In this document: positions 1 to 42,416 of the stretch, in pieces
How the letters are laid out: every line of letters begins with the position of its first letter
How positions within the stretch are numbered: position 1 is the stretch's first letter
DNA from: Candidatus Moraniibacteriota bacterium
GTDB taxonomy: Bacteria; Patescibacteriota; Minisyncoccia; Moranbacterales; UBA1568
Direction: 5' to 3'
DNA length: 42,416 nucleotides
Assembly (NCBI GenBank): GCA_030648835.1
Contig: JAUSGT010000002.1
Span: 155,665-198,080 of the forward strand
The notes under the pieces: generated by a model
The model's input: only the letters and a program-made list of their open reading frames with translations
The model's database searches: none
Told to the model about the DNA's origin: nothing
Program-made: the position numbers and the translations under genes

Positions 1-2
1 GC

Positions 3-170
3 GTACTGGAGGCCGATCTTCTCAGTACAGAGCGTATTCATTTGGATAAGGCCGATGCCATTTCTCATACGCGGGCTTTTATCCGGCATGATAGTGACCA
101 GCTGGCCAAGATGCTGATGCTCTTTCTTGAACTCGGTGAGTATGAAGGTATCCTTCGCGATATTGCTTGA
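3..170 (+). CDS. 3' end of an unidentified protein-coding gene (5' part outside the window)
   Basis: Frame 3 is open from the window edge to TGA 168-170 (..LAKMLMLFLELGEYEGILRDIA*). Too short for the ORF track. No family recognised. Confidence 0.4.
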   Translation, partial: VLEADLLSTERIHLDKADAISHTRAFIRHDSDQLAKMLMLFLELGEYEGILRDIA

Positions 171-202
171 TTGGTTTTTTCCTTTGTTTGAGCTGAAAAT
201 CG

Positions 203-230
203 TTGACAGAAAAGAAAAAAGTGGTACACT
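203..230 (+). promoter_or_regulatory. sigma70-like promoter TTGACA-16-TACACT
   Basis: TTGACA 203-208 and TACACT 225-230. Leaves a ~110-nt leader before ATG 347. Confidence 0.5.
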
Positions 231-346
231 GGAAGGCGTCTTCGGTAATGTATCCAACCGTTTTCCGTCTGTAGTCTTGTGGATGTAAGTATTTTTGTTT
301 CGGAGTTTTATCGTTGGCGGGGCGTTGAAATCTCACTTATCTTGAT

Positions 347-1093
347 ATGGCGAATTATATCCTTACTCTCAAAGAAGCCCGCGATGTGGCTGTTGGCACG
401 CGTCTTTTTGTTTTTGATAAGCCGGAAGGCTATGTGTTCAAGGCGGGCCAGTATGTCGCTATGATGGTGTCAAAAAGAGAAGGTATCGAACCGGACGCAA
501 GGGGATTCGCCCGTTCGCTTTCGATTGCTTCCGCGCCGTGTGAACCGGAATTGTATTTTGCTATGCGTCAGGGCGAAAGCACTTTCAAAAGAACGTTTTG
601 GCAGCTCGCGGTGGGCGATACGGTAACTGTTACCAAACCGGTGGGGTTTTTCGTCTTGCCTCCCGAAGAGGATACTCGCCCGATTGTGTTTTTGGCGGGA
701 GGAATCGGTATTACGCCGGTGCGCAGTATTTTGAAACAGGCCGAATACGAAAAAAGCAATCGCGACCTGATACTTTTTTACTCCAATCGTTTTCTGGAGG
801 ATGCCGCATTTGATGAAGAGATACGAAATATAGCGCTCGAAAAATTTCGTTTAGTGACGGTACTCAGCAAGTCCAAAGACGCCTGTGATCTTGGGAATGA
901 TGAGCGTGGTTATATCTGTGAACCGCTGTTGAAAAAATATCTGGGGAACAATATAATGAATTGCCTCTATTACATCGTCGGGTCGCCACAATTCAGCAGC
1001 GCGATGGAAAAAATACTCATCGATCTCGGTGTGCCAAAAGAACAGCGCCATATGGATCCGTTTACCGGTTTGCGCGCCGTCGATCAGAAGTAG
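347..1093 (+). CDS. ferredoxin-NADP reductase-like oxidoreductase (FAD/NAD(P)-binding domains)
   Basis: 248-aa ORF. RSLSIAS resembles the RxYS FAD-binding motif. LAGGIGITPVRSIL is a typical NAD(P)-binding glycine-rich motif of the FNR fold. Confidence 0.75.
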   Translation: MANYILTLKEARDVAVGTRLFVFDKPEGYVFKAGQYVAMMVSKREGIEPDARGFARSLSIASAPCEPELYFAMRQGESTFKRTFWQLAVGDTVTVTKPVGFFVLPPEEDTRPIVFLAGGIGITPVRSILKQAEYEKSNRDLILFYSNRFLEDAAFDEEIRNIALEKFRLVTVLSKSKDACDLGNDERGYICEPLLKKYLGNNIMNCLYYIVGSPQFSSAMEKILIDLGVPKEQRHMDPFTGLRAVDQK

Positions 1094-1128
1094 GTATCCA
1101 AAAAGGTAAGCGAGAGCCCTCCTCCACC

Positions 1129-1161
1129 CTTTGGGTTACGGGCGGGCAAGCAATGGTAGTA
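1129..1161 (+). repeat. conserved tRNA-Gly leader core, copy 1
   Basis: CTTTGGGTTACGGGCGGGCAAGCAATGGTAGTA matches 8966-8998 at 30 of 33 positions. It ends 9 nt before the tRNA. Confidence 0.8.
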
Positions 1162-1170
1162 TAAGAATAA

Positions 1171-1241
1171 GCGAGAGTAGTACAATGGTAGTACGCTAGC
1201 CTTCCAAGCTAGATACGCGGGTTCGATTCCCGTCTCTCGCT
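1171..1241 (+). tRNA. tRNA-Gly (anticodon TCC)
   Basis: 71-nt cloverleaf. Acceptor GCGAGAG/CTCTCGC, D arm GTAC-AATGGTA-GTAC, anticodon arm CTAGC-CTTCCAA-GCTAG, T arm GCGGG-TTCGATT-CCCGT. No encoded CCA. Confidence 0.9.
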
Positions 1242-1247
1242 CATAAA

Positions 1248-1285
1248 ACACAGAAGACTCCTTCAGGGGGTCTTCTGTGTTTTTG
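1248..1285 (+). terminator. rho-independent terminator after tRNA-Gly(TCC)
   Basis: 11-bp stem ACACAGAAGAC/GTCTTCTGTGT followed by TTTT. Confidence 0.8.
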
Positions 1286-1379
1286 TGAATGTGTGGATGG
1301 GAATCGAAGGGCATGAGTAGAAAGCGAGCAAGCGTAGCTTTCTGTGTGTAGTGCCCAGGCTCCGAGTCGGAGCGAGGAG

Positions 1380-1398
1380 GATTCCCGTCTCTCGCTCA
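1380..1398 (+). repeat. 19-nt direct duplicate of the tRNA-Gly(TCC) 3' end
   Basis: GATTCCCGTCTCTCGCTCA at 1380-1398 is identical to 1225-1243 (T-loop end, acceptor 3' strand and 2 nt beyond). No cloverleaf can be drawn upstream of it. It is followed by its own weak hairpin and a T-run (about 1413-1440). Confidence 0.8.
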
Positions 1399-1478
1399 AA
1401 TAAAAGAAACAAAACAGCTTTTGCGGGCTGTTTTTTTGTTTACCTTCGAGGATTTTTTAAGAAAGGTGTATACTGTAT

Positions 1479-2753
1479 GTGCTCTTTACAACTATTATGC
1501 TGCCTCTTTACCCAGCGGAGCGATCGAAAGTGTTCCGTAAAAAACATCTTTTCTTTTCCATCCCGGCCGTGATTTTTCTCGTCAGCGGACTCTATTTTTT
1601 TGCGCCTTTTTCTGAAAAAAAACAAGAAGTGTCTGTCGCTCCGCAAGAAGAAGCCGTGGTGCTTCCGCTCACTGATTGGGTGGATGAACAGCCGACGCTG
1701 GATGAAAAAGATATGTCGCAAGCAGGCGAAGAGGGGCTGCCGGTACTGCCAGCGCCCGCGGCGCCTCAAATGGAGCGGATGAAAAGCCAGGGCTGTGTGG
1801 CGGATGGCTTTCTCTCCGGGTATGGTGGTGATGTGAATAGTTCCATCGCGCTTATCAATCGTTCCAAGTGTTATTACTTGCACCGAGCGCTCGAGACGTG
1901 GCTTCGGCCACCGGACTTCAAGCTCGCGGGGAAGATCCAGAGGAAAGTTACCAAACCCAACACTGTTTACGGGATGTTTATCGCGGAGGCCATCGATACG
2001 AATGCCAATTATTATTATCCGGCCGAGCAGCGGGATTTTGATTTTGATGCCATGTGTCGTTCGGGGAGCAAGAATTTTTGGGGCGAACACACCTGCAAAC
2101 CGACTCTGGAACGGGAGGAATACCGAAAATATGTGCAGTATATTGCCGAACAGGCGATGAATATGGGTATCCAGAGTTTTCTCTTTGGCGAGGTATTTTA
2201 CCAGGATGCCTCGGATCTGTCGCAGAGCAGGATGCCGCAAGTCATTCAGAGTATGCGAGAATACGCCGATTTTCGGGGGATGAAGATTCTCGTTGGTGCG
2301 CAGACCAACGATATCGTCAATGAAAACTATTTGCGGCTCTTTGACTACATCGAAGGTGGTGTGGGGTTACAGAGCGATGGGAGTGTCGAAGATGGCCCCT
2401 GTTTTTCGCGTTGGTATGAGAAGCCGGGTGATTTTTGTTGGGCGCTTCTCTGGCATTCTAATTTTCTCAGTAAAGCGAATAACGTATTTGTTCATTTCGA
2501 TTGGAGCGGCAAGGGGGGGGATGATATGAGTGTTTTCACGCGGATGGATAAGGATACGCGAGCAGCGACCATGCGTCGTCTGCATACTTCTTTTACTTCT
2601 CGCAATATAGGATTTCTTATGCCGCTTCTGGCGACCTTGTACAAGGACAATGGCGGTTGTGAGGGGCCGAAAAAACGTTTCTATTCCGCGAGCAACAAAT
2701 ATTCCTGTCAAGATGAGGATGTTATCAATAGCATTTTGGGAAAGCGGAGGTAG
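1479..2753 (+). CDS. hypothetical membrane-anchored, Cys-rich protein
   Basis: 424-aa ORF (GTG 1479, alternative ATG 1497). It has an N-terminal hydrophobic segment (FFSIPAVIFLVSGLYFFAPF). No family confidently recognised. A glycoside-hydrolase-like barrel is only a guess. Confidence 0.6.
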   Translation: MLFTTIMLPLYPAERSKVFRKKHLFFSIPAVIFLVSGLYFFAPFSEKKQEVSVAPQEEAVVLPLTDWVDEQPTLDEKDMSQAGEEGLPVLPAPAAPQMERMKSQGCVADGFLSGYGGDVNSSIALINRSKCYYLHRALETWLRPPDFKLAGKIQRKVTKPNTVYGMFIAEAIDTNANYYYPAEQRDFDFDAMCRSGSKNFWGEHTCKPTLEREEYRKYVQYIAEQAMNMGIQSFLFGEVFYQDASDLSQSRMPQVIQSMREYADFRGMKILVGAQTNDIVNENYLRLFDYIEGGVGLQSDGSVEDGPCFSRWYEKPGDFCWALLWHSNFLSKANNVFVHFDWSGKGGDDMSVFTRMDKDTRAATMRRLHTSFTSRNIGFLMPLLATLYKDNGGCEGPKKRFYSASNKYSCQDEDVINSILGKRR

Positions 2754-2760
2754 CTAGTTG

Positions 2761-2789
2761 TGTCAAGAAAGACTTTCGTTTGCTATAAT
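2761..2789 (+). promoter_or_regulatory. extended -10 promoter (TGCTATAAT) for the RNHCP gene
   Basis: TGnTATAAT at 2781-2789. A weak -35, TGTCAA, lies 17 nt upstream. Confidence 0.45.
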
Positions 2790-2817
2790 TAGTCTATCTT
2801 GTAATAGGAAAGCGTTT

Positions 2818-3123
2818 GTGAAAACTTTTCAAAAAAAGAAAGAAGATTTCCGGTGCGAACGGTGTACAAGTGTGATCAGCGGAGATGGTTATACGAACCA
2901 TTGCCCGAAGTGTTTGTGGAGCAAACACGTAGATATTTTTCCGGGGGATCGGGCAGCTTCGTGTGGCGGGTTGATGGAGCCGGTGGCGTTCGAACACGCG
3001 GGCAAAAACGATACAATAACACACCGATGCTTCGCTTGTGGTTACGAAAAGAAAAATAAAGTGGCAAAGAATGATGATTTTGAAGCGCTTCTCGTGCTTT
3101 CTCGCCACTTTGCGAACCGGTAG
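2818..3123 (+). CDS. RNHCP domain protein (small zinc-ribbon protein)
   Basis: FRCERC..GYTNHCPKCLWSKHVDIFPGDRAASCGGLMEPV..HRCFACG matches the RNHCP family signature. GTG 2818 is preceded by GGAAAG and lies downstream of the promoter. The ORF track's longer TTG 2758 start, with GGAGG 7 nt upstream, is the alternative. Confidence 0.75.
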   Translation: MKTFQKKKEDFRCERCTSVISGDGYTNHCPKCLWSKHVDIFPGDRAASCGGLMEPVAFEHAGKNDTITHRCFACGYEKKNKVAKNDDFEALLVLSRHFANR

Positions 3124-3284
3124 TCAAAAGAAAACAGAAAAAAGAATACAAAATCGTATGCCCGGCAGTGAAACTTCGACTAGGCATTCAGGGATGATGA
3201 CGTGGGTAGAGGTATTGCAAAAATAAACACTAATTGGGACTTTCACGGTTTTTACGAAAACTGTCGAAGTTCTACTGACCGGGT

Positions 3285-5849
3285 ATGGTCTGGAAGAAAT
3301 TTTCTGTGGAAGACGTCCCGGGAACTTTTGCCGAGCTGGAGAGTTCGGAGAAGGGGCTGTCTTTGGAGGCGGCAAAGGATCGTTTGCGGGTAGACGGTAG
3401 GAATATATTGGAAGAAAAACCATTTTCTGTCACAGAGATGTTCAAGCGGCGCGTCCGTTCTTCTTTTCTCTATCTTCTTTTGGCTGCCGCCGGCCTTTCC
3501 TATTTTCTCGGCGAGCGTTTGGATGCCATACTCATTCTTACGTTTATCCTGATCAATGTCGGTCTGGAAACATATCAGGAATACCATTCCGAGAAAGCTA
3601 TTCGATTGCTCAAACGCTATCTCGTGACTCACACGCGGGTCAGGCGGTCCGGGGATATTATGACGATCGAAAGCCAGGAAGTGGTTTTGGGGGACATTGT
3701 TTTTGTGGAAGTAGGCGATCGGTTGTCTGCTGATGTACGTTTCATTGTCGCGAATGGACTCGAGCTTGATGAGAGTCTCATAACCGGTGAATCGCTCTCG
3801 GCCCACAAGATAATGACCACACTTCCCGTGTCACCGGCAGAAATGTATGAAGCCAAAAATATCGGTTTTGCCGGGACCACAGTGACGGCTGGCCGGGGAG
3901 AAGGGATTGTTTTTGCTACGGGGAAAAATACGGCTTTAGGTGACATTGCTTCGCTTTCGGAAGAGAATGGACACAAGACCACCTTTGAAAAGGGTATTGC
4001 GGAATTCAGCCGTTTTATCCTAAAACTGGTTCTCTTTACCATCACACTCGTTTTTATCGCCAATGTAATCATCAAAGGTGGTGACATCAATACGGTAGAG
4101 TTGCTTATTTTTTCTTTGGCGCTGGCGGTGTCAGTCGTTCCTGAGGCGTTGCCGGTCATCATCACGGTGGCGCTGTCTCGCGGAGCGCTCAGGTTGGCGG
4201 AGAAGAAGGTAGTGGTGAAACGCCTCTCGGCCATAGAAGACTTGGGGAGTATCGAAATTCTTTGTACGGACAAGACCGGGACATTGACGGAGAACATACT
4301 CTCCGTCAGCCGTATCCAAGCGCATGATGAAAGTCTCTGTCTTCAGTTGGCATTGGCCGCTTCTCTTGAGGAGCCTGTCGATCGGGGGCGGCTGCACGAC
4401 GCTTTTGATTTGGCATTATGGAAGCGGTTTACCAAAAAAGAACATGATGCGGTGCGGCATCTGCGACGGATCGATACTATTCCCTTTGATCCGGAGCGCC
4501 GGCGTAACAGCGTCCTTGTCGAGACAGCGGACAAAAAAAAGGAGATCATCGTTCGCGGAGCGCCGGAAGAAATCATCAGACTTTCTCGCAACGTGGATGC
4601 GTATACGACTCAGAATCTTTTGAGTTGGATGAAAGAAGCGGGTGAGCGGGGGGAGCGAGTACTGGCTGTGGCGCACAAGCCGTTTTCTTTGGGTCGTAAA
4701 TATACTTTGTATGAAGAGCAACAGTTGGAATTTGTGGGACTTATTTCATTTGCTGATCCGCTCAAGAAAACAGCCAAGGAAACGCTCAAACGGGCCGCGG
4801 CCCTCAATGTTGGCGTGAAAATTCTTACCGGCGATAGTGCGGAGGTGGCGGGCGCTGTCGGTTGCGCCGTGGGACTGCTCGCCTATCCCGGAGAAGTCAT
4901 TACCGGCAAGGCATTGACGGAAATGACGGACGAGGACCGCAAACAAGCGGTTTTCTCCCATTCGGTTTTCGCGCGAGTCTCTCCACGCGAGAAGTATGAA
5001 ATAATCAGAATTCTTCAGGAGAAGCACGCGGTGGGATTTTTGGGGGACGGCATCAACGATGCCCCGGCGCTCAAATTGGCCGACGTGGCGCTGGTGGTAC
5101 AGGGGGCAACGGACATAGCGCGGGAAGCGGCGGATGTTGTCTTGCTGCAGAAAAGTCTCGAGACAGTGATTGACGGAGTCAAGGAAGGCCGGGTAATTTT
5201 TGCCAACATTCTCAAATATTTGAAAATCACTTTGACGTCGAACTTTGGAAATTTTTATTCGGTAGCGCTGGTATCGCTCTTTCTTCCGTTTGTCCCGCTG
5301 CTTCCGATTCAGATTCTGCTTCTTAATCTTCTTTCGGATTTTCCGATGATTGCTATCGCTACCGACACGGTGGACCACGAAGAATTGGAAAAACCGAGAA
5401 GTTACCATATCCACGCAATTATTCTGGTAGCCACTCTGCTCGGTGGGATAAGTTCGCTTTTTGATTTTATGCTTTTCGGTGTTTTTGCCAAGGTATCGCC
5501 GGAGGCTTTGCAGACAGCCTGGTTTGTCTTGAGTGTCATCACGGAAGTCATCCTGATTTTTTCCTTGCGGACAAAATTCGCTTTTTTCCGCGCTCGACGA
5601 CCATCTTTCCTTCTTTCCTTTTTGTCACTCGCGGTACTCTTCGGCGCCTTGGTTTTGCCGTTCATCGCTGCGGGGAGGCAGGTTCTCCATTTCATCAAGC
5701 CGGACGCCTCTTTTATCATCATTATTGTTGGTCTCGTGGCGGGGTATTTTGTAGCGACCGAAGCGGTGAAGTTTTTTTACTATCACCATTTTCACAGAGA
5801 GCATTCTCTTCGTACGAAACGCAAAAGAACATCGCTGGCACACGCGTAA
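3285..5849 (+). CDS. cation-transporting P-type ATPase (Mg2+/Ca2+-type, P2/P3-like)
   Basis: 854 aa with TGES, the DKTGTLT phosphorylation motif, PEALP in a transmembrane helix, GDGINDAPAL and about 10 hydrophobic segments. Confidence 0.9.
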   Translation: MVWKKFSVEDVPGTFAELESSEKGLSLEAAKDRLRVDGRNILEEKPFSVTEMFKRRVRSSFLYLLLAAAGLSYFLGERLDAILILTFILINVGLETYQEYHSEKAIRLLKRYLVTHTRVRRSGDIMTIESQEVVLGDIVFVEVGDRLSADVRFIVANGLELDESLITGESLSAHKIMTTLPVSPAEMYEAKNIGFAGTTVTAGRGEGIVFATGKNTALGDIASLSEENGHKTTFEKGIAEFSRFILKLVLFTITLVFIANVIIKGGDINTVELLIFSLALAVSVVPEALPVIITVALSRGALRLAEKKVVVKRLSAIEDLGSIEILCTDKTGTLTENILSVSRIQAHDESLCLQLALAASLEEPVDRGRLHDAFDLALWKRFTKKEHDAVRHLRRIDTIPFDPERRRNSVLVETADKKKEIIVRGAPEEIIRLSRNVDAYTTQNLLSWMKEAGERGERVLAVAHKPFSLGRKYTLYEEQQLEFVGLISFADPLKKTAKETLKRAAALNVGVKILTGDSAEVAGAVGCAVGLLAYPGEVITGKALTEMTDEDRKQAVFSHSVFARVSPREKYEIIRILQEKHAVGFLGDGINDAPALKLADVALVVQGATDIAREAADVVLLQKSLETVIDGVKEGRVIFANILKYLKITLTSNFGNFYSVALVSLFLPFVPLLPIQILLLNLLSDFPMIAIATDTVDHEELEKPRSYHIHAIILVATLLGGISSLFDFMLFGVFAKVSPEALQTAWFVLSVITEVILIFSLRTKFAFFRARRPSFLLSFLSLAVLFGALVLPFIAAGRQVLHFIKPDASFIIIIVGLVAGYFVATEAVKFFYYHHFHREHSLRTKRKRTSLAHA

Positions 5850-5859
5850 AGCACTATGA

Positions 5860-6027
5860 CAAAACGGCGCGCTCATCAATGAAATGCTGGCGCGAGAAGG
5901 GTACACGTTTGTGGTGACGTATTCGCTGGATACCGCCAAGCAAGAAATTTTCCACTCGGTCGAGAAGCTCGCGCGTGACGAAAAAAAAGGCTTGTGGGAT
6001 GAAGCCATGTGCAATGGGAAGAAATAA
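5860..6027 (+). pseudogene. C-terminal remnant of a thermonuclease (staphylococcal-nuclease family)
   Basis: The frame is open only from 5860, with TGA immediately upstream at 5857-5859. It reads QNGALINEMLAREGYTFVVTYSLDTAKQEIFHSVEKLARDEKKGLWDEAMCNGKK*. This aligns with the SNase C-terminus (..[21 protein letters not shown]......AQAKKEKLNIWSE). There is no start codon and the catalytic N-terminal ~100 aa are absent. Confidence 0.6.
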
Positions 6028-6035
6028 TGAGCAAT

Positions 6036-6102
6036 AAAAAAACCACCCGTCGACCCGCTTCGCTGGGACTTCAGCGAGGCGAGTAAACTCAGGGTGGTTT
6101 TT
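6036..6102. terminator. compound bidirectional terminator downstream of thrS
   Basis: Outer arms AAAAAAACCACCC/GGGTGGTTTTT enclose a perfect 10-bp hairpin CGCTTCGCTG-GGACTT-CAGCGAGGCG. Confidence 0.7.
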
Positions 6103-6110
6103 ATTGCCAA

Positions 6111-7367
6111 TTATTTTTTGGAAGCGATGGTTTCGGTAAGAATTTCGATACACTGTTCGATAGTTTGCGCGCCGAGTGATCCTTCGCTTCGGTGTTCGAG
6201 AGTAACGTTTTTTGCCGCTACTTCTTTGTCACCGATGACTATGAGGTAGGGGATTTTCTGCACCTTGGCATTACGGACGCGTTTGCCGAGCGACTCATTG
6301 TCTTGATCGAGTTCTACACGGATGTTGTTTTTCTTGAGCAACTCGGTTACTTCTTTGGCATAGTCGCGATGGTTTTCTCCGATGGGTAACACGATCACCT
6401 GAACCGGTGCCAGCCACACCGGGAAAGCCCCAGCATAGTGCTCAATGAGAATACTCATGAAGCGCTCAATGGATCCCATTATGGCACAGTGAATCATGGC
6501 AATGCGCTCCTTCTCTCCTTGTTCATTGATGCACACGAGATCAAAGCGCTCGGGAAGATTGAAATCGAGCTGGATGGTGGCCACTTGCCATTCGCGGCCG
6601 AGAGAGTCGGTAGCCATAAAGTCTATTTTTGGTCCGTAAAGAGCGGCTTCACCGGGGCCATCGATGTAGTGAGTACTTTTCTTTTTGAGAATCTTCTCCA
6701 CTTGGTCTTCGGCTTCTTTCCACACTTCTCGGGTGCCGAGATATTTTTCGAAGTGTTCGGGGTCATGCCGGGAAAAACGGATTTTGAGTTCCGTAAATCC
6801 AAATGTGGCGTAGAAGGTGTGCACAATTTCCCATATCTTGAGCACTTCTTCTTCAATTTGGCTGTGGCGACAGAAAACATGGGCGTCATCTTGGGTGATG
6901 GATCGTACGCGCGCTAAGCCGTTGAGTTCGCCGGTTTGTTCATCGCGGTAGACTTTGGTGGTGTTGGCGTAGCGTTGGGGAAGAGCACGATAACTCCAGG
7001 GCTTTCTGGCGTAGATCTGGGTATGGTGGGGACAATTCATGGGCTTCATTGCCAAGAAATGTCCTTCGCGCGTTGTGATTTTGAAAAGTTCGTCTTGGAA
7101 TTTATCCCAATGGCCCGATGTTTCGTACAACTCTTTTTTTGTAATGTGGGGAATATCTACCTGGTCGTAGCCGTGACTTTTTCGCAATTCCCACACATAT
7201 GAGTCAAGGAGATTGCGCACGAGCGTCCCTTTAGGCGTCCACAAGGGAAGTCCGGAACCGACGAGATCGGAAAAGGTGAAGAGATCAAGCTCTCTCCCGA
7301 GACGTCGATGGTCATTGGGAGGAAGTGTTTCGGAATCTTTAATTTTTTCTTCGGGGAGGGGAGGCAT
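6111..7367 (-). CDS. thrS: threonyl-tRNA synthetase, catalytic and anticodon-binding domains only
   Basis: DHRRLGRELDLF.., HGYDQV.., SGHWDKFQDELF and class II core motifs are present. The ORF runs to 7424 but the first ATG (MPPLPEEK) is at 7367. The protein is about 420-437 aa, against about 640 aa for canonical bacterial ThrRS. Confidence 0.9.
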   Translation of the reverse strand: MPPLPEEKIKDSETLPPNDHRRLGRELDLFTFSDLVGSGLPLWTPKGTLVRNLLDSYVWELRKSHGYDQVDIPHITKKELYETSGHWDKFQDELFKITTREGHFLAMKPMNCPHHTQIYARKPWSYRALPQRYANTTKVYRDEQTGELNGLARVRSITQDDAHVFCRHSQIEEEVLKIWEIVHTFYATFGFTELKIRFSRHDPEHFEKYLGTREVWKEAEDQVEKILKKKSTHYIDGPGEAALYGPKIDFMATDSLGREWQVATIQLDFNLPERFDLVCINEQGEKERIAMIHCAIMGSIERFMSILIEHYAGAFPVWLAPVQVIVLPIGENHRDYAKEVTELLKKNNIRVELDQDNESLGKRVRNAKVQKIPYLIVIGDKEVAAKNVTLEHRSEGSLGAQTIEQCIEILTETIASKK

Positions 7368-7430
7368 ATGTTTATCGTTGTTTGTAGAATAGGGTGATTT
7401 GGCAATTATGACAAGGAGGCACAAGGTAAT

Positions 7431-8840
7431 TTATTTCTTTCCTTCCACTGTCTGGATGGTGAAGCTGAGATCTTTCAAAAGGTCGGCGCTTTGGGTGTAC
7501 TCCTTCTCTCTGGTTTTGAGATGGACAGTGACCGGAAGGGTACCGACACCGGATTGTTTTTGGATGAGGAGACGATAATTGTCCGGTGTGATGGTGCTGG
7601 GGAGCTCGTATTTGAGAGTGGTGTTGACATCGCTCTGCCCAATTTCCACATCCACGAATCCGTCAAAATAGGTTTTGTTGAAAGCTTCTTTGGTTGTCAC
7701 GACATTGATCATCTTTCGCTCAAGGAAGACAGAATTTTTCGGTACGTAGGCGCGGAGATAGGTGTGATAATCACTAGTGCGCCAATCTCCATGAGTAGCC
7801 GTGTTCTTGTATGTGTAGACCAGTGTGGCAGTGGGTTTTTCTTGGGTGAAATCCACCGTGTAATCGAGCGAGCGTTTGATATAGAAGTCTGTTTTGAGAG
7901 CTCCCATATTGGCGTCGAGGAGCATAAGGTAATCACCTCCCCAATCTTTGGCGATGCTTCCGTCCCAGTGGACGTCTTCCACCAGTGACTGAAGAGTGGG
8001 ATCTTTGAAATAGAGCATAACATCTTTATTGCGGAGCTCTTTTTGGGCGAATTCAGCCAGTTTGGGGACGTTGGAAACGGTGGCCACGCGTCTCATAATC
8101 TCGGCGGCGATCCTTTTCATGATCACCTTGCGATTCTGTTTCAGTTCGGCCGGAACATCTTCTCCGAGGTAGACTCTCTCGACGCGATCTTCCAGTTTGT
8201 ACGCGCCGTCAACGCTCGTGTAGATATTGGGATCTCCGGGAATCTGAATCGGCCCCGTCAAAGCGAGGATATTGTTGAATGTCAGCGAGTTGACCGCGAT
8301 GACGCCATCGAATTTTTCATAACCGCCGGCCAGACGATAAAAATATTGTGCCTTCTCGGCATTTGTCGGGAAATCGGGAGAAAAATTGGAATCACGGAAC
8401 TTCCATTTTTTCAGCTGCATCTTGCGGACAAACGGATAGGGAGTGGGAACATCCGCCACAATACGTTGATCCAGAAGGTTGGCGTCTTCCACGAAGGTTG
8501 AGATGACCTCGCCATTCTTTATTTTGATAATGGCATACTGGCCCAAGAATCCGCCACCGGGCCTGAGCTCATCGCTATTCTGCAAAAGCACCAAGAAAAC
8601 ATGAACCCGATCGTCTTTCTTGGTGAGGGTCTCAACGAGGGTGTTGACTACCTCGATCTCTTTTTTGGTGTCCGGAGTGAGAGGAAGAAGTTGGGAGACT
8701 TTTTGAAAAAGATTGAGAGAGCCTATGGCGAGTTCTGTTTTGTGTGTTTTGGCGTAAGAAAAAAAATAGAACCCTCCTGTAACAATGAGAACCAAAAGAA
8801 CGATGAGTACGATACGTATCTTCGTAAAGAAAGGAGGCAT
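7431..8840 (-). CDS. DUF4012 domain membrane-anchored protein
   Basis: N-terminal TM (IVLIVLLVLIVTGGFYFF) and the family signature LLQNSDELRPGGGFLGQYA. Confidence 0.8.
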   Translation of the reverse strand: MPPFFTKIRIVLIVLLVLIVTGGFYFFSYAKTHKTELAIGSLNLFQKVSQLLPLTPDTKKEIEVVNTLVETLTKKDDRVHVFLVLLQNSDELRPGGGFLGQYAIIKIKNGEVISTFVEDANLLDQRIVADVPTPYPFVRKMQLKKWKFRDSNFSPDFPTNAEKAQYFYRLAGGYEKFDGVIAVNSLTFNNILALTGPIQIPGDPNIYTSVDGAYKLEDRVERVYLGEDVPAELKQNRKVIMKRIAAEIMRRVATVSNVPKLAEFAQKELRNKDVMLYFKDPTLQSLVEDVHWDGSIAKDWGGDYLMLLDANMGALKTDFYIKRSLDYTVDFTQEKPTATLVYTYKNTATHGDWRTSDYHTYLRAYVPKNSVFLERKMINVVTTKEAFNKTYFDGFVDVEIGQSDVNTTLKYELPSTITPDNYRLLIQKQSGVGTLPVTVHLKTREKEYTQSADLLKDLSFTIQTVEGKK

Positions 8841-8894
8841 GAATGAGAAAACAAGAAATTAAATACTTTCCCAGTGTACCAGGAGGGAGAGAGT

Positions 8895-8923
8895 TTGAAA
8901 AGAGAGCCCAAGTGCGTTACAAT
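8895..8923 (+). promoter_or_regulatory. sigma70-like promoter TTGAAA-17-TACAAT for tRNA-Gly(CCC)
   Basis: TTGAAA 8895-8900 and TACAAT 8918-8923. The predicted transcript starts about 70 nt upstream of the mature tRNA. Confidence 0.6.
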
Positions 8924-8965
8924 GGTCCTGATAAAGAATTTGCGAGTATAGTACCCGCCTTCGTT

Positions 8966-8998
8966 CTTTGGACTACGGGCGGGCAGGCAATGGTAGTA
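8966..8998 (+). repeat. conserved tRNA-Gly leader core, copy 2
   Basis: CTTTGGACTACGGGCGGGCAGGCAATGGTAGTA matches 1129-1161 at 30 of 33 positions. It ends 1 nt before the tRNA. Confidence 0.8.
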
Positions 8999-8999
8999 A

Positions 9000-9070
9000 G
9001 CGGGTATAGTATAGTGGTAATACGTGACCTTCCCAAGGTTAAGCGAGGGGTTCGATTCCCCTTACCCGCT
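9000..9070 (+). tRNA. tRNA-Gly (anticodon CCC)
   Basis: 71-nt cloverleaf. Acceptor GCGGGTA/TACCCGC, D arm GTAT-AGTGGTA-ATAC, anticodon arm TGACC-TTCCCAA-GGTTA, T arm AGGGG-TTCGATT-CCCCT. Confidence 0.9.
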
Positions 9071-9118
9071 CACACATAACAATGTAATTTGAAGGTTTGA
9101 CAACTCAGCCATAGCGGG

Positions 9119-9147
9119 TTGACGCTGGGCAGATGTTGTTGTAAAAT
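9119..9147 (+). promoter_or_regulatory. sigma70-like promoter TTGACG-17-TAAAAT
   Basis: TTGACG 9119-9124 and TAAAAT 9142-9147, upstream of the DUF3494 gene. Confidence 0.5.
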
Positions 9148-9190
9148 TCAAGAAAGGTTTCAAAAGTTGATACAAAAAAGATAAATACTT

Positions 9191-10144
9191 ATGAAGATAT
9201 ATATTAAGGTTTCGGTGGTAGCGTTGGCCGTAGCGTTGGTGGTTGGCCCCGCGGGATCAATGACTACGCATGCGGCAACAACACCAGGTCTTGGACAGGC
9301 GGCCAGTTTCGTTATTCTTTCTAGTACCTACACGAACACCGCAGGTGGTACGACGCTCACTGGTGATTTGGGATATACTACCGGTCCGGCAGTGGCACCG
9401 ACAGTGAATGGCTCTACATTCAGTCCCCCTTCCATCAAATATTCTCAAGCAGGCATAGATCAGGCTTCTGCTTTGGCAAGTCTCAATGGCGAAACCTGTA
9501 CCGCTATCGCCGGCCCGCTCAATGCGGTAATTGTTGGTGGTAATCCGGCCGGAACCTTTCCTCCCGGTTGTTATGAAACCACCGGTGCAATGACCATAAC
9601 TTTATCTACGACAGTAACCCTCGATCTTACCGCAGCTGGTGCTGTAGGCAGTACCTGGGTCTTTAGGGCAGCGGGCGGAACACTTACTACAGGAGCCGAC
9701 GCTATCGTTGCCTTGGCCAATGGAGCATCATCTTGCGATGTATTTTGGGCTCCAACTGGGGCGACCACTCTGGGTGCGAATACTACGTTCAAAGGAACAG
9801 TCATCGATGCCGCAGGTATTACCATAGGTAGTACAGTGGGGTGGGTAGGACGAGCCTTGGCGTTCGGAGGAACAATTTCTACGGATACAGACACTATCTC
9901 ATCAACATCATGTACAGCCGCTACTTCTGCTGCGGCTGCTGCTGCCGACGAAGATGTCTCTGATACGAGTGGTCACAACGATAAAAACACTGATAAGAAG
10001 AAGAAAAAGAAAGCTCCGAAGTTGCCGGCTACCGGCGTTGCTTTTGAAGAGAGGAGTGCTTCCTGGAATACCAGCGCACTGGCTGGCGCACTTATCCTTG
10101 TCTCAACTTCACTCGTTGTCGTAGCGAGAAAACGTGCTCTTTAG
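9191..10144 (+). CDS. secreted DUF3494 (ice-binding-like beta-helix) protein with C-terminal LPXTG cell-wall sorting signal
   Basis: Signal peptide, then the family opening LGQAASFVILSSTYTNTAGGTTLTGDLG and a Thr/Gly/Ala-rich repeat body. The C-terminus is KKKKKKAPKLPATG plus a hydrophobic stretch plus RKRAL. Confidence 0.8.
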   Translation: MKIYIKVSVVALAVALVVGPAGSMTTHAATTPGLGQAASFVILSSTYTNTAGGTTLTGDLGYTTGPAVAPTVNGSTFSPPSIKYSQAGIDQASALASLNGETCTAIAGPLNAVIVGGNPAGTFPPGCYETTGAMTITLSTTVTLDLTAAGAVGSTWVFRAAGGTLTTGADAIVALANGASSCDVFWAPTGATTLGANTTFKGTVIDAAGITIGSTVGWVGRALAFGGTISTDTDTISSTSCTAATSAAAAAADEDVSDTSGHNDKNTDKKKKKKAPKLPATGVAFEERSASWNTSALAGALILVSTSLVVVARKRAL

Positions 10145-10208
10145 CCCAGACATTTTGTAGAACTATAAATATGTTTGGCGATTATGGTTTGCCCTAGTGG
10201 CAGGAAGG

Positions 10209-10233
10209 AAGGCTCCGCTTTGGCGGAGCCTTT
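10209..10233 (+). terminator. hairpin terminator or attenuator between the LPXTG gene and the sortase gene
   Basis: Perfect 10-bp stem AAGGCTCCGC-TTTG-GCGGAGCCTT followed by a short T-run (TTTG). Confidence 0.55.
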
Positions 10234-10238
10234 GCGGT

Positions 10239-10877
10239 ATGAATCTCATAAGAGAAAAGTTGTACCAAGGTATGCAAACGAAAATTGTGTCAAGCAAAAT
10301 TTTATTGATGATCGTTTTTGGAGGATTCGCACTTTTTGCGATGTCTCTTTCTTATTTTAGCCTAAAAAACAGAACGGAGAGCGATTTGGTGCCGCCCACT
10401 GTAAATATTGCCGTTCAGGAAAAAGAGGGGGTTCCATTGCCGGTACGTCTCAAGATCCCCAAGATTACTGTTGATGCGAAGGTAGAACTTATGGGGCTTA
10501 CGTCCGATGGAGCGATGGAGGCGCCAAAGAGGGGTCGCAATGTAGGGTGGTATAGCGCTGGATCGCGCCCTGGGGAAGTTGGCAGCGCCGTTATGGATGG
10601 ACACTACGGAACATGGAAAAATGGGGAGGGGTCGGTATTTGATAACTTAAATAAACTGGAAAAGGGAGATAGGGTGTCTGTTGAAGATGAAAAAGGGACG
10701 CTAATCACTTTCGTGGTGCGTGAAAGTCGTGAGTATGATTCGAATGCGGATGCGACGGATGTGTTTGATTCAAGCGACGGGAAAGTTCACCTCAATCTTA
10801 TCACCTGCGAGGGAGTTTGGAATAAAGATTCCAAAAGCTATTCACAGCGACTGGTAGTGTTTACTGATAAAGAGTAG
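10239..10877 (+). CDS. sortase family transpeptidase
   Basis: N-terminal TM. Catalytic His context AVMDGHYG, the TLxTC-like motif LNLITCEG and the conserved Arg (QRLVVF). Start moved to ATG 10239 because the track's 10197 start lies inside the upstream hairpin. ATG 10272 is also possible. Confidence 0.85.
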   Translation: MNLIREKLYQGMQTKIVSSKILLMIVFGGFALFAMSLSYFSLKNRTESDLVPPTVNIAVQEKEGVPLPVRLKIPKITVDAKVELMGLTSDGAMEAPKRGRNVGWYSAGSRPGEVGSAVMDGHYGTWKNGEGSVFDNLNKLEKGDRVSVEDEKGTLITFVVRESREYDSNADATDVFDSSDGKVHLNLITCEGVWNKDSKSYSQRLVVFTDKE

Positions 10878-10974
10878 CGAGGATGAGGGGGTACTTTCAT
10901 TGACTGATGATTTTTGGTACACTTTATCTAGGCACGGCTACGAAAGTGCCGGGATTAATATTTTGTAAAACATT

Positions 10975-11652
10975 ATGGAAACATTTCGTATTGGGGAGGC
11001 AATCAAATATGGTTGGGGGAAAACCAAAGCCCATTTTCTTTTCTTGTGGATGGTGTTGGGTATTGTTTGTGGGGTGGCAATCTTTTTGAACATCCTCAGC
11101 AAGGCGGTTGGAGAAAATAGTTTTCTGGGGAGTGCCGTCTCACTTGGGGCGACTGTTCTGGGTATCATATTGCAAATCGGTCTTATCCGTATCTACATTG
11201 ATTTGATTGATCAGGATAAGGAAGATCATTTGGATACGTTGTTTTCACAAACTGGGTTGTTTTGGCGCTACCTTGGCGCGTCAATACTCTACTACGCAGT
11301 GGTTGTGGTAGGGTTCATCCTTCTCATCATCCCGGGTATTTATTTTAGCCTGAAGTATCAATTTTATGGGTATTTGATTATCGACAAAAACTTTCAGCCC
11401 TTTGAGGCTTTGAAGAAAAGCGCTGTGATGACAGTCGGTATAAAGTGGAAACTCTTGGGTTTTTCTTTCGCGCTTGTGGGACTGAATATTGCGGGCGCAC
11501 TGCTCTTAGTGGTCGGACTATTGGTAACGATTCCCATTTCGATTCTCGCTTACGTGTATGTTTACCGCGAGCTTTCCAAGCGTTTAGAGGTGAAAAGCGC
11601 GGCGCCAGCGGCAGTAGAGGCGATTCCTTCGCCCGTGCAGCCTGGAGTATAG
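10975..11652 (+). CDS. integral membrane protein (about 5 TM, DUF975-like topology)
   Basis: 225-aa ORF with several long hydrophobic segments. The family assignment is only tentative. Confidence 0.65.
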   Translation: METFRIGEAIKYGWGKTKAHFLFLWMVLGIVCGVAIFLNILSKAVGENSFLGSAVSLGATVLGIILQIGLIRIYIDLIDQDKEDHLDTLFSQTGLFWRYLGASILYYAVVVVGFILLIIPGIYFSLKYQFYGYLIIDKNFQPFEALKKSAVMTVGIKWKLLGFSFALVGLNIAGALLLVVGLLVTIPISILAYVYVYRELSKRLEVKSAAPAAVEAIPSPVQPGV

Positions 11653-11673
11653 ATTTCTTTGCTTGATAGAGAG

Positions 11674-11699
11674 AAAACCGGAGGCTTATCTCCGGTTTT
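11674..11699. terminator. bidirectional terminator between convergent genes
   Basis: AAAACCGGAG-GCTTAT-CTCCGGTTTT. Confidence 0.8.
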
Positions 11700-11844
11700 A
11701 TTGTCAAACGAAGCGAGCGAAATGAAAGTGTACTTTCGTTTCCGAGCGAGTGAAGACATCAAAGAGTAAAACTCGGCAGCTTGCTGCCGAAACGGATGAG
11801 CGGAGCGAATCAGTGGCGAGAGCTTGCTCCCGAGTGAAAACTAT

Positions 11845-13830
11845 TTATCTTTCTTGCGAGCTGTTGAACAGTCCGTTGAGAGAAGCGTTGATATTGATAG
11901 CCAGTTTCTCAGGAAAAGAAAGTGAGTTTCCTTCTGTCTCTCTTTGTCCGATTAGATTTTCTGCATCTGTAGGAGAAGGCGTGAGCGTGATGGCGTCTTG
12001 CAGCTGGACACGTGTTCCATACGCCAGGAGCTCTTGCGCTTTGGGTCGGTCGGGGTCGAGAGAAACCGGCGGCGGAATTATTTCCGGTTCTTTTTCTTCT
12101 TGAACATTTTCTGCGAGGGTGGGGGGAGGAGTTTCTTCATTACTGTTTTCTGGTGGCACGATTTCATCCGTTGCGGCCGTTTCTTCCGGCGTATCGGAAG
12201 AAAAAATGTTTTTTATGATGTTTTCTTCAAATGCCCATTTTTGTCCTTTTTTCTTTCGGTAGACGATGTTTTCGCCGATGGATTTTTCCAATTTGTATTT
12301 TATCTTCTGCAGGACCTTGCCATCGGGCGCGCGCAGTTCGATCTTGCCTTTTTGGTTGGGGAGCGTGAAGAGGGAAAATTGGCGAGTGAGCTTGGCTTCC
12401 GATTTCGGCTCAATGAAAAAATCTTCACGGATAGGATGATTGGAGAGAACTTTCCATCCGGTGGCGATGCCGAAGCCTTTCAAGTTTACCGTTTTCTTTT
12501 CCCTGTTTTCTATCACAATCCATTCATTGTCGGTATCGTTGCCTGCCGGGTTGGGGAGAAGAGAGGTGATCCGGACTTCCGGATGAGGGTAGGATCCGAT
12601 TTTGAGCGTGAATGTTTCCAGCGTATCTTCCTTTTCGTCAGTTGTTTTGAGTATTACCGTGTATGTCCCGTTTTCTTCGTACGTATGCGAGGTTTTTTCT
12701 TTATAGCTTTTGTGATCATCGCCGAAATCCCAGGTATATTTGAGCGTGTCATGGTCGCTGTCTTTTCCTCGCGCATCAAAATCGACCGCCACCCCGCGGT
12801 AGCCTTTTTTGGGAACCTTCTCTTTGGTTTCCGGAAGATTGTTGAGCACACTCGCGGCGCCGGGGGTAGGCTTGCCACCACGCCAACCGGTTGCGGTGTA
12901 ATTGAGCGAAATATCTTCTTTTGTCGTCGCGTATGATACTTTGTCTTTTTCTTCGTTGTTTGGATCGAGAAGAGAGAGTGTCTCATCGGAATTATTGAGA
13001 GCGAACTTGAATGTCTCACGGTAGATGACCAGAAAATCTTTCGGTTGGATTTTTGTGTCAGCGGGAAAAACGTATTTTCCCGACGCGCTGGCGTCTTTGA
13101 CGGTCCATGAAGAAAGGTCGATGGCTGTATCGGCGGTATTGTAAAGTTCGATGAATTCACCGGTATTCTCATCGCCGGAAGGGTTGGGGAGAAGCTCGTT
13201 AATACGGATGTCGGTAGCGTAGAGTTTTTTCGAAGGATCAGGGCAACCGTCGCCATCGAGATCATCGCTTACGATCGAGGTGACTCCTGTCGGGTTTGGG
13301 GTCACGCTCGTGACTTTCCATTCTAGCGAGGAAAGATTTCTCTCGTTTGATAAGCCGTCTCCCGGATTAAGAAGGGTAATAGATGATGAGAACGGATTGG
13401 TGTGACCGCCGCCAAAAATGACGGAATCCTTGATTGAGCCACTGCTATCGAAGAGTGCGATAGAGCCGTTGCCTGTCAGTGTGGCGGAAGAGGTCGTATC
13501 GGCGAGCGTCTGGTATTCTGACTTTGCCGCGCTGCTTACCCAGAGGAAAAAGTCACTTGGCATGATGGCCTGGCCTTTTTCAATTTCGCGAAGAGAAGAT
13601 TCAGTGCCGCTCTGTATCCGTTTGCGAAGTTTCCAGTGTTCGAGCGGGACACACCTACTTCCGGTATTGTAAAGTTCGATGAAGTCGTCTCCATTTGTAC
13701 TGGTGGCTTTGCCACCGACATATTTTCCGATAGAGAATTCCGAGATGATTACGTCGGCGGAAACAGTGGGGATGTCGAAAAACACATATAAAAAAACAGA
13801 GACACTGATGAAGATGATTTTTGTTTTCAT
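11845..13830 (-). CDS. secreted protein with three lamin-tail domains and one PKD domain
   Basis: Signal peptide MKTKIIFISVSVFLYVFF. LTD signatures are DDFIELYNTGS, INELLPNPSGDENTGEFIELYN and ITSLLPNPAGNDTDNEWIVIEN. The PKD signature is YTWDFGDDHKS..HTYEENGTYTVILKTTD. Confidence 0.85.
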   Translation of the reverse strand: MKTKIIFISVSVFLYVFFDIPTVSADVIISEFSIGKYVGGKATSTNGDDFIELYNTGSRCVPLEHWKLRKRIQSGTESSLREIEKGQAIMPSDFFLWVSSAAKSEYQTLADTTSSATLTGNGSIALFDSSGSIKDSVIFGGGHTNPFSSSITLLNPGDGLSNERNLSSLEWKVTSVTPNPTGVTSIVSDDLDGDGCPDPSKKLYATDIRINELLPNPSGDENTGEFIELYNTADTAIDLSSWTVKDASASGKYVFPADTKIQPKDFLVIYRETFKFALNNSDETLSLLDPNNEEKDKVSYATTKEDISLNYTATGWRGGKPTPGAASVLNNLPETKEKVPKKGYRGVAVDFDARGKDSDHDTLKYTWDFGDDHKSYKEKTSHTYEENGTYTVILKTTDEKEDTLETFTLKIGSYPHPEVRITSLLPNPAGNDTDNEWIVIENREKKTVNLKGFGIATGWKVLSNHPIREDFFIEPKSEAKLTRQFSLFTLPNQKGKIELRAPDGKVLQKIKYKLEKSIGENIVYRKKKGQKWAFEENIIKNIFSSDTPEETAATDEIVPPENSNEETPPPTLAENVQEEKEPEIIPPPVSLDPDRPKAQELLAYGTRVQLQDAITLTPSPTDAENLIGQRETEGNSLSFPEKLAININASLNGLFNSSQER

Positions 13831-13877
13831 ATTGTTTTACCTCTTTCATACCACGAGAAGGGGGATAGTGACAATTT

Positions 13878-13905
13878 TTGCCTCTGGTGGCGTACGTGCT
13901 ATAAT
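13878..13905 (+). promoter_or_regulatory. promoter TTGCCT-16-TGCTATAAT (extended -10)
   Basis: TTGCCT 13878-13883 and TGnTATAAT 13897-13905. Gives a ~140-nt leader before the next CDS. Confidence 0.6.
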
Positions 13906-14054
13906 CTAAATACGGTAATTGAAAAGCATGCCCAGTGGAACAACTTCAAAGAAGTTCTCCCGTGGTGTTGTTTGATAGTTAAGGTTCGAAAGTTTGAGAA
14001 GATATAGAGAGAAAAGTAAGGCTTATTAATCTATTTGAAGTTGTGCCACTAGGT

Positions 14055-14399
14055 ATGGAGGAAGAGAAAAAAACCAGGACGAAGAAAAGTGATATAAATA
14101 CCGGATTTGTGGGGCTTCTTTTGGAGAGCGTCTTCAAAGGTATCCAATCTTCCTTCGACGAAGCGCTTCTCAGAGTACACCAGGCGGTGCATGCGTTTAC
14201 GAGAAAGCTCGCGCGACGAGTGTTTCTTTTTTTCTTTGCTTTTCTGGGGTTGATATTTCTCCTGATCGGTTTGGCAGAGCTTTTGAGTACGGCGTATCGA
14301 TTCCCCGGAGCGGGGGAGACGCTTATGGGGATGTTTATTCTTCTCATTTCCCTTGTGTTGTATGTTTTCGGTCGTGATGATCATTCAACTCATAATTAA
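14055..14399 (+). CDS. two-TM protein resembling YqjE/DUF1469 (Pfam Phage_holin_3_6, Holin-X class)
   Basis: Charged N-terminus, an amphipathic segment and two hydrophobic helices (VFLFFFAFLGLIFLLIGLAELL and TLMGMFILLISLVLYVF). Start ATG 14055, alternative GTG 14043. Assignment rests on architecture and gene neighbourhood only. Confidence 0.5.
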   Translation: MEEEKKTRTKKSDINTGFVGLLLESVFKGIQSSFDEALLRVHQAVHAFTRKLARRVFLFFFAFLGLIFLLIGLAELLSTAYRFPGAGETLMGMFILLISLVLYVFGRDDHSTHN

Positions 14400-14415
14400 T
14401 TAAGAAAAAAGACGT

Positions 14416-14670
14416 ATGGCAAAGAAGCAAATAGAGGCGGTAGCGGATGCGCTCAAGGAAAAGGTGATGGCGCAGGTAGACAAGAGCAAGATTTTGGCCG
14501 TAAAGGAAGTGGCCAAAGTGAAGAAACAACTCGCCAGTACCTACGCGACGGTGGAGAGTTATGCCAAGAAGAATCCGGAGAAGGCTGCTATGGTGGCTGC
14601 CGGTATCGGTGCCGCTTTGGGTGCTGCGATTTCTTTGCTTGTGAGCGGCGGGAAGAAGGGGAAGAAGTAA
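14416..14670 (+). CDS. DUF883 (YqjD/ElaB-like) tail-anchored protein
   Basis: Helical Lys/Glu-rich N-terminal part. The C-terminal KKNPEKAAMVAAGIGAALGAAISLLV resembles the conserved ..NPW.a.g.aAgvG.llG.Ll anchor of ElaB/YqjD. Confidence 0.65.
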   Translation: MAKKQIEAVADALKEKVMAQVDKSKILAVKEVAKVKKQLASTYATVESYAKKNPEKAAMVAAGIGAALGAAISLLVSGGKKGKK

Positions 14671-14690
14671 TCCGAAGAATCTTTCAAATC

Positions 14691-14722
14691 AAAAAAATCC
14701 CGCCAGAGTGGCGGGCTTTTTT
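14691..14722. terminator. bidirectional rho-independent terminator
   Basis: AAAAAAA-TCCCGCCA-GAG-TGGCGGG-C-TTTTTT. Confidence 0.8.
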
Positions 14723-14780
14723 CTAAAATTCAACAAACAAAAGAATTTTTTGTCTTAATTTCACCTCTCGTTTTTCTAAT

Positions 14781-14930
14781 AATCCTTCCTTGCAAGCAAC
14801 CTTCCCGGGGGCCGTTCCGTTCATCCAGCGATGAACTCCACTTATGAACTTTTTTTGATCCGTCGATACAACGGCACCATGCTCAAAAAAACTTCAACTC
14901 TCCCAGGAAGATTCTTGCTACGGAAGGATT
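14781..14930 (-). ncRNA. candidate structured RNA, copy A (inverted homologue of 36562-36713)
   Basis: By hand alignment, 126 of 140 alignable positions are identical to copy B. All helix substitutions are compensated or G-U compatible on this strand. A TATAAT box lies on the minus strand at 14952-14947. See findings. Confidence 0.6.
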
Positions 14931-14971
14931 CTTAGCTTTTTGTGGAATTATACAGGGTGTATACTATTTTT

Positions 14972-15700
14972 ATGGGGCTGATTGGATTACTTGTTACTGT
15001 CGTCATTATGGTGCTCGGAATGGGGTACCTCTATTTTGGCAATCCAAAAACATCAATGACAGTGAATAATGAAAGTATCAAAGCCCCGATTGTGGAAGAA
15101 CTGACTCAGGGCAAATCCGCCATAGACGCCGCGCGTGATGTGAAAAATCTGGTGGAACAGAAGGCGACCGATGTTGGTCAGCAATCAACGGATAGCAGTA
15201 AACAGGCAACAATTAAAGATCAGGAGAAAATAGGGGAGTTGAAAATCGTGAATCGCTTGATGAGTTCCGGATTTTCTGTGCCGTCGAAACCGCGTAGCAT
15301 CGATACCATCGTGCTTCATTCCTCATACGATTTGAATGGCTCGGACCAATATTCCGTGAGCGGAGTAATCAAAGAGTATGCGGATTATGGTGTCAGCGCC
15401 CACTATCTTATCGATCGGGCAGGGACGATTTACCGTCTTGTAGAAGATAAAAACACCGCCTATCATGCCGGTGTCTCCAAGATGCCGGATGGGCGGCAGA
15501 ACGTGAATAATTTTTCCATCGGTATCGAGATAATGAATACGGAAACGGGGCAGTTTACTTCCGCACAGTACACGGCGGTAAATAATCTGATAGCTTCGCT
15601 CAAAAAACAATATCCCATCAAGTTTGTCGTCGGTCACCAAGACATCGCCCCCGGCCGCAAGACTGACCCCTGGAACTTTGATTGGAAAAAGTTGAAATAA
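14972..15700 (+). CDS. membrane-anchored N-acetylmuramoyl-L-alanine amidase (Amidase_2/PGRP fold)
   Basis: IVLHSSY.., SAHYLIDRAGTIYRLV.., AYHAGVS.., NNFSIGIEIMN.. and GHQDIAPGRKTDP are typical AmpD/PGRP motifs. The N-terminal TM is LIGLLVTVVIMVLGMGYLYF. ATG 14972 lies 6 nt after TATACT. The track start GTG 14942 is the alternative. Confidence 0.85.
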   Translation: MGLIGLLVTVVIMVLGMGYLYFGNPKTSMTVNNESIKAPIVEELTQGKSAIDAARDVKNLVEQKATDVGQQSTDSSKQATIKDQEKIGELKIVNRLMSSGFSVPSKPRSIDTIVLHSSYDLNGSDQYSVSGVIKEYADYGVSAHYLIDRAGTIYRLVEDKNTAYHAGVSKMPDGRQNVNNFSIGIEIMNTETGQFTSAQYTAVNNLIASLKKQYPIKFVVGHQDIAPGRKTDPWNFDWKKLK

Positions 15701-15702
15701 TT

Positions 15703-15990
15703 ATGAAAGAAGGAAAATATTTTTTTGAATTAAAAATAACCAAAGAGCAATCAGCACTTGTTTTGAAATGCAGTGAAGAAATTCTTGGAAAGAAAGAATG
15801 GCAAGAGGGGAGAGATATGGGGCGGAGATTGTTCGAGGGGATAGCAGAGTTGCTCAAAGAAAGTAATCTGAAGCCGATTGATGTGAGCGATTTCGTGGTA
15901 GAAACGGACATGCCGGAAGGGTATACATCGATGCGGATTGCAGAAACGGTGAAAAAGGTGTATGCTTTTGGTGTAGCTTTTCCACGTTAA
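15703..15990 (+). CDS. hypothetical 95-aa protein, possibly a degenerate TsaB/YeaZ N-terminal-domain-like protein
   Basis: ATG 15703 lies 2 nt after the amidase stop. The pattern ..EWQEGRDMGRRLFEGIAELLKESNLKPIDVSDFVVETDMPEGYTSMRIAETVKKVYAFGV parallels TsaB (..GR.hSE.LLP.I.eLL.eagl...DldaiaV..GPGSFTGLRIG...AkgLA.al), but the GPGSFTG motif is not conserved. Confidence 0.55.
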   Translation: MKEGKYFFELKITKEQSALVLKCSEEILGKKEWQEGRDMGRRLFEGIAELLKESNLKPIDVSDFVVETDMPEGYTSMRIAETVKKVYAFGVAFPR

Positions 15991-16101
15991 TTTATTGAGA
16001 CGAAAAACGTGAGGAAGGTGAAGAATGCGTTCTTTATGGTTTTGTCTTAAATAAAAAAACTTTATACAAAAGGCTCTGTAAGCCCGTTTTTTGGTTTTTA
16101 C

Positions 16102-16130
16102 TTGACATCGAAAAAGAAGCTTGCTAGAGT
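16102..16130 (+). promoter_or_regulatory. sigma70-like promoter TTGACA-17-TAGAGT upstream of rpoB
   Basis: TTGACA 16102-16107 and TAGAGT 16125-16130. Predicts a ~230-nt rpoB leader. Confidence 0.6.
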
Positions 16131-16368
16131 TAGTTTTATTGTTTCGAAAAGTGTAATGACTTTTCTGTCTCGAATCGCCTGTGGGTGCCAGGTCTGGAGG
16201 GCGAGACGCGTAAGAAATAGTTGCTTAACTGAAGGCAGCTAACAATTCAAGCGCAATGGTGCGGACGGCCCTGTCCACAATTCAATAGTTTTATCCCATA
16301 ATCTCATTTGTCCTACTTGTTTCAATGTCTTCCCTTGAAGCAAGGAGTGTCCACATGAGTGTCTTTTT

Positions 16369-19300
16369 ATGTCCACTCGAGACAAAGCATTGAGAGTGAA
16401 AGATTCTTTTGGAAAGGAGTCTTCTCTCTCCAAGCGGCGGTTTTTCAATAATCGTATTACGGTTTCCCTCCCCAACCTGATTGAGGTGCAGACAGACTCC
16501 TATCAGTGGTTTTGGGACAAGGGGTTGAAAGAGCTTTTTTCCGAGATTAATCCGATCGTGGACTTTACCACCAAGGATCTTGAACTGACGGTCAAAGACT
16601 ACTACCTCGATGAGCCGAAGTACAGCGCTCTCGTCGCCAAGAACAAAAATATTTCCTACGAGGCGCCGCTCCGGGCCAAGGCCTCGCTTCTCATGAAACA
16701 AACCGGCGAAGTCAAGGAGCAGGAAATCTACTTGGGAGATTTCCCGATCATGACGGAGCGCGGAACTTTTATTATCAATGGCGTGGAGCGTGTGGTGGTT
16801 TCCCAGCTGATCCGCTCCCCGGGCGTATTTTTTACGATGGACTACCAGAAGGGGAAGAAACTTTTCGGCGCCAAAATCATTCCGAACCGCGGAGCCTGGC
16901 TGGAAATCGAGACGGATTTGGACGGAGTGATTTCCGTGAAGATCGATCGCAAGCGCAAGCTTCCGATTACCGGGCTGTTCAAAGCATTCGGTTTCGATGA
17001 AAAGCGTATCAAGGAGGCTTTTGTCGATACCGACAATGGCGAGAATAAATATATCGAGACGACACTCCTCAAGGACCCGTCTCACAATCAGGGGGAGGCT
17101 TACCGTGAAGTCTACAAGCGTCTCAGACCGGGTGATTTGGCGACCGAAGAGAATGCCAAGCAGATGATCAACGCGATGTTTTTCAACTTCGAACGTTATG
17201 ACTTCGGTTCCGTCGGGCGTTACCGTTTGAATCAGCGTTTGAGTGTCGATCGCCCCGATACGGAAGAAAATCGTATTTTGAATACCGAGGATCTCATTTT
17301 GATCGTGCAGGAAGTGATTCGTCTCAACAATGATCCGGAAGGCCGAGCCGACGATATCGACCATCTTGGCAACCGTCGTGTGCGAGCGGTCGGAGAATTG
17401 ATTCAGAACAAGCTGCGTGTTGGGATGTACCGGATGGTGCGCAATATCAAAGACCGCATGAGTACCTGCGACCGGGAGACAGTCGTTCCGGGGCAGCTCA
17501 TCAATCCGCGACCCGTGGCCGCTGCCGTCAAAGAATTTTTTTCCAGTTCGCAGTTGTCGCAGTTCATGGACCAGGTGAATCCATTGGCCGAACTTGAACA
17601 TAAGCGCCGTTTGTCCGCGATGGGTCCCGGCGGTTTGACGCGTGAGCGCGCCGGTTTCGAAGTGCGCGATGTCCATCACTCTCACTATGGCCGCATCTGT
17701 CCGATTGAAACGCCGGAAGGTCCGAACATCGGTCTCGTCGGTCACTTGGCCAGCTATGCTCGGGTCAACGAATATGGTTTTCTCGAAACGCCGTATCTTT
17801 TTGTGAAGAAAGAAGTTTCCGCCAAAAAAGAAGATCTGGCGAATCGTATCTTACGGGAAGATGTCGCCGGTGTCGCGAAGCAAGGCGAACTTTTGACGGA
17901 AGAGATGGCCAAGAAAGTGGCCGACAAAATGAAAGGAAAAACGGTAAAAGTAAAACCGTTTGTTACTTTGGATATCGAATATTTGAATGCTATCGTCGAA
18001 GATCGGCAAATCATCGCTCATGCCGGCGTGAAGATCGATGAGCATCGCAACATTGTTCATCAGATGGTGGAAGCTCGCGTGAAAGGCCATCCGGAAACGA
18101 TTGAGGCCGAGGTGGTGGATTATATGGATGTGTCCGTGAAACAGTGTATTTCCATCGCGACAGCGCTTATTCCGTTTCTCGAACACGATGATGCCAACCG
18201 GGCTCTCATGGGTTCGAACATGCAGCGTCAGGCGGTATCCTGCGTCGTCCCGGAGGCGCCGATTGTGGGTACCGGTATCGAGGACAAAGCCGCCCGTGAT
18301 TCCGGGCAGGTGGTGCTTTCCGGAGTGGATGGTGAAGTAATCGCCGTGGATGCCAACCATATCGTGTTGCGTTCCAAAGCCCCGGCTGGTTCGAAGAAAG
18401 AGTACGTTGATACGGAGTACAACCTCCAAAGTTTTGAAAAGTCCAACGCGTTCACAAGCATGAACCAAATTCCACGCGTGCACAAAGGTCAAATGGTGGA
18501 GAAGAGAGAAATGCTTGCTGATGGCGCATCGACGGATCACGGAGAATTGGCACTCGGACAGAATATGGTGGTGGCCTTCGTGCCATGGGACGGATACAAC
18601 TATGAAGACGCCATCATTGTTTCTGAACGCGTCGTGCAGGGAGATCGCTGGAGTTCTATCCATATCGAAGATTTCTCCATCGATGTCCGTGATACCAAGC
18701 TTGGTCCGGAAGTCGTCACGCGCGATATTCCGAACATCGGTGAAGACCGTTTAAAAAATCTTGATGAGGATGGCATCATCCGCATCGGCGCGGAGATTTC
18801 TTCCGGTGATATTTTGGTGGGGAAGATCACGCCGAAAGGTGAAGGCGATCTCACCGCCGAAGAGCGATTGCTCCGTGTCATTTTCGGCGAAAAATCTCGC
18901 GATGTGAAAGATTCTTCTTTGTATCTCCCACACGGTGAGCATGGCAAAATCGTGGATGTGAAAATTTTCTCCCGTGAGCGCGGTGACAAATTGCCGATGG
19001 GCGTTTTCCAACAAATTCAAGTCTCGGTGGCTCAGATGCGTAAGATCTCCGTCGGTGACAAGTTGGCCGGACGACATGGGAACAAAGGTGTCATCTCTAT
19101 CATTGCCGCTGTCGAAGATATGCCTTATCTCCCGGATGGGACACCGGTAGACATCATATTGAACCCACTCGGTGTCGCCTCGCGTATGAATATCGGTCAG
19201 ATCCTGGAAACCCACTTGGGATGGGCGGCGATGAAGCAGGGCTACAAGGTAGCCAGTCTCGCTTTGGATGGCGTGTCGGAAGACGATATCAAAAAAGAAT

Positions 19301-19782
19301 TGAAAGCGGCCGGTCTTCCTGAGAACGGGAAAATCAGATTGATTGACGGTAAAACCGGTCAGCCGTTCGATAACGAGTCAACGGTGGGAGTCATGTATAT
19401 TATGAAGCTCAATCACTTGATCGAAGACAAGCTGCATATGCGTTCCATCGGACCGTATTCTCTCATTACCCAACAGCCACTGGGCGGCAAAGCGCAATTC
19501 GGTGGGCAACGCTTCGGTGAAATGGAAGTGTGGGCGCTCGAAGGCTACGGCGCCGCTTATACGCTCCAAGAAATGTTGACTATCAAATCCGACGATGTCT
19601 TGGGGCGTTCCAAGGCGTATGAATCGATTATCAAAGGTGAGCCGATCAAGAGCCCGAACCTTCCGGCCTCGTTCCATGTTCTCGTGAACGAGCTGAAAGG
19701 TCTGTGTCTCAATGTCGAATTGAAAGGCGCAAGAACAGAATCCGATGAACTTCCGGAGGAAGTGAAGATGGAAACCGTTTAA
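16369..19782 (+). CDS. rpoB: DNA-directed RNA polymerase subunit beta
   Basis: 1137 aa. LPNLIEVQTDSYQWF, the rifampicin-region QLSQFMDQVNPL..KRRLSA.GPGGL, GRHGNKGV and NLGQ..E motifs throughout. Confidence 0.97.
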   Translation: MSTRDKALRVKDSFGKESSLSKRRFFNNRITVSLPNLIEVQTDSYQWFWDKGLKELFSEINPIVDFTTKDLELTVKDYYLDEPKYSALVAKNKNISYEAPLRAKASLLMKQTGEVKEQEIYLGDFPIMTERGTFIINGVERVVVSQLIRSPGVFFTMDYQKGKKLFGAKIIPNRGAWLEIETDLDGVISVKIDRKRKLPITGLFKAFGFDEKRIKEAFVDTDNGENKYIETTLLKDPSHNQGEAYREVYKRLRPGDLATEENAKQMINAMFFNFERYDFGSVGRYRLNQRLSVDRPDTEENRILNTEDLILIVQEVIRLNNDPEGRADDIDHLGNRRVRAVGELIQNKLRVGMYRMVRNIKDRMSTCDRETVVPGQLINPRPVAAAVKEFFSSSQLSQFMDQVNPLAELEHKRRLSAMGPGGLTRERAGFEVRDVHHSHYGRICPIETPEGPNIGLVGHLASYARVNEYGFLETPYLFVKKEVSAKKEDLANRILREDVAGVAKQGELLTEEMAKKVADKMKGKTVKVKPFVTLDIEYLNAIVEDRQIIAHAGVKIDEHRNIVHQMVEARVKGHPETIEAEVVDYMDVSVKQCISIATALIPFLEHDDANRALMGSNMQRQAVSCVVPEAPIVGTGIEDKAARDSGQVVLSGVDGEVIAVDANHIVLRSKAPAGSKKEYVDTEYNLQSFEKSNAFTSMNQIPRVHKGQMVEKREMLADGASTDHGELALGQNMVVAFVPWDGYNYEDAIIVSERVVQGDRWSSIHIEDFSIDVRDTKLGPEVVTRDIPNIGEDRLKNLDEDGIIRIGAEISSGDILVGKITPKGEGDLTAEERLLRVIFGEKSRDVKDSSLYLPHGEHGKIVDVKIFSRERGDKLPMGVFQQIQVSVAQMRKISVGDKLAGRHGNKGVISIIAAVEDMPYLPDGTPVDIILNPLGVASRMNIGQILETHLGWAAMKQGYKVASLALDGVSEDDIKKELKAAGLPENGKIRLIDGKTGQPFDNESTVGVMYIMKLNHLIEDKLHMRSIGPYSLITQQPLGGKAQFGGQRFGEMEVWALEGYGAAYTLQEMLTIKSDDVLGRSKAYESIIKGEPIKSPNLPASFHVLVNELKGLCLNVELKGARTESDELPEEVKMETV

Positions 19783-19818
19783 GCCTCACTTTCTTAAATT
19801 ATTTACTTTATCAACAGT

Positions 19819-22800
19819 ATGGAAAATATTACGAAAGTGAGCGATTTCGATTCTGTCCGTCTGACACTTGCCAGTCCGGACCAGATTCTCGAATGGTCTC
19901 ACGGTGAAATCACCAAGCCGGAAACCATCAATTACCGCACCCAGCGCTATGAGCCGGATGGTTTATTTTGCGAGAAAATTTTTGGTCCTTCCAAGGACTG
20001 GGAATGTTACTGTGGCAAGTACAAGCGCATCCGTTACAACGGTATCGTCTGCGATAAGTGCGGTGTCGAAGTGACCCGCTCCATCGTGCGGCGGGAACGC
20101 ATGGGCCATATCAAGCTGGCGACACCGGTGTCTCACATTTGGTTCCTCCGCGGTGTGCCATCCAAGATCGGTCTTGTCTTGGGGATTTCTCCGCAGGATC
20201 TGGAACGTGTTATTTATTTCTCCTCCTATATCATCATGGAGGTGAATGATGAGCTGAAAGCCCAATCGTTGGAACAGTTGGAAAAAGAGTACAAGAGCAA
20301 GCAGAAGGAACTGAAAGCGGGGAGCAAAGAAACAAAGGCTTACGAGAAGTCCATCGAAGAATTGAAAGAGCAGTATCGTTCCACAAAAGATGAAATTCGC
20401 AATCTTCGTCCGTACCAGATTCTTTCCGAAGTGGAATACTTCAACCTCTCCAGTCGTTTTGGACAAATATTTACCGCCGGTATCGGTGCCGAAGCCGTCC
20501 GCAAGATCTTGGAGAAGATTGATGTCAAAAAGCAATTGAAAGTTCTGAAAGCGGAGCTCTCCGACAGCGAGGCAACCGATCAGAAAAAACTTCTGCAGCG
20601 TTTGAAGGTGTACCAGGGTTTTGAGACGGCGAAATTGTCTTTTCAGTGGATGCTCCCGACGTCTATTCCCGTCATTCCGCCGGATCTCCGTCCGATGGTG
20701 GCCCTCGACGGCGGCCGTTTTGCCACGTCTGACCTCAATGATTTGTACCGCCGCATCATCAATCGCAACAATCGTTTGAAGAAACTTTTGGCCATCGGCG
20801 CTCCGGAAGTCATCACCCGCAACGAAAAAAGAATGCTGCAGGAAGCGGTGGACGCGCTTTTTGACAACAGCGCTCGGCGTGGTCAGGCTTCGACCGCGGC
20901 CTCGACCGGTCAAAGGCGCGCTCTGCGTTCATTGGCTGATGCTCTCAAAGGCAAGCAAGGACGCTTCCGCCAAAACCTTTTGGGAAAGCGCGTGGACTAT
21001 TCCGGTCGCAGTGTTATTGTCGTCGGTCCGAAACTGAAACTCCATCAGTGCGGTCTGCCGAAGAAGATGGCGCTCGAACTTTTCAAACCATTTATTATCA
21101 ACAAACTGATCGAGAAAGAACTGGCTCATAACGTCCGTACCGCCGGTCGGATGGTGGACGCCGAAACCGAAGAGGCATACGAAATTCTCGACGAAATCAT
21201 TGAACATCACTACGTGCTTTTGAACCGCGCGCCGACACTGCATCGTCTCTCTATCCAAGCGTTCCAACCGGTTTTGATCGAAGGCAAGGCTATCCGTCTC
21301 CACCCGATGGTGTGTTCCGCGTTCAACGCCGACTTTGATGGCGACCAGATGGCAGTGCACGTGCCACTTACCGATCAGGCTCGTCATGAGAGCGCGACTA
21401 TTATGCTTTCTTCCAAAAATCTTTTGAAGCCGGCATCCGGTGAACCAATCGTCTCGGCGACACTGGATATGGTACTCGGGATGTACTACATCACGCACAT
21501 CAAACCGGGAGGCCGTGGCCAAGGAAAAATATTCGGTTCTCTGGATGAAGCCATATTGGCCTACCAAAACGGCATTGTGGACGTGAATGTGGCCGTGAAA
21601 CTTCTCTGGAATGGTCAATTGATCGAAACCTCTGTCGGTCGCGTTCTCTTGAACGATATCCTTCCGGAAAGTCTGCGTTTCGTGAACGAAGAAATGGTGA
21701 AGAAAGATCTGAAGGGTCTGATGTCTCGTATTCTTGAGACGCTCGGTCAGGATGAGGCGGCCAAGTTTGCCGATCGTTTGAAAGATCTCGCTTTTCGTTC
21801 CGTTTCCCGTTCCGGTATCAGTTGGGGGATGGATGATCTCGTGGTGCCAAAGGAAAAAATAGCCTATATGGCTGCCGCCGAAATTCAAATCAAAGAAGTG
21901 AAAGATCAGTACAATATGGGACTCTTGACGAATGAAGAACGCCGTAATCGCGTTATCGAAGTCTGGAATGAAACCAAAAATAAAATTACCGAAGCGGTGC
22001 GCGCCTCGCTCGATAAGGAGGGGCCGGTATACTCGATGATTTACTCCAAGGCTCGCGGTTCCGAATCCGTCGTTGTACAAATGACCGGTATGAAGGGGCT
22101 CATGTCCGGGCCGACGGGTGAAACCATCGAATTGCCGGTCAAGAGTTCGTTCAAAGAAGGTTTCAACGTGTTGGAATATTTTATTTCGACGCACGGTGCC
22201 CGCAAAGGTATGGCGGATACCGCTCTCCGTACCGCGACTGCCGGTTACCTGACGCGTCGATTGGTTGATGTGGCACAGGATATCATTGTTCGTGAAGAGG
22301 ACTGTGAAGATACGGAAGGTGTCTATCTCTATCGTGAAGACTCCGATGCGATCGGTGCCAGTTACGCGTTGCGCGTAGAAGGCCGTACGACTGCCGAGAC
22401 GCTCAAGGATCCGGACACCAAAGAGGTAATCGTGAAGAAAGGTGTTCTCATTAACAAGGAACAGGCTAAGATAATCGAGACGAAGAATATCACTAAAATA
22501 AAAATTCGCAGTTTGGTGACGTGTAAATCTCGGCGTGGTGTCTGTCGGATGTGTTATGGCATCGATCTTGGGAGGAACGCTCTGGTTGAACTCGGAGCGT
22601 CTGTTGGTGTCGTTGCCGCTCAAGCCATCGGTGAGCCGGGGACGCAGCTTACTATGCGTACGTTCCATGTCGGTGGTGTTGCCGGGTCGGATATTACCCA
22701 AGGTTTGCCACGGGTAGAAGAAATTTTCGAAGCCCGCGTGCCGAAGACGGAAGCCATTCTTTCCGAAGCGGATGGTCAGGTGAAAACGATTATCAAAGAC

Positions 22801-23412
22801 AATGCCAAGGTGCTCAAAATTACCGTTGAAGGTCAGGATAAGAAATTGTATGAATATTCAGCTCCGGCCAACGTGGGACTCCGCGTCAAAGAAGGAGATC
22901 TTGTTTCAGTCGGCGCCATCCTTTCCGAAGGTCATATTGATCTCCGCAAACTCTTCACGGTGATGGGTCAGGAGGCGGTGCATCGTTACATCATTCGCGA
23001 AATCGAAGAAATCTATGCCGCCCAGGGTGAAGGCATCAATGACAAACACATTGAAGTGATCATCCGTCAGATGCTCTCTCGAGTGCGTATTACTGATCCG
23101 GGGGACACGGTTCTTCTTCCGGGAGATATCGTGGAGAAAGACCAGTTCCTGGAAGCCAATGAAGAAACGCTTGGTAAAAAAGGTCGGGAAGCCGTTGGTG
23201 AATCGATGGTCTTGGGAATTACCAAAGTGGCGCTTTCCACCGAATCTTTCCTCTCCGCCGCCTCCTTTATGGAAACTGCGCGCGTGCTTATCAATGCCGC
23301 CGTGCAGGGTAAAGAGGACCGCTTGCGGGGACTCAAAGAAAACGTCATTATTGGGCGTCTCATTCCGGCCGGTACCGGCTATCGCGAACCAGGCCAGCCA
23401 CGAGCTCGGTAA
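19819..23412 (+). CDS. rpoC: DNA-directed RNA polymerase subunit beta'
   Basis: 1197 aa. Zn-binding CYCGKYKRIRYNGIVCDKCGV and the catalytic NADFDGDQMAVH, with conserved blocks to the C-terminus. Confidence 0.97.
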   Translation: MENITKVSDFDSVRLTLASPDQILEWSHGEITKPETINYRTQRYEPDGLFCEKIFGPSKDWECYCGKYKRIRYNGIVCDKCGVEVTRSIVRRERMGHIKLATPVSHIWFLRGVPSKIGLVLGISPQDLERVIYFSSYIIMEVNDELKAQSLEQLEKEYKSKQKELKAGSKETKAYEKSIEELKEQYRSTKDEIRNLRPYQILSEVEYFNLSSRFGQIFTAGIGAEAVRKILEKIDVKKQLKVLKAELSDSEATDQKKLLQRLKVYQGFETAKLSFQWMLPTSIPVIPPDLRPMVALDGGRFATSDLNDLYRRIINRNNRLKKLLAIGAPEVITRNEKRMLQEAVDALFDNSARRGQASTAASTGQRRALRSLADALKGKQGRFRQNLLGKRVDYSGRSVIVVGPKLKLHQCGLPKKMALELFKPFIINKLIEKELAHNVRTAGRMVDAETEEAYEILDEIIEHHYVLLNRAPTLHRLSIQAFQPVLIEGKAIRLHPMVCSAFNADFDGDQMAVHVPLTDQARHESATIMLSSKNLLKPASGEPIVSATLDMVLGMYYITHIKPGGRGQGKIFGSLDEAILAYQNGIVDVNVAVKLLWNGQLIETSVGRVLLNDILPESLRFVNEEMVKKDLKGLMSRILETLGQDEAAKFADRLKDLAFRSVSRSGISWGMDDLVVPKEKIAYMAAAEIQIKEVKDQYNMGLLTNEERRNRVIEVWNETKNKITEAVRASLDKEGPVYSMIYSKARGSESVVVQMTGMKGLMSGPTGETIELPVKSSFKEGFNVLEYFISTHGARKGMADTALRTATAGYLTRRLVDVAQDIIVREEDCEDTEGVYLYREDSDAIGASYALRVEGRTTAETLKDPDTKEVIVKKGVLINKEQAKIIETKNITKIKIRSLVTCKSRRGVCRMCYGIDLGRNALVELGASVGVVAAQAIGEPGTQLTMRTFHVGGVAGSDITQGLPRVEEIFEARVPKTEAILSEADGQVKTIIKDNAKVLKITVEGQDKKLYEYSAPANVGLRVKEGDLVSVGAILSEGHIDLRKLFTVMGQEAVHRYIIREIEEIYAAQGEGINDKHIEVIIRQMLSRVRITDPGDTVLLPGDIVEKDQFLEANEETLGKKGREAVGESMVLGITKVALSTESFLSAASFMETARVLINAAVQGKEDRLRGLKENVIIGRLIPAGTGYREPGQPRAR

Positions 23413-23440
23413 GTCACCTTTGCATGTGCCTTATTTCAGA

Positions 23441-23472
23441 AACACCTCTTGCAAAAGGGGTGTTTTTGTTTT
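23441..23472 (+). terminator. rho-independent terminator after rpoC
   Basis: AACACCTC-TTGCAAAA-GGGGTGTT followed by TTTGTTTT. Confidence 0.8.
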
Positions 23473-23532
23473 GAAGAAAGATTCCCTTTTATGCTATACT
23501 TTGGTCATTGGAACAAAAGTTAATACTGTACT

Positions 23533-25887
23533 ATGGGGCGGAAGAAAAAGGCGGTAGCAGAGGAAGACGATGGATTCAAATTTGAGGATATTTTGCACAG
23601 CGATGCCAAAAGGAGTATTGCGGCGGTTTTTTTATTTGCTTTATCACTTCTTTTCTTGTTGGCCTATTTCAATACGGCCGGAGTGCTAGGAGAATGGCTC
23701 GATACGGCCTTGGGGATGACGTTCGGTTGGGGGAAATGGCTTTTACCACTCCTTTTTATTATTGCGGGCCTGATGTTTCTTAAACGTCGGACTACTACCC
23801 TGGCGGATGCGGTGCGGTTCATTGGTCTCGTTCTTGGGTTTTTCGCGATTTTGGGGTTGTTTCATCTGTATAGCGGTGAGGGTACAAAAGAATTATTGAA
23901 AGTAGCCCGCGCCGGGCAAGGGGGCGGTTTTATCGGATTCGGCTTTGCCTATATCCTGGGTAATTTTACGGGCAAAGCGGCCGGCACGGTTATTCTTATC
24001 GCGCTTTTTATTGTAGGAGTGATTGCCGCGTTCAATGTTTCACTCATCCATTTTTTTGAGCGTCTGCGGGAGAAATGGCGAGGGAAACCACAAGAGGAAG
24101 TGGTGGGAGGAGAAGTGGCGATGAATGATTCGGTCCCGGAAGCCAAGAGTGAAGTTGTTTCTCCCGAAGCTATCACTCCTTCGGTAGAGAACGCCAGTTT
24201 GGAAGCCAATAATATTCGGAGTATCGCTTTTCAGGAAGATGATGAGATTGTGGAAAATAAAACGGAGTCCGGAGGAAGTGAAGATGATACTGTTTTGGTG
24301 CCGGCTTTTATTCGCCCACGCAAGACGAGACGCCACCGTGTTCGCTGGGAATTGCCACCGGTGGATTTGATGGAATCTACCACCGGTCAGGCTGTGGGAG
24401 GCGATACGGAACGCAACAAACACATCATCCAGAGCACGCTCAAATATTTCGGTATCGCTGTCGAGCCGGGAGAAGTGCGGGTGGGGCCGACCGTGACGCA
24501 GTATACTTTTCGTCCGGCGTTTGGAGTGAAGCTTTCGCGCATCACGACGCTTTCGAACGATCTGGCGCTGGCGCTGGCCGCGCAGTCTATCCGTATCGAA
24601 GCGCCTATTCCGGGGCAATCGCTTATCGGTATCGAAGTGCCCAACAAATCCGTGGCGACGGTGCGTCTCAAAGCCATTCTTGAGAGCCGGGAATTCCGGG
24701 ATCGCAAATCCGATTTGACGCTCATATTGGGGCAGGATGTCTCCGGGAAAAATGTGTTGGCCGACTTGCGCAAAATGCCGCACCTTCTCATCGCCGGGCG
24801 GACCGGATCCGGCAAGAGCGTGTGCATCAGTACGCTCATTATTTCTCTTCTGTATCAGAATTCTCCCGAAGACCTGAAACTTATTTTGGTTGATCCCAAA
24901 CGAGTGGAACTGACTATGTATAAGGGGATCCCACATCTGAAAACGGATGTGATTGTGGATATGAAAAAAGTCGTGAACACGTTGCGTTGGGCGGTCGGAG
25001 AAATGGAACATCGGTATAAGGTGTTGGAAGAAGCACACGCGAGGGATATCGTGAATTACCGTGAACGGGCGCTTCTTGGCGAACAAAAAACAGTCGTCAA
25101 TGCGGAAAGCGGAAAAGTCACCAAGGAGTCTTTTGAAAGTCTCCCATATATTGTCATTGTTATTGATGAAATGGCGGATCTCATGTCGATGCACGGCAAA
25201 GAAGTCGAGGTGCTCATCAATCGCCTGGCGGCCAAGTCGCGCGCTATCGGGATCCATCTTTTGCTCGCCACCCAGCGTCCCGAAGTAACGGTGATTACCG
25301 GTCTCATCAAATCCAATATTCCGACCCGCATCGCTTTCCAATTGAAATCGCAGATCGATTCGCGGACGATTTTGGCCGCCGGTGGGGCGGAAAAATTATT
25401 GGGCAATGGAGATATGCTCTACTCGCCATCCGAAGGGACGGAACTCAGGCGTGTCCAGGGAGCATTTGTTTCCGATGACGAGGTGAAACGCGTGACGGCG
25501 TTTCTCCGCAAGCAGAAAGAGGACCTCGGCGAAGATGAGATCGGAGATGATTTCGGAGACGTAGGACAGGGTAGTATTACTGAAGAAATCGACGCGTTGG
25601 ACAGCGGATCCAAAGAAGACGATCTCTATGAAGCGGCCAAAGAACTTATCTTGGCAACCGGCCGGGCTTCCACAACGTCTCTCCAGACTGCGTTCAGCAT
25701 CGGGTATCCACGGGCGGCGCGTCTCATGCATTTGTTTGAGGAAAATGGCGTTGTCGGTATGGTGGACGGCAAGAAAAAAGTGCTTTTGAGTAAAGTGGAG
25801 AACGCGGAGGGAGCGGAAGAAGAAAAAAAGAAATATGGCGATGACGCGGTGTCGGATCAAAGCGAACGCGATAAGTGGCAATTGTAG
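23533..25887 (+). CDS. ftsK: DNA translocase FtsK/SpoIIIE
   Basis: Four or five N-terminal TM segments, a linker, a motor domain with Walker A GRTGSGKS and Walker B VIVIDEMADL, and a C-terminal winged-helix gamma domain (..TTSLLQ..F.IGY.RAARL). Confidence 0.93.
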   Translation: MGRKKKAVAEEDDGFKFEDILHSDAKRSIAAVFLFALSLLFLLAYFNTAGVLGEWLDTALGMTFGWGKWLLPLLFIIAGLMFLKRRTTTLADAVRFIGLVLGFFAILGLFHLYSGEGTKELLKVARAGQGGGFIGFGFAYILGNFTGKAAGTVILIALFIVGVIAAFNVSLIHFFERLREKWRGKPQEEVVGGEVAMNDSVPEAKSEVVSPEAITPSVENASLEANNIRSIAFQEDDEIVENKTESGGSEDDTVLVPAFIRPRKTRRHRVRWELPPVDLMESTTGQAVGGDTERNKHIIQSTLKYFGIAVEPGEVRVGPTVTQYTFRPAFGVKLSRITTLSNDLALALAAQSIRIEAPIPGQSLIGIEVPNKSVATVRLKAILESREFRDRKSDLTLILGQDVSGKNVLADLRKMPHLLIAGRTGSGKSVCISTLIISLLYQNSPEDLKLILVDPKRVELTMYKGIPHLKTDVIVDMKKVVNTLRWAVGEMEHRYKVLEEAHARDIVNYRERALLGEQKTVVNAESGKVTKESFESLPYIVIVIDEMADLMSMHGKEVEVLINRLAAKSRAIGIHLLLATQRPEVTVITGLIKSNIPTRIAFQLKSQIDSRTILAAGGAEKLLGNGDMLYSPSEGTELRRVQGAFVSDDEVKRVTAFLRKQKEDLGEDEIGDDFGDVGQGSITEEIDALDSGSKEDDLYEAAKELILATGRASTTSLQTAFSIGYPRAARLMHLFEENGVVGMVDGKKKVLLSKVENAEGAEEEKKKYGDDAVSDQSERDKWQL

Positions 25888-25892
25888 GTTGA

Positions 25893-25918
25893 GATAATTG
25901 ATAAGGGATAATTGATAA
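25893..25918 (+). repeat. 26-nt GATAATTGATAAG-type word repeat, copy 1
   Basis: GATAATTGATAAGGGATAATTGATAA is the exact reverse complement of 30966-30991. Internally it is a 13-nt unit repeated twice. Confidence 0.9.
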
Positions 25919-25984
25919 GAGATAGAGAGTGTGTGAAAGAAAAAATCATGCATCACTTGTCTTGTGTCATGTATCTTTTCCCAT

Positions 25985-26974
25985 ATGCAAGAGGGGTTCA
26001 CGCGCAAAAAAGTTGAATCGCTCACTCTGGGCGAGAAACTGAAAAAGCTTCGGGGGGATTTCCGTATGAGTTTGTCCGAAATTTCCAAAGTGACGAAGAT
26101 TCAAGTGAAGTATTTGGAATATCTCGAAAATGGTCAGTATGATAAATTGCCGGCGGAAGTCTATGTGCGAGGATTCCTCCGGAGTTATGCCCGCTATTTG
26201 AATATCGATGAGCAGGCGCTTGTCAAACTCTACGAGCGTGAACGCAATATCCATGCCAATCTGAGTCAGGATATGCCGAAAAAAACCTTTGCCATGAAAA
26301 ATCTTGATATTTCCTCGCTGACGATTACGCCACGCTCTCTCGTGTTGGTGACGATCGTCTTTCTCGTTTTTGGAGCATTTTTTTATCTGTATCGTGAGTT
26401 CCAGGCTTTTGCCGGAGCGCCTCGGCTTGTCATTCTCAGCCCGAAAAGTGGGGAAACCGTTGAAACGAGTGAAATAGTGGTGACGGGGAAAACGGACAAG
26501 GGCGCGCGTGTTTCTATCAACAATCAACCGGTTTTTGTCGGGGGTGACGGAGAATTTTCCGATAAGCTGATTCTTCAGTCAGGGCTGAACACGATCATTA
26601 TTGTTTCGGTCAATCGTTTTGACAAGGAAAAATCGGAAACACTGTCAATCGAAGCCCATTATACGCTTTCGGTGCCGGAAACTTCCTCTGGGAGTACACC
26701 TGTGGTCCAAGGCAAAGAAACCTTCCGTTTGGATGTGAGCGTGCGTGAAGCACCAACAAAAATTACGTTGGAAGCCGACAATATGATGGTGTTCAGCGGT
26801 ATGCTGAAGCCGGGAGAATCGCAGGCGGTTACGGCAAAAGAACGCGTCAAAGTCACTTCGGAAAACGCCGCGAGGACGTTCGTGCGTTTCAATGGTCTAC
26901 CGGAAGCGCCGCTGGGGGGTAGCCAAGCATCGCGAGAGGAAGCCATTTTTACTGCGGATGGCAAACAAGAGTAG
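25985..26974 (+). CDS. RodZ-like protein (HTH domain, TM, C-terminal DUF4115)
   Basis: LGEKLKKLRGDFRMSLSEISKVTKIQVKYLEYLENGQYDKLPAEVYVRGFLRSYARYL is the RodZ/HTH_25 signature. One TM follows, then a beta-rich C-terminal domain. Start set at ATG 25985. Confidence 0.8.
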   Translation: MQEGFTRKKVESLTLGEKLKKLRGDFRMSLSEISKVTKIQVKYLEYLENGQYDKLPAEVYVRGFLRSYARYLNIDEQALVKLYERERNIHANLSQDMPKKTFAMKNLDISSLTITPRSLVLVTIVFLVFGAFFYLYREFQAFAGAPRLVILSPKSGETVETSEIVVTGKTDKGARVSINNQPVFVGGDGEFSDKLILQSGLNTIIIVSVNRFDKEKSETLSIEAHYTLSVPETSSGSTPVVQGKETFRLDVSVREAPTKITLEADNMMVFSGMLKPGESQAVTAKERVKVTSENAARTFVRFNGLPEAPLGGSQASREEAIFTADGKQE

Positions 26975-27185
26975 ACACGCTCCAGTATGTATGTTAGTAT
27001 GCAAGTAAGGTAAACAACAATAAATGTATGGCAGCCCCGCCTCAATTCCGAATTTAGTGAGAAAAAATCCGGAGTTGGTACCGCGGAAACGCCTTACGGC
27101 TTTATATGAGCCAGAGTAAAATTTAATTAAAGAATTGAAGCGGGACGCTCATAAATGTAGCTTCTCGTTTCACTCGAAGACATTT

Positions 27186-28223
27186 ATGGCGAAGGCGAAA
27201 CAAACAGCGAGTGAGGGTCAGGACAAGATCAGAAGTGTCGTGAGCGCGATTGAGGAGAAATTTGGCGAGGGAGTTATCATGAAACTTGGCGATGTCCGCA
27301 AGGTGGATGTTGAGGCTATCCCGACCGGTTCGGTATCGCTTGATATTGCGCTCGGTATCGGAGGCGTGCCGCGTGGTCGCGTGGTGGAAATTTATGGACC
27401 GGAATCATCCGGCAAGACGACACTTTCATTGCACATCGTGGCCAACGCGCAAAAAATAGGCGGGGTGGCGGCTTTTGTGGATGCGGAGCACGCACTCGAT
27501 CCGGAATATGCCAAGCGCATCGGCGTGAACATAGGTGATCTCCTCATTTCTCAGCCGGACAATGGCGAACAGGCGCTCGATATCGTGGAAACGCTCGTGC
27601 GTTCCAACATGGTGGACGTGATTGTGGTGGATTCGGTGGCGGCGCTTGTGCCGAGAGCGGAAATCGAGGGCGAGATGGGCGATTCTCATATGGGTCGGCA
27701 GGCCAGGCTTATGTCGCAGGCGCTTCGCAAGCTTACCGCTATTATCGCGCGTTCCAATGTGGTGGTGATTTTTATCAATCAGATCCGGATGAAAATCGGC
27801 ATCATGTTTGGCAATCCGGAAACGACCACCGGTGGGCAGGCACTCAAATTTTACTCCTCGGTGCGTATCGAAGTCAGACGCAGCGCTCAGATCAAGAAGG
27901 GTGAAGAAGTGGTGGGCAATCGCGTCAAGGCCAAAGTGGTGAAAAACAAAGTCGCGGCGCCATTTCGGACCGCCGAATTCGATATTATGTATAACGAGGG
28001 TATTTCCTTTTCCGGTGATCTTCTGGATGCCGGTGTGCTCTATGGCGCGGTCAAGAAATCCGGCAATTCATTCGCGTTCGGAGAGGTGAAGCTCGGCGTC
28101 GGTCGCGAGACGGCCAAAGCTTTTCTTAAAGAGAACCAAAAAATCGGTAAAGAAATCGAGAAAGCCATTCTCAAGCAGGCCAAAGAAGGAAAAATAGAGA
28201 CAAAAGCGGAAGTTGAGGAATAA
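27186..28223 (+). CDS. recA: recombinase RecA
   Basis: [15 protein letters not shown].., Walker [10 protein letters not shown], ..[10 protein letters not shown].. and the L1/L2 loop regions. Start set at ATG 27186 (MAKAKQ..), not the upstream in-frame TTG 27135. Confidence 0.95.
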
Positions 28224-28246
28224 CAAGCAGATGTTTTTCCCATTGA

Positions 28247-28269
28247 GGCGAGCTTTCTAGCTCGCTTTT
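28247..28269 (+). terminator. rho-independent terminator after recA
   Basis: GCGAGC-TTTCTA-GCTCGC followed by TTTT. Confidence 0.75.
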
Positions 28270-28323
28270 GTGCGTTTGTGTCCATTAAAAGTCTCGGGAT
28301 CGAATATGTTATACTATTTCTGT

Positions 28324-29595
28324 ATGCAACAAAAGAAGAAAATTTTTTCTTTGCTGATGGGAGGAATATTTTTGGCTCTCGTTTTCGTTATGCCAGGCCA
28401 ACACGTTTTTGTCCTTGCACAAGAGAGCGCCGATGAGATTGAAAGTGATATCAGCAAACTTGAGAAAAAACTGAAAAAAGAAACTCAGGAGCTTGATGTG
28501 CTGAAACAAGATTTGAATCAGATCGATTCCTCGCTCACATCCACGCAACAGCTGATACAGCGTACTCAGAATCTGCTCAATCAGACGGAACAGACCATAG
28601 GGCAGAAAGAAAAGGAAATTGCCAATCTTGAGCAGCAACTTGTACTGGAGCGGGATGTTTTGACGGGGCTTATTCAAGAAATGTATCTTAACGGTAGTGT
28701 TTCCCTCCCCGAAGTGATGTTGTCAAGCAGTGATTTTGTTAAATTTCTTCAAGGGAATGATAATCTTTTCTCCACCCAAGAAAAGATGCAAGGCGTGATT
28801 CAAGATATCAATGAGATACGGTCAAAAGTTACTGATGAAAAAATTTCTTTGGAGGATGTCAAAAAAGATCACGAGACGTTGCTTCAGATAAAGAACAGGC
28901 AAAAACAAGTTCTTGTCGCCGAGAAAGTAGAAACAGAAGGCGACCTTGAAGACCAGCAGGCGACGGTTGCCGAACTCCAATCCAAACTCAACGAATTGAA
29001 AGGTGATTTGAACAAATTATTGGGGAAAAGCTATGATGCAAAAAATATAAAAGATGCTATACAGTTTGCCGCAAGTAAGACGGGCGTCCGCGAAGGGTTT
29101 TTGTTCGGAATGCTTTCGGTTGAATCACGTTTAGGAGCTTCGGTAGGAGGGTGTGATTATAAACAAAGTCGGATGAGCGCGTATCGATTGGGTATTTTCA
29201 AAAGTATAGCCAGCGAGTTGGATTATGATTATAAGAAGTTGAAGGTTTCTTGTCCGCCGGCAAGCTATAGGGGAACTGGTGGCGCTATGGGCGCGGCGCA
29301 ATTTATGGCTGACACGTGGAATGGGTATAAGAGTACCATCGCCTCACGAACTGGCCACAACCCCCCAGATCCGTGGAATCTGACGGATGGGGTGGTGGCT
29401 ATGGCATCGAAGCTGGCTAATGATGGTGGAGCTAAAAACGGGAATACAACCATTACAAGTCCGTGCACGAGAAAAAAAGTGAGTGTGAAGTGGGAAACCT
29501 ACGCCTCTATGCGTTACCTCGGTTGGTCGTGTTACGCTTTGAATAACTATTCAAGAACTATACAAAGCCTTTCCGGTAATTATAAGAATCTCTGA
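28324..29595 (+). CDS. secreted coiled-coil protein with C-terminal lytic-transglycosylase-like (SLT_2/MltB-type) domain
   Basis: Signal/TM segment FSLLMGGIFLALVFVMP and about 230 aa of heptad-rich Q/E/L/K sequence. It then has GMLSVESRLG (catalytic Glu-Ser context) and GAMGAAQFMADTWNGY. ATG 28324 lies 8 nt after TGTTATACT. Confidence 0.7.
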   Translation: MQQKKKIFSLLMGGIFLALVFVMPGQHVFVLAQESADEIESDISKLEKKLKKETQELDVLKQDLNQIDSSLTSTQQLIQRTQNLLNQTEQTIGQKEKEIANLEQQLVLERDVLTGLIQEMYLNGSVSLPEVMLSSSDFVKFLQGNDNLFSTQEKMQGVIQDINEIRSKVTDEKISLEDVKKDHETLLQIKNRQKQVLVAEKVETEGDLEDQQATVAELQSKLNELKGDLNKLLGKSYDAKNIKDAIQFAASKTGVREGFLFGMLSVESRLGASVGGCDYKQSRMSAYRLGIFKSIASELDYDYKKLKVSCPPASYRGTGGAMGAAQFMADTWNGYKSTIASRTGHNPPDPWNLTDGVVAMASKLANDGGAKNGNTTITSPCTRKKVSVKWETYASMRYLGWSCYALNNYSRTIQSLSGNYKNL

Positions 29596-29859
29596 TTTTT
29601 TTGAGTTTTGTAGAACTTAAGAAGGGGGCTATTGCCAAAATCAGCAAAGCCTGATAAGCTGTGAAAACAACTGAGAAAGTCCGACGTTTTTCTCGCCTTG
29701 AGGAGACCCTGAGCAAGTCGAAGGGCCGTTCATAGAGGATTAAGAAAAACAAATTCCGTACCAAGGACTCTCGTTGCCGACGGATTTTTTGTTTATAATT
29801 TATTTAAGAAGTGGTACGTTGCAGGCTAAAAAGCTACCAGCTACCAGCTACAAGCTAAT

Positions 29860-30366
29860 ATGGTTGAATACGAACTATTGTATCTCGTAGGAGAGTCCAA
29901 AGAGAGTGAGCTGCCGCGTATCCGCGAAGCGGTAGAGAAGGTTATCGTAACCGCTGGGGGGACATTTTTGGCGCCGGTGACGGAAGAAAAGCGCAAAATG
30001 GCCTATGAGGTGAAAAAAGAGATCCGAGGAACCTACATCGCTCGCCGGTTTACATTACCGGACAAAGACGAACGTGACGCGAGTGAGAGCGCTGAAAATG
30101 AAATACATCCTCTGGCTGCCATCAACCGATCCCTCCAACTTTCCAAAGATATCTTGCGCTTTCTTATCGTTTCGGCCAAAGGTTTGCCGGAGTTGAAAGC
30201 CATCGAACGCGTGGAGCGACCGAAAACGGATAGCCGTGGAGGCCGCTACGAGAAGCGCGGGGCAGTTCGCCCGATGCCACAGGCTCCGATGGCTCCCAAA
30301 GAAACAGCCAAACCGGTCAGCGATGCGCAGATTGACGAGCAATTGAAAGAAAAACTTGATATATAA
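29860..30366 (+). CDS. rpsF: 30S ribosomal protein S6 with a long C-terminal extension
   Basis: YELLYLV.., KRKMAYEVKK and GTYIARRF are S6 motifs. At 168 aa it is about 60-70 aa longer than the minimal S6. Confidence 0.9.
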   Translation: MVEYELLYLVGESKESELPRIREAVEKVIVTAGGTFLAPVTEEKRKMAYEVKKEIRGTYIARRFTLPDKDERDASESAENEIHPLAAINRSLQLSKDILRFLIVSAKGLPELKAIERVERPKTDSRGGRYEKRGAVRPMPQAPMAPKETAKPVSDAQIDEQLKEKLDI

Positions 30367-30418
30367 TTAAGGAAACAGTTAACAAAACATAATTTGCGTA
30401 ATTATTAATCAAGAGTTT

Positions 30419-30904
30419 ATGAACGTCAATAAAGCGATTCTTGTCGGGCGGTTGACTCGGGATCCGGATATGCGGACCACCACGAGCGGCCAGTCGGTAG
30501 TGACACTTTCCATGGCTACCAATAATTTTTGGACCGACAAGAGCGGTACAAAACAGGAAAAAACAGAATTTCACAATGTCGTTTTGTGGGGGAGGCTCGC
30601 GGAAATTGCGTCGCAGTATCTCACCAAAGGGCAAGAGTGTTTTATTGAGGGACGTCTGCAGACGAGAGAGTATACCGCTAAGGACGGAACGCAGAAGAGA
30701 GTGACTGAGATCGTCGGTGAAAATATGCAGCTCGGGAGTCGAGCTCAAGGGTCTTCTCAAGGTGGTGGCGCTCCGAGGAGTGCCGTCAGAGGACCACAGG
30801 GAGGTAGTCAGCCTGGTGTACAAGCTCCTGCCGAAGAAGAAATTCCTACCATCAACCTCGATGATGATAAGAGTGAGATTAAGATCGAGGATGTCCCTTT
30901 TTAA
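30419..30904 (+). CDS. ssb: single-stranded DNA-binding protein
   Basis: NKAILVGRLTRDPDMR.., TEFHNVVLWGRLAEIA.. and KGQECFIEGRLQTREY. Gly/Gln-rich tail ending in the acidic tip ..IEDVPF. Confidence 0.93.
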   Translation: MNVNKAILVGRLTRDPDMRTTTSGQSVVTLSMATNNFWTDKSGTKQEKTEFHNVVLWGRLAEIASQYLTKGQECFIEGRLQTREYTAKDGTQKRVTEIVGENMQLGSRAQGSSQGGGAPRSAVRGPQGGSQPGVQAPAEEEIPTINLDDDKSEIKIEDVPF

Positions 30905-30965
30905 GAAGATGCAAGATGTTTGATGAGAGATGTACGATGACGAGTCTTCAAATCTCGCATTTCTT

Positions 30966-30991
30966 TTATCAATTATCCCTTATCAATTATC
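30966..30991 (-). repeat. 26-nt GATAATTGATAAG-type word repeat, copy 2 (inverted)
   Basis: TTATCAATTATCCCTTATCAATTATC is the exact reverse complement of 25893-25918. It lies between ssb and rpsR. Confidence 0.9.
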
Positions 30992-31007
30992 ATTTATCAC
31001 AGACATT

Positions 31008-31202
31008 ATGGAAGCAGCAATGAGTAAAAAATTGGCGAAGCTTGATTACAAGGACGCTTATTTTTTGCGGCGTTTTTTGAACTCGCAAGGCAAGATGTAT
31101 CCGCCGAAACGGCACGGTCTCTCCGCCAAAGAGCAGCGTGGTCTGGCAAACGCCGTGAAACGCGCTCGTTTTATGGCGCTTATCCCGTACGTGGTCAAAT
31201 AA
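31008..31202 (+). CDS. rpsR: 30S ribosomal protein S18
   Basis: KLDYKDAYFLRRFLNSQGKMYPPKRHGLSAKEQRGLANAVKRARFMALIPY is the S18 signature. The start is trimmed to ATG 31008 (or 31020), because the track's 30930 start runs through the repeat. Confidence 0.9.
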   Translation: MEAAMSKKLAKLDYKDAYFLRRFLNSQGKMYPPKRHGLSAKEQRGLANAVKRARFMALIPYVVK

Positions 31203-31233
31203 CAGAATAGAGAATCAGGAATCATGAATCAAG

Positions 31234-31256
31234 GCGGTGTACACACTGCGGTTTTT
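31234..31256 (+). terminator. rho-independent terminator after rpsR
   Basis: GCGGTG-TACA-CACTGC, with one G-U pair, followed by GGTTTTT. Confidence 0.65.
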
Positions 31257-31294
31257 AATTCTCAATTCTTGATCCCCAATTCTTTTTTCGAACT

Positions 31295-31852
31295 ATGCTC
31301 AATCTTACAGAAATCAAAACTGGAAAAAAAATCGTCTGGAATGACGAGCCGTATATCGTGATGGATTACCAACATTCGAAAATCGGACGCGGAGGAGCTG
31401 TCATGCGTACCAAGCTGAAGAACTTGCTCTCCGGGGCGATCATCGATTATACGTTTCAAGGCGCTGAAAAAGTTGAGGAAGCGGAAATTTCCAAATCGCA
31501 CGCGCAATATTTGTATCATGACGGGGAGGAATATCAATTTATGGATACGGTGACGTACGATCAGTTTTCGCTTTCCAAAAAAGTGCTTGGTGAGATGCCC
31601 TCGTATCTCATCGAAGGGACTGAAGTTTCCATTCTCAACTGGAATGGCCATCCGATCAACTTGGAACTGCCGATCAAAGTTACGCTCAAGGTCACCGATG
31701 CTCCTCCGGGTATCAAAGGTGATACGGCATCGGGTGGCGGCAAGGTAGTGACGCTCGAAACCGGTATCCAAATCACGACACCGCTCTTCGTAAAAACGGG
31801 GGATAATGTCATCGTCAACACGGAAAAAGGGACGTATGTGTCGAGGGCATAA
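31295..31852 (+). CDS. efp: elongation factor P (Arg at the loop-tip position)
   Basis: 185 aa with the three-domain EF-P pattern. The loop reads HSKIGRGGAVMRTKLKNL, with Arg32 where E. coli has Lys34. Confidence 0.92.
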   Translation: MLNLTEIKTGKKIVWNDEPYIVMDYQHSKIGRGGAVMRTKLKNLLSGAIIDYTFQGAEKVEEAEISKSHAQYLYHDGEEYQFMDTVTYDQFSLSKKVLGEMPSYLIEGTEVSILNWNGHPINLELPIKVTLKVTDAPPGIKGDTASGGGKVVTLETGIQITTPLFVKTGDNVIVNTEKGTYVSRA

Positions 31853-31863
31853 TGATAAAAAAA

Positions 31864-31890
31864 GAACAGGTCAAAAATAACCTGTTTTTT
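31864..31890 (+). terminator. rho-independent terminator after efp
   Basis: AACAGGT-CAAAAATA-ACCTGTT followed by TTTTT. Confidence 0.8.
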
Positions 31891-32014
31891 TCTGTAAAAA
31901 AGCTTTAAATAAGGGATATTTTTGCCAGCAGGAAAGGTTGCTTTTTTTCGGAAAAAATGCTAAAATTGACAAAGGAAACAGTCAAAAAAAGCACTGTTTT
32001 CTTAGTTTAATACT

Positions 32015-32401
32015 ATGTCCCTGTCCACGTATTTGTGGGGTATCCGCCTGTTCACGCTCTTTGCATTTTTTGCGTGGCTGGGAGTGGTTGTTTTACTTGA
32101 TCCGGAGGCTACTGGGGGCATGGGGGTGGGACTTCTTTTTATCAGTCTTCTTGCTCTTCTCACCGGACTTTTTACGCTTTTTGTGATGTGGGCATATCGC
32201 AAGGCGTTGGGTGACAAGGGAGCAGCTCATCATTTGAGCGGAGCTTTTCGCCAAGCGTCTCTTCTGGCGTTGTATGTGTTGGGTATTGTTTTTTTTCAGT
32301 ACGGACGGATTTTTACCTGGTGGGACGCGTTACTTCTTCTCGCGGCGATACTTCTCATAGAATTTTCACTGCGGAATTTTTCTCGACATAAAGATGAATA
32401 A
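32015..32401 (+). CDS. small integral membrane protein (4 predicted TM)
   Basis: 128 aa with four hydrophobic segments. No family recognised. Confidence 0.65.
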   Translation: MSLSTYLWGIRLFTLFAFFAWLGVVVLLDPEATGGMGVGLLFISLLALLTGLFTLFVMWAYRKALGDKGAAHHLSGAFRQASLLALYVLGIVFFQYGRIFTWWDALLLLAAILLIEFSLRNFSRHKDE

Positions 32402-32437
32402 AAAACAATTTAATTTTTGGCAGGTGAAATGACGATT

Positions 32438-34510
32438 ATGGCGAAAAAGACGGAACAAACCAGTTACGGGGCAAAATCCATTCAGGTGTTGGAAGGTTTG
32501 GATCCGGTGCGCAAGCGCCCGGGTATGTATATCGGCGGCACATCTGTCGAGGGATTGCATCATCTCGTGTGGGAAGTGGTGAACAATTCCATCGATGAAG
32601 CAATGGCCGGATACTGTACCGATATCACGGTGCGGCTGTTGCCGGATAACTTTGTGGAAGTAACAGACAATGGCCGTGGTATTCCGGTGGAGATTCATCC
32701 ACAGACAAAAAAGTCCACGCTCGAAACGGTTATGACGGTACTGCATGCCGGCGGAAAATTCGGCGGTGAGGGGGGATACAAAATTTCCGGCGGTTTGCAC
32801 GGTGTTGGCGTCTCTGTCGTGAATGCCCTGTCTCTTTTTACCAAGGTGACGGTGGAGTTTCAGGGGAAAGTGTGGATACAGGAATACAAGCGAGGTAAGC
32901 CGGTAGCCAGCGTGAAATCGATTGGTAAATCCGACAGAACCGGCACCACTGTTGCCTTCCAGGCTGACCCGGAAATTTTTCCGGAGATCGCTTATTCTTG
33001 GACGAAGATTCTCGAGTATCTCCGCTACCAAGCTTTTCTCACCAAGGGGGTGCGCATCAATGCCGAAGATTGGCGCGAAGCCCCAGGAAAAGGGGAAGAG
33101 TACAAAGTGCGGCGCCACAGTTTCTATTTTGATTCCGGTATTGTCTCGTTTGTGAAATTCCTCAATCGTAAGAAAGAGGTGAAGAATCTTACGCCGGTGT
33201 ATATCGAAAAAACCCAAAGTGATATTTATGTGGAAGTGTCGCTGCAATTCACCGAAGGTTTCAAAGAACATTTGTTCGCGTTCGCCAACAATATTTTGAA
33301 TCCGGGCGGTGGAACCCATGTCACCGGTTTCAAGATGGCGCTGACGCGTGCCATGAACGATTATGCCAAGAAAAACAATCTCATCAAGGAAAAAGAGGGG
33401 GCGTTTACTTCGGAAGATTTGAGTGAGGGGTTGACGGCGGTCGTATCCGTAAAGCTCGCCAACCCGCAATTTGAAGGTCAGACCAAAGACAAACTCAACA
33501 ACCAGGAAGTGCGCGGGGCGGTATCGTCGGTTACCGCGGAAGGACTTTCCGAGTACCTGGAAACCCACCCGGCGGACGCGCGGGCGATGATAGATAAGTG
33601 TCTCTTGACGGTGCGGGCGCGCATTGCCGCGCGAGCGGCCAAAGACGCGGTGCTGCGCAAGGGGGCACTCGAGGGGATGACCCTTCCGGGGAAATTGGCA
33701 GATTGTACCACACGTGATGCCGCTCGTTCCGAAGTGTACATTGTTGAAGGAGACTCCGCCGGCGGCTCGGCTAAACAGGGTCGCAACCGCGAATTTCAAG
33801 CCATCCTGCCACTGCGGGGCAAGCTGGTAAATGTGGAAAAAACCAGTCTCGACAAAGTGGTGAAGTCCGATACCTTGAAGCCGATCATTATCGCACTTGG
33901 AGTGGGTATTGGGGAAACATTCGACATTTCGAGGCTGCGTTATGGCAAAGTGATCATTATGGCTGACGCTGATGTTGATGGTTCACATATTCGGACGCTT
34001 CTCCTGACATTTTTTTATCGCTACTATGAATCGCTCATTCGCGGAGGGCATATTTATATCGCTCAGCCGCCGCTCTACCGTCTCCAAAAAGGCAAGGACG
34101 TGCGATATGCCTATACCGATGAGGACAAGGAACGTGTGTTGGAAGAACTGAAACAGATTGCGGCTGCCAAGGCTACTGCGAAAAAAGATAAGAAAAACAA
34201 AAAGAATGAATCTACCGACACCAAAGCTCTGGCGGATGATGGAGACGAAATTGAAGCGGCGGTGGAAGGGAGTGCTGACGAAACGGTGAGCGGTGTATCC
34301 ATCCAGCGCTACAAAGGTCTCGGAGAAATGAATCCGGAACAGCTCTGGGAAACCACGATGAATCCGGACAATCGTATTATGTTGCAAGTAAAGATCGAAG
34401 ATGCCGAAGAGGCCGATGAACTGTTTGATATCTTGATGGGTAACGAAGTGGAACCGCGTCGGCGTTTCATCCAGACCCACGCCAAAGCCGTGAAGAATCT
34501 GGATGTGTAG
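32438..34510 (+). CDS. gyrB: DNA gyrase subunit B
   Basis: YGAKSIQVLEGLDPVRKRPGMYIGG, HHLVWEVVDN-type ATPase motifs, QTK, the Toprim EGDSAGG and PLRGK, DADVDGSHI and IQRYKGLGEMNPEQLWETTM. Start set at ATG 32438. Contains a charged low-complexity insertion of about 40 aa at about 34160-34300. Confidence 0.95.
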   Translation: MAKKTEQTSYGAKSIQVLEGLDPVRKRPGMYIGGTSVEGLHHLVWEVVNNSIDEAMAGYCTDITVRLLPDNFVEVTDNGRGIPVEIHPQTKKSTLETVMTVLHAGGKFGGEGGYKISGGLHGVGVSVVNALSLFTKVTVEFQGKVWIQEYKRGKPVASVKSIGKSDRTGTTVAFQADPEIFPEIAYSWTKILEYLRYQAFLTKGVRINAEDWREAPGKGEEYKVRRHSFYFDSGIVSFVKFLNRKKEVKNLTPVYIEKTQSDIYVEVSLQFTEGFKEHLFAFANNILNPGGGTHVTGFKMALTRAMNDYAKKNNLIKEKEGAFTSEDLSEGLTAVVSVKLANPQFEGQTKDKLNNQEVRGAVSSVTAEGLSEYLETHPADARAMIDKCLLTVRARIAARAAKDAVLRKGALEGMTLPGKLADCTTRDAARSEVYIVEGDSAGGSAKQGRNREFQAILPLRGKLVNVEKTSLDKVVKSDTLKPIIIALGVGIGETFDISRLRYGKVIIMADADVDGSHIRTLLLTFFYRYYESLIRGGHIYIAQPPLYRLQKGKDVRYAYTDEDKERVLEELKQIAAAKATAKKDKKNKKNESTDTKALADDGDEIEAAVEGSADETVSGVSIQRYKGLGEMNPEQLWETTMNPDNRIMLQVKIEDAEEADELFDILMGNEVEPRRRFIQTHAKAVKNLDV

Positions 34511-34551
34511 GTGAGGATGTAGGATGAGTGATACGTGATATGAAACAAACA

Positions 34552-34585
34552 AAAAGCGCCCCGAAGGGCGCTTTGGTGTTTTTGC
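34552..34585. terminator. bidirectional terminator shared by gyrB and the DUF5679 gene
   Basis: AAAAA-GCGCCC-CGAA-GGGCGC-TTTGGTGTTTTT, with A/T runs on both sides. Confidence 0.85.
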
Positions 34586-34592
34586 CTACAGA

Positions 34593-34763
34593 CTACTTCT
34601 TCATACCGAGGATCTTGAACATTTTCGTGCCGCAGACGGAGCATACGCCCTTCATGGCGCTGCGACCGTTCTTCATCACGACTTGCTCTGTGTCCTTCAT
34701 TTCTCTCTTTTCCTTGCACTTCATGCAGTGCCCAGTCTCGGCCACGACGATTGCGTCAGCCAT
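34593..34763 (-). CDS. DUF5679-like small zinc-ribbon protein (56 aa, absent from the ORF track)
   Basis: Minus-strand ATG 34763 to TAG 34595-34593. It translates to MADAIVVAETGHCMKCKEKREMKDTEQVVMKNGRSAMKGVCSVCGTKMFKILGMKK. The CxxC..CxxC pattern matches the C.KC...R.M......V.MKNGR.AMKG.C.VCGTKMF family signature. The terminator follows immediately. A TTGATA-16-TATAAT promoter lies upstream on the minus strand (about 34822-34795). Confidence 0.75.
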   Translation of the reverse strand: MADAIVVAETGHCMKCKEKREMKDTEQVVMKNGRSAMKGVCSVCGTKMFKILGMKK

Positions 34764-34850
34764 AGGATTGCTTGTTAGTTAATGGTTATTACTCTCGTAT
34801 TATACACACATTGAAGAAACTATCAACTTTTGTGGCTTGATTCGTGCTTG

Positions 34851-34995
34851 ACCCCGCACCTATTCTGCCGTTTCCTTGGGTGCGGCGCGCGGGCGAATAG
34901 CCCGGTCCTATTCGGACCAGCGTCGCCATTTCAAAGAAGCATAGAATGTATGTAAGCATGAAGTGTTATTAATAATGGCGGAATAGGTGCGGGGT
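34851..34995 (+). repeat. 145-nt element closed by 19-nt inverted repeats with a GC-rich, internally repetitive core
   Basis: ACCCCGCACCTATTCTGCC (34851-34869) pairs with GGCGGAATAGGTGCGGGGT (34977-34995): 18 Watson-Crick pairs plus one T-G pair. The core repeats pieces of the arms (GGGTGCGG, CGAATAG, CCTATTCGG). Confidence 0.7.
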
Positions 34996-35092
34996 TGACC
35001 AAGTCATTCCCCTGTGTTAATCTGTCAAAACTGTTCCAGGGTTATTTTTTTGAGGGTTGCCCAGAAGAGAGGTGACAGGGTATACTAGTTCT

Positions 35093-35413
35093 ATGAAAAT
35101 GCCACTCGAGAATTTGCAGTCCGTTGTTCGTTGCCCGGTATGCAACAAGAAATACCGGATGACCAAGATGCTTGTTTTGGATGAGGACGACAAGCGAACA
35201 ACGCTTCACATCACTTGTGAAGGCTGTGGCGCGGCATCGATGGTCTTTATTTCTCTGGGGCAATTTGGCATAGTCTCCCTGGGACTGTTGACCGATTTGA
35301 AGCAGAATGAAGCGCACCAAGTATTCCAAGGTGAAGCTATTTCCTCGGATCAGGTCATTGAAGCCCACCAATTTTTGAAACAATATACTGGTGGCGTAGA
35401 GGAATTGATATAA
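35093..35413 (+). CDS. hypothetical zinc-ribbon protein
   Basis: 106 aa from ATG 35093, which lies 6 nt after TATACT 35081-35086. Has CPVC..17 aa..CEGC and a hydrophobic central segment. No family recognised. Confidence 0.6.
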   Translation: MKMPLENLQSVVRCPVCNKKYRMTKMLVLDEDDKRTTLHITCEGCGAASMVFISLGQFGIVSLGLLTDLKQNEAHQVFQGEAISSDQVIEAHQFLKQYTGGVEELI

Positions 35414-35435
35414 TTGAAATTTTAAGCATAGCGTT

Positions 35436-36179
35436 ATGGCGGAGTTTACATTACAGGTGAAGATTCGTGAAGAAGCGGGGAAAAATTTGGATACGATGCG
35501 CAAGCTTGGTTCGATTCCGGCGGTGATGTATGGTCATGGTATCAAACCGCAGATGTTTTGGGTGCACTATGTGAATTTTTCTAAGCTGTATGATAAGGCC
35601 GGTGAAAGCAGTATCATCGAGGTGACTCCAGAAAAAGGCAAGACGGTAAATGTGATTGTGAACGATGTTCAGCTTGACCCGCTGACGGATCGCTTTACTC
35701 ATATCGATTTTTTCCAGGTGCGGATGGATGAGAAGTTGGAGGCGCACATCCCGCTCGAATTTGTTGGTGAATCCCCGGCCGTTCGCGAGATGGGAGGTAT
35801 TCTCGTAAAGCCGATAGAAGAAATATTGGTGAGTTGTTTGCCAAAAGACTTGCCGCGTTCTCTTGTTGTGGATCTTTCCGTTTTGCATGAATTTGGCAGT
35901 CACATTCAGATGAAGGACGTAAAAATTCCAGCCGGTGTCACGGTGCTTATCCCGTTTGAGACGGCAATCGCCCTTGTCGAAGCTCCACGTACCGAAGCTG
36001 AAATGGCCGCTTTGGACGAGAAGGTAGAGGGTGATGTCACCAAAGTGGAAGGGGTTGTAAAAGAAGAAGCCTCCACGGGGGACACCGCTGCTGTCGATAC
36101 CGAAAAGAAAGGCGGGAACAAAGAGGAGAAAAAAGCTCCTGCCGCCAAGGAAGCGAAACCTCCCGAAGGCAAGAAGTAA
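35436..36179 (+). CDS. rplY: 50S ribosomal protein L25/general stress protein Ctc (long form)
   Basis: REEAGKNLDTMRKLGSIPAVMYGHG.. and VQLDPLTDRFTHIDF. Two-domain Ctc architecture plus a Lys/Glu/Ala-rich tail. Confidence 0.9.
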   Translation: MAEFTLQVKIREEAGKNLDTMRKLGSIPAVMYGHGIKPQMFWVHYVNFSKLYDKAGESSIIEVTPEKGKTVNVIVNDVQLDPLTDRFTHIDFFQVRMDEKLEAHIPLEFVGESPAVREMGGILVKPIEEILVSCLPKDLPRSLVVDLSVLHEFGSHIQMKDVKIPAGVTVLIPFETAIALVEAPRTEAEMAALDEKVEGDVTKVEGVVKEEASTGDTAAVDTEKKGGNKEEKKAPAAKEAKPPEGKK

Positions 36180-36200
36180 TTTTGCCAGAGAAAATAACAG

Positions 36201-36227
36201 CCGGTCCATATGGGGCCGGTTTTGTTT
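36201..36227 (+). terminator. rho-independent terminator after rplY
   Basis: CCGGTCC-ATATG-GGGCCGG, with one U-G pair, followed by TTTTGTTT. Confidence 0.75.
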
Positions 36228-36298
36228 ACTCTGTGTAATCCGGCTTTGCCGATCCGTCTTTGACGGAATTACACAGGGTGAATTCTATTGTAGGACAC

Positions 36299-36326
36299 TT
36301 GACTTTTTCTTCTTTATTGCTACACT
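36299..36326 (+). promoter_or_regulatory. sigma70-like promoter TTGACT-16-TACACT with no CDS downstream
   Basis: TTGACT 36299-36304 and TACACT 36321-36326. The hexamers and spacing are the same style as the promoter at 203-230. Confidence 0.6.
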
Positions 36327-36332
36327 AAACTG

Positions 36333-36513
36333 TCGTTAAAAAAATGAGTTGTGCCGGTTTCCGGTTTCTATCCGTAGGAGGGAGGAGGGCATCCCTCCTA
36401 GTCATCCTCCCTTGAAATGTATGGAACTCGATTTTTCGAGTCTCTATCGCCTGCGGATGGAAACCCGATATCAGCCACAAAAACAAGACCACCCTTTTGG
36501 TGGTTTTTGTTTT
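36333..36513 (+). ncRNA. candidate ~180-nt small RNA bounded by a promoter and a terminator
   Basis: A 16-bp helix joins 36363-36378 to 36450-36465, with two U-G pairs valid only on the plus strand. An outer 5-bp helix is TTGTG/CACAA. Apical hairpins are AGGAGGG-CAT-CCCTCCT and ACTCGA-TTTT-TCGAGT. The terminator is ACCACC-CTTTT-GGTGGT plus T-run (36488-36513). Confidence 0.55.
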
Positions 36514-36561
36514 ACGTATGTAGAGAAACCGCCAAAAAATTCTTTTATACGGTGGACATAA

Positions 36562-36713
36562 AGCCTCCCGTAGCAAGAATCTTCCCGGGAGAGTTGAAGT
36601 TTTTTTGAGCACGGTGCCGTCTCTTCAGAGACGGATCAAAAAAAGTTCATAAGAGAAGTCCGACGCTGGTCGGACGAACGGCCCCCGGGGAGGTTGCTTG
36701 CAAGGGAGGATAA
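36562..36713 (+). ncRNA. candidate structured RNA, copy B (inverted homologue of 14781-14930)
   Basis: Helices are P1 36564-36569/36704-36709 and P1b-P2 36573-36589/36684-36701. P3 is 36596-36608/36636-36648, P4 36617-36634 and P5 36658-36675. Covariation with copy A is described in findings. Confidence 0.6.
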
Positions 36714-36735
36714 TGAAGCGGGACGGAAACCTTTT

Positions 36736-37281
36736 TTATGTGTCTAGCCGATGCAGAATTTTTTCTTTGACTTGCGGAAAAAGTTTTTGGAGCGCTGTAA
36801 GTTCCTCAGGAGAGAAATTTTGCAGAACAAAATCATGGGCGGAAATACAGGCGCCAGGATCACCAGCGGGATGACCGATGCCGAGGCGAATGCGGAAGAA
36901 ATCCTGAGTTCCGAGCTTGCCGATAATATCTTGGACACCGTTGTGTCCGGCGCTTCGTGAAGAGAGAGTCGTTTTGAAAGTTCCCGGAGCGATATCCAAA
37001 TCGTCATGAATAACGATGATGTCCTGGGGCAAGAGCTTGTAGAAGTTGATAAGTGTTTGTACCGCAGTGCCGGAAGCATTCATGAAGGTGTCCGGTTTCA
37101 CAAGAAGCACTTTTCCTTTGCCAATTGTGCCGGAACTCAAACTGGCTGACATTTTTTTGTCCGGAGTGAAAGCCGCAAACCCCCATTCTTTTTGTAGGAA
37201 GTCCGCGCACAAAAACCCCGCGTTGTGGCGATTATGTGCATATTGTGGACCTGGGTTTCCTAAACCGATAATGATCTTCAT
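36736..37281 (-). CDS. pth: peptidyl-tRNA hydrolase
   Basis: MKIIIGLGNPGPQYAHNRHNAGF.., ..HDDLD.. and ..GHNG. are canonical Pth motifs. Confidence 0.93.
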   Translation of the reverse strand: MKIIIGLGNPGPQYAHNRHNAGFLCADFLQKEWGFAAFTPDKKMSASLSSGTIGKGKVLLVKPDTFMNASGTAVQTLINFYKLLPQDIIVIHDDLDIAPGTFKTTLSSRSAGHNGVQDIIGKLGTQDFFRIRLGIGHPAGDPGACISAHDFVLQNFSPEELTALQKLFPQVKEKILHRLDT

Positions 37282-37403
37282 AGGGCGTTTTATAGAAATT
37301 TCTAATTTCTAATACCTAATTTCTAACAAAAATCTCAATGTCAAAGTTTGAAAATTAAGTTATTAGGTATTCATTAGATATTAGGAATTAGTTATTAGAT
37401 ATT

Positions 37404-38981
37404 TTACCTCCGTGGTTGTGGCGGGAGGACTTCCGGGAAGGCCGTATCATCCGCAGTTACTCCGGAAGTATCTTCTTCGAATGAGAGCATATCCGCCAGG
37501 TCGCTACCGATGACGACGACAAAGTCGGAAGTTATTTTGGGCGGTAAAGAGAAAGAGAACGCATCTGTTTTTTTGAGAGAAAACTTCTTGATGAGTTCGT
37601 CGAGACTGAAGGGTTTTTGCAATCCGTTTCTGTCCATAATCATACTCTCATCCGGTCGGTTTTCCAAAGGTTTCATAGAGACAAGAGAAACTTCGAGAAA
37701 CCCCATCCCCTCCGTCGCCAGCCGTTTCATTCTTTGAGCCACAGTGGTGTCTTTCGGCAGAGAGAGGATGGTGAGTGTCGACTTTTCGTTTGTGATGTGG
37801 TTTTGCCTTGCCGCAAGCTCGTCAAGACGGAAGATATTTTCACTCAAGTCACGAACTTCACTCCAGTTGCCGACGCGCGGTACGAGGATGAATGCGGCAA
37901 TGGGGCCCACCTGGACGTGTGAGACGCTGAGCAGGCTGTTTTTTTTCCACGCGTCAACGATTATCGATGTGACATTCTCGGTGTCGAGAGATTTGGTGAG
38001 CTGAAGGAATGCCGCCATGTCGTCTAAGGGCATATCGGTTCTGACATTCTCGCCCAGTGTATCGAGCAAATCATTTACGGCAAATACATTGAGGAATGTC
38101 TCGAGAGAGAACGCTTTGTCTTTGATAGCCTGAATAACTTGCTGCTGCCGTTTGGCACGACCAAAATCTCCCTCGGGGTCGTTGTGCCGTTCGCGGACAT
38201 ATTTGAGCGCGGTGGCGCCATCGAGTGTTTGCCAGCCTTTCTTGATCTCAAAGGTTTCATAGCTGTAGTTTTTTCCGGGATAGCGCGGATCGGAAAAATC
38301 TCGGACGACGTCGACTGAGATCCCATGGAGGACATCAACCATTTTTTCAAAGCCGTCGAAATCGAGAATAAAAAAATAGTCGATGGTTTGTCCGGTGATG
38401 GTTTCTATGGATGAGCGCAAAGGCCCGGCATCCTGTTTCTGGCTGAGCCCGTATTGGTAGAGAGAGTTGATTCTCGTGGAGAGACCGGTATCAGGAATGG
38501 GCACATACAAGTCGCGAGGGAAAGAAAGGAGAGCCACCTTTTTGTTTATTGTATCGATGCTCATTATCATCACGGTGTCCGTCAAGTTTTTTCCGGGATA
38601 GTGTTCGCCGGCTCGTCCGAGGAGAAGAATGTTGATGCGTCCCTTCTCTTCACCGCGGAGGGGTGGACGCTTTGTCCCAACGAATGAAAAAGCCAAGCGT
38701 TTTATATCGGAGAGAAATGATGCTCGGGGATTGTTTTGGAGTTGGATGTTGTGGCCGAGAGAAACGCCTTTGGAAAGGAAGAAGAGAGTAATGCCGAGAA
38801 CGACAAGGAGAAATATGCCGGAAAGTGTCAAAAATATTTTTCGCCAGAGGTGTGTTGATTGGGGTTTTCTCGGGGGGAAGGTAAAAGTATCCGAGGAAGA
38901 AGAAAAACGCAGAGGTTGCTCTGCTTGATATTTTTGGGGAGAAATGGATTTTGGCGGCACCGATTTACGGAAACTATCCAT
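37404..38981 (-). CDS. LytR-CpsA-Psr (LCP) family cell-wall glycopolymer ligase-like protein
   Basis: N-terminal TM. INILLLGRAG....NLTDTVMIMSID...KVALLSFPRDLYVPIP, ..INSLYQYG.. and ..ALKYVRERH.D..GDFGRAKRQQQV are LCP signatures. The C-terminal accessory domain is long. Confidence 0.85.
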   Translation of the reverse strand: MDSFRKSVPPKSISPQKYQAEQPLRFSSSSDTFTFPPRKPQSTHLWRKIFLTLSGIFLLVVLGITLFFLSKGVSLGHNIQLQNNPRASFLSDIKRLAFSFVGTKRPPLRGEEKGRINILLLGRAGEHYPGKNLTDTVMIMSIDTINKKVALLSFPRDLYVPIPDTGLSTRINSLYQYGLSQKQDAGPLRSSIETITGQTIDYFFILDFDGFEKMVDVLHGISVDVVRDFSDPRYPGKNYSYETFEIKKGWQTLDGATALKYVRERHNDPEGDFGRAKRQQQVIQAIKDKAFSLETFLNVFAVNDLLDTLGENVRTDMPLDDMAAFLQLTKSLDTENVTSIIVDAWKKNSLLSVSHVQVGPIAAFILVPRVGNWSEVRDLSENIFRLDELAARQNHITNEKSTLTILSLPKDTTVAQRMKRLATEGMGFLEVSLVSMKPLENRPDESMIMDRNGLQKPFSLDELIKKFSLKKTDAFSFSLPPKITSDFVVVIGSDLADMLSFEEDTSGVTADDTAFPEVLPPQPRR

Positions 38982-39021
38982 AGAGGAATGAATTTTATCT
39001 ATTCTAAGCGGTTTCTGACCC

Positions 39022-39050
39022 TTGCTAAGGAGGGAAAAATCTGTTAGAAT
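39022..39050 (+). promoter_or_regulatory. promoter TTGCTA-17-TAGAAT with TGn extension
   Basis: TTGCTA 39022-39027 and TGTTAGAAT 39042-39050, upstream of lepB. Confidence 0.55.
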
Positions 39051-39110
39051 ATCAATGTTTTTTACTTTTTATCGAGTTTTTTCCATCAGAAAAGCAGGGC
39101 GAATATTGGT

Positions 39111-39746
39111 ATGTCAGAATATAAGGGGATTTCGGAAAAACCTAAAGAAACAGAAATTGAGTACCTGGGCATCGGTGGTCTGCTTTTGGAAATGGTCAAA
39201 GTCTTCCTTCTGGCAGTTGTCATCATTATACCTGTCCGGGTCTTTTTGTTCCAGCCGTTTTTTGTGCAGGGATCAAGCATGGAACCGAACTTCGAGGATG
39301 GACAGTATCTGGTGGTGAGTGAATTTGGGTACAAAGAAACGGCCCTGGATGTGACAGATCGTTTTCATTTTACGGTGAGCCCTTTCAAAGCTATCAATCG
39401 TCAGGATGTGATCGTCTTTCGCTACCCAAAGAATCCTGAGCAATTTTTTATCAAGCGAGTCATCGGGTTGTCGGGAGAGGCGGTAGAAATCCGTCAAGGG
39501 AAAGTGATTATTTATAATGAGGGACACCCGGATGGGACCGGGCTGGACGAAAGCGCCTATCTCGGAAAAGGAACTCTTACTCAAGATATGGCAAAAGTGA
39601 CACTCCGTGGGGATGAATATTTTGTGATGGGTGACAATCGGATGTTCAGTTACGATTCGCGGGCGTTTGGTCCATTGAAGAAAGACAAAGTGATCGGTCG
39701 AGTGCTCATGCGCGCCTGGCCTGTGGAACGGTTCTCACTCTACTAA
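39111..39746 (+). CDS. lepB: signal peptidase I
   Basis: TM, then VQGSSMEPNF (catalytic Ser), FIKRVIGLSGE (catalytic Lys) and GDNRMFSYDSRAFGP. Confidence 0.92.
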   Translation: MSEYKGISEKPKETEIEYLGIGGLLLEMVKVFLLAVVIIIPVRVFLFQPFFVQGSSMEPNFEDGQYLVVSEFGYKETALDVTDRFHFTVSPFKAINRQDVIVFRYPKNPEQFFIKRVIGLSGEAVEIRQGKVIIYNEGHPDGTGLDESAYLGKGTLTQDMAKVTLRGDEYFVMGDNRMFSYDSRAFGPLKKDKVIGRVLMRAWPVERFSLY

Positions 39747-39777
39747 TAATTGATTATTTTTTTAAGGTTTCACAGTT

Positions 39778-41193
39778 ATGGCACAGAAAAAAGTTTTTCA
39801 TGGCGCGAAAAAGTCCGGTGAGAAAAAAGGAAACGATAAAAAATCGGTTGCGAAAAAAAATATCGCCGTCAAGAAAGCTCCCGCCCCAAGCGTGAATCAG
39901 GAAGAGATGTTGCTTCAGACGTTGCGCGGTATGCGTGATATTTTGCCGGACGAGCAACCGTACTGGGAGCGGGTGAGGAAGGCTCTCGCGCACGCATCGC
40001 AAGAATATGGTTTTCGCCGAATTGATTTGCCGACAGTCGAATACGCGCATTTGTATCTCAGAACAGTCGGAGAGGGGACAGATATCGTCGATAAAGAGCT
40101 CTATTTGTTCAATACTCGCGGTGGTGATCGTGTCGCTCTGCGCCCGGAAATGACTGCCGGTCTGTGTCGGGCGTATATCGAACATGGTATGGGAGTTCTC
40201 TCAAAACCGATTAAACTTTTTTCCATTGGGCCGGTTTTCCGTTATGATCGTCCACAAGAAGGGCGGTATCGGGAACACTGGCAAGCGAATTTTGATATGT
40301 TCGGAGAGAATGACCCGATTCTTGATGCCCAGACGATCCAGTTGGCGTATCGCGTGGTCCAGCAACTCGGTTTGAAGAACATCGAATTTCAAGTGAACAG
40401 TATCGGTACGCCGGAATCGCGCCGCGAATATGAAAAGGCGCTGACCCGTTACTTGGAAGCGCAGAAAAATAAGTTGTGTCAGAATTGCCGAGAACGGTTG
40501 GTAAGGAACCCGATGCGCATTCTCGATTGCAAGGAGGACAAATGCATCCAGTTGACTTTCCACGCGCCACAGTCGCTTGATTACCTCGACTTGGAATCAC
40601 GCGATCACTTCAAACACCTTCTCGAATATTTGGATGAACTCGAATTGCCGTATACGATCAATACGCGTTTGGTGCGTGGGTTGGACTATTATACGAAAAC
40701 GGTTTTTGAGATTCGTTCTACGGATAAAGACGGCAAGAATTACTCGCTTGGCGGCGGCGGTCGTTATGACCGCTTGATCGAATCGCTTGGTGGCGAGGCG
40801 ACTCCGGCTATCGGATTCGCTCTGGGGTTGGATCGTATCGTGCTTGAGATGAAGCGGACCCAAGTAAAGCCCTATCAGGAAGCCCGCCCGCGCGTTTTTT
40901 TGGCGCAGCTCGGCGATATGGCCAAGAAGAAGAGTTTGAAGTTATTTTCGGAGTTGGAAAAAAACGGGATTCTCATTGCGGAAAGTTTTGGGCGGGGGAG
41001 TTTGAAATCGCAGCTCCGCGTAGCCAATCGTCTCGGTGTGGAAGTGACGATCATCATCGGGCAAAAGGAAGCCCTCGATGATACGGCTATCGTCAAGGAT
41101 ATGGTGTCGGGGACGCAGGAGACTGTTACTCACGAGAGGCTGGTGGATGCTGCCAAGAAAATTCTCAAAACCAATCAAGATTTGAGAGTGTAA
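39778..41193 (+). CDS. hisS: histidyl-tRNA synthetase with a Lys-rich N-terminal extension
   Basis: GMRDILP.., RIDLPTVE.., [12 protein letters not shown].., [22 protein letters not shown].. and GGGGRYD. with a C-terminal anticodon-binding domain. The first ~40 aa are KK/AK-rich. Confidence 0.93.
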
Positions 41194-41292
41194 ACGAGCT
41201 TGTAGCTTCTTAGTTGGTAGCTTGTAGCAAGAAGTAAGAGCTTGCGAAAAAAGTTAAGAAGCTAAATAGCTAATAAGCTAAAAAGCTAGAAC

Positions 41293-41646
41293 ATGGAAGA
41301 CAATATTTTTCTCAAAATTATTCGTAAAGAGATACCGGCTGATATCGTTTATGAGGATGAGGAGATACTGGCGTTTCGCGATATCCACCCGATTGCTCCC
41401 GTGCACATCCTCATTATCCCCAAAAAATCGATCGAGAGTATTGCGCGTATGGAGACGGAGGATGTGCCGCTTATTGGAAAAATGTTTCTTGTGGCGCGGG
41501 GTATTGCGAGAGACTTGAATATTTCCGAAAAAGGGTATAAACTGCTTATCCGGGTTGGGAAAGATGGTGGTCAGGAAGTGCCGCATTTGCATCTGCATCT
41601 TCTCGGGGGCGCTAGGTTATCAGAAAATATCCACCCTGTGAAATAG
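41293..41646 (+). CDS. HIT family (HinT-like) nucleotide hydrolase
   Basis: IFLKIIRKEIPADIVYEDE..LAFRDI.P.APVHILIIPK and the histidine triad HLHLHLLGG. Confidence 0.9.
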   Translation: MEDNIFLKIIRKEIPADIVYEDEEILAFRDIHPIAPVHILIIPKKSIESIARMETEDVPLIGKMFLVARGIARDLNISEKGYKLLIRVGKDGGQEVPHLHLHLLGGARLSENIHPVK

Positions 41647-41652
41647 CGTGTT

Positions 41653-41706
41653 GTCATTCCGAGTGTAGCGAGGAATCTCGGGATCCTTCGTTTCACTCAG
41701 GATGAC
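41653..41706 (+). other. 54-nt imperfect palindrome (RNA hairpin) between the HIT gene and rpsU
   Basis: GTCATTCCGAGTGTAGCGAGGAATC-TCGG-GATCCTTCGTTTCACTCAGGATGAC. Of 25 positions, 22 pair, and 3 of those are G-U pairs that exist only on the plus strand. Confidence 0.65.
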
Positions 41707-41749
41707 ACTTGCTTGTTATCTTGTATCCATAGGAAAGGAGGTCGTTTGT

Positions 41750-41998
41750 ATGATTCAAGTAAAGAGAAAAGAGAAAGAAACCGCTGAAAGCCTCATTCGG
41801 CGTTTTTCGCGCCGCGTGCAACAGAGCGGCGTCTTGAGACAAGTGCGTAAACAGCGCTTTCACGTGGAAGAGCAGAGTCGCGAAAAGCGTCGTGCCGAAG
41901 CGCTCTATAAAGTGAAAATCCGCAAGGAAATCAACCGTCTCAAGAAACTTGGGAAATTTGACGAAGACGCTCTTCGCGATATAAAGAAAAGAATGTAA
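41750..41998 (+). CDS. rpsU: 30S ribosomal protein S21
   Basis: MIQVKRKEKETAESLIRRFSRRVQQSGVLRQVRKQRFHVEEQSREKRRAE is the S21 signature. The SD AAGGAGG 41735-41741 lies 8 nt before ATG 41750. The track's 41702 start runs through the hairpin. Confidence 0.9.
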   Translation: MIQVKRKEKETAESLIRRFSRRVQQSGVLRQVRKQRFHVEEQSREKRRAEALYKVKIRKEINRLKKLGKFDEDALRDIKKRM

Positions 41999-42020
41999 AA
42001 GTTTTTTACGAACGAGACAC

Positions 42021-42056
42021 AAAAACCATCTTGATGTATAGGATGGTTTTTTGTTT
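42021..42056 (+). terminator. rho-independent terminator after rpsU
   Basis: AAAAACCATC-TTGATGTATAG-GATGGTTTTT followed by TGTTTGTTT. Confidence 0.8.
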
Positions 42057-42125
42057 GTTTGGGTTTGTATTTCAGTCGGACTTTGGTATGATAGAGAAGA
42101 GTTAAATCCATTATGTAGGAACGGT

Positions 42126-42416
42126 ATGAGTTTATACAAAACCATCGGCGCTCATTTGATAGAGGCAATGAAGGCGGGAGATTTGCTTCGGCGCGATACG
42201 TTGCGTTTGTTGCAAAGTGCCATAAAGAATGTGGCGATAGAAAAACGGAAAGCCTCGACTGAACTTACCGACAACGAGGTAGAAGATGTTGTGCGGCGTT
42301 TGGTGAAACAGCGCAAGGATAGTGTTGAACAGTTTCGTAAAGGCGCGCGCGAGGATTTGGCGTTGAAAGAAGAGGCTGAGCTGAGTCTCCTTTCCGCCTA
42401 TTTGCCTCAGGCAATG
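42126..42416 (+). CDS. GatB/YqeY domain protein (3' end outside the window)
   Basis: MSLYKTIGAHLIEAMKAGDLLRRDTLRLLQSAIKNVAIEK...ELTDNEVEDVVRRLVKQRKDSVEQF is the YqeY signature. The frame is open to the window edge. Confidence 0.85.
   Translation, partial: MSLYKTIGAHLIEAMKAGDLLRRDTLRLLQSAIKNVAIEKRKASTELTDNEVEDVVRRLVKQRKDSVEQFRKGAREDLALKEEAELSLLSAYLPQAM

Follow-up and report, generated by a model that had tools for sequence, protein, structure and literature searches.

A 42,416-nucleotide stretch of a Candidatus Moraniibacteriota contig (hereafter the window) contains two similar non-coding segments in inverted orientation, copy A at 14781-14930 on the minus strand and copy B at 36562-36713 on the plus strand. 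The initial annotation, made from the letters alone, interpreted them as a candidate uncharacterised structured RNA family in which pairing rather than sequence appears to be under selection. The locus raises two questions, namely whether the copies indeed belong to such a family and, if so, what kind of unit the RNA constitutes.

Two inverted copies in the window and their shared fold

A repeat search returned copies A and B as the longest inverted repeats of the window, with arms at 14871-14930/36561-36620 (93%), 14803-14864/36630-36691 (79%), and 14779-14817/36676-36714 (92%). Global alignment of the two copies, including the apical segment, gave 129 identities, 19 mismatches, and 6 gap columns, which is consistent with the 126 of 140 identical positions plus a replaced apex counted originally. 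A model search with all filters off detected no third copy, and the 42 kb therefore hold exactly two.

Both copies are predicted to adopt the same three-way-junction hairpin. The minimum free energies were -74.6 kcal/mol for copy B and -69.6 kcal/mol for copy A, corresponding to z scores of -6.9 and -6.6 relative to dinucleotide shuffles, and none of 200 shuffles folded as stably as either copy. The differences between the copies that had been described as compensatory can be read directly in the sequence. The outer helix P1 is CCTCCC/GGGAGG in copy B and CCTTCC/GGAAGG in copy A, which amounts to one compensated pair, while P2 contains two toggles between Watson-Crick and G-U pairs. The side hairpin P5 (GTCCGAC-GCTG-GTCGGAC versus GTTCATC-GCTG-GATGAAC) carries three compensated pairs around an invariant loop, and the apical hairpin P4 retains its pairing with a replaced sequence. 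For P3, the proposed pairing of the T7 run with the A7 run stands, and the homologues described below refine it to UGAA/UUCA, a 1x1 mismatch, and U7GA/UCA7. In the homologue alignment this helix is followed, below P4, by an 8-nt/1-nt internal loop (GCAYGGUK opposite A). Most members extend P2 by a further two pairs, where the window copies carry an A-C mismatch. The features of the two copies are as follows.

14781-14930, minus strand: copy A, type 1 (see below); covariance-model core 14919-14791, 138.3 bits, E 3.8e-32
14927-14922 with 14789-14784, minus strand: P1 of copy A, CCTTCC paired with GGAAGG, from the sequence
36562-36713, plus strand: copy B, type 1; covariance-model core 36572-36702, 145.8 bits, E 4.4e-34
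36564-36589, plus strand: 5' strand of the copy B closing helix (P1 36564-36569, P1b 36573-36577, P2 36578-36589), pairing with 36684-36709 by fold and covariation
36684-36709, plus strand: 3' strand of the copy B closing helix (P2 36684-36695, bulged G 36696, P1b 36697-36701, P1 36704-36709), by fold and covariation
36595-36649, plus strand: P3-P4 arm of copy B, by fold and covariation of helices 2 and 3
36595-36608 with 36636-36649, plus strand: P3 of copy B, UGAA and U7GA paired with UCA7 and UUCA
36609-36616, plus strand: conserved internal loop GCACGGUG of copy B
36617-36634, plus strand: variable P4 hairpin of copy B
36650-36683, plus strand: junctions and P5 of copy B, by fold and covariation of helix 4
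36650-36657 and 36676-36683, plus strand: junctions UAAGAGAA and GAACGGCC of copy B
36658-36675, plus strand: P5 hairpin of copy B, GUCCGAC-GCUG-GUCGGAC

A structured RNA family of Candidatus Moranbacteria

The first homologues came from synteny around pth, where locus L004 carries a full copy, L002 a divergent copy, and L009 a mosaic, while L003 and L005 have none. A degenerate pattern run over 185,579 species genomes yielded 24 stretches, and a broader pattern run over a metagenome collection yielded 74. An nhmmer profile matched 10 of the 24 genome-scan stretches, nine of them in Moranbacteria/Patescibacteria MAGs and one in L021. We then used a covariance model based on 12 seeds and a hand-specified structure, which leaves P1 outside. 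Among the pattern-scan loci of genomes and metagenomes, it produced 79 matches, 60 of them distinct, with scores of 42-146 bits. The model found nothing in 38 pattern-matched loci (14 from the genome scan, 23 from the metagenome scan, and 1 viral), which were consequently rejected as chance matches.

All named sources of the matches are Candidatus Moranbacteria, except for one MAG labelled Bdellovibrionales (L021). Its sequence is almost identical to that of a Moranbacteria contig, and the MAG is probably misbinned. Thus, as far as sampled, the family is restricted to Candidatus Moranbacteria within the Patescibacteria. Homologues of the pth gene assign the window itself to Candidatus Moranbacteria/Moraniibacteriota, which belongs to the Parcubacteria group.

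We compared the element with described RNA families. At gathering score, Rfam 15 recognised two tRNAs and nothing else in the whole window. At E <= 10, the two copies gave terminator-driven noise outside the element and CRISPR-DR15 at 15 bits, far from its gathering score of 36. Eighteen further loci with about 25 members gave tRNAs only. BLASTN of copy B against plasmids and phages returned no match, and a pattern scan of 2.9 million viral contigs gave the single chance match rejected by the model. Literature searches on CPR non-coding RNA, CPR 6S RNA, and Moranbacteria RNA motifs offered nothing relevant. With no Rfam family, nothing found in the literature, and a distinct architecture, the family matches no described RNA class.

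The consensus begins with a closing helix of ~27-31 bp, consisting of a variable P1 of 5-18 bp followed by P1b and P2 with its bulged G, and continues with a short 5' junction of 5-6 nt. The A/U-rich P3 arm has the consensus UGAA/UUCA, a 1x1 mismatch, and U6-7(C/U)GA / UC(G/A)A6-7, followed by the conserved internal loop GAGCAYGGUK, in which GCAYGGUK faces a single A. P4 is a variable apical hairpin that accommodates inserts of up to ~50 nt. The 7-bp hairpin P5, with the loop (C)GCUG(G), is preceded by the junction UAAGAGAA and followed by the junction GAAYGGCU. About 40 unpaired nucleotides are invariant; the loops and junctions hardly change at all, while the helices vary by compensatory change.

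Standard pairs occupy 95.7% of the 2423 helix cells in the model alignment, as compared to 33-57% when the partners are slid by 1-3 columns. Double changes occur in 37 of 42 pairs, and the observed values were reached by 0 of 500 shuffles. Helix 1 shows double changes in 16 of its 17 pairs and is 96.6% paired, and in helix 4 (P5) all 7 pairs have them. An alignment made with MAFFT only gave a similar picture, with 94.5% paired versus 40-61%, and 13 covarying pairs versus 3-9. P1, which lies outside the model, forms in all 56 complete members; flanks combined with their own partner reach -10.4 kcal/mol, as compared to -4.8 kcal/mol for mismatched flanks (p = 1e-16). The outer 10 nt of the P1 strand are 36% identical between members, against 64% in the inner stem, and they nevertheless keep their complementarity. 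Among unpaired columns, a search for pseudoknot or tertiary covariation recovered the 2-bp extension of P2 only, the remainder being subtype-driven noise. The 60 distinct homologues thus retain all helices with abundant compensatory change, which bears out both the proposed RNA family and the proposed selection on pairing over sequence.

The data also support the functional strand assigned originally, that is, 36562 to 36713 (plus) and 14930 to 14781 (minus). Helix positions contain 110 G-U as compared to 33 A-C combinations, and folding favours the named strand over the complementary one in 56 of 56 members, with a mean difference of 13.2 kcal/mol. A promoter scan was not decisive, as -10-like boxes precede the sense and antisense strands with equal frequency; the strand, ends, and processing of the putative transcript are those that we infer from the structure model.

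Orthologous copies also proved to be better conserved than their surroundings. The copy in the atpA-atpG spacer is 98% identical between two genomes, in which third codon positions of atpG are 69% identical. The corresponding values are 79% versus 46% at the Ctp locus and 77% versus 56% at the pth locus. Orthologous copies at 77-98% next to third codon positions at 46-69% indicate purifying selection on the element. Covariation, the constraint on orthologous copies, and the strand-specific structure exclude chance or a neutral recent duplication. The family shows compensatory change beyond shuffled and slid controls, combined with strand asymmetry, as is generic for conserved structured RNAs. 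Homologues exist, their substitutions leave the helices intact, and no Rfam family matches either window copy at gathering score or at E <= 10. Together, these data confirm that the two window copies are paralogous members of a previously undescribed structured RNA family.

Subtypes, genomic contexts, and turnover

The family comprises three subtypes. Both window copies are of type 1, in which the helix is followed by A-rich or mixed sequence with no U-tract. Type 2 has a different closing-helix sequence bounded by AAAACC...GGUUUU and, unlike type 1, ends in GGUUUU; often a terminator lies ~25 nt after it. In the low-scoring type 3, another pairing sequence replaces the U-run/A-run helix. Genomes carry at least 1-4 observed copies, with a maximum of four in one MAG, and the copies differ by 10-40%. 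Types 2 and 1 also occur as divergent head-to-head pairs, ~45 nt apart and with a conserved spacer motif (L017, L032, L041, L047, L074, and L102).

The neighbours are unrelated housekeeping genes, including those for Ctp protease, ABC-F ATPase, a glycosyltransferase, a P-type ATPase, a DEAD-box helicase, Fmt, UvrA, RecO, and pth/L25. Clustering of 258 neighbouring proteins yielded several syntenic housekeeping groups only, with no linked partner gene and no transposase. The gaps to the flanking gene ends are mostly 15-50 nt, and in L033 the element fills the whole spacer between two convergent genes. Of 50 downstream genes, 34 are encoded opposite to the element and 16 on its strand; among copies with co-directional flanks, 23 are antisense and 12 sense. 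A near-absolute orientation rule was thus discarded, since de-duplication reduced it to about 2:1.

Two type 3 copies lie in sense orientation within one atp operon, 19-32 nt from atpA/atpG and atpD/atpC. The copy between atpA and atpG recurs in a second genome (L051 and L111 both have it), and the atp operons of four other Moranbacteria loci (L113-L116) are free of the element. Unrelated long hairpins were also seen in atp spacers of related Moranbacteria, at L116 3320-3482 and 5897-6000 and at L111 4368-4523 (z = -3.7 to -5.2), one of which resembles an insertion when compared with L051. It may be a general trait of this lineage that spacers contain structured inserts.

Copy A lies between an 84-aa glycine-zipper gene (14416-14670, plus strand) and an Amidase_2 gene (from about 14942/14971, plus strand). 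The TATAAT box that had been noted at 14952-14947 on the minus strand is present and really forms part of an extended box, TGTATAAT, at 14954-14947. Three features accompany this copy.

14947-14954, minus strand: extended -10-like box TGTATAAT, a candidate promoter by consensus match only
14699-14715, both strands: bidirectional intrinsic-terminator-like hairpin (CCCGCCACTCTGGCGGG, with A-run and T-run flanks), from a terminator scan
14716-14780, minus strand: possible 3' extension of the copy A transcript from element to terminator, a weak assignment made by eye

The box ends 11 nt before the folded base of the outer helix and 16 nt before 14930, and its score in the promoter scan is the second best among family members. 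On the minus strand the hairpin follows copy A at a distance of 65 nt, and on the plus strand it closes the 84-aa gene. Within the 14716-14780 region, the motif ACAAAAAATTCTTTTGTTTGTTGAAT was found again after the L046 member, where overall identity is low. With its box and downstream terminator, copy A looks like an independent gene. A stand-alone sRNA gene, as this copy appears to be, represents only one of several contexts of the family.

Copy B is located between the genes for ribosomal protein L25 (35436-36179, plus strand) and peptidyl-tRNA hydrolase, pth (36736-37281, minus strand), and is directly preceded by a promoter-plus-terminator unit at 36299-36512. This unit is a separate structured sRNA candidate on the plus strand. 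It shows a promoter-like TTGACT-16-TGCTACACT (36299-36326) and an intrinsic terminator (36485-36507), and the predicted RNA of ~180 nt has a 28-bp closing helix and two hairpins, one of which exposes the loop GGCAUCCCUCCUAG with an anti-Shine-Dalgarno-like CCUCC. The candidate is conserved between pth and L25 in L002, L003, L005, and L009, with 15 covarying pairs, and has no match in Rfam. Homology between it (36333-36512) and the element was rejected (8.8 bits). We also observed that the public short-read assembly contig L001 (Logan SRR13727527), which stems from the organism of the window, breaks off within copy B, 56 nt beyond pth; this break is consistent with a repeat that disrupts assemblies, and copy numbers in MAGs are therefore probably underestimated.

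Comparison of orthologous sites revealed remnants and type swaps, which point to turnover. At the pth locus, L003 retains only a 16-nt stub, and L004 combines a decayed copy in the orientation of the window with a complete copy reversed. In L002 and L086, a type 1 stub is followed by a complete type 2. In L009 (10664-10816), the P3-P4 arm points the opposite way to the closing helix and P5, with the result that the model matches both strands, and the locus additionally contains a 3'-end remnant in opposite orientation and a type 2-like 5' start. This arrangement suggests recombination between inverted copies. At the ABC-F locus, where the proteins are 97% identical, one genome has type 1 and the other type 2. 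Comparison of L086 1100-1180 with L095 2654-2810, both downstream of ABC-F, shows a type 1 with an insert in the P4 region in one of the two genomes and a type 2 with a type 1 5' stub in the other. The locus represents a subtype replacement between closely related genomes. The idea that P1 arose by insertion into a pre-existing terminator loop was unsupported at the pth locus.

Possible roles of the element

Considering family, structure, and mechanism as a whole, we favour the reading that the element is a novel, selectively maintained, context-independent RNA module, to which we assign a probability of roughly 0.6. In its detailed form, the proposal is that of a self-insulating module with an insulating or processing stem and a partner-binding head, active wherever it is transcribed; this wording is tentative, and we rate it at somewhat less than an even chance. 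Transcription would start from the module's own promoter, as may be the case for copy A with TGTATAAT and the terminator 65 nt downstream, or would occur as part of operon transcripts, as for the atp copies. The long closing helix would let the head fold independently of flanking RNA and would be long enough to act as a stem for double-strand-specific (RNase III-type) processing or for protection. The invariant loops and the junction of the head could then be the surface to which a conserved cellular partner, most likely a protein, binds; both RNase III cleavage and protein binding are steps that we purely infer. New copies would arise by duplication and by recombination between copies, while old ones would decay, leaving stubs and subtype swaps. 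Several observations argue against such a module. Many copies lie 15-50 nt from both genes, too close to accommodate a promoter and terminator of their own, and about two thirds are antisense to their neighbours and would need antisense transcription. Clustering of the neighbours gave no linked partner protein gene, and the remnants, the subtype swaps, and the one internally flipped copy are also expected of a selfish repeat.

The element might instead act purely in cis, as a processing site, stabiliser, or terminator between cistrons or in a 3' UTR, with no role in trans, as do REP, ERIC, and Correia hairpins and phage T7 RNase III sites in mRNA. The two sense copies within the atp operon, one of them conserved in a second genome, would fit such a role, as would the predominance of short spacers with 15-50 nt to the gene ends, the L033 element occupying an entire convergent spacer where a terminator is expected, the AAAACC...GGUUUU flanks of type 2, and the other unrelated long hairpins in atp spacers of related genomes. 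The element also shares with REP/BIME sequences and RNase III stems (T7 early mRNA sites and rRNA intervening sequences) a long stem located in transcribed spacers, with the potential for insulation, protection, or cleavage. However, REPs are ~35 nt long and very numerous, and processing stems have no conserved three-way-junction head, whereas here ~40 invariant unpaired nucleotides and a three-way junction exceed what a stabiliser or RNase III site needs. Moreover, although two thirds of the copies run antisense to the adjacent genes, it is always the strand of the element itself on which the structure is optimised, and a canonical terminator separates copy A from the upstream gene. The lack of a U-tract after the type 1 helix and of any scanned terminator at the element ends led us to reject an intrinsic terminator, and the sense copies within the atp operon exclude an efficient terminator role for those copies. 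A riboswitch or cis-regulatory leader was likewise rejected, given the opposite downstream gene in 34 of 50 cases and the unrelated housekeeping neighbours. We therefore regard an exclusively cis-acting role as doubtful. Quite unlikely is a selfish miniature mobile element of the MITE, REP, or PATE kind, whose hairpin would represent terminal inverted repeats and have no RNA function. Several copies per genome in spacers and in either orientation, differences in presence and subtype at the orthologous pth-L25, ABC-F, and atp sites, stubs and mosaics, and the public contig breaking inside copy B would all be expected of it. Transposase-bound inverted repeats have conserved termini, the opposite of what we found, as the P1 termini are the least conserved part (36% identity) and always complementary. 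No target-site duplication is visible at either window copy, where the P1 borders are fuzzy, and no clean empty/filled pair was found. The copies seen number 1-4 per genome (two in the 42 kb, at most four per MAG), no neighbouring transposase suggests an autonomous partner, and plasmids, phages, and the 2.9 million viral contigs gave no copy. Conservation of orthologous copies far exceeds that of synonymous sites, and the G-U pairs are strand-specific. We take the variable yet covarying termini, the low copy number, the constraint, and the strand-specific structure to exclude a MITE of the classical kind. Finally, a single-strand-DNA or replication-oriented (lagging-strand) mechanism was rejected, because copies A and B are opposite on one replichore, with GC skew positive across the window.

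The dispersed intergenic hairpin repeats of enterobacteria (ERIC/IRU) and Neisseria (Correia, NEMIS) provide the closest comparison on this side. Like the element, they are 100-160 nt long, form a long imperfect RNA hairpin, sit in spacers in either orientation, are co-transcribed with their neighbours, and vary in presence at orthologous sites. They have conserved terminal inverted repeats, target duplications (Correia), and tens to hundreds of copies, with no elaborate conserved head, whereas the element combines variable covarying termini, 1-4 copies, a conserved three-way junction, and strong purifying selection. A divergent 6S-like RNA, that is, a rod-shaped regulator that mimics an open promoter and in this way binds RNA polymerase holoenzyme, would account for the size of ~150 nt, the long closing helix and terminal stem, the weakly paired, asymmetric A/U-rich centre with its 3'-side hairpin, and the one to few copies per genome (Bacillus has two 6S paralogues), and copy A resembles an independent gene. 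We nevertheless consider it very unlikely, as RF00013 gives no match even at E <= 10, the 5' strand of the would-be bubble is only 5-6 nt long where a large single-stranded stretch of 10 nt or more is expected, P3 is a real covarying helix, and genomes contain operon-embedded, intercistronic copies and up to four copies in three subtypes. A new self-cleaving class dispersed in spacers would fit the pattern, typical of small ribozymes, of stems that covary freely alongside unchanging junction and internal-loop nucleotides and of multiple scattered copies, some of them intercistronic. This explanation appears highly improbable, since the element resembles no ribozyme family in Rfam, shows no pseudoknot or tertiary covariation, has a 30-bp closing helix that is unusual for small ribozymes, and gives no indication of a cleavage site.

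Returning to the context-independent RNA module, its function, once known, may resemble a known kind, for example a dispersed hairpin element or a protein-binding sRNA. As a discovery, it is comparable to the orphan motifs raiA, ROOL, and OLE, which were likewise defined by covariation and conserved loops, are lineage-restricted, and had no known function at the time. The element has no similarity to them in Rfam 15 and, unlike most motifs of this type, is multi-copy, forms divergent pairs, and occurs inside operons. A bolder version appears unlikely: an autonomous module, either a self-cleaving ribozyme or a ribonucleoprotein RNA released by RNase III, would spread by recombination, be expressed both alone and from operons, and belong to a CPR-specific RNA-based regulatory or processing system with no described counterpart.

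Patescibacteria (CPR), which have tiny genomes, account for a large part of bacterial diversity, and to our knowledge almost none of their non-coding RNAs have been studied experimentally. That several copies are kept in such genomes, with a complex fold and conservation beyond that of synonymous sites, argues for an important role. The evidence for a real, constrained, lineage-specific RNA in this under-studied superphylum is unusually strong, and the consensus, the covariance model, and the 60 sequences are enough for an Rfam entry, metatranscriptome mining, and biochemistry. The unusual mix of stand-alone gene, divergent pairs, intercistronic insert, remnants, and subtype swaps may reveal how reduced genomes gain, duplicate, and replace structured RNAs.

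Two other repeats were noted in the window. One is a 30-nt inverted repeat (GATAATTGATAAGGGATAATTGATAAGAGA, 97% complementary) at 25893-25922 and 30962-30991, 5 kb apart, with one arm between ftsK and a rodZ-like gene and the other between ssb and rpsR; each arm contains two copies of GATAATTGATAAG, possibly an operator. The other is a 45-nt direct repeat, 82% identical, at 1117-1161 and 8954-8998. It ends ~10 nt and 2 nt before tRNA-Gly genes (TCC at 1171 and CCC at 9000) and is probably a common tRNA promoter or leader.

Follow-up and report, generated by a model that had tools for sequence, protein, structure and literature searches.

What is encoded in the 556-bp gap between rplY (35436-36179) and pth (36736-37281, minus strand) in the 42,416-nucleotide stretch of bacterial DNA analysed here, hereafter the window? 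The relatives of its L25 protein placed the window in Candidatus Moranbacteria. A preliminary description of the sequence had proposed that the gap lacks any credible coding sequence and carries an orphan, self-contained unit, from promoter to terminator, for a structured RNA that could be assigned to no family. Comparison of the homologous sequences established that a real gene lies in the gap, and it defined the strand, the fold and the conservation of the RNA as well as the promoter and terminator signals that accompany it.

The rplY-pth gap and its transcription signals

The rplY and pth genes converge on the gap, and the gene next after pth in the window belongs to the LCP family. Along the plus strand the gap contained, in this order, the terminator of rplY, a promoter, a folding stretch, an intrinsic terminator and copy B of a repeated element. 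The genes and signals that frame the folding stretch are the following:

35436-36179, plus strand: rplY, ribosomal protein L25 of the Ctc/TL5 type (Pfam L25p and TL5_C)
36199-36231, plus strand: intrinsic terminator of rplY (stem at 36199-36221 with 9 pairs, then a T-run)
36299-36326, plus strand: sigma-70-type promoter (-35 TTGACT at 36299-36304, 16-nt spacer, -10 TACACT at 36321-36326)
36333-36348, plus strand: putative short single-stranded 5' leader
36481-36513, plus strand: A-rich linker and intrinsic terminator (AAGACCACC-CUUUU-GGUGGUUUU, then a U-run)
36561-36714, plus strand, the same as that of the RNA: copy B of the repeated element
36736-37281, minus strand: pth, peptidyl-tRNA hydrolase (Pfam Pept_tRNA_hydro)

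The only open reading frames present in the gap were two on the plus strand, of 70 aa and 63 aa, and one of 95 aa on the minus strand. None of the three belonged to a Pfam family or was conserved in the relatives, in agreement with the proposed absence of a credible coding sequence between rplY and pth.

The terminator found downstream of rplY closes the upstream transcription unit, so that the RNA needs a promoter of its own. The proposed TTGACT-16-TACACT promoter was present, with a TG preceding its -10 hexamer (TG-extended -10), suggesting that transcription would start near 36333 and that the folded part would be preceded by the short leader, whose sequence varies among the relatives. As in the window, an rplY terminator and then a promoter were found in the relatives: a promoter scoring 9-12 of 12 was located at the equivalent place in 17 of the 18 loci of the family, with the near-consensus sequence TTGACA-N16-17-TAnnnT and, in most cases, an extended -10. 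The conserved core followed the -10 hexamer at a distance of 12-27 nt in 17 of the 18 loci and of 48 nt in L012, where the promoter call was weak.

On the 3' side, the terminator of the window (stem at 36485-36507, T-run to about 36513) ended where it had been placed before, and a hairpin followed by a U-run, usually with a preceding A-run, was found just 3' of the conserved core in all 18 loci. The end of the core was separated from the pth stop codon by 50-90 nt in most loci. Since the A-run, hairpin and U-run abut this stop codon in most relatives, the terminator is probably bidirectional and would serve both the RNA and the convergent pth gene. The signals of an independent transcription unit (promoter in 17/18 loci, terminator in 18/18), known from sequence alone, suggested that the RNA is transcribed separately from rplY, and the self-contained unit that had been described for the window recurred, with its own signals, in the relatives. 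Look-ups of public RNA runs covered the window, L013 from Hainich and L011 from Rifle and yielded none.

A conserved three-way junction on the plus strand

Folding of the plus strand from 36330 to 36515 gave a minimum free energy (MFE) of -78.6 kcal/mol (z = -6.98), a value as good as which was found in none of 200 shuffles, and the minus strand of the same interval gave -63.1 kcal/mol (z = -3.7). The fold of the family was obtained from a MAFFT alignment analysed with RNAalifold (12 sequences) and from a model-based alignment (20 sequences), and both led to the same result, a Y-shaped three-way junction of about 180 nt predicted from the aligned sequences, with the following elements:

36349-36377, plus strand: 5' strand of helix P1 (extension TTGTG at 36349-36353, then 24 covarying positions at 36354-36377)
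36378-36390, plus strand: 5' arm of helix P2, 13 nt, purine-rich, GAGGGAGGAGGGC
36391-36400, plus strand: apical loop L2, 10 nt, AUCCCUCCUA
36401-36413, plus strand: 3' arm of P2, GUCAUCCUCCCUU
36414-36420, plus strand: junction strand J2/3, GAAAUGU, in which GAAA and the G of AUG are invariant
36421-36447, plus strand: variable hairpin P3, in the window a 5-pair base and then ACUCGA-UUUU-UCGAGU
36448-36450, plus strand: junction strand J3/1, CGC, with the family consensus YCG
36451-36480, plus strand: 3' strand of P1 (36451-36474, with the outer extension CACAA at 36476-36480)

The comparative alignment and covariation analysis of the rplY-pth gap, which had been suggested as a check, gave strong figures in the 20-sequence alignment. 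Standard pairs occupied 92.0% of the 778 pair cells, compared with 39-51% when the 3' partners were slid by 1-3 columns, 34 of the 42 pairs had changes on both sides, and none of 500 shuffles reached any of five measures. Together with the z-score of about -7, the covariation in the relatives bore out the proposal of a structured plus-strand RNA. P1 had 24 pairs, 18 of them with changes on both sides, and 92.7% of its cells were paired; its 5' strand held the conserved box GGUUUCU(R)UCC and its 3' strand the conserved box GGAU(R)GAAACC. P2 consisted of 13 pairs, of which 12 had changed on both sides, and was free of indels in 20/20 sequences; it began with an invariant G.U pair between G36378 and U36413, followed by a covarying G-C/A-U pair. 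In the base of P3, 4 of the 5 pairs had changes on both sides, while its loop and its length varied. About 20 further positions, in the junction and in the middle of P1, were invariant or nearly so. Not a single unpaired base separates P1 from P2 on the 5' strand, so that both helices probably stack as one long rod.

Several elements that had been read from the window by itself could be placed on this fold. The pairing of GGTTTCTATCCGTAGG (36363-36378) with CCTGCGGATGGAAACC (36450-36465), described as a 16-bp helix, was present in the MFE fold, and it is conserved in the relatives in that it lies within P1, whose pairs covary; its 16th pair, G36378-C36450, was specific to the window, since in the family as a whole G36378 forms the G.U pair at the base of P2. 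The supposed internal loop of 9x10 nt turned out to be mostly paired and to constitute the outer third of P1, where the pairs covary in the relatives and the window itself has three mismatches. The ACTCGA-TTTT-TCGAGT hairpin was real and corresponds to P3.

The strand was settled as plus by three lines of evidence. G.U pairs occupied 104 of the 778 pair cells across the family (one of these pairs being invariant), so that the use of wobble pairs to mark the plus strand as the RNA, first argued from the window, holds family-wide; the covariance model scored 94-116 bits on the plus strand versus 21-38 bits on the minus strand; and the promoter and the terminator have the orientation of the plus strand.

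The most constant single-stranded element was found at the tip of P2. The sequence CCCUCCU of L2 was invariant in 20/20 sequences, and the stem that closes the loop varied freely. Its core, CCUCCU, is anti-SD-like, and the resemblance to SD/anti-SD sequences remarked on in the window thus extends to the whole family. The AGGAGGG-CAT-CCCTCCT hairpin proposed earlier was not part of the conserved fold, in which CCCUCCU is kept in an open 10-nt loop. An unpaired loop was predicted with a probability of about 1.0 for 15 of the 18 members; the value was 0.87 for the window, about 0.4 for L073 and 0.02-0.06 for L043. CCCUCCU thus had the properties of a conserved and, by prediction, accessible seed. 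Only in the window, L043 and L073, which form the small clade of the window, does the 5' arm of P2 read GGAGG(G/A)AGGAGGG, a sequence that allows the arm to shift its register and pair with the loop. The alternative pairings that had been suspected were therefore possible in these three sequences but not in the rest of the family, and the slipped pairing may represent a self-masking conformer peculiar to this lineage or else an artefact of the energy model.

An H-type pseudoknot between CCCU of the loop and the invariant AGGG was also considered and was rejected: at the junction the AGGG is engaged in pairs of its own (A-U, G-C, G.U, G-C, including one covarying A-U), and a linker of 0-1 nt is too short to span the 13-bp helix.

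Distribution of the gene and its neighbours

Homologues were found at the same place, downstream of rplY on the same strand and facing pth, in about 18 other Candidatus Moranbacteria genomes or metagenome contigs, so that the supposed orphan is a conserved syntenic gene. The carriers recognised with nhmmer and the covariance model comprised 10 representatives of GTDB species, 9 distinct contigs from metagenomes and a partial one, with one copy of the RNA per locus. The nhmmer matches lay just 3' of rplY in L005, L007, L009-L014, L019 and L020, and farther downstream in L015. An exact pattern built from the invariant positions (AGG-N14-CCCTCCT-N12-YTGAAAYG) was scanned over metagenome contigs and hit 62 loci, 11 of which were confirmed by the covariance model (10 full-length and one partial); in viral contigs the pattern was not found.

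The gene order was the same in every locus: gyrB, a Zn-ribbon gene, rplY and the RNA, followed by pth and the LCP gene in the opposite direction. The RNA was always on the strand of rplY and convergent with pth, and the genes inserted in L015 and L043 fell between rplY and the RNA, leaving the RNA beside pth. L043 belongs to the same population as L001, and the apparent absence of the RNA from L001 was an artefact of the contig end. All the carriers formed one clade on the L25 tree. The RNA was missing from the rplY-pth gap in three lineages nested in this clade (L002 with L003, L004, and L006 with L008), suggesting that it is dispensable or movable, and the more distant Moranbacteria (in the range L016-L028) had a different synteny and no match. 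Judged from these sequences, the family does not extend beyond a single clade of Candidatus Moranbacteria (CPR/Patescibacteria), in which its occurrence is patchy.

The stretch that carries the RNA belongs to one contig of the source groundwater metagenome, and its depth there was even (32). The word depth of the RNA region, 32, was equal to that of its flanks; the RNA gene is single-copy and not a repeat. In contrast, copy B of the repeated element had 8-40 times the depth of the RNA region and fragments the assembly. The preliminary description had linked the RNA to this copy, which lies next to it on the same strand. That link did not survive the comparison, because most homologues had no adjoining element and the elements occur in either orientation: the related element next to the RNA lay on the other strand in L007 and on that of the RNA itself in L073. 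A single unit formed by the RNA and copy B was accordingly rejected, one being of single-copy depth and the other high-copy, and their adjacency not being conserved. There is a perfect complementarity of 11 nt between the 3' arm of P2 (36404-36414) and the 3' end of copy B (36701-36711); since this arm is variable in the relatives, the match, of a CU-rich with a GA-rich sequence, is probably due to chance.

Possible functions and known systems

No known family accounted for the RNA. A search with Rfam 15 (4227 models, riboswitches and ribozymes among them) gave no match at the gathering score in the whole window or in 11 homologous loci for this RNA, the only genes recognised in the window being two tRNAs located elsewhere. 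On the 701-nt gap region (36100-36800), no 6S, SRP, tmRNA, RNase P, raiA (RF03072) or RsaE (RF01820) was found at E <= 10, and the sub-threshold matches were due to chance (Phe_leader and RNAI via the terminator, a plant miRNA via the long helix). ARAGORN detected 0 tRNA or tmRNA genes in the same region. A hammerhead or other self-cleaving junction was rejected, since there are just two junction strands, their sequences are wrong and no Rfam model matched. A full-text literature search found no description of this RNA, and no regulatory RNA described for CPR/Patescibacteria was found either. The statement that the RNA can be assigned to no family thus stood after the Rfam search that had been recommended, 6S, SRP and raiA included, and the RNA represents a previously undescribed family of a familiar general kind.

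The best explanation, which we propose tentatively, is that of a single-copy, independently transcribed, trans-acting small RNA in which a scaffold displays an anti-SD-like loop for pairing with a purine-rich target. The rigid scaffold would present the invariant pyrimidine loop 5'-AUCCCUCCUA-3' at the tip of P2, and the loop would pair in trans with a purine-rich sequence 5'-(U)AGGAGGG(AU)-3' (of the type UAGGAGGGAU) on another RNA, masking or occupying the target site. The loop would thus be the active surface; in its favour are the invariance of CCCUCCU on a freely varying stem and the fixed length of P2. A protein partner would probably read the conserved junction and the UUUCU/AGAAA box in P1.

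The search for targets in the vicinity gave no candidates. The complement of the loop occurred 24 times in the 42-kb window, where 30 occurrences were expected, so there was no excess over chance. AGGAGGG sites were few in the window, and none was located at a gene start or at a credible ribosome-binding site. In the 18 loci, the energies of duplexes between the loop and the start regions of gyrB, the Zn-ribbon gene, rplY, pth and the LCP gene did not differ from the background. By crude start calls, only about 2-3 of the 30 ORFs of the window had an SD-like sequence. A general SD-masking role seems unlikely in view of these almost SD-free genes, and the targets would be few and specific.

The conservation outside the loop exceeds what a plain small RNA with a seed and a terminator needs, and it is at least equally compatible with a protein-binding RNA. 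The many conserved non-loop positions, together with the constancy of the helix lengths, point to a scaffold that is read by a protein or by a tertiary fold. They lead to the first alternative, a protein-binding decoy or RNP RNA whose loop would mimic the 3' tail of 16S rRNA and would thereby titrate, or guide, a factor that normally binds this tail, for instance the KH domain of Era or another 30S maturation or initiation factor; the rod of fixed length and the junction would supply the remaining contacts. The KH domain of Era binds GAUCACCUCC, as seen in published crystal structures. The invariant CCUCCU core in an open loop, the constant lengths of P1 and P2 with a conserved junction and a conserved box inside a helix (typical of RNAs read by proteins), the near-consensus promoters, which suggest high constitutive expression, and the failure to find an mRNA target in the window and the neighbouring genes would all suit such a decoy. 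However, the AUC that precedes the core is not invariant (ACC, UUC and CCC variants were found), the A of AUCACC is missing, the motif is placed within a loop and not at a free 3' end, and no candidate partner gene was linked to the locus. We consider the decoy unlikely.

The setting of the RNA, in a lineage of CPR bacteria whose genes seem almost never to use SD sites, admits a further possibility, improbable in our opinion, namely that the RNA is a free-standing anti-SD module. In a published survey (PMC9297842), the anti-SD motif CCTCCT was detected at the 3' end of 16S rRNA in only 48% of Parcubacteria genomes, and an absence of SD helices from those lineages is suggested there; neither the window nor any of the homologous loci contains a 16S gene. 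Such a module could be a mimic of the 16S tail that controls a ribosome-biogenesis or initiation factor, or could mask the few SD-like sites that exist. Most speculatively, it could be harmless to its SD-free producer but able to occupy SD sites in a partner or host cell that depends on them.

Quite improbable, too, is a cis-acting role, in which a sensing domain followed by a terminator would allow read-through antisense to pth or would regulate a gene that follows on the strand of the RNA. The RNA is always aimed at the 3' end of pth, beside which it stays in L015 and L043 despite the insertions, yet a bidirectional terminator shared in a compact genome explains this adjacency more simply, and the two are separated by a repeat element in the window, L007 and L073 and by a gene in L005. 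That gene, an ORF of 179 aa on the same strand, begins about 40 nt past the terminator and could be a regulated one, but in 17 of the 18 loci there was no downstream gene on the same strand, the next gene being the convergent pth. The core of the three-way junction, with its conserved junction bases, looks aptamer-like; no riboswitch family matched it, however, and P1, with 24 or more pairs, is very stable, its stability being well above that of a typical switching helix. Nor was any antiterminator pairing with the terminator seen in a non-exhaustive search of MFE and ensemble folds.

A role like that of 6S RNA, with binding to RNA polymerase, or like that of another housekeeping RNA, for example a divergent CPR form of SRP RNA, is very improbable. 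The RNA resembles 6S RNA (RF00013 and relatives) in its length of about 180 nt, in the long terminal helix formed by its 5' and 3' parts and in its strong promoter of a constitutive type, and it had been described as a rod with an internal bubble, loosely 6S-like. The fold supported by covariation is instead a three-way junction lacking the large central bubble, unpaired on both strands, with which 6S RNA mimics an open promoter, and 6S models did not match the gap at E <= 10 or the 11 homologues at the gathering score. The same held for the SRP models (RF00169 and RF01854), and there was no SRP domain IV capped by a conserved GNAR, since L2 is AUCCCUCCUA and the loop of P3 varies. Moreover, the family has a narrow and patchy distribution, being limited to one clade and absent from the locus in several close relatives, which argues against a housekeeping RNA.

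Finally, a small protein gene, either the plus-strand ORF of 70 aa (36349-36561) or a minus-strand micro-ORF starting at the conserved UAGGAGGGAUG, is scarcely credible: in many members one frame of the plus strand stays open through VSI(R)R..IPPS..LKC and the minus strand of the loop reads AGGAGGG-AUG, but the plus-strand frame is interrupted or shortened in 6 of 18 members (L010, L019, L020, L012, L043 and L073) and has neither a conserved start codon nor a Pfam family, the minus-strand ORF has 6 codons in L019 and L020 and an SD-AUG spacing of 1 nt, which is not functional, the changes in the length of P3 are not multiples of three, and the substitutions are paired across helix arms and not synonymous, so that the search for a conserved ORF, proposed earlier as a possible refutation, found none and supported a non-coding gene.

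The CPR/Patescibacteria represent a large share of bacterial diversity and have tiny genomes and unusual ribosomes. The gene described here provides a structured RNA backed by covariation and specific to one CPR clade, together with a structural model and a calibrated covariance model, and its striking feature is a loop with the invariant sequence CCCUCCU, carried by a bacterium that does not seem to use SD-led initiation. Its present importance is limited by its narrow distribution. If the loop is the working surface, the RNA would offer a handle on the control of translation or of ribosome assembly in these uncultured bacteria; if it is not, the RNA would still be a new family worth depositing in Rfam.

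Among known RNAs, the 3' tail of 16S rRNA resembles the loop in sequence. This tail reads G-G-AUCA-CCUCCU-U-A, helix 45 being followed by GAUCACCUCCUUA, the anti-SD. The loop G-C-AUC-CCUCCU-A-G corresponds to GAUCA-CCUCCU-UA minus one A. In the window, the inner strands of P1 (CCGUAGG/CCUGCGG) also resemble the stem of helix 45, a likeness that is lost in the relatives. Unlike the 16S tail, the motif lies here in a closed loop and not at a free 3' end, and no rRNA model matched.

A working principle similar to the one proposed here is found in RsaE/RoxS (RF01820) and in the 'UCCC-motif' small RNAs of S. aureus, which are base-pairing small RNAs of Firmicutes with C-rich loops. They share with our RNA, by analogy, a stand-alone gene, from promoter to terminator, and a conserved unpaired C/U-rich motif in a hairpin loop that could pair with G-rich, SD-like sequences. 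In contrast to them, the RNA of Candidatus Moranbacteria carries a single motif on a large and rigid three-way junction with many conserved positions outside the seed; there is no homology in sequence or structure, as no Rfam match was obtained, and its host appears nearly SD-free.

The cyanobacterial Yfr1 is an RNA of about 60 nt with two simple hairpins and a conserved unpaired ACUCCUCACAC between them. The RNA described here differs from it in its Y shape of about 180 nt, in the position of the motif in an apical loop and in being phylogenetically unrelated, but both have a single invariant unpaired element, which includes CUCCUC/CCUCC and which the flanking helices display.

Insertions in the rplY-pth intergenic gap

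The gap between rplY and pth is a hot spot for insertions among the Candidatus Moranbacteria relatives, as seen in the loci L001/L043, L015, L005, L002 and L003. L043, a metagenome contig (Ga0209211_10001875) from the same small clade as the window, carried 1.7 kb of inserted DNA, in which there is an ORF of 371 aa; two additional ORFs, of 178 and 613 aa, were found in the gap of L015, and one of 179 aa in that of L005. A long palindromic hairpin element (AAAAACTTCTGGAGTTTTT...) was present in the gap of both L002 and L003, in opposite orientations. The GTDB representative L001 (MFSB01000029.1) and L043 belong to the same population. The contig of L001 ends before the gene of the structured RNA, and the 972 nt following its rplY were 100% identical to those of L043; therefore, the apparent lack of the RNA in L001 is an artefact of the assembly end.

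Accessibility of the CCCUCCU loop and Shine-Dalgarno usage

A tandem GGAGG(G/A)-AGGAGGG in the 5' arm of P2 was found only in the small clade formed by the window, L043 and L073; in the window, 36375-36400 covers both this arm and the CCCUCCU loop. In these three RNAs slippage allows the tandem to base-pair with the loop, and the predicted accessibility of the loop dropped from ~1.0 to 0.87 in the window, 0.4 in L073 and 0.02-0.06 in L043. The slipped pairing may be a conformer by which this lineage masks its own loop; otherwise, it is an artefact produced by the energy model.

Among the 30 longest non-overlapping ORFs of the window, hardly any had a sequence resembling a Shine-Dalgarno site ahead of the probable start codon, and rpoB, rpoC, gyrB, rplY and pth all lacked one; the regions upstream were A/U-rich. 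In 13-17 relatives, a CCUCC probe paired worse with the start regions of gyrB and pth than with random sequence. As start codons were called crudely, these results are only indicative.

The repeated structured element

Two copies of an element of ~150 nt were found in the window, and diverged relatives of it adjoined the terminator of the structured RNA in two other loci:

Window 36561-36714, plus strand: copy B
Window 14779-14930, minus strand: copy A
L007 5026-5230, minus strand: diverged relative, on the opposite strand to the RNA
L073 6195-6420, minus strand: diverged relative, on the same strand as the RNA

Compensatory changes between copies A and B preserved several helices, such as GUCCGAC...GUCGGAC versus GUUCAUC...GAUGAAC and CCUCCC...GGGAGG versus CCUUCC...GGAAGG. 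In the source groundwater metagenome, the word depth of the element core was 275-1253 versus 32 in the flanks, the assembly graph was broken at the element and several distinct flanks were found; part of it was also detected in a metagenome of another study (X2). Rfam gave no match, and viral contigs gave no real one. This is a high-copy structured element, possibly mobile, and a TATAAT box and a terminator of its own appear to be present in copy A.

Over 11 nt, the 3' arm of P2 (AUCCUCCCUUG, 36404-36414) was perfectly complementary to CAAGGGAGGAU, at the 3' end of copy B (36701-36711). This match between CU-rich and GA-rich sequences is probably due to chance, because the sequence of the arm was not conserved among relatives.

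Other repeats in the window

A 45-nt block, with its two copies 82% identical, lay directly upstream of both tRNA genes of the window:

1171-1241: tRNA gene preceded by the block at 1117-1161
9000-9070: tRNA gene preceded by the block at 8954-8998

The 3' end of the block reads GGGCGGGCA(A/G)GCAATGGTAGTA, and the block may be a common tRNA promoter or leader.

In addition, a 30-nt inverted repeat (GATAATTGATAAGGGATAATTGATAAGAGA), 97% complementary, had its arms at 25893-25924 and 30962-30999, separated by 5 kb. Each arm was an internal tandem of GATAATTGATAAG, and the pair could represent the bounds of a mobile or invertible segment, or a shared operator.
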